Of a stretch of 24,667 nt of DNA, positions 1 through 24,667 are shown one piece after another (position 1 is the first letter of the stretch; each line of letters opens with the position of its first letter). The translations under genes and the position numbers were made by a program. Below the pieces are notes generated by a model. It was not told where the DNA came from, did not search any database, and saw only the letters and a program-made list of their open reading frames with translations. The stretch is from Abditibacterium sp. (lineage in GTDB: Bacteria > Armatimonadota > Abditibacteriia > Abditibacteriales > Abditibacteriaceae): assembly GCA_965199495.1 (NCBI GenBank), contig CBDASK010000001.1, positions 1 through 24,667 on the forward strand. Direction: 5' to 3'.

Positions 1-107
1 GATTATCAGTTTTGGAATATGACGATCCCAAGGCGCGCGAAGAATTGGAGGCATTAGCCAACTTTCTTTTTGTAAATTCAAACGATATACAAAAGACATC
101 TAAATAA
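1..107 (+). CDS. parA: ParA C-terminal part (…GLSVLE|YDDPKAREELEALANFLFVNSNDIQKTSK*)
   Basis: After collapsing the 17-nt terminal overlap, the parA frame continues to TAA at 105-107 and gives a typical ParA C-terminal helix. Confidence 0.9.
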   Translation, partial: LSVLEYDDPKAREELEALANFLFVNSNDIQKTSK

Positions 108-134
108 CATCCGATCAACATTGGAGTAACACCG
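80..134 (+). repeat. Second degenerate 11-bp-period array between parA and the RHH gene (candidate parS)
   Basis: Units: aaacgatatac, aaaagacatct, aaataacatcc, gatcaacattg, gagtaacaccg. Shared RACAYC-like core. Confidence 0.55.
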
Positions 135-135
135 C

Positions 136-387
136 ATGGCAATCGCAAAAAATCCTAAACGCAACCCCATTATGAACAACGACCGCGAAGCCGAAGCCTT
201 CATTTCAGGCGCAGGGCAGACCCCCGCCACGGACACTGACGAGCGGGAACCAAACAAAAAACCCATTCAGGTGCGCGTTGATCCCGCTCTTTTGGAGCGC
301 ATTGATCGCGCGGCCAAACGGCTCGGCATTAGCCGCAGCGCCTTTATTGTTTCCAGTGCCGCCGAACGACTGGAACGTATGGAGTAG
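136..387 (+). CDS. Ribbon-helix-helix (CopG/ParG-like) protein, probable centromere-binding partner of ParA
   Basis: Flexible N-terminus (EAFISGA), then KPIQVRVDPALLERIDRAAKRLGISRSAFI. Directly downstream of parA with a GGAG RBS. Confidence 0.85.
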   Translation: MAIAKNPKRNPIMNNDREAEAFISGAGQTPATDTDEREPNKKPIQVRVDPALLERIDRAAKRLGISRSAFIVSSAAERLERME

Positions 388-398
388 GAAACCAACCC

Positions 399-1625
399 AT
401 GAGCCACGACGACACCAACGATCAAAATTCGGATCGCGGCTTGATGCCGATGGGAGAGATTTTAGGCGGTTTATTCTCTTTTCCCCAAGAAGAAACCGCA
501 ACGCCCGAATGCAAAAGCAACGCCCCGAAAACCAATGCCAAACTGCAAAAAGCGGCGGCGGAAATCGTCGCTCGGCCAGAAGAAACCGAGGCGGCTTATC
601 TGGCGCGTGAGCTGGTGCAATGCACTTTGCCGCATCGTAATCCTGGCAAGGTCAACGGCTGGAAACGCTCGAACGGCAATTTTCATTTGGTTTTGCAACC
701 GTCACTCGATCCCGAAACTATGGAACCGCTGGGCTTGCCTTACGGCTCGATCCCGCGTTTGATTTTGTTGTGGATTGTCACCGAAGCCGTCCGCACTAAA
801 AACCCGCACTTGAAATTGGGCGACACCCTCAACGACTTTTTACGAGAAATCGGCCTCGATCCGAACACGGGAAGAGGCAAGCGCGGGGATGCCACCAGAG
901 TAAAAGATCAGATGATGAAGCTTTTGCGTTGCCGAATTAGCTTTGAATACAAAGACAGCCACCGGCAGTCATGGCGCGAAATGCCCGTAGCCGCCGAGGG
1001 CGATTTTTGGTGGGATCACCAAGCACCCGACCAGACCACTATTTTTGAAAATCATATCGTTTTAGGCGAGAAATTTTTCAAAGCGATCACCGCCGCACCC
1101 GTGCCGGTTGATTTACGCGCGCTCATTCCGCTCAAGCAATCACCACTCGCCATTGATCTCTACACATGGTCAACCTATCGGCTCCACACCATGCAAAGGG
1201 CAGGGCACAAACAGATCAAAATTCCGCTCACCGAATTGCGGGAACAATTCGGCAGCGAATACAACCGCATGAATAATTTTAAGGCCGCGTTTGTAGATGC
1301 GATGGGGAAGGTGCAAACCGTTTTTCCAGCTTTGGAATACAGGTTTGAAGGCAATGCTTTGGTTTTGCGGGACAGCCGCCAACTGCCCTCGATTGCTCCC
1401 ACCGATAAGACCGCCGCGCAAAAACGGCTGGCTGAACAACGCCCGTTCGATCAGGTGAGCGAAAAAGCACGGGAAAGGTTCAAAACGGATTTTCCGCGCT
1501 GGGATGTGGATGCCGTAATTTCTGATTTCTATTTATGGCGAGAAGAGAAGGGCGAAGTCAGCGCCAACACCGACGCTCATTTCAGAGCATTTGCAAAAAC
1601 ATGGGTCGAAAAGAACCAAAAATAG
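399..1625 (+). CDS. repA: Plasmid replication initiator, RepA_C-like family, with a C-terminal helical extension
   Basis: Motifs YLARELVQCTLPHRNPG, GLPYGSIPRLILLW, TEAVRTK, APVPVDL, SPLAIDLYTW, QFGSEY. Iterons lie immediately downstream. The exact start (399 or ~444) is uncertain. Confidence 0.88.
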   Translation: MSHDDTNDQNSDRGLMPMGEILGGLFSFPQEETATPECKSNAPKTNAKLQKAAAEIVARPEETEAAYLARELVQCTLPHRNPGKVNGWKRSNGNFHLVLQPSLDPETMEPLGLPYGSIPRLILLWIVTEAVRTKNPHLKLGDTLNDFLREIGLDPNTGRGKRGDATRVKDQMMKLLRCRISFEYKDSHRQSWREMPVAAEGDFWWDHQAPDQTTIFENHIVLGEKFFKAITAAPVPVDLRALIPLKQSPLAIDLYTWSTYRLHTMQRAGHKQIKIPLTELREQFGSEYNRMNNFKAAFVDAMGKVQTVFPALEYRFEGNALVLRDSRQLPSIAPTDKTAAQKRLAEQRPFDQVSEKARERFKTDFPRWDVDAVISDFYLWREEKGEVSANTDAHFRAFAKTWVEKNQK

Positions 1626-1631
1626 CTGACT

Positions 1632-1809
1632 TGTGGATAAGTGGAGGGGTGAAACGGTAGCAGCCGAGGGGTGAAATGGTAGCAAGTGGAGGGGTGAAAC
1701 GGTAGCAAGCGAGGGGTGAAATGGTAGCAACGCACCTTATATATCTATCCTGTAGTTCTTCCTGTAATAAATCCTGTAGGTTGCGCGAGCGCGCGCGATT
1801 TTTTCCACA
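1632..1809. promoter_or_regulatory. Iteron-type replication origin (oriV)
   Basis: DnaA box TGTGGATAA at 1632-1640, four iterons, an AT-rich tract with three TCCTGTA repeats at 12-bp spacing (1748, 1760, 1772), and a second DnaA box TTTTCCACA at 1801-1809. Confidence 0.88.
1644..1729 (+). repeat. Four 19-bp iterons GAGGGGTGAAAYGGTAGCA
   Basis: Copies start at 1644, 1666, 1689 and 1711. Spacing of 22/23/22 is about two helical turns. Confidence 0.93.
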
Positions 1810-1835
1810 GACAGGGTAAAACTCGCACGGTGCCG

Positions 1836-1873
1836 AAGCGGCTTTTTGCCCTTTAAGGGGCAAAGCCGCTTTT
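1836..1873. terminator. Inverted repeat / possible intrinsic terminator after oriV
   Basis: AAGCGGCTTTTTGCCC-tttaag-GGGCAAAGCCGCTT followed by T's. Confidence 0.45.
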
Positions 1874-2497
1874 CAAATTCGGTTTGTTTCTGGTTTAAAA
1901 AGGATTGAGCGGCTACGCCGCGCTGAATGATCTTGGGGGCTACGCACCCCCAAACCCCGCGCCCGTTCCCAACGGGAGGGAATGCCAGTTAAAACAACGA
2001 GGGAAGGTTTTAAGATTTCAGAAGTCAATACGATTTTTTCCCTTGAAAGCGAAGATAAAACAACCGCCCGTCTGCTCCAAGGGCACGAAAACAATTTTCT
2101 TCACACGCATACTGCGCTAAAAATTCTTTTCTCTTCGACCCTTTCCACAGCCAGTCGCTTGCTTTAAAAACCCAGCTAAGGGGAAAAACCGCAGTTGTCA
2201 GAGCTAACTCTGCCAGCAGCACCCAGAACCCCAACAGGCGCGGCCAGCATCGAGAGCCTAATTCTTCCCAAGGGAAATTTTTAATAGAGGCGCATAGAAG
2301 CCCGTAGGGAGCCGCCGAGAAAATTTAGCTACTGGGAGACCAAAAACCGAAAACAACGCACTGACGGGCAGCTATTCGCTCATTATGAGCCATTTTCAGG
2401 AGTGAGCGCCAATAAAAAGGCTGGCGAACGATGAAAAGGGCGTTTCTTCGCCCCGAAAAGCTGTTTTCTGCTGTTATCGGTGCATCCCAGAATTTTC

Positions 2498-2526
2498 TTG
2501 CTCTGGGTGTCAAATAGACATACACT
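2498..2526 (+). promoter_or_regulatory. Sigma70-like promoter of the TA operon with a palindromic operator in the spacer
   Basis: TTGCTC-17bp-TACACT. TGTC-N5-GACA palindrome at 2508-2520. AAGGAG RBS before 2547. Confidence 0.7.
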
Positions 2527-2546
2527 AAGCCCAACAAGGAGATCGC

Positions 2547-2918
2547 ATGATGCCCAAAGTTTTGAAAAAGTCCACGCCCTCGAAAGGGCAAACAACAGTG
2601 GCCACGCCAACAGCGACTACGCGCCGCCGCGCCGTTTTGCGCGACCGCCTCAGTTGCCGCATTGACGCCCAGATCAAGCAGCGCGCCGAAGATGCAGCTT
2701 TGCTGCTGGGGCAGGATTTGACCGCGTTCACCGAGAGCGCCCTCAACGAGAAAGCGCAAGCGGTGATGGAGCAAGAAGAAAAGCTGATTTTATCCGATCA
2801 GGAATTTAAAAAGTTCGTGGCCGCGCTCGATAACCCACCCACTCCCACGAAAGCACTGGTAGCCGCGCGCCAGTCGCTGCGCCAGTTGCAGGGAGAACAT
2901 CCCACAGGCAACTGGTAA
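2547..2918 (+). CDS. DUF1778 (TacA/AtaR-like) RHH antitoxin
   Basis: RLSCRIDAQIKQRAEDAA..GQDLTAF..SALNEKAQAV..LILSDQEFKKFVAALDNPPTPTKAL. Lies upstream of a GNAT gene. Confidence 0.9.
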   Translation: MMPKVLKKSTPSKGQTTVATPTATTRRRAVLRDRLSCRIDAQIKQRAEDAALLLGQDLTAFTESALNEKAQAVMEQEEKLILSDQEFKKFVAALDNPPTPTKALVAARQSLRQLQGEHPTGNW

Positions 2919-2921
2919 TTC

Positions 2922-3470
2922 ATGCTTACTCTTGACCGCTTGCTCGCCGAAAAACCCGTTCTCGAAGTGTTGGCAACCCATCACGACCGTGCCGACTTTG
3001 ATTGCGGCGAAGCCTCGCTCAACCTTTTTTTGCAGCGTCAGGCGCGGCAAAATGCCAGTCGGAATTTAGGGGTTACACGCGTAGTGGTGCCCGTTGCGGG
3101 CGATGCGCGCATTTTGGCCTATTACACGCTGGTCACGCGTTCGGTGACGCGCGATGAGCTGCCTAAATCCAATCGTTTTCCACCCGATGGTGTGGGCGTT
3201 GTTTTATTGGGGCGGCTGGCGGTGGACAAACGCGCGCAAGGCCAGCGATTGGGCACGCTGATGGTGGTCAAAGCCATCGAACAGACCGAACGCGCCGCGC
3301 AGGATGTGGGCATCCATGCGCTGATCGTTCACGCGCTCGATGAAAAGGCCAAGCAATGGTATTTGGGGCTTGATTTCGGGTTTGAAGAACTCAAAACCAA
3401 CGCCCTGCACCTCTATCTTCCGATTGAAACCATTCGCCAATCGGGATTAACAACACCCGAAACGATTTAA
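2922..3470 (+). CDS. GNAT acetyltransferase toxin (TacT/AtaT-like)
   Basis: HDRADFDCGEASLNLFL, LLGRLAVDKRAQGQRLG (acetyl-CoA motif), LIVHALDEKAKQWY..GF. Confidence 0.92.
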   Translation: MLTLDRLLAEKPVLEVLATHHDRADFDCGEASLNLFLQRQARQNASRNLGVTRVVVPVAGDARILAYYTLVTRSVTRDELPKSNRFPPDGVGVVLLGRLAVDKRAQGQRLGTLMVVKAIEQTERAAQDVGIHALIVHALDEKAKQWYLGLDFGFEELKTNALHLYLPIETIRQSGLTTPETI

Positions 3471-3570
3471 ACACAAATCAACATCTTTACAGCCACCGCT
3501 GACCTCTGTGCAGATGCTGAAATCGCGGGACAAGCCCCGCAGTTTGCCGACACCCTCAATCCTAAACGAT

Positions 3571-4446
3571 ATGCCAACCGAAATCTTACCAGACGAGCCA
3601 GGCTATTACTCCGATGGTCAATACGCAGCATCGGCAAAAGCCCTGACTGAAATCATCGTCCCTGCTCTGACCTCCGTTCGCGAAAATCTCCATGAGAGGG
3701 ATTTTTACAACGGGTTATTTACAACAAAAATTGAGGAGAAATTTGTAGAGCATATCGCCACCCTCACCGTCAAACCAAAAGGCCAACCAGCATCATCCTT
3801 AACTTTTAAATACGACGGGGCGAAGGGCATCTTCAAAGTCAAAGAGACGATCAAAAACCCTCAGCAAACAACGATCAAGGGCAACACCACTTTGGTTGTA
3901 AAGTCCGCCAATACCCACAAAGCACACCACATCAAGGAGACCGATCTCACAAAAGAAATCTTGGAGAAGGTTGTCTTCGATTTCGTTGACGCTCTCGTGC
4001 AGTCGAGCCAGCAGCAGTCAAAGCAAGCGCCTCCCGCTAAGATCGTCAGCGACAAATCGGCTCCGGCGCTAACGTCGAGACAAAGTAAATCGCTCACGGA
4101 TGCAGTCAGCGCAATTATAAAAGGGATGGACAAAGACCCCGACAAGCCGATGACGCTCTCGCAAGTGATAGCGAGTGGAAAGAAGCCGCAGGATATTTAT
4201 GACATGGAAATGTTGATGGATAAAAAGCGCATCTACTGGCAGACTTATTTGATTCATGCCGCAACCGACGGAATGAACAAAAAAATCCGCACGCCCGCGA
4301 AGAGAAGAGCCGCCGTTCAAGGTTTGCAAAAGGAACTGAAAGCAGTTCCAACCACAGCAATTTTGAAAGCTGCTTACCCTTTGATCATCATAGACGATGC
4401 GACCTGCGAACTGTTGGACGCCGACTTAAAAAGCCTTTCGTTATGA
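3571..4446 (+). CDS. Hypothetical two-domain protein; its C-terminal domain is paralogous to the next gene
   Basis: Long ORF (track start 3508 GTG; ATG at 3571 is an alternative). A QQQ/PP linker separates the domains. Stop overlaps the next start (ATGA). Confidence 0.75.
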   Translation: MPTEILPDEPGYYSDGQYAASAKALTEIIVPALTSVRENLHERDFYNGLFTTKIEEKFVEHIATLTVKPKGQPASSLTFKYDGAKGIFKVKETIKNPQQTTIKGNTTLVVKSANTHKAHHIKETDLTKEILEKVVFDFVDALVQSSQQQSKQAPPAKIVSDKSAPALTSRQSKSLTDAVSAIIKGMDKDPDKPMTLSQVIASGKKPQDIYDMEMLMDKKRIYWQTYLIHAATDGMNKKIRTPAKRRAAVQGLQKELKAVPTTAILKAAYPLIIIDDATCELLDADLKSLSL

Positions 4447-4862
4447 GTGACAAATTTGCCCCCAAATTGACAGCTAAACAGCGCGCTCAAGTTGAAGCCG
4501 TTATCAAAGAGTTGATGGATAAAACCAAACAACTGCTCTTGGATGATGAGTGCAGCCCGGACAGCGCTCAGGGACTTTTGAAAGAGGGTTTGCCCTGGAT
4601 AGAATATTTAAACCATGCCGCCGCCGATGGAGAAAAAGGGAGCAGCGTTCGTTCGTCGTCGAAAAGAATAGTTGCCGCGAAAAAGATCAAGAGGAGTCTC
4701 AAGAAAACTCCGACCATTGCCGACCTACAAGCGGAGCAATCTTTGACCGCAGAAGCAGAATTGGATGAAAAAATCGTGGCTATTCTCGATAAGGATTTAA
4801 GCCGTTGTTGCAGCGAGTTGCCACCCGCTTTGTGGTCGATGCTTGAGTCGAAGAAGGATTAA
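4443..4862 (+). CDS. Hypothetical 139-aa protein, stand-alone paralog of the upstream gene's C-terminal domain
   Basis: ATGA coupling to the upstream gene and shared motif blocks (see findings). Confidence 0.78.
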   Translation: MSDKFAPKLTAKQRAQVEAVIKELMDKTKQLLLDDECSPDSAQGLLKEGLPWIEYLNHAAADGEKGSSVRSSSKRIVAAKKIKRSLKKTPTIADLQAEQSLTAEAELDEKIVAILDKDLSRCCSELPPALWSMLESKKD

Positions 4863-5012
4863 CCCCGCTCACTTCCAAAAGCTGAGGTGCCGCCTGAGCG
4901 TTTGACGGGAGAGAGCGCCACTCAGGGCTGGCGAACGACCGCAAACGCGGCCCACTGACAACCAATACGACCCGCCCTTTTGCTCTGGCAACTGTGGCGG
5001 GTTTTCACTTTT

Positions 5013-5198
5013 GCGGGGTTATCGCGTTTTTTGCCCTTTGTCAGGCGTGACCGAGCCAACCTTTGTTGTGAAATCTAACGCCCCACGCGCCTACGGACTT
5101 CAAGGCCCGGCCCGCTCCCTTCGCTGCGCTCCCGTGTGAGGCCGTTGAAGTCGGCGCGCAACGCGTCTAAGCCGCTTTCACAAGGTCGGCAATCCCGC
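5013..5198. promoter_or_regulatory. Large imperfect stem-loop; candidate ssDNA promoter / single-strand initiation site (Frpo/ssi-like)
   Basis: Nested arms: TTGTGAAA(5066)/TTTCACAA(5176), CGCGCC(5086)/GGCGCG(5153), GACTTCAA-GGCC(5096)/GGCC-G-TTGAAGTC(5140). Confidence 0.6.
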
Positions 5199-5221
5199 TG
5201 ACCCCAGAAAAGGAAAACGCT

Positions 5222-5491
5222 ATGACAAACCCAACCGAAAACAACACAGCCACGGGCAACAACCCACCGGTTGCCAAACTGCGGATCGGCCTCATCAATG
5301 CCAGCATCTGGCAGCGCCACGCCACAGAAGGCAGCTTCTACTCCGCCAACTTCGAGCGCCGCTACCGCGACAAAGAGGGCCACTGGCATTCGTCGCAGAG
5401 CTTTAACGCCGACGATCTGCTGGTGTTGGCGAAAATCGCCGATCAAGCTCACAGCAAAATTCAGGAGCTGCGGACGGGCGAAGCCGAGTAG
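5222..5491 (+). CDS. Small conserved mobile-element protein, predicted PC4/SpoVG-like ssDNA-binding fold
   Basis: PVAKLRIGLINASIW…FYSANFERRYRDKEGHWHSSQSFNADDLLVLAKIADQAH: aromatic beta strands then a helix. AAGGA RBS. The fold assignment is from memory of similar proteins. Confidence 0.65.
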   Translation: MTNPTENNTATGNNPPVAKLRIGLINASIWQRHATEGSFYSANFERRYRDKEGHWHSSQSFNADDLLVLAKIADQAHSKIQELRTGEAE

Positions 5492-5498
5492 GGCCGTC

Positions 5499-5521
5499 GG
5501 GGCGGCTGATTCAGCCGCCCC
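5499..5521. repeat. Perfect 11-bp inverted repeat between convergent genes
   Basis: GGGGCGGCTGA-T-TCAGCCGCCCC. There is no U-tract on either side, so a terminator role is uncertain. Confidence 0.6.
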
Positions 5522-5541
5522 ACAAAACAGCGCCTCCAAAA

Positions 5542-5832
5542 TCAGACCTTCGGTTCTCTTTGGGGCAGACCGGGAAAGAGCGCGCGATTGCGCTCTTCGG
5601 TCAAACCTTCATCCAACCACTCTCTCAGTTTTGCCACCAGTTCGGCATCGGTTTCCGCTTTCTTTAGCACGATGGCACCGACTAAAATTTTGCGCCGGGT
5701 ATCTTGGGCGCGGGCCTCCTTTTTTCGCTTGTGGACGATTTGAGCGCGCTTCTTGGCAAGCAGGGCTTTTTTCTGCTCAATCTGTTCTTTGAGTCGTTCG
5801 AGTTCAGGGGCTTCCGTTGGCTGGTTTTGCAT
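5542..5832 (-). CDS. mobC: MOBQ relaxosome accessory protein (MobC/MobS/TraD-like)
   Basis: Coiled coil then ARAQDTRRKILVGAIVL…WLDEGLTEERNRALF. Divergent from the relaxase. GGAGA RBS supports ATG at 5832. Confidence 0.85.
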   Translation of the reverse strand: MQNQPTEAPELERLKEQIEQKKALLAKKRAQIVHKRKKEARAQDTRRKILVGAIVLKKAETDAELVAKLREWLDEGLTEERNRALFPGLPQREPKV

Positions 5833-5914
5833 TGCTTCTCCGAAATTGTCAGGTGCGTTCGAGAGCGGCAGTGTATAGCAAAATCGGAACGAATGAGAAA
5901 TGCGGAACGTTTCA

Positions 5915-5945
5915 GAATGGCGCACTTAGAGCAAACTTCGTTTGC
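5915..5945 (-). promoter_or_regulatory. oriT, RSF1010/MOBQ type; predicted nic between 5921 and 5920 on the minus strand
   Basis: The minus strand reads GCAAAC-GAA-GTTTGC-TC-TAAGTGCG^CCAT: an inverted repeat plus the TAAGTGCGCC core, between mobC and mobA. Confidence 0.88.
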
Positions 5946-5972
5946 GTGCGGTCTGCGACGCGAAAAAGGATC

Positions 5973-7127
5973 ATGGCACAATACCGATTAAGCGTATCCG
6001 TTGCCAAACGCAGCGAAGGCCGAAGCGCCACCGCAATGGCGGCGTATCGGGCGGGCGCGATAATTCATGACCAGCGCACCGGAGAAACCTTCGATTACAT
6101 CCGCAAAAGCGGCGTGCTGCACTCCGAGATGATCGTGCCGGAAAACGCGCCCCCGTGGGCGCGCGACCGGCAGGAGTTGTGGAATCGCAGCGAGGCCGCC
6201 AACCGGCGCAAAGATGCCATTGTCGCGCGCGAAATCTAACTCTCTTTGCCTCATGAACTGACCGATGCCCAGCGTCAGGAATTAACCGGCGATTTCGCCC
6301 GCTTCCTCAGCGACCGTTATCAGGTCGCCGTCGATACCAATATCCACGCGCCCAACCCCGATGGCGATGAGCGCAACCACCACGCCCATCTGCTGATCTG
6401 CACGCGCCCCTTCGATGAAACCAAAGCGCATGGACTGGGCAACAATCTCCGCGACTTCGATGCGGTCGCATGCCAGCGCGACGGTAAGGAGAATCCGGTC
6501 GAGCTTTGGCGCGCGACGTGGGCGCAGCAACTCAATGACTCTTTGGAGCGCGCAAGTGTGCGCGATTCGGCAGGGGAGGGCGTGGCCGTTGACCATCGAA
6601 GCTATGAGCGCCAAGGCATTGAACAGGAGCCAATGATTAAAGAGGGGTCTGCCGTCACCGGACAAAAGCGGCGCGGCGAAGCGCCCGAACGCGCCGAACA
6701 AAACAACGCGATTCGCGCCCGCAACGCCCAGCAGCAATGGGAGAGCGAGATCCAGGGAGCCGCGCAAAAAATCCCAACTCTGGAACAGAAGGTGTTAAGG
6801 CAACGCCAAGCGCAAGGACTTACAGCCGGGCAAGCCCACGCCCAGCTGCTGAGTGGGGAACCGAGACCGACAGAGTGGGGGATGCAGGAATTAACGCCAA
6901 AGGACGGCCCCCCAAATTCTCTCTCGTCCAACGCGGGCGCAGAAAAACACGCGCTATCTAGGTCGCCGGATAACACAGCCCCCGACGAAGAGAAACAGCG
7001 CGTGGCCGACGCGCTGGCCCGTCTTCAAGCCGGAGCGCCCATCCCCCAGACTGGCCCATCGCTTTCTTCTCCGGGAGCGATACCCGAAGAACCCCCACCG
7101 CCCGACGCGCCCTCACTGGGAATGTAG
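5973..7127 (+). pseudogene. mobA: MobA/MobL (MOBQ) relaxase interrupted by one in-frame TAA at codon 89 (6237-6239)
   Basis: MAQYRLSVSVAKRSEGRSATAMAAY(25)RAG…AREI*LSLPHEL…IHAP..DERNHHAHLL…VDHRSYERQGI. Both track ORFs share one frame. Confidence 0.92.
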
Positions 7128-7186
7128 AAACCGCGTTTGAACGGGCGCTTACACCTTGTCCCGCGCTCGCTCCTCTGGAAAAACCT

Positions 7187-9667
7187 TTAAAAGCGGGCCG
7201 CCAGAAGGATGACATCGCGGCGCGGCACTCGGGCGCGCGTGGTGATGGCCAAGGCGAGGTTAGGTTGCGCCAGCAGGGTCGTCATTTCGTCGGGATAGAC
7301 GAGGGGCACTGGGCCAAGGGAGGCGCGTGGCACCTGATCGGGCATGTTGACTGCCGCCGCCGCGCCGGATTGCCGTTTTTGGGGAATAAGGGAGTCCAAA
7401 CTGAGCGGCGAACCGGAGAAAGGCTCCATCACGCCCGCCCACTCGCGCATGGAGGGTTGCTTGCGTGCCGCCGCCATCGCGCCGCTGAACGCGTCCGCCG
7501 TGATGGTGTCGCGCACCGAAGCGCCCGGCACATTGTTCACCAAGGCACGCCAGCATGCGCCCGCGCGCTGCGACAGAAACGCATCTGTTGCCCGCGAACG
7601 GCCCGATAGACCGATGGCATTGCCGTAAACGGCCAGCCATTTGGCGGCAGCGCTTTCGCCCAACTTATCATTGATGCCTTCGATGGTTTGAGTGGCGGCA
7701 ATCATACCGAGACCCAGAGAACGCCCGATAGACAGCATCGTGGCGTCGTCTTGCGTTGCCACTTCCTGCGCTTCGTCAATAATAAAAACCAAGGGAGTCT
7801 CGCCCGTTTGCAAGGGGCGCTCTGCCCGCGCTTTGAGTTGTGAATAGAGACGAGCTTTGAGGAGCGCCGTGACGACCGCTCCGGCGCGCCCGTAGCGGTA
7901 GCCCGGAATCAAAAAGCCGAGGCGCCCGCCGTGTAGCGGCGCCATCAAATCGAAAGAGTCCTCGCCTTCCAAGGTGTCGGCCCATTTAAGCAGGTCGGGA
8001 TGCGCCGTCATCGTCGCCGTCCAACTCCGCGCAACCGACAAAACGCCGGATTTTGGTTTGGCATCCATCAGGTTCCACTCGTCGGCAAAGAACAGCACCG
8101 CCTCCTTGAGAACCGGATCCTCAAAAACTCGCTCCGGGGTGAGTTCTTTGGTGACGGTGCTGCGGGCCTGGTCGGAAACTGCGAGGCGCCCGATACCGGA
8201 AAGCGTCCACCACGCGCCGCCCGCAGCCTGGGCCAGCACCGCCGCACGGCGCAGCAAACCCATCGCGGAATCCGACCAGTAGGGATCGGACTCGCCGGGC
8301 GAGCGCAGAACGTCGGCGATGGTGTCCACCAACTCCACCGGCGTGAGACCACTCACTAAGGAAAACTGCGCGTGCGCGGGATCGATGACTCGCATCCCAC
8401 GCAGGGCTTGGAGTTCATTGGGCAAAGCGGCTTTGCCGTCCATAACGACCAATCCCACATCGGATAATTCGCCGAGTTGATAGGCCAAGGGGCGCAAAAC
8501 GCCGGAGGTTTTGCCCGATCCGGTGCCACCCGTGATCAAAACATGGTTTTGCACGTCGCGCAGACTTAGCGTAAAAGGCTGTCCCGCCGAAGGCGCGAAA
8601 AAATCCCCCCGTCCGGCCAAGATGCCGGTCGCTTCGCCCAGCTTCAGCATGGGAGTGGTATCCCGCTTGGATTCGACAATTTGCTCGTAGCGGGCCTTTT
8701 CCTGATGCTCCGCCCAGTGAATGCCGCCAGTCGCTACCAAGAGCGAGCCTTCCACCGCGTTCTGGCGATCCAATTCCTTGGCGCGTGCCTCGCCTGGATT
8801 GACGCCGGATTTAAACATCGCCAGTAGCATGATCGGCCCGACCAGATAAATGAACAGGCCCAGACCGCACACGCTGAGGGCGATCAGAACGGATAAAAAA
8901 CTAAAACAGGCCCGCCAGCCGCGCGCCACATCGTAGGCCACCATTGAAGTCGCATCCGTGTCCACGATCTCCGAGGAGAGGGGGCGGCTTTCGCTCGTGA
9001 GCCAGCCGTGTCGCCACACGTCGCGCAAATCTTCGGGCGTATCCGCAGGCACGCCGCGCAAAAAACAGCGTTGCACAGCGCCTCGGACTTCTCCGTGAAT
9101 CTCCTCCAAATCGCCCGGCGCCGTCAGCTTGGGCGCGAAAATCCAGACCAGAACGGTATAAGCGAGAAGGAGCAGGGAAACTAAGAACGCGCCGATCAAA
9201 AAGGCCGAGAGGTTCATGACGGCGCCCAGTCCGTTGGTCGCACCGGCGGCAGCGTTCTCATAAAAGGCGGCGCTGGGATCGGTGACGGCACGCGGAGCAC
9301 GCGAGGTGATGGCATAAACCAGCAACCCGGATAGGGGGTAACCCAAAGCGGGGATGGCCAAGCCGATAAGGGACGCGATGCGTTGCCGTTTAAACGCGTG
9401 CGCGCCCACAAAGCGGGCGACCAGGCGGTGATAGACCTGCCGGGCGATTTCGGCGGTGCGGCCATTATGCACGGGCGGCTCCATAATCAGAGCATCCAAC
9501 TTCATGCCCTGCCAGTAACGCGCTGCATTGAAGCCGAGCGTTTCCCAGTTTTGAGAGCGAAAGGCGCGCGGTTTCCACTCCCAAGTCGGAGTCCAAGTAA
9601 TCGGGTCTTCGACGTTGGTAATGTCGTTCAAAGCGGCTTGTTGAGGCAAGGGCGAGGAAGTATTCAT
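7187..9667 (-). CDS. Type IV coupling protein (VirD4/TraD/TraG-like ATPase) with a multi-TM N-terminus
   Basis: Walker A HVLITGGTGSGKT (~8507-8530), VMDGK, DPYW, Walker B FIIDEAQ, GRSLG..ATQ. Several N-terminal hydrophobic helices. Next to the relaxase. Confidence 0.88.
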   Translation of the reverse strand: MNTSSPLPQQAALNDITNVEDPITWTPTWEWKPRAFRSQNWETLGFNAARYWQGMKLDALIMEPPVHNGRTAEIARQVYHRLVARFVGAHAFKRQRIASLIGLAIPALGYPLSGLLVYAITSRAPRAVTDPSAAFYENAAAGATNGLGAVMNLSAFLIGAFLVSLLLLAYTVLVWIFAPKLTAPGDLEEIHGEVRGAVQRCFLRGVPADTPEDLRDVWRHGWLTSESRPLSSEIVDTDATSMVAYDVARGWRACFSFLSVLIALSVCGLGLFIYLVGPIMLLAMFKSGVNPGEARAKELDRQNAVEGSLLVATGGIHWAEHQEKARYEQIVESKRDTTPMLKLGEATGILAGRGDFFAPSAGQPFTLSLRDVQNHVLITGGTGSGKTSGVLRPLAYQLGELSDVGLVVMDGKAALPNELQALRGMRVIDPAHAQFSLVSGLTPVELVDTIADVLRSPGESDPYWSDSAMGLLRRAAVLAQAAGGAWWTLSGIGRLAVSDQARSTVTKELTPERVFEDPVLKEAVLFFADEWNLMDAKPKSGVLSVARSWTATMTAHPDLLKWADTLEGEDSFDLMAPLHGGRLGFLIPGYRYGRAGAVVTALLKARLYSQLKARAERPLQTGETPLVFIIDEAQEVATQDDATMLSIGRSLGLGMIAATQTIEGINDKLGESAAAKWLAVYGNAIGLSGRSRATDAFLSQRAGACWRALVNNVPGASVRDTITADAFSGAMAAARKQPSMREWAGVMEPFSGSPLSLDSLIPQKRQSGAAAAVNMPDQVPRASLGPVPLVYPDEMTTLLAQPNLALAITTRARVPRRDVILLAARF

Positions 9668-9752
9668 GAGAGGGCTGTGGAGGGTAAATGCTCGTTATGG
9701 GCGAATTTAGGAGGCTATAGGACGAGGGATAGGTCGGCTCAAGAGCGACCCT

Positions 9753-11075
9753 TTAAGGGGCACTGGCTTCCAGCTTTTGAATGAAGGCGATGTTGTCCCG
9801 CTCGTTAGCGTTCATCACCTGCTGATAAATAAAGCCCGCATTGTTGCTCGTGCCGCGATACCAAGGGCGCCCACGAAAATGCTCCGCTACGCGCAGATTT
9901 TTGGTGAAGATATAGCCGCGCCGCGCGTAAATGCCGTTTCGATAAAGGCGCAGGCTGGAACGGTCGGCACCTTCCAGGCGCACCTTGAGGCGCGCAAACA
10001 ATTGATTATCGCCCGGATTTTGACACACGAGAGCGTAATTGTATTGGCGCGCATGCAGAGAAATCATATCCACATCCTCTTGCAAGGAACCGGGCACGCC
10101 GGGGAAAGCCTCCGTTTCGGGCGAAGGCAATCCCTCGCCTCGGTTAGCCGGGTTATCCGCCGATCCATCAGCGGCGGGTTTTGTGCTTGGAATCGCCGGC
10201 GTTTGAAGCGACGCAGAGGGGAATGGTGGCGAGTTTGTCGCCGCCATCCCCGGCGTGCCGACTTTAGGCGGCAAAGTTTCGCCGCTTCTGGAAGCGAAAG
10301 AAGGCGCACGCAGGAGGGAAAAGGCGGCTCCGCAGACCACGACAACACTTAGGAGGGCCATCGGCCACCAGCGACGTAGCGCTGGTGGCGTTGGGGCTGT
10401 GGAGCGAGGTAACGGTGGGGCTTTTGTTGGTGACTTGCGTTGGCTATCGAAGGGAGGGGAGAGGGCCGCTCGCTGCTCGTCGTTCTGAGCTGGGGACGCG
10501 GAGAGTTTTGAAGGCGCGATTACGGGAGTTTCTTCGGGCGTGGACGCGGCGGGCATTCCACTGAGCGCAATCGGGCTTGGCTCAGTGTTGAGAGAAGATG
10601 CAAGAGTGGGCGCGGGTGGCTCGCTGGCCGTTGGCGCCGGTGAGACTGCGGTTAAATCGAGCGATGGAGGGGGAAGTAAGTGTTCGTTGGTCGCGTGTTC
10701 GCTTTCGGACGCCAGTAAAGAGGGGTTTTTCTCTGGCGCGATTGGCTTCTCGGTGTCTGATGCCGTTGAAGAGGCGTCTTGTTGAACAAGAATTTTTTCG
10801 GGCGCGGACTTCTTCAAAGAGTCAAAGGACGGGAGAGGTTCTTGGAGCGAACTGGCATCTGCTGGAGACGGCAGTTTCGAGTTCGTCAACGGTTCCGTTT
10901 GAGACGAATTTGGCCGATTTGCCGGTGATGAATTTGGATTGCGCGCAGGGGACGCCAGTAGGGGCTTAACCGGCGCCGAAGCGACCGGCGCCGGAGCGCT
11001 TAAATCTTGGCCGCACTGCGCGCAGAACGGAGCGTCTGCCGCATCTTCCACGCCGCAATAAGGACAAATGCTCAT
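9753..11075 (-). CDS. Zinc-ribbon / Pro-Ser linker / TM / YARHG-domain membrane protein
   Basis: CPYCG..CAQCG at the N-terminus, TM WWPMALLSVVVVCGAAFSLL, and C-terminal LRLYRNGIYARRGYIF..HF...PWY..NANERDNIAFIQKLE. Confidence 0.85.
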   Translation of the reverse strand: MSICPYCGVEDAADAPFCAQCGQDLSAPAPVASAPVKPLLASPARNPNSSPANRPNSSQTEPLTNSKLPSPADASSLQEPLPSFDSLKKSAPEKILVQQDASSTASDTEKPIAPEKNPSLLASESEHATNEHLLPPPSLDLTAVSPAPTASEPPAPTLASSLNTEPSPIALSGMPAASTPEETPVIAPSKLSASPAQNDEQRAALSPPFDSQRKSPTKAPPLPRSTAPTPPALRRWWPMALLSVVVVCGAAFSLLRAPSFASRSGETLPPKVGTPGMAATNSPPFPSASLQTPAIPSTKPAADGSADNPANRGEGLPSPETEAFPGVPGSLQEDVDMISLHARQYNYALVCQNPGDNQLFARLKVRLEGADRSSLRLYRNGIYARRGYIFTKNLRVAEHFRGRPWYRGTSNNAGFIYQQVMNANERDNIAFIQKLEASAP

Positions 11076-11217
11076 AGTCGCATGACACCTGAGGGAAAGT
11101 ATAACTAATGGGAGCAAATCAACCGAGTAGTGTCATAAAAAATTCATTCGACTTGGAGTTTTTGGAGAGCTATCTTAGAAGCTCTAAAAAGCATCGGCTC
11201 AGGAAAGGAGTTTGGAA

Positions 11218-11547
11218 GTGGCAAAAGAATTCAACGGTCTCGATCCCGTTAGCGAGAGAGTGCTGCGCGGCAGTCACCCCAAACTGGCGGGACAACCTGA
11301 TTATGGTTTGGCGCTCGAACCTCAGGATGAGGCGCGCCTCCGCGCGCGCGCTGAGGAGTATGGAATCAATTTCGATGAAATGAAATATCGTTTTGAGATC
11401 GCGCACCAAGTCGTAGAAGCTGAATCAAATCATCAAAAGTCGCTTTCGCTTCTCGATCAGCGCATCGTCCCCAGAAACGCGCTCAAAAATTATTTTGAAG
11501 GGCATCTCGAAATGGCGATCAATACCAAAAGGGCCGCTTCTTCCTAA
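11218..11547 (+). CDS. Hypothetical protein (~109 aa)
   Basis: AAGGAG RBS lies 7 nt before GTG 11218. No family recognised. Confidence 0.65.
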   Translation: MAKEFNGLDPVSERVLRGSHPKLAGQPDYGLALEPQDEARLRARAEEYGINFDEMKYRFEIAHQVVEAESNHQKSLSLLDQRIVPRNALKNYFEGHLEMAINTKRAASS

Positions 11548-11609
11548 TTCTCGGAATTTGAATTGTTGACGCAGCGCAGTCAGAAGCGCGTCAGTTAGAC
11601 TGAGCTTCC

Positions 11610-12689
11610 ATGCGACGCGACATTAACTATCGCCGATACGACCCCCAAAACTTTGCCCAAGATCATCCCTACGACACGAAATTGCGTGAAGCTTTGGAGG
11701 GGGCCAATAGTCTGGCGTCACAGACCCAGGGGCAGCAAGCGGGGGAGTCCTTAACGGATGCGCGCGACAGTGCGGATGAGAATTTCAACAATTATAGTCT
11801 TCGATTCGACCGCGATCTCGACCAGTTTCATAAAGGCGAACTCAACCAGCAAAAAAGCGACTACTTCGAGCAGCAGAGATCGCTCATCAACGAACGGTTG
11901 AGACAGAACGTAGATAACGCCAAGAACCAGCAGGAACTGGAAGGCAGCCAAGGTGCCCACTCGGACAGCATTAAGAACTTGGAAAAGAGCTACGAGAACA
12001 ATTTTGCCGATAGGCCGGACTATCTGGAGCAGCGCAGTCAACTGGAGAATTTTCAAGGGGCCCGCAGCGAAGCAATTTCGCACGGAATTGGCAAAATCCA
12101 AGACCAGACAATAGAAGATAAAGGGTTAAATGGCCCGGACACCCCGCCTTCAACGACGCCTCCCGACGCGCCTTCCAGCCCAGATGATATTGACTCAGGA
12201 GCGGGTGGCCCAACATTGGACGGCTCTGGCCCAGAACCTCCGGACGCTTCCGGGCCGGGTGACACCACGCCCGATGATCCGGATCCTGATCTTCCCCAAT
12301 CCAACTTGAACTCTCCTACAGTAGAAACGCCAAGCGATCCCACCCCAACGCAACCCGCTGACCTTGGGCTGAGCGCTCCCGGTGACCCTGACCTGATGCC
12401 TCCTGGCGATCCCAGCCCAGAGCCTGTAGAAGCGCCACCGATGGAAGTCGCGCCAACGAGCGAACCGAACGTACCGCCAGAAAGTGCGCCCACCGAGCTA
12501 TCGGCGGCGGAGTACACCTCAGAGGACTTTCCCAGCGAGCCGGAACCCGCGCAGCCTTCCGAAGCAGAAATGCAGCAATCGCCAGAATACCAGCAGTTTC
12601 TGGAATCTTATAATAGTGTTGCGGAGCCTCAACCGGCAGGGCCGGAGATGAATCAAGACCAAGCCCCCGATCAAAGCATGTCTATGTAA
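11610..12689 (+). CDS. Hypothetical protein with a Gln-rich helical N-half and an acidic Pro-rich disordered C-half
   Basis: 359-aa ORF with consistent composition, ending in APDQSMSM. Confidence 0.75.
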   Translation: MRRDINYRRYDPQNFAQDHPYDTKLREALEGANSLASQTQGQQAGESLTDARDSADENFNNYSLRFDRDLDQFHKGELNQQKSDYFEQQRSLINERLRQNVDNAKNQQELEGSQGAHSDSIKNLEKSYENNFADRPDYLEQRSQLENFQGARSEAISHGIGKIQDQTIEDKGLNGPDTPPSTTPPDAPSSPDDIDSGAGGPTLDGSGPEPPDASGPGDTTPDDPDPDLPQSNLNSPTVETPSDPTPTQPADLGLSAPGDPDLMPPGDPSPEPVEAPPMEVAPTSEPNVPPESAPTELSAAEYTSEDFPSEPEPAQPSEAEMQQSPEYQQFLESYNSVAEPQPAGPEMNQDQAPDQSMSM

Positions 12690-12791
12690 GAGCATGCCCA
12701 TGTCGAAGGCCCGCTACTTCGCGCAGCGGTCACACGGCCACCGTAGAGGAAAACCATTGACACAACCGCCCGGCTGCATGAGATTAGACGC

Positions 12792-12968
12792 ATGGACGCC
12801 TACGATACGTTGCGCGAAGTGGCGGGACTGATCGACGCTTTGAAACCCGAAGAACGCCGTCAGGTGATGGCCGCACTCGCCGAGCGTTTCGGCTTCAAGC
12901 TGGCCGACAAAGCCGCCACCACCAGCAAGGGCTACCGCCCCGGCTACGGGCGTAAACGCGGCGGATAG
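12792..12968 (+). CDS. Small 58-aa protein not in the ORF track
   Basis: MDAYDTLREVAGLIDALKPEERRQVMAALAERFGFKLADKAATTSKGYRPGYGRKRGG*. GC3-rich codons. Upstream TTGACA(12757)-17-GAGATT. Confidence 0.65.
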   Translation: MDAYDTLREVAGLIDALKPEERRQVMAALAERFGFKLADKAATTSKGYRPGYGRKRGG

Positions 12969-13040
12969 CAGACCCACACCATAAAATCCGCCGCCCGACT
13001 TTGAGGGAGCCACACCGCCCCGATGCGGTGACACACGGCT

Positions 13041-13257
13041 GGAAGCGTCGGCCTGTGCCCCTGCATTGCTTTCCCATTGCGTCCTTTCCCCTTGATAGCG
13101 CCGAAGCTGGCGGGCGCAGCGCGCACCGCAAGAGGCACCCCATTTTCGGCTTGCGCTGCGCTGATCCTGCAAACGGGGAACTGCGTTTTTCCCCACCTCT
13201 GGCAGTGTGCCCTTGACGCGCCCGCCCTGTTTTCGGCATCAAGGGCAATGACGCTCC
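13041..13257. promoter_or_regulatory. Large imperfect stem-loop upstream of ardC (candidate ssDNA promoter / CUP-like element)
   Basis: Arms: CCCTTGAT(13089)/ATCAAGGG(13238), GCCGAA(13100)/TTCGGC(13232), GGCGGGCGC(13109)/GCGCCCGCC(13218). TTGACG at 13213. Confidence 0.55.
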
Positions 13258-13278
13258 GATGAATGAAAGCAAAAGACA

Positions 13279-14265
13279 GTGACCCAGACCGAACAGAAAA
13301 CCAAAACCGACGTTTACACCCGCATCACCAACCAGATCGTGGCTTCCATCGAAGCGGGAGCCGATGCCTTTCAAATGCCGTGGCACAGTGAGGGCAGCGT
13401 GTTACGTCCCGTCAATGCCTTTAACGGCAAGCCCTACCGAGGCGTGAACGTTTTGGCGCTCTGGTGCGCCGCCGATGAAGCGGGATACAGCAGCGACAAG
13501 TGGGCGACCTATAAACAGTGGCAGGAGAGCGGCGCACAGGTCAAAAAAGGCGAAAAATCTTCTTCGATTGTTTTCTGGAAAATCTTTAACCCCGAACAGC
13601 CCGACGAGGCACCACCCGCGCCACAGGGCGCAGCCGACGAAGATCAGCACCGCCGCATGATGGCGCGCGCTTATAGCGTCTTTAACGCCGAGCAAGTTGA
13701 GGGCTACGAAGCGCCACCCGCCCCGCAGCCACGCCCCGAAGTGCAGCGCGTCACTCATGCCGACACGTTTTTTCAAGCTCTGGGAGCCGAAATCAGGCAC
13801 GGCGGATCACGGGCTTACTTCAAACCCTCCACCGATCACATTCAAATGCCAGACTTTGCCGCGTTCCGCGATGCGTTGTCTTACTATGCCATTCTGGGAC
13901 ATGAAAGCATCCACTGGACGGGCGTTGAGAAGCGTCTCAACCGCGACATGAGCGGGCGTTTCGGAAACGAAAGCTATGCCGCCGAAGAGTTGGTCGCCGA
14001 ACTGGGCGCGGCGTTTCTGTGCGCTGATCTGGGATTGTCCAACGAGCCACGCCCCGACCACGCCGCCTATGCCGCCAGTTGGCTCAAGGTTCTCAAGAAC
14101 GATAATCGCGCGATCTTTACCGCCGCCGCCAAAGCGCAACAGGCGGTGGACTTCGCCCACAGCTTGCAGCCACAGCCGACGGGCGATCCTTCCCCGGACG
14201 ACGGGGAGGAGCCAGCTTTTGCAGTCGCGCCAGTTAAAGTGAGACAGTTGAGTTTGGGGTTGTAA
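13279..14265 (+). CDS. ardC: ArdC antirestriction protein (ssDNA-binding N-domain plus zincin-like domain)
   Basis: DVYTRITNQIV..MPW, YRGVN, WATYKQW..GAQVKKGEK, VFNAEQ, HESIH (HExxH), YAAEELVAELGAAFLC, SWLKVLKND. Confidence 0.95.
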   Translation: MTQTEQKTKTDVYTRITNQIVASIEAGADAFQMPWHSEGSVLRPVNAFNGKPYRGVNVLALWCAADEAGYSSDKWATYKQWQESGAQVKKGEKSSSIVFWKIFNPEQPDEAPPAPQGAADEDQHRRMMARAYSVFNAEQVEGYEAPPAPQPRPEVQRVTHADTFFQALGAEIRHGGSRAYFKPSTDHIQMPDFAAFRDALSYYAILGHESIHWTGVEKRLNRDMSGRFGNESYAAEELVAELGAAFLCADLGLSNEPRPDHAAYAASWLKVLKNDNRAIFTAAAKAQQAVDFAHSLQPQPTGDPSPDDGEEPAFAVAPVKVRQLSLGL

Positions 14266-14333
14266 AAGCGAAATCCTCTTGACTGAGCCGCTTTTAGAGG
14301 GATTGATGCAACGGCACATAGAAAGGCCGTTGC

Positions 14334-15113
14334 ATGACTTATCAGCCCAAAACCGAACACCACCGCGATATTCTCGAAGAGTATCAAATCGAGTTGGCGC
14401 TCTACAAGTTGCACGAGCAGATGTTTGGACTGGCCGCGCAAAGTAAGGCCGCGCTGCGAGATGCACGCCCGATTTTGCAGCAGTTAAACCAAACCGATCC
14501 CGACCGCGCGCGCCGCGCCGCCGAGTGTTTCCGCTTGGCGGTTTCGCTCCTGCGCGAAGCGACCGTCACCGTCGGCGATGCTGTGGACTGGGACGCGATT
14601 GCCGAACTCTATCACCCGTCCGAAGACAATTTCATCGACACGCCCGCGACGTGGCCGGTCATCGGGCGTGCCACATCTCCGTGCGCGGCCAACGGCAACG
14701 GACACGCCAATGGTAGCGACCACAGTAACGGCAGCGCACCGACGCGGCGCGTGGCCGCTGTCACCGTCGAGTCGGAAGTTGAGGAAGCCAGCGCCGCGCC
14801 GACCGCCGTAAGAGCCGAACCTAAAACGGCTAATCGTGGGCGACTGGCGAGTTTGGGGCGCACCCTCAAACGCGATCAGGAAAGCGAGAAACGCCGCTTC
14901 TATGCCATCGCCAAGGATCACGGCCTGGTCACCGGCAAGAGCGCCAGAGACGCGATGTTTGAGGCTTTGTCGCAATACTTCGGCGAAGTGATGACCAGTC
15001 ACAACCAGCTTGATGCCAGTAAATGGGGCCGCGCCGCCTCTGCCGTGCAGATGCAAGAATTATGCTGGTCAAACGCGCCCACCGCAAAAGTGGCTGCGCC
15101 GCAGCCGCGCTAA
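14334..15113 (+). CDS. Hypothetical protein with two helical regions joined by a low-complexity linker
   Basis: 259-aa ORF, co-oriented with ardC, backbone-like codon usage. Confidence 0.72.
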   Translation: MTYQPKTEHHRDILEEYQIELALYKLHEQMFGLAAQSKAALRDARPILQQLNQTDPDRARRAAECFRLAVSLLREATVTVGDAVDWDAIAELYHPSEDNFIDTPATWPVIGRATSPCAANGNGHANGSDHSNGSAPTRRVAAVTVESEVEEASAAPTAVRAEPKTANRGRLASLGRTLKRDQESEKRRFYAIAKDHGLVTGKSARDAMFEALSQYFGEVMTSHNQLDASKWGRAASAVQMQELCWSNAPTAKVAAPQPR

Positions 15114-15122
15114 TGGGCGGAC

Positions 15123-15437
15123 ATGGCGACCGACCCCGACACTCCCAGACAATACAGGCTCGATTTCAACCCGGCGGAATTAACACCGGAAGAAAAAGCG
15201 CGCTTCCAACGCTACGCGGACAAGTGGACAATCGAAGAAGAGATGGAAGATTTTAAGAAATTGCCTTTTGAAACTCTCGCCGAATTTATGAACGAGCGCG
15301 AAATCCATTTAAGGCAGCTTGAAGCCTTCGGGCCGGAATTTAAACGCGAACCCAAGCCGAGCGAAGCGTGGCAGATCGTGAACGGCCAAGTCCGCGCGCC
15401 TCCAAGTCCGCGCCAGATGGTCTTGAAATTTGAGTGA
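15123..15437 (+). CDS. Hypothetical 104-aa protein
   Basis: Starts 9 nt after the previous stop; probably in the same operon. Confidence 0.68.
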   Translation: MATDPDTPRQYRLDFNPAELTPEEKARFQRYADKWTIEEEMEDFKKLPFETLAEFMNEREIHLRQLEAFGPEFKREPKPSEAWQIVNGQVRAPPSPRQMVLKFE

Positions 15438-15477
15438 AATTTGGCTCTTCGTCGCTGGTGAAAATCGCTTGACGCGG

Positions 15478-15804
15478 CTAAATTTGAAGACTCTCCGTTT
15501 TTAATTGTGAGATAAGCGCATCTATCTTATCTAAGTAGGAAAGATATTTTTTTGCGTCAAGGTAAGCAACGTCATTGTCTTCCATTATTTCTAAAAGCTC
15601 TTTTCGCAGTTGCAAATCAGGTTCTATCAGTGACGAAGACGAAGGAATATATTCGTCATTGGTTAAAGCGATAGCAATTGCTCCTAACTCACCGTCCAAC
15701 AACACCAATCTTGTGTGCAAATCGTCTAATTCATCAAATTCGCTAACAGGCGGGAAATTGGCTTCCATGAAATTGGCGAGTGCGGCTGAGGTTTTTGAGT
15801 GCAT
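15478..15804 (-). CDS. Putative immunity protein for toxin 1 (108 aa, acidic, helical)
   Basis: GGAGA RBS supports ATG 15804. Lies 19 nt downstream of the toxin stop. AT-rich. Contains FPPVSEFDELDDLH. Confidence 0.7.
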   Translation of the reverse strand: MHSKTSAALANFMEANFPPVSEFDELDDLHTRLVLLDGELGAIAIALTNDEYIPSSSSLIEPDLQLRKELLEIMEDNDVAYLDAKKYLSYLDKIDALISQLKTESLQI

Positions 15805-15823
15805 GGTGTGTAATCTCCGAATT

Positions 15824-16351
15824 TTAACGGTATCCGAAGCTGATGATTTTTCCGTCAGAGGTATATATACCGAATGGCTTTCCTTTACCAAGTTTTATTT
15901 TTATGCCCGTAGTACCATCTCTCAAATTAATTGGTTTTCCCAAGCCCTTGTTGTTTGCGAAAAGATTTTCTGCATCTTTGGTGTATTGAGTTAATGAATT
16001 GCCTTCCCCATGTTTTTTCCAGTGATAAGCAATAGTATCGTCTAACTTTTCAAAACTTGAATTGTGCCACTTCGACCGCACCTGTTTAAGCTCCCGACCC
16101 AATCGCCCCAAAGTGCGCCCGCCAATATTGATTAACCTTCTGAGAGCCATTCGGCCCAGAATGCGAAGCAGTGAAGCGATGCCGATTTCTGCCAGCAAAG
16201 GAGCCAGAAGAAAACCGAGAACGATAGCAGCGATGATGAGCGCCCACACTCTGGGCTGGTTCATGCAATCGCTTAGGCCACTGCAATTGTCGGCGGAAGC
16301 GGGAAGTGCCCCTACGCACAGCAGGAACAACAGGAAAGGCCAGCGTTTCAC
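15824..16351 (-). CDS. Putative small polymorphic toxin 1: signal peptide, C-x5-C, hydrophobic helix, basic RNase-like (probable BECR) C-terminal domain
   Basis: GTG 16351 with GAGGAG RBS overlaps the upstream TGA. MKRWPFLLFLLCVGALPASA|DNCSGLSDC. C-terminal W..SSF…YHWKKHG…QYT…GIYTSDGKIISFGY. Confidence 0.72.
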   Translation of the reverse strand: MKRWPFLLFLLCVGALPASADNCSGLSDCMNQPRVWALIIAAIVLGFLLAPLLAEIGIASLLRILGRMALRRLINIGGRTLGRLGRELKQVRSKWHNSSFEKLDDTIAYHWKKHGEGNSLTQYTKDAENLFANNKGLGKPINLRDGTTGIKIKLGKGKPFGIYTSDGKIISFGYR

Positions 16352-17658
16352 GATATTGGCTCCTCGGCGTTGCGCGGATTTAATTGAGATTCGCGCGCCG
16401 GTTCGGGAAAGAGTAGCGAACACAAAAGCATGGAAGCCCACAGGGGCCGCAGCACCGGATAAAAATCGGACGCGTTGAGGTTATCGGCGATCATCAACAG
16501 GCTGAGTTGGTAGCTGAGAAATCCCGCGACCAGAATGCGAGCGATTAAGGGGATCGCTTCCATCCAATTTGCCCATGCAGTGACGCGCGGCAAAATGGCT
16601 TTGCGAAGCAGAATAGAGATCAGCAGCACTACGGCGGTTGTCGCCAGATAGAACGGCGTCATCAGGACGCCAAAGAGTAAGGCCACTAAAAGCGTCGCGC
16701 GCAACAGTTCGCCCAGCCAGACGAAGACCGCCGCGCCGCCCCCGGAACGCTCTAAAAGCGCATCGGCCAGACCATCCACCCGCTCCATGAAAGCGGGCTT
16801 GCCCGTCGCAAAGTATTCAAAGCCCACGCGCGCGACCGCCACCAGGCAAGCCGTCGTAATCAGGGGCGCATAGAGGTATTGCAATGGCTCGACAAAGCCG
16901 CGCTCCACGCGCGTTGAAACCACGTCAGGGTATTGATACCAGATAAACGCCGAACGCATCATCACGGCGGCGATTTGCCCCCAGAAGTAAACCGCCAGCG
17001 CGTAGAAGACCGCTTGCAAAGCGGCTTCAACTGGAAACATCAGAATGCGGTAATGTTTGGTGCCGAACTCTGTCAAAGTGGCCCCAAAAGAACGCCCTGC
17101 CCCGCTTTCGCGGGTATCGGTTGCAGGACGGTTTTCGGCATAAAGGAGCCAAAGCTGTTGCGGCAGTAACAACGTGATTTGACGCAAACGGGCGCTTATG
17201 ACCGGAACCGCCAGCAGCAGCAGTGCCATGATGCAATAAAGCACCAGCACACACGCCACATCCCGCCAGCCCTGTTGCCCGAACCTCTGTGAAACATCGG
17301 TGACGCGGGCGAAGCGCAGAATGAGCAGATCGCCGCAGATATAACCCCCCAGCAGCCACACTCCCAAAGCCGCGCCCAGACCGCTGACGGCGATCAGTGC
17401 GCCCACCACAAACAGCGAGGCGCTAAAAATCTGCCCTGGCAGCAGCATAAAGCCGCTCAGGAAAAAGCCGATGCAAAAGGCGACAAGGGGCAGGGCCGCG
17501 CCCACGCGTCCCAGTGCCGCCAAATAAATGCCGTCAGTCAGGGTTAGGGCGAACGAGGGGAAAACCCGCCGCACCAGCAACGGCAGACGAAACCATGCCC
17601 AACTTTCCGGCTCGGTCGAGCGGGAATTGTGAGGTGCGACCTGGGGAGAAGAGGCCAT
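16348..17658 (-). CDS. Polytopic membrane protein (~436 aa, about ten hydrophobic helices), unknown family
   Basis: ATG 17658 lies 8 nt after the previous stop; the track start at 17904 would overlap the upstream gene. No ATPase motif. Confidence 0.8.
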   Translation of the reverse strand: MASSPQVAPHNSRSTEPESWAWFRLPLLVRRVFPSFALTLTDGIYLAALGRVGAALPLVAFCIGFFLSGFMLLPGQIFSASLFVVGALIAVSGLGAALGVWLLGGYICGDLLILRFARVTDVSQRFGQQGWRDVACVLVLYCIMALLLLAVPVISARLRQITLLLPQQLWLLYAENRPATDTRESGAGRSFGATLTEFGTKHYRILMFPVEAALQAVFYALAVYFWGQIAAVMMRSAFIWYQYPDVVSTRVERGFVEPLQYLYAPLITTACLVAVARVGFEYFATGKPAFMERVDGLADALLERSGGGAAVFVWLGELLRATLLVALLFGVLMTPFYLATTAVVLLISILLRKAILPRVTAWANWMEAIPLIARILVAGFLSYQLSLLMIADNLNASDFYPVLRPLWASMLLCSLLFPEPARESQLNPRNAEEPIS

Positions 17659-17666
17659 GAAAATGC

Positions 17667-18299
17667 TCAGGCGTTGGAGGGTGCCAGATACCGTTTTGTT
17701 ACGCTGCCCAAAACCACACCATAAGCGAGGTGCCCCACAATGGAGACGCTCACAAATTCTTCCATGAACTTGACGTGCAGCCAGCCCGGATAAAGGGTGA
17801 TCATGCAGCACTCCAAAAACAGGCCCCACGCGATGCCTTTCCATATGGTCGGAGCTTTCCAGAGGAAGGCGAAGGCCACGCCAAAGCCGATCCCATTGAC
17901 GCAATGAAACAACACTCCGGCGATAATTTTGGCGGCGTCCGGCGCGTCCGCTCCCAAGAGCGCGCGGCCAAAGACCGCGAATATATCGAACGGCCAGAAG
18001 GTGAAGTGAAAGAACTTCACCAGGCCGAGCCGAATACCATCATAGGCGAAAATCGCCGCCACCCCGCCAATTGTTCCGGCCAGCGCTCGCCTTTTGAGTA
18101 GCGGACGCGCTTCGGTAGGCGTGAAGTGCCAGACGCGATATACCACCAGCCCGCCCAAACAGAAATTCAGTGCCACCAGAACGGGCAGGGAAAAGCCGCT
18201 GAGGATGTAGATCACCAGAGCCGCCCCCGTCGCCAGTGGCGGCAGCGCCAACCAGAGCCGCCCCGTGCGTGACAGATCTTTTTCGCGCGCCATAAACAT
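17667..18299 (-). CDS. Polytopic membrane protein (~210 aa, ~6 TM) with intramembrane His/Glu residues
   Basis: Hydrophobic helices with YDGIR, FHCVNGIGFG, WGLFLE and GHLAYG. Confidence 0.8.
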   Translation of the reverse strand: MFMAREKDLSRTGRLWLALPPLATGAALVIYILSGFSLPVLVALNFCLGGLVVYRVWHFTPTEARPLLKRRALAGTIGGVAAIFAYDGIRLGLVKFFHFTFWPFDIFAVFGRALLGADAPDAAKIIAGVLFHCVNGIGFGVAFAFLWKAPTIWKGIAWGLFLECCMITLYPGWLHVKFMEEFVSVSIVGHLAYGVVLGSVTKRYLAPSNA

Positions 18300-18409
18300 A
18301 GCTTAACCGGAGACGCGAAAAACAGCATAAATTTTTTTTCCTCTCGATTTATAATATGTTTTCTCATGCTTGATTTTGTGGCCATGTTTTGCAAAACTTC
18401 AAAGCCATC

Positions 18410-19456
18410 GTGAAATACTTTCTTAAAATTGCCGTCGCATTGAGTAGTGTTTTGTTTTCATTCTCCGCCGAGGCAGCGCCGCCCGAAACACTCAGCTTGT
18501 CTGATTTAATAAATCATCCCGAGCGGTGGCCACAAACCGTGACCGTCAAAAAGAACCTCAATTTTGCCAATGGAAAATCTGTCCGTAAAATGCAAAAAGT
18601 AGGTGTGGTAGATTTCGATGGAAAAGCGGTTACTCTCTCTTTCGAGAGTGATTGGAATTTCACGTTGTCACCGAAAGATTGCGATTTGCTACAAATAGCC
18701 AACCAAGCGTGGACTATTCTCACGCCTGACCAGCGCGCGATTGAAGCAGCAACTTTAGACCAAGACCCCTCACTTTGGCCGATAAAAGTAAAAATCCCTA
18801 ACGAACTACGAATGGAGGGTGGCGGCGGCATACCTGCTGGTGCCGAGCTGGATCTCATTTCTACGGAGGGTCAAAAGGTCAAACTTTACTCGCATCAACC
18901 AGCTACTTTAATCACCGTTTCTTTGATGAACACAGATTTGATAGAGCGTGCTCGTAGATTGGTGCTGATCCCTGCTAATAAAAGACCTTCGCGAGTTGCT
19001 TATGCGCTGAAAAAAATTATGGTGGATAGTGCTGGCCAACCTTATACCGATCCAGAATTGGAGAATGCACAAGTAATTGCGCTTTACTACGGAGGCGCAT
19101 GGTGCAAATGGTGCCGCGAATTCTCCCCCACTCTTGTAAAGTTCGTCAACGAAAAAACGCCTGATAATCCTTACTTTAAAACCGTAATGGTCAGCAGTGA
19201 TCAAGAAGACTCCACGATGTTGGCCTATATGAAAGAAAAATCCATGCCTTGGCCTGCTGTTCCATTTCATGATCTGGAACTTTCGGCGTTTTTACGTAGC
19301 TATGAAAAGAATGTAGTTCCTACTTTGATCATTTGTGATCGTTCTGGAAAACTGCTTGCCACGAGCTTACAAAAAGGGCCGGACGGTGCCGAGGCGGACA
19401 CAGATGCCGCCTTGCAGTCGCTGACCAAGATTTTGGACTCAGGCGCGGCTCGCTGA
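18410..19456 (+). CDS. Secreted tryparedoxin/nucleoredoxin-like thioredoxin with a tandem N-terminal beta-rich repeat
   Basis: Signal peptide ending AEA|AP, WCKWC at 19100-19114, VMVSSD, MPWPAVPF, VPTLIICD.SGK. Start is 18389 or 18410. Confidence 0.88.
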   Translation: MKYFLKIAVALSSVLFSFSAEAAPPETLSLSDLINHPERWPQTVTVKKNLNFANGKSVRKMQKVGVVDFDGKAVTLSFESDWNFTLSPKDCDLLQIANQAWTILTPDQRAIEAATLDQDPSLWPIKVKIPNELRMEGGGGIPAGAELDLISTEGQKVKLYSHQPATLITVSLMNTDLIERARRLVLIPANKRPSRVAYALKKIMVDSAGQPYTDPELENAQVIALYYGGAWCKWCREFSPTLVKFVNEKTPDNPYFKTVMVSSDQEDSTMLAYMKEKSMPWPAVPFHDLELSAFLRSYEKNVVPTLIICDRSGKLLATSLQKGPDGAEADTDAALQSLTKILDSGAAR

Positions 19457-19513
19457 AGTACCAGTTCCTTGTTCCTATATTACCAAATTTGGGTGAAAGT
19501 CTTTTGAAAATCA

Positions 19514-21529
19514 ATGCGTTTCTCTCTCTCGCGCGTGACTGCGCTTTTGCTAATTGTCGCCACCGCTTTACCTGCGCAAGCAGATAATTTCCTTGACAAG
19601 ATCAAGCAAAATTTGGGGATTAGCGGTGAGGCACTCACCACCAGCATCAAAGATGCGACTGGTGAGGTTCCTTATTTAGATAACTTCTCACCGCGCATCC
19701 GGAAATCTTTCTCGACGCTGGCGAAGGATGATGAAGGCAAATTCTTAATCAAGCCTGGTGCCTATGTTGGCACGTTTCAGAGCTTTTGTCTTCATGCGGG
19801 CACTTACGGCCCAACACGCGGCAATGGTTATGTAACAGCTCCTTTGAAGGGGCCTAAAGCCTATGTTATTAAGCGTGTTCTTAAGCAAGCATCACGCTAT
19901 CCAAACATTCCGCAAAGCCAAGTTCAAACGCTGATTTGGACGATAGAAGCGGGCGTTGGCTATGAAGAAATGTCCCCGCCAATGCGGAAGACCCTTTCAA
20001 CTCTGCTGTGGGGCAAGGACGGAATTCCTTCCGCGAAAGAGATGAGAGATGTATGGGAACTTGCGGGCGGTTTCGGCCAGTTTGTGCCCGCAGATAAAGT
20101 CAATGATGTGCTGCGACAAATTGATGAGTTGCAACAGCCTTTGTTTAAGGCCCGCAATATTATCCGTCGGATCAATGCCCAACAAATCCCTTTTGAAAAT
20201 CTGAATTTCTCCGCTCTTGAAAGTGCCGCAGTTCTACAAGGTGAACCGCCTGCATATAAGGAAGACCGTTTCGTCCCCGATAGCCGATGGGTGTATTCAA
20301 AGAGCGGTTTGTTTTTGCGCTTCAATCCATCTGGTTACAGCCGAACTGAGATTGAGGCTTATTGTCCAGAACCGTTTGTTATTCGCTCTGATAAAGTGGG
20401 ACGAATCAGAGAGATTGAGACCGCTGACCACGAATTCACCTTAAGAACAAATTATGTAGAGGGGATTCCAGCAGCGCGGCACCAAGCGACCGAAATCGTA
20501 TTGATCCGACGAGGCCAGGTTGTCTTTCAATCGGCAATCGGTGCTTTGCTTCCCGCTGGCGTTCCAACCAATATGACCTCTCGCGCTATACAGGATGTGT
20601 TGCGTCCTGATGTGACTGCGCATAGCAAAGACCTACAAAACTTGCAACGCGAATTTATCGGCAACAAGCCGCGCGCGTTGACCGGATTGATGATCAATCT
20701 GACGAATTATAAGGATGGCTTGACATCCGCGCTGGAGATCATACCGGATGAAGATGCGCGCAATTTTTTGAACAATTTTGTGACGCGCGCATGGATGGCA
20801 ACTGCCTATCAGTGGATCAACGAGGACACGGCGGGAGTTCGCATTGGACAGAATTTTCTTCGTAAAGATTTAGCAGGACAAGCGGGCTTTAGAGCTGTGG
20901 CTTTTCCCGCAGCGATCCCTTTGCTGGTTCCGGTCGTAGATACTGCCGTTGGTGTAATTCTCAGAATTGGAGCCGCCGTTATTGGACTAGAGATAGGTTC
21001 TACGGTTATTTGCCCAGGAGAAACAGGGCGGCAACGTCTGGGGATTTGCGAGTTGCCTTTGCCCGATGGAACAGTTTTGAATTCCGAGGAAAACGAGCAA
21101 TCCGCATGGCCACCAATACCAAGGCCAGATCCGACGACCGGAGGTGCAACTGCTGATCCGGGTGGAATTGACCCCGATCCTGACAATGAAAAATCGCCGG
21201 AAGAAAAACTGGAAGCCAAAGTCAAAGAAATTCTGGATAGGGTTAAAGCGGGTGATCCCAATGGTCAACAGAATTTCGGTGTAGGCGAGGGCACAGCCAC
21301 AGAAGCCAACGCTGCCGGTAGAGAATGGGTCGGCGAAGACGCTCGGCTTGCCAGCGATGGCAAAACACTGGTAAGTAAAGACGGCACCAGACAATACAGG
21401 CCACCATCGTGGAAAAAGGGTAATCCTAATAACCCCTTCAACCAAAACGGAAAGTCCCAAGCCAATTTTGAAAGTCGGCCAACCAATAGTGGCCCTTGGA
21501 AAACTAACGGCCACTTAGACATTAGGTAG
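19514..21529 (+). CDS. Putative secreted polymorphic toxin 2 with a C-terminal CdiA-CT-like (probable BECR RNase/tRNase) domain
   Basis: Signal peptide ending AQA|DN. C-terminus NFGVG..T..EA...G.EWVG..SDGK.LVS.DGTRQYRPP..K…QANFE…NGHLDI resembles enterobacterial CdiA-CT tRNase domains. Followed by an Imm8-like gene. Confidence 0.85.
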   Translation: MRFSLSRVTALLLIVATALPAQADNFLDKIKQNLGISGEALTTSIKDATGEVPYLDNFSPRIRKSFSTLAKDDEGKFLIKPGAYVGTFQSFCLHAGTYGPTRGNGYVTAPLKGPKAYVIKRVLKQASRYPNIPQSQVQTLIWTIEAGVGYEEMSPPMRKTLSTLLWGKDGIPSAKEMRDVWELAGGFGQFVPADKVNDVLRQIDELQQPLFKARNIIRRINAQQIPFENLNFSALESAAVLQGEPPAYKEDRFVPDSRWVYSKSGLFLRFNPSGYSRTEIEAYCPEPFVIRSDKVGRIREIETADHEFTLRTNYVEGIPAARHQATEIVLIRRGQVVFQSAIGALLPAGVPTNMTSRAIQDVLRPDVTAHSKDLQNLQREFIGNKPRALTGLMINLTNYKDGLTSALEIIPDEDARNFLNNFVTRAWMATAYQWINEDTAGVRIGQNFLRKDLAGQAGFRAVAFPAAIPLLVPVVDTAVGVILRIGAAVIGLEIGSTVICPGETGRQRLGICELPLPDGTVLNSEENEQSAWPPIPRPDPTTGGATADPGGIDPDPDNEKSPEEKLEAKVKEILDRVKAGDPNGQQNFGVGEGTATEANAAGREWVGEDARLASDGKTLVSKDGTRQYRPPSWKKGNPNNPFNQNGKSQANFESRPTNSGPWKTNGHLDIR

Positions 21530-21537
21530 ATAATGCT

Positions 21538-21906
21538 ATGATTTCTCAAATAAAGCGACTTGTTAGCCCAGACGTTTCGGAACTTGAAGGATTTAATCCG
21601 ACAAGAGCCGAATCCTTTGGAATTTTGATCGAGATATTTATAGGCGAGCCAGAGGAGATTGCAGAAGATCGGTTTCAGATATACGTATGCACTCCTCTTT
21701 GGCTTTCGGAAAATTTCGATAAAGTATTATTACACTTTGACGCCTCTATTTTTTTATGTGGCAGAGGTTTTTTATTGACTAAATATTATGTTTATGAAGA
21801 TGTCAAAAAAGAAATATACAAACTATTTGATGGTGTAAGTGGTAAAGATTGGCGAGAGATAAGTCAAAAACTAAGCATGTTAAGCTGGTGGGAGTTCGAT
21901 AACTGA
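21538..21906 (+). CDS. Immunity protein, Imm8-like
   Basis: SPDV, FG.LI..FIG, D.F..YVCTP.WL, GR..L, G.DW.EI..KL….WEF. AT-rich, 8 nt after the toxin stop. Confidence 0.85.
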   Translation: MISQIKRLVSPDVSELEGFNPTRAESFGILIEIFIGEPEEIAEDRFQIYVCTPLWLSENFDKVLLHFDASIFLCGRGFLLTKYYVYEDVKKEIYKLFDGVSGKDWREISQKLSMLSWWEFDN

Positions 21907-21959
21907 AAAATCATTAAATCTGCTGAACAGTTTTTAAGGCCTCAAACCCTTAAAGCGGT

Positions 21960-21984
21960 CTTGTAACAAACCTAAAGGAGCGTT
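21960..21984 (+). repeat. Degenerate direct copy (22/25) of the res-like site at 22542-22566
   Basis: CTTGTAACAAACCTAAAGGAGCGTT versus CTTGTAACAAATCTAAAGGGACGTT. Confidence 0.75.
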
Positions 21985-22117
21985 GAAGAAAGCGATTTAC
22001 AAAACCCAACTGGAAACGATGCGTGCGCTACTCATGGCGGCGCTCGAAGGAGAGCGGTAATCCTTTACCTACTTTAAGCGGGTGCTTTAGCTGTCAGAGC
22101 GATAGAGGCCGCGGCTA

Positions 22118-22297
22118 TTAAGGTGCAGGCGCGTTTTTGTTTTGCTCTTCGCGCTCTAAGCGTCTTTCGTAAGCCTTTCCCGCTAATATCAGAGGAACGG
22201 AAATGGGTGCAGTCAGCGCAATAATAGCTGCTCTTTTGAAGGCATTACGCCGATGCATCCGCCGTTTGCTTTCTTCGGTTGGTATCGCGTATGTCAT
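22118..22297 (-). CDS. Small 59-aa single-TM protein not in the ORF track
   Basis: MTYAIPTEESKRRMHRRNAFKRAAIIALTAPISVPLILAGKAYERRLEREEQNKNAPAP*. AAGGAG RBS 8 nt upstream and a TGnTATGGT extended -10-like motif. Confidence 0.65.
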   Translation of the reverse strand: MTYAIPTEESKRRMHRRNAFKRAAIIALTAPISVPLILAGKAYERRLEREEQNKNAPAP

Positions 22298-22541
22298 GAT
22301 GAAAACTCCTTAAAAATGAGGTTTGACCATAGCATGAAATTTGCGATAAATTTGTTACGATTTTTTGAAATTGTTTTACGAGAAACTTGAGACTTTGCTG
22401 ATTGCAGACCTAATGCCGCGTGAGAAAGCCCACGAACCATTATTCTGAGCACTGTGCAAAATTCTGCTTTAGCAAATCGCGTTGTTCTAAAATATCCGCC
22501 AGTGCTGCGTGATTAACATAAATTTTCTGCCCATAGTCCAA

Positions 22542-22604
22542 CTTGTAACAAATCTAAAGGGACGTTTGGATTTGCGATTGCGGATATGCAACGACCGTTG
22601 CATA
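22542..22604. promoter_or_regulatory. Candidate res / recombinase-binding palindromes
   Basis: CAAATCTAAAGG-GA-CGTTTGGATTTG (22549-22574) and perfect TATGCAACG-AC-CGTTGCATA (22585-22604). Each has a 2-bp centre and lies directly upstream of the recombinase. Confidence 0.7.
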
Positions 22605-22645
22605 ATGACAAACTGCATCCCCAGACCACAAAAAGCCCCGCTGCC

Positions 22646-23317
22646 ATGCCCGACTTCGTTGCTTATTTCCGAGTGTCCACCGACAAACAAGGCCAGTCCG
22701 GTTTAGGACTGGAAGCCCAGACCGCAACGGTGCGAAAATACGCCGCAGGGCGCGGCGAGATCATCGCCAGCTTTCAGGAGGTCGAAAGCGGCAAGCGCAG
22801 CGACCGCCCCGAATTACTCAAAGCCTTGGCAATGTGCCGCCAGAAAAAAGCGGTTCTGGTGATCGCCAAGTTAGACCGCCTTTCGCGCAACGTGGCTTTC
22901 ATCGCCAATCTGCTCGATAGCCGCGCTGAATTTATCGCTTGCGATATGCCCGAAGCCAACAAGCTCACGCTGCACATCATGGCGGCAATGGCACAGCACG
23001 AGCGCGAAGCCACGTCACTGCGCACCAGAGAAGCCCTGCAAGCGGCCAAGGTGCGCGGGCAGCAGTTGGGTGGACAGCGCACCAACAGTGCCGCGCTGCA
23101 CCGCGCATCCGCAGAACAGGCGCGGCAGTTTCGTGTTGACCTGGCTCCTACCCTTCAACAAATGAAGGCGCGCGGGCTGACGCTGGCGGAGATCGCCGAC
23201 CAGCTCAACGAGCGCAACATTAAAACCTGTAAAAATCGCGCGTGGCATCCGTCCACTGTCTGCCGTTTGTTGAAGGAAGTCGCACCAGTTGAATTGCTTC
23301 TATCCGCGCCATCTTAA
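22646..23317 (+). CDS. Small serine recombinase (resolvase/invertase) with a C-terminal DNA-binding domain
   Basis: VAYFRVSTDKQGQSGLGLEAQ, EVESGK..RPEL, AKLDRLSRN, and C-terminal LAEIADQLNE..W.PSTVCRLL. Confidence 0.95.
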   Translation: MPDFVAYFRVSTDKQGQSGLGLEAQTATVRKYAAGRGEIIASFQEVESGKRSDRPELLKALAMCRQKKAVLVIAKLDRLSRNVAFIANLLDSRAEFIACDMPEANKLTLHIMAAMAQHEREATSLRTREALQAAKVRGQQLGGQRTNSAALHRASAEQARQFRVDLAPTLQQMKARGLTLAEIADQLNERNIKTCKNRAWHPSTVCRLLKEVAPVELLLSAPS

Positions 23318-23872
23318 TTATTTTGGCGTGCCGTAAATACCATAGTAAGCAACGTAATAACTAGTAGGTGCATCAAACTTAAGCCCAGTATCAAGCATAC
23401 AGGCTATTTTTGCTCCGGGGATGAAATTATAATACACATAATCTGTTATTGTTGCAGGAACAACTCCTGTTCGCAGAGCTTCTATTTGCTTGCAGACATT
23501 AATTTTACTGGCGTCCATTCTGACATACATAACAGGGCTATTCATTGCCCCCACCCCATAGAAAACACACAATGCTTTGCCGGAACAATTGTAAGTTAAT
23601 GTCTTTGTGGCAGCGTCAGGAAAAGGAACGGAAGAGAGATATTTTGGCACAAGAAAATCTAAATCGTTCCATCCACTCGGCTCCCATTGTGTGCTATTTT
23701 CGGCATTATAAAACTGGAGTGCCGCGTTCGCCTGTTCAAAGGCATTCACAATTTCATTGGCTTGTGCTTTAGCTTGCCCCTGCATAAATGCCTCTCCACC
23801 ATAATAAGCCCCCATGAGCGCAGCCACTGCGACCAGCGCAATAGAAATAACGGTGATTATAAGATTTGACAT
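23318..23872 (-). CDS. Type IV pilin-like protein lacking a class III leader
   Basis: N-terminal hydrophobic helix running into an amphipathic helix (YYGGEAFMQGQAKAQA..EQ..AALQFY), LVPKYLSSVP, four Cys. AT-rich. Confidence 0.6.
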   Translation of the reverse strand: MSNLIITVISIALVAVAALMGAYYGGEAFMQGQAKAQANEIVNAFEQANAALQFYNAENSTQWEPSGWNDLDFLVPKYLSSVPFPDAATKTLTYNCSGKALCVFYGVGAMNSPVMYVRMDASKINVCKQIEALRTGVVPATITDYVYYNFIPGAKIACMLDTGLKFDAPTSYYVAYYGIYGTPK

Positions 23873-24032
23873 CCATCAAATTTAAAGCAATCGGATTAAT
23901 TAACAATGAATTTTTGTCTCAATCTGTAATGCGGGCACCTTGTTGAAGAAAGCCGCCTGATGAATTGAGGGAGAAGCCAGTGATAGAAATAGTATTGTGA
24001 GCGATATAGTGAAAGCGAATTTAGAAATGTTA

Positions 24033-24098
24033 CTTGTATATCTTTTCAACATCGGTATAAAATCTATACGACAGAAAAACAACGTCGGAGAGACACCA
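24033..24098 (+). repeat. Degenerate 11-bp-period array upstream of parA (candidate parS/operator)
   Basis: Units: cttgtatatct, tttcaacatcg, gtataaaatct, atacgacagaa, aaacaacgtcg, gagagacacca. Confidence 0.55.
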
Positions 24099-24667
24099 TG
24101 ATTTTAGCGATTGGAAACGTCAAAGGCGGCGTCGGAAAAACCACGCTGGCCGTTAATCTGGCAATCGCCCTCACCCAAAGCGGACGCGATATTTTATTAA
24201 TTGACGGCGACGAGCAGGGCACAGCCGCCGCTTTTACCGAACTACGAACAGCGGAAAAAGGTAGTCCCGGCTACACCGCCGTTTCTTTGCAGGGCACAGC
24301 TATTCGCACCCAAGTCCGCCAGCTTGCGCCCAAATATGCCGATATTGTGATTGATGTCGGCGGACGCGACACGGGCAGTTTGCGCGCAGCTCTCACGGTG
24401 GCCGACGTGGTTTTAATTCCCGTCAAACCGCGCAGCTTCGATATTTGGGGCGTTGACCAAACCGCCGATCTTATCAAAGAAGCGCGTGAAGTGAACGACC
24501 AGTTGCGCGCCTTTGCCGTGCTGAATGAAGCCGACGCGCAGGGCAAGGATAACGCCGCCGCAATTGAGGCTTTGGCCGAAATTGAGGGAATAGAAATCGC
24601 CCCCGTTTTGATTGTGCGCCGCAAAGCATTTCCCAACGCCGCCGCCAGTGGATTATCAGTTTTGGAA
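24098..24667 (+). CDS. parA: ParA-family (short, type Ib) partition ATPase, 5' part; continues across the circular join at 18..107 (219 aa total)
   Basis: Hand-translated; missing from the ORF track. [16 protein letters not shown] (deviant Walker A), [33 protein letters not shown] at 24087-24090. No stop before the window end. Confidence 0.95.
24651..24667 (+). repeat. 17-nt terminal direct repeat identical to positions 1-17 (circular assembly overlap)
   Basis: GATTATCAGTTTTGGAA occurs at both ends. Confidence 0.95.

Follow-up and report, generated by a model that had tools for sequence, protein, structure and literature searches.

Covalent tagging of a surface through a buried Cys-Gln thioester is known from complement C3/C4 and alpha-2-macroglobulin, which have a different fold from the domain described below and in which the Cys and the Gln lie close in sequence. 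The chemistry predicted for this domain would be the same in principle, and complement/alpha-2-macroglobulin thioester proteins were not among its structural matches. Closer counterparts are the thioester domains (TEDs) of the Gram-positive TIE proteins, such as Cpa, SfbI, and CpTIE, or the class II BaTIE, SaTIE, and EfmTIE86. As far as the available parts of the reports go, TEDs show the motifs [YFL]C-phi-zeta and TQxx-phi-W, and a weak Gln motif (PMC4450167, PMC6194298), with identity between known TEDs falling to 5-12%.

On the toxin side, the available part of a survey of polymorphic toxins describes Ntox7 domains by their DGx+xhR and N motifs, gives Imm8 as their predominant partner, and lists MafBN, APD1, T5SS, T7SS, and TcdB/TcaC routes for them (Zhang 2012, PMC3482391); "thioester" as a whole word is absent from 300,000 characters of that text. 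MafB, CdiA, Rhs, and T7SS are known carriers of the Ntox7/Imm8 pair, whereas the carrier in the present locus is a predicted TED. The MafB/MafI systems of Neisseria resemble it in having a signal peptide, a constant N-terminal domain, a variable tip, and an immunity gene, and one MafB-type locus bears the same tip family together with Imm8. Their N-terminal domain is, however, unrelated, and the present locus has neither MafA nor a downstream cassette array, with no orphan toxin-immunity cassettes 3' of Imm8 on the plasmid.

The window, i.e., the whole stretch of DNA analysed, is an entire contig of 24.7 kb. Because it has a 17-nt terminal repeat and a family scan recovered RepA_C, ParA, MobA, and resolvase genes, it is taken to be a circular plasmid; a TraD/VirD4-like coupling protein is also encoded. 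It bears a 671-aa ORF (19514-21529, + strand), followed 8 nt past its stop by an Imm8 ORF of low GC content (0.36, versus 0.49 for the body of the upstream gene). The two genes probably form a toxin-immunity pair in which a predicted TED carrier would attach covalently to a neighbouring cell, deliver a predicted RNase tip, and leave the producer protected by Imm8. The features are as follows.

18389..19456, + strand: thioredoxin-like exported protein (WCKWC; Thioredoxin_8, E 3.8e-15), given for context only.
19514..19582, + strand: predicted Sec signal peptide, aa 1-23, with an AQA cleavage site, read from the sequence.
19583..21061, + strand: predicted Cys-Gln TED, aa ~24-516, broken by an insert of ~200 aa (AF2 model and TED structural matches).
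19787..19789, + strand: C92 in QSFCLHAGTYGP, the predicted thioester Cys (59/60 rows of A1, the 60-row body alignment, with one gap; in register with CpTIE Cys138).
19922..19939, + strand: VQTLIW, aa 137-142, the TQxx-phi-W helix motif with Q138 and W142 (each 60/60 in A1).
20372..20998, + strand: optional insert, aa ~287-495, made of a beta-sheet, a helical bundle, and a hydrophobic stretch (Cys-Gln spacing and model secondary structure).
20894..20998, + strand: Ala/Val/Gly/Ile hydrophobic stretch, aa 461-495, a candidate membrane-entry helix (hydropathy).
21011..21040, + strand: CPGETGRQRL hairpin, end of the constant region, with the predicted thioester Gln507 (codon 21032-21034; Q in 58/60 rows of A1; in register with CpTIE Gln267 and SfbI Gln261).
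21062..21193, + strand: Pro/Asp/Gly-rich linker, aa ~517-560 (sequence).
21194..21529, + strand: Ntox7-type tip, aa 561-671, a predicted BECR-fold RNase (66 relatives, invariant columns, Ntox7 motif).
21538..21906, + strand: Imm8 immunity gene, 122 aa, with a C-terminal WWEFDN (PF15586, E 1.2e-23).

A preliminary description of this DNA had reported the signal peptide, APLKGP and VQTLIW in the body, the hydrophobic stretch, the Pro/Asp linker, the YRPP/QANFE/NGHL tip, and the Imm8-like gene, and all are indeed present. It had also proposed a carrier other than the usual ones, which holds: neither TPS/haemagglutinin repeats with CdiB, nor an Rhs core, nor a MafB N-terminal domain was detected by Pfam or NCBIfam in the protein or in the plasmid ORFs scanned, and no CdiB, T6SS, or T7SS family matched any of 26 such ORFs, as that description had likewise stated.

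The body itself had been called unrecognised. As regards named families this stands: Pfam and NCBIfam searches with the whole protein, with segments of it, and with relatives found no carrier family, the curated TED profiles of these collections matched no member scanned, PDB sequence searches with the body gave no match, and the A1 profile returned weak Hsp70 helical matches alone (best E 0.003). It does not stand as regards the fold, since modelling makes a divergent thioester domain of the Cys-Gln kind the most likely identity of the body. The AF2 model of the window's body (pTM 0.84) has six TED structures in its top 50 VIA matches (Z 3.7-4.4), the alignments running from the strand with the Cys to that with the Gln, while for a short natural relative, L079 (pTM 0.90), ranks 1-8 of 48,161 chains are all TEDs (Z 5.0-3.9, rmsd 4.0-5.4, 103-119 aligned), the first unrelated row thereafter having Z 3.3; no TED Z-score exceeds 5.0, and the tool puts its own noise level at 7-8. 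With Foldseek, neither model had a match at E<=1e-3, the SfbI TED ranking 39 both times (E 0.3 and 0.54), and in the ESM Atlas the body reached 0.85 to a cluster without a name.

The register of the predicted bond residues, found by counting from the limits of each aligned range on the assumption that the end strands are gap-free, fits in 4/4 TEDs testable at both ends with the window model: alignment on CpTIE falls exactly on Cys138/Gln267, BaTIE, SaTIE, and EfmTIE86 yield their published Cys-Gln spacings (195, 171, and 204), and on SfbI the Gln end fits (261). With the L079 model, CpTIE, BaTIE, and SaTIE fit, as does Gln247 of PnTIE, whose Cys94 is off by one residue. All three TED motifs have their likeness in the body. 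FCLH, with C92, fits [YFL]C-phi-zeta and lies on model strand E59-69; VQTLIW fits TQxx-phi-W and lies on model helix H111-122; and RQRLG, with Q507, fits the weak Gln motif loosely, because the residue preceding the Q is polar, as noted for class II. The other three Cys are kept in just 6, 3, and 2 of the 60 A1 rows. A thioester bond between C92 and Q507 is thus predicted, and its formation is highly probable. GRQRL, within CPGETGRQRLGIC (aa 500-512), had been read as the constant/variable boundary; it does mark one, though only because the domain ends there, and if the body is a TED it is more than a boundary, namely the predicted reactive-Gln strand.

As in TIE proteins, the domain is N-terminal, directly after the signal peptide, with Cys and Gln on strands at opposite domain ends, and as in class II TEDs there is an insertion ahead of the Gln hairpin. 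In contrast to them, its helical lobe is larger and its optional insert, of ~200 aa, is another one, no LPxTG anchor or isopeptide stalk was seen, and the C-terminus is a toxin tip accompanied by an immunity gene. Moreover, whereas the TEDs described in those papers are from Gram-positive bacteria, this family is found in Armatimonadota, Acidobacteriota, Cyanobacteriota, WOR-3, and other phyla.

The insert sets the Cys-to-Gln spacing at 415, versus 204-243 in 11 short relatives, which are natural forms without it. Its beta-sheet has a weak YD/Rhs-repeat likeness, with weak PF05593 matches in 5/60 members. The hydrophobic stretch reaches a maximal 19-residue hydropathy of 1.98, the median over 171 members scored being 0.63; nine of the 171 score >=1.6, six with toxin-like tips and three with non-toxin tails. 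Model residues 417-462 (aa 440-485) have pLDDT <50. From sequence, toxin-tipped members on separate branches usually appear to have such an added hydrophobic helix; P0244, with a weak Ntox44 match (E 0.014), has no strong one.

Sixty body relatives (self included) were found at E<=1e-3, and the family comprises 1,394 clusters at 50% identity; together with the relatives of the tip, such numbers exceed what chance would give. It is mostly non-toxic, with toxin-like tips in several branches: in 34/171 scored members the tail ends <=25 aa past the Gln, and the biggest tail groups are not toxin-like. The notion of the body as a toxin carrier thereby holds for those branches and not for most of the family. 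Since a toxin tip is missing from most members, and among the loci listed from an 80-locus table no neighbour stood out as immunity-like, the ancestral job of the TED was not toxin delivery.

In a quick tree of 63 hand-picked rows (P0270 left out), P0001-P0005 form one clade (SH-aLRT 100), and well-supported branches force at least five label changes, i.e., gains or losses of a tip. Tabulating what follows GRQRL, as had been suggested, gave four unrelated tails among the four complete clade members; the tails beyond QRL in P0002-P0004, the nearest three complete relatives, are unrelated, as read from the protein sequence alone. The P0003 tail matches the cassette of a CdiA locus (E 6e-8), while those of P0002, P0004, P0268, and P0270 are toxin-like by appearance alone and match no family. 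In two cyanobacterial cases from a homologous subfamily (hhalign 99.2%, E 7e-20), one on a Nostoc plasmid and the other at L219, the tail is CdiA_C (E 2e-18) and the gene after it is annotated as SitI3; L222, of the same subfamily, has a different tail and an overlapping HEAT-repeat gene. A metagenome scan yielded a single close-clade locus, running into the contig edge, and the viral contigs scanned held no relatives. A constant region with a variable tail, tips common to Rhs/CdiA, and an adjacent Imm8 support the view of the tip as a polymorphic-toxin module that can be exchanged.

The tip itself contains RQYRPP, QANFE (649), and NGHL (665), with R629, P630, N651, N665, and H667 invariant. 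DGTRQYR (623-629) fits the Ntox7 DGx+xhR motif, and N651/N665 correspond to the N motif. The tip is therefore best named Ntox7-type, and a predicted BECR RNase, an assignment made from motif and Imm8 partner against the published description. Its 66 relatives lie on Rhs (mostly), CdiA, and MafB carriers, in agreement with the carriers first proposed, and 34 of them have an Rhs/YD annotation (counted by eye). ESM Atlas matches to the tip fall in mixed toxin families (0.87-0.93). PDB searches with the single sequence and with profiles gave no match for the tip, profile A2 retrieving PDB entries solely via the Rhs cores of other rows. Among 300 other genomes of the same phylum, one weak, stop-broken match to the tip was found; Imm8 occurs in four of them, with no TED gene in the flanks examined.

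The tip had initially been described as CdiA-CT-like. This is true insofar as the tip family occurs on CdiA, but Ntox7-type is the better name, and homology to the CdiA-CT of E. coli NC101, an EF-Tu-dependent tRNase, is unsupported, given the absence of a PDB sequence match and an immunity gene that is Imm8. The conserved residues come in a similar order (Q-x-R, E, H) and a BECR fold is predicted here; however, the R-E and E-H spacings are 24 and 14, versus 36 and 12 in NC101, whose immunity protein is all-helical (PMC5737660). A link to MafB2 B16B6, of RNase A fold, was likewise unsupported, and neither SRLase1 nor YxiD identified the tip, all as judged from the accessible parts of the sources.

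Imm8 is the next gene after tip relatives in 5/5 annotated plasmid records examined and also in one further record that carries no annotation (E 3e-36), these six coming from 11 matches overall; its C-terminal WE-aromatic motif resembles that of described Imm8 proteins, to the extent covered by the available text (PMC3482391). Sequence searches found no solved relatives of the tip or of Imm8. A model of the tip-Imm8 complex scored 0.86, the best of three controls scoring 0.00, relative to a mark reached by 116/157 solved pairs and 2/215 mismatched pairs; runs agree on >=90% of contacts, with a partner pLDDT >=90, and the modelled interface takes in the invariant R629, N651, and N665. The model thus supports binding of Imm8 to the tip, seated on its conserved residues, and gives the Ntox7/Imm8 pair a structural hypothesis. 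That the tip is toxic and neutralised by Imm8 is very likely.

Export would go through Sec: by eye, the N-terminal MRFSLSRVTALLLIVATALPAQA of the protein resembles a signal peptide and includes an AxA site, and a hydrophobic 11-mer is present at the N-terminus of 192/204 family proteins. Passage through the outer membrane might use a chromosomal secretin system, the host chromosome having eight secretin matches and no VipB/TssC match. The Cys92-Gln507 thioester would then attach covalently to a protein of a neighbouring cell, and the chances are about even that it reacts with a target-cell lysine. It is rather doubtful that opening of the bond frees a hairpin carrying the hydrophobic helix and tip for membrane entry. 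The RNase tip would enter the neighbour, while Imm8 would block it in the producer. More broadly, and tentatively, these could be toxins that nail themselves to their victim, a widespread TED family having been repeatedly recruited as a carrier whose bond serves as both covalent grip and latch.

Alternatively, the thioester might bind the envelope of the producer itself or the matrix of a biofilm, so that the toxin would be held on display for contact-dependent killing. Many members being TED-only or having non-toxic tails would agree with this, as would the lack of an LPxTG in the last 50 residues of all 204 family proteins, with a borderline hydrophobic C-terminus in two, which leaves a stand-alone TED no evident anchor except the bond. 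Such self-anchoring is nonetheless unlikely: in the available portions of the reports, known TEDs react with an external partner, e.g., SfbI with a fibrinogen lysine (PMC4450167), and conjugation is reported to require a B. subtilis TED adhesin (PMC8092201), while the extra hydrophobic helix points to entry into a different cell. This helix, common to toxin-tipped members on separate branches, also argues against the TED being a mere exported scaffold with a thioester irrelevant to killing, whose tip is freed by proteolysis of the linker and acts like a bacteriocin or as a toxin for plasmid maintenance. Repeated gain and loss of tips would be expected if any secreted protein captures cassettes, and the plasmid bears a TacA/GNAT pair and a second toxin-like pair; yet none of the four complete toxin-clade members, at 40-46% identity, has lost the C, the W, or the terminal Q, and we hold this reading to be improbable.

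That the body is no thioester domain, its Cys and Gln motifs being coincidental or serving other chemistry, e.g., that of a Cys-dependent enzyme, would account for the low Z-scores and for the lack of Foldseek or Pfam support. It is very improbable, as eight different TED structures outrank every other chain, the Cys and Gln are in register with published bond residues, and both are conserved although 204-496 residues apart. Denatured complement C3 or alpha-2-macroglobulin undergoes autolysis at its thioester, and the bond could by analogy release the tip by self-cleavage at Gln507, which lies at the constant/variable junction of a protein whose sequence shows no protease motif for release, be it HINT, DPxG, or another. 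This is barely credible: the TED literature, in the parts available, describes acyl transfer and its reversal but not backbone cleavage, after such a cut the hydrophobic helix would stay behind, and TED-only members have nothing to release.

Neither a TED-borne toxin nor covalent capture as a principle of toxin delivery was found in the literature searched, which lacked most subscription papers. The prediction would extend thioester domains beyond the Gram-positive adhesins described so far, add a carrier class to polymorphic toxins, and give an unannotated, widespread secreted family a concrete candidate chemistry that is cheap to test. Were the bond used on the target, the toxin would be delivered by covalent capture, not by injection or by binding a receptor non-covalently, as a bacterial analogue of complement tagging in inter-bacterial war.

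Of note, the thioredoxin-like gene is not conserved at related loci (tblastn, 0/160); on the plasmid it ends 57 nt upstream of the toxin ORF, with which it is possibly co-transcribed. Promoter and terminator counts are at or below shuffled-sequence levels. The TacA/GNAT toxin-antitoxin pair lies elsewhere on the plasmid, and the second toxin-like pair, which comes with a signal peptide of its own, is encoded on the strand opposite to the toxin ORF.

The locus is real and most likely encodes a polymorphic toxin system, with a carrier not found for such systems in the literature searched. Its gene order is directly observed: a 671-aa ORF on the plus strand (19514-21529), whose product contains all the motifs listed in the preliminary description, is followed by an Imm8 gene (PF15586, E 1.2e-23) that begins 8 nt past its end. 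The window spans contig C1 from end to end, one of three contigs in a 4.8 Mb genome. A 17-nt terminal repeat and the gene set (RepA_C, ParA, MobA/MobL, a TraD-like coupling protein, ArdC, a resolvase and a TacA/GNAT pair) identify C1 as a small circular plasmid. CdiB, T6SS and T7SS families had no match among the 26 plasmid ORFs scanned, in agreement with the earlier reading of this plasmid. On the host chromosome (genome 95% complete), secretins matched 8 times, ShlB once and in part, and VipB not at all. The host probably belongs to Armatimonadota, since genomes of its phylum hold the body-family subgroups that Armatimonadota records show.

The body of the toxin (residues ~24-516) is predicted to adopt the fold of a Cys-Gln thioester domain (TED). 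Three motifs persist in its family ([YF]CLH, QxLIW and a terminal QRL) and match TED motifs in the available text of Walden 2015 (PMC4450167) and Miller 2018 (PMC6194298). In a 60-row body alignment, C92 is conserved in 59 rows, Q138 and W142 in all 60 and Q507 in 58, the remaining three cysteines being kept in 6, 3 and 2 rows. A structure search with the body model (pTM 0.84) placed six TEDs in the top 50 of 48,161 chains (Z 3.7-4.4), in alignments that all begin at or before the Cys strand and extend to the Gln strand. Short natural relatives without a ~200-aa insert have a Cys-Gln spacing of 204-243 in 11 of the 66 loci scored, and the model of one such relative, L079 (pTM 0.90), retrieved TEDs at ranks 1-8 (Z 5.0-3.9; next rank 3.3). 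Since the noise guide of the search tool exceeds all these TED Z values and neither model had a significant Foldseek match, the register of the two residues weighs more than the fold score. Counted from aligned-range ends on the assumption of ungapped end strands, the predicted register in both models puts the body Cys and Gln on Cys138 and Gln267 of CpTIE. It agrees with the spacings published for BaTIE (195) and SaTIE (171) and, with the window model, for EfmTIE86 (204). It also coincides with SfbI Gln261 and PnTIE Gln247, PnTIE Cys94 being off by one. On its motifs, the L079 ranks and these register matches, the body, called unrecognised earlier, is most likely a TED; that it is not one, as the low Z values and the Foldseek result might suggest, appears very improbable. 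TEDs are placed in Gram-positive bacteria in the available text of PMC4450167, PMC6194298 and PMC13685950.

A search with body residues 24-520 yielded 60 proteins, a profile search 1,394 clusters and a genome scan 544 loci, the best 80 of which belong to Armatimonadota, Acidobacteriota, Cyanobacteriota, WOR-3, Planctomycetota and others. None of the body relatives scanned for families bears a carrier annotation. An acidobacterial genome has two members one directly after the other (L011, at 5764-7368 and in the ORF that follows), and a truncated 174-aa member ending after the Cys motif sits beside phage-like genes in a same-genus genome (L191 6089-6613, G010:C11).

From the register, GRQRL is predicted to be the reactive-Gln strand closing the domain, so that variation starts immediately after it; the motif does mark the constant/variable boundary proposed earlier, but would also be part of the domain. 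Among 204 family proteins, the position of the Gln motif could be assigned in 171 (three placed by hand), and 34 of these 171 end at most 25 aa past the Gln. The others sort by tail into 37 groups. The largest of these, with 35, 28, 14 and 12 members, are not toxin-like, and tails with family matches include FecR, VanY, Stig1, AMOP and zincin-like. These endings and groups suggest that the family works chiefly as a secreted module for covalent binding and is not a toxin family. The window clade (the window protein and its closest relatives, P0001-P0005; SH-aLRT 100 in a quick tree) departs from this pattern and shows the tip variation anticipated among homologues: its four complete members carry four unrelated tails. 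One of these tails matches a cassette of a CdiA locus, and the P0005 contig carries RepA and MobA look-alikes (read by eye).

A second body subfamily is homologous to that of the window (hhalign E 7e-20). Among its members are a protein from the same genus, whose toxin-like tail is followed after a short gap by an ORF that the contig end cuts off; L222, whose gene overlaps one for a HEAT-repeat protein; and a Nostoc plasmid protein whose CdiA_C tail (E 1.8e-18) precedes a gene annotated as SitI3, with L219 as a near relative; L218 and L210, an identical protein, were counted once. On the quick tree (63 chosen rows, several toxin labels assigned by appearance), the toxin label must change 6 times, and well-supported branches force 5 of these changes. 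Toxin-tipped proteins tend to have a hydrophobic stretch ahead of the Gln hairpin (maximum 19-residue hydropathy): of the 9 proteins at or above 1.6 (median 0.63), 6 are toxin-tipped, and cyanobacterial scores are 1.45-2.03 for toxin-tipped proteins and 0.35-1.02 for others. P0244, with a weak Ntox44 match and no strong hydrophobic helix, is however a counter-example. Another member, L189 (G141:C1:3802000-3816000), has a papain-like-looking tail (NC..; by eye), and its adjoining short unrelated genes form an array resembling a cassette or polyimmunity region.

The Ntox7-type tip (residues 561-671) has 66 relatives among 584 candidates, with R629, P630, N651, N665 and H667 invariant. Rhs/YD annotation (34 of 66, counted by eye), haemagglutinin or T7SS labels in the others, and one MafB-type locus bear out that this family usually rides on CdiA, Rhs or MafB carriers. 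The tip is linked to Imm8: among 11 matching records of a plasmid collection, 6 were examined, of which five carry a gene annotated as Imm8 immediately after the tip gene and the sixth, the MafB-type locus, an ORF matching Imm8 at E 3e-36. Zhang et al. 2012 (PMC3482391) characterise Ntox7 by DGx+xhR and N motifs, predict it to be a BECR RNase and give Imm8, with a C-terminal WE-aromatic motif, as its predominant partner; DGTRQYR in the window tip and WWEFDN in its Imm8 fit these. A literature search found no experimental study of the pair. Tip-Imm8 binding is supported by a complex model scoring 0.86 (best control 0.00; 116 of 157 solved pairs and 2 of 215 mismatched ones attain the score mark), with at least 90% contact agreement, partner pLDDT of at least 90 and a predicted interface including R629, N651 and N665. 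The likeness to CdiA-CT proposed earlier stands for the order of residues, but extends no further in comparison with the available account of CdiA-CT NC101 (PMC5737660). In a Paraburkholderia CdiA locus (L199/L212, NC_010627.1 110874-124421), the window's tip family is the main tip and that of P0003 the downstream cassette.

By the features tested, the protein is neither a TIE adhesin nor CdiA, Rhs or MafB, while resembling MafB as a Sec-dependent polymorphic toxin and TEDs in its body. A TED-borne toxin was not found in a literature search of mainly open-access papers; further matches concerned a complement-type toroid and TED adhesins as protease substrates. We consider a covalent-delivery route reasonably probable: the protein would be exported by Sec, its Cys92-Gln507 thioester would form spontaneously and, after crossing the outer membrane, for which a secretin system may serve, would transfer its acyl group to a lysine on a neighbouring cell. 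The hydrophobic helix may then aid entry, the tip would cleave RNA inside the target, and Imm8 would protect plasmid carriers, thereby also favouring the plasmid itself. Such a carrier predicts covalent chemistry open to experimental test. According to the available texts, SfbI transfers acyl to a fibrinogen lysine (PMC4450167) and TED acyl transfer is reversible and pH-dependent (PMC13685950).

The same predicted thioester might instead anchor the protein to its producer, which seems unlikely, or have no bearing on killing, a reading slightly less likely again. Self-cleavage driven by the thioester, conceivable by analogy, is hardly credible. Covalent delivery to a neighbour remains the preferred reading.

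An exported thioredoxin-like protein (WCKWC, 18389-19456) is encoded directly upstream of the toxin ORF, a neighbourhood not conserved among the related loci searched. Gln507 of the toxin lies between Cys500 and Cys512, which are poorly conserved (in 3 and 2 of 60 relatives). The MobA/MobL relaxase gene (5817-7127) is interrupted by an in-frame TAA (6237-6239), and is either inactivated or affected by a sequence error. Other plasmid features are as follows:

7187-11117, minus strand: membrane-bound TraD/VirD4-like coupling protein, preceded by a zinc-ribbon/Pro-rich/YARHG protein
15478-16441, minus strand: second toxin-immunity-like pair, by sequence features
23318-23872, minus strand: ORF of 184 aa whose hydrophobic N-terminus looks pilin-like by eye

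The 184-aa ORF has no convincing Pfam match, and the second pair no Pfam, NCBIfam or plasmid match. The toxin-like ORF of this pair (205 aa) has a signal-like start, a DNCSGLSDC motif, a hydrophobic helix and a basic tip (..YHWKKHG..KIISFGYR), and is overlapped by an acidic, low-GC ORF of 137 aa. Upstream of the pair lie genes for a 518-aa membrane protein and a DUF6789 protein.
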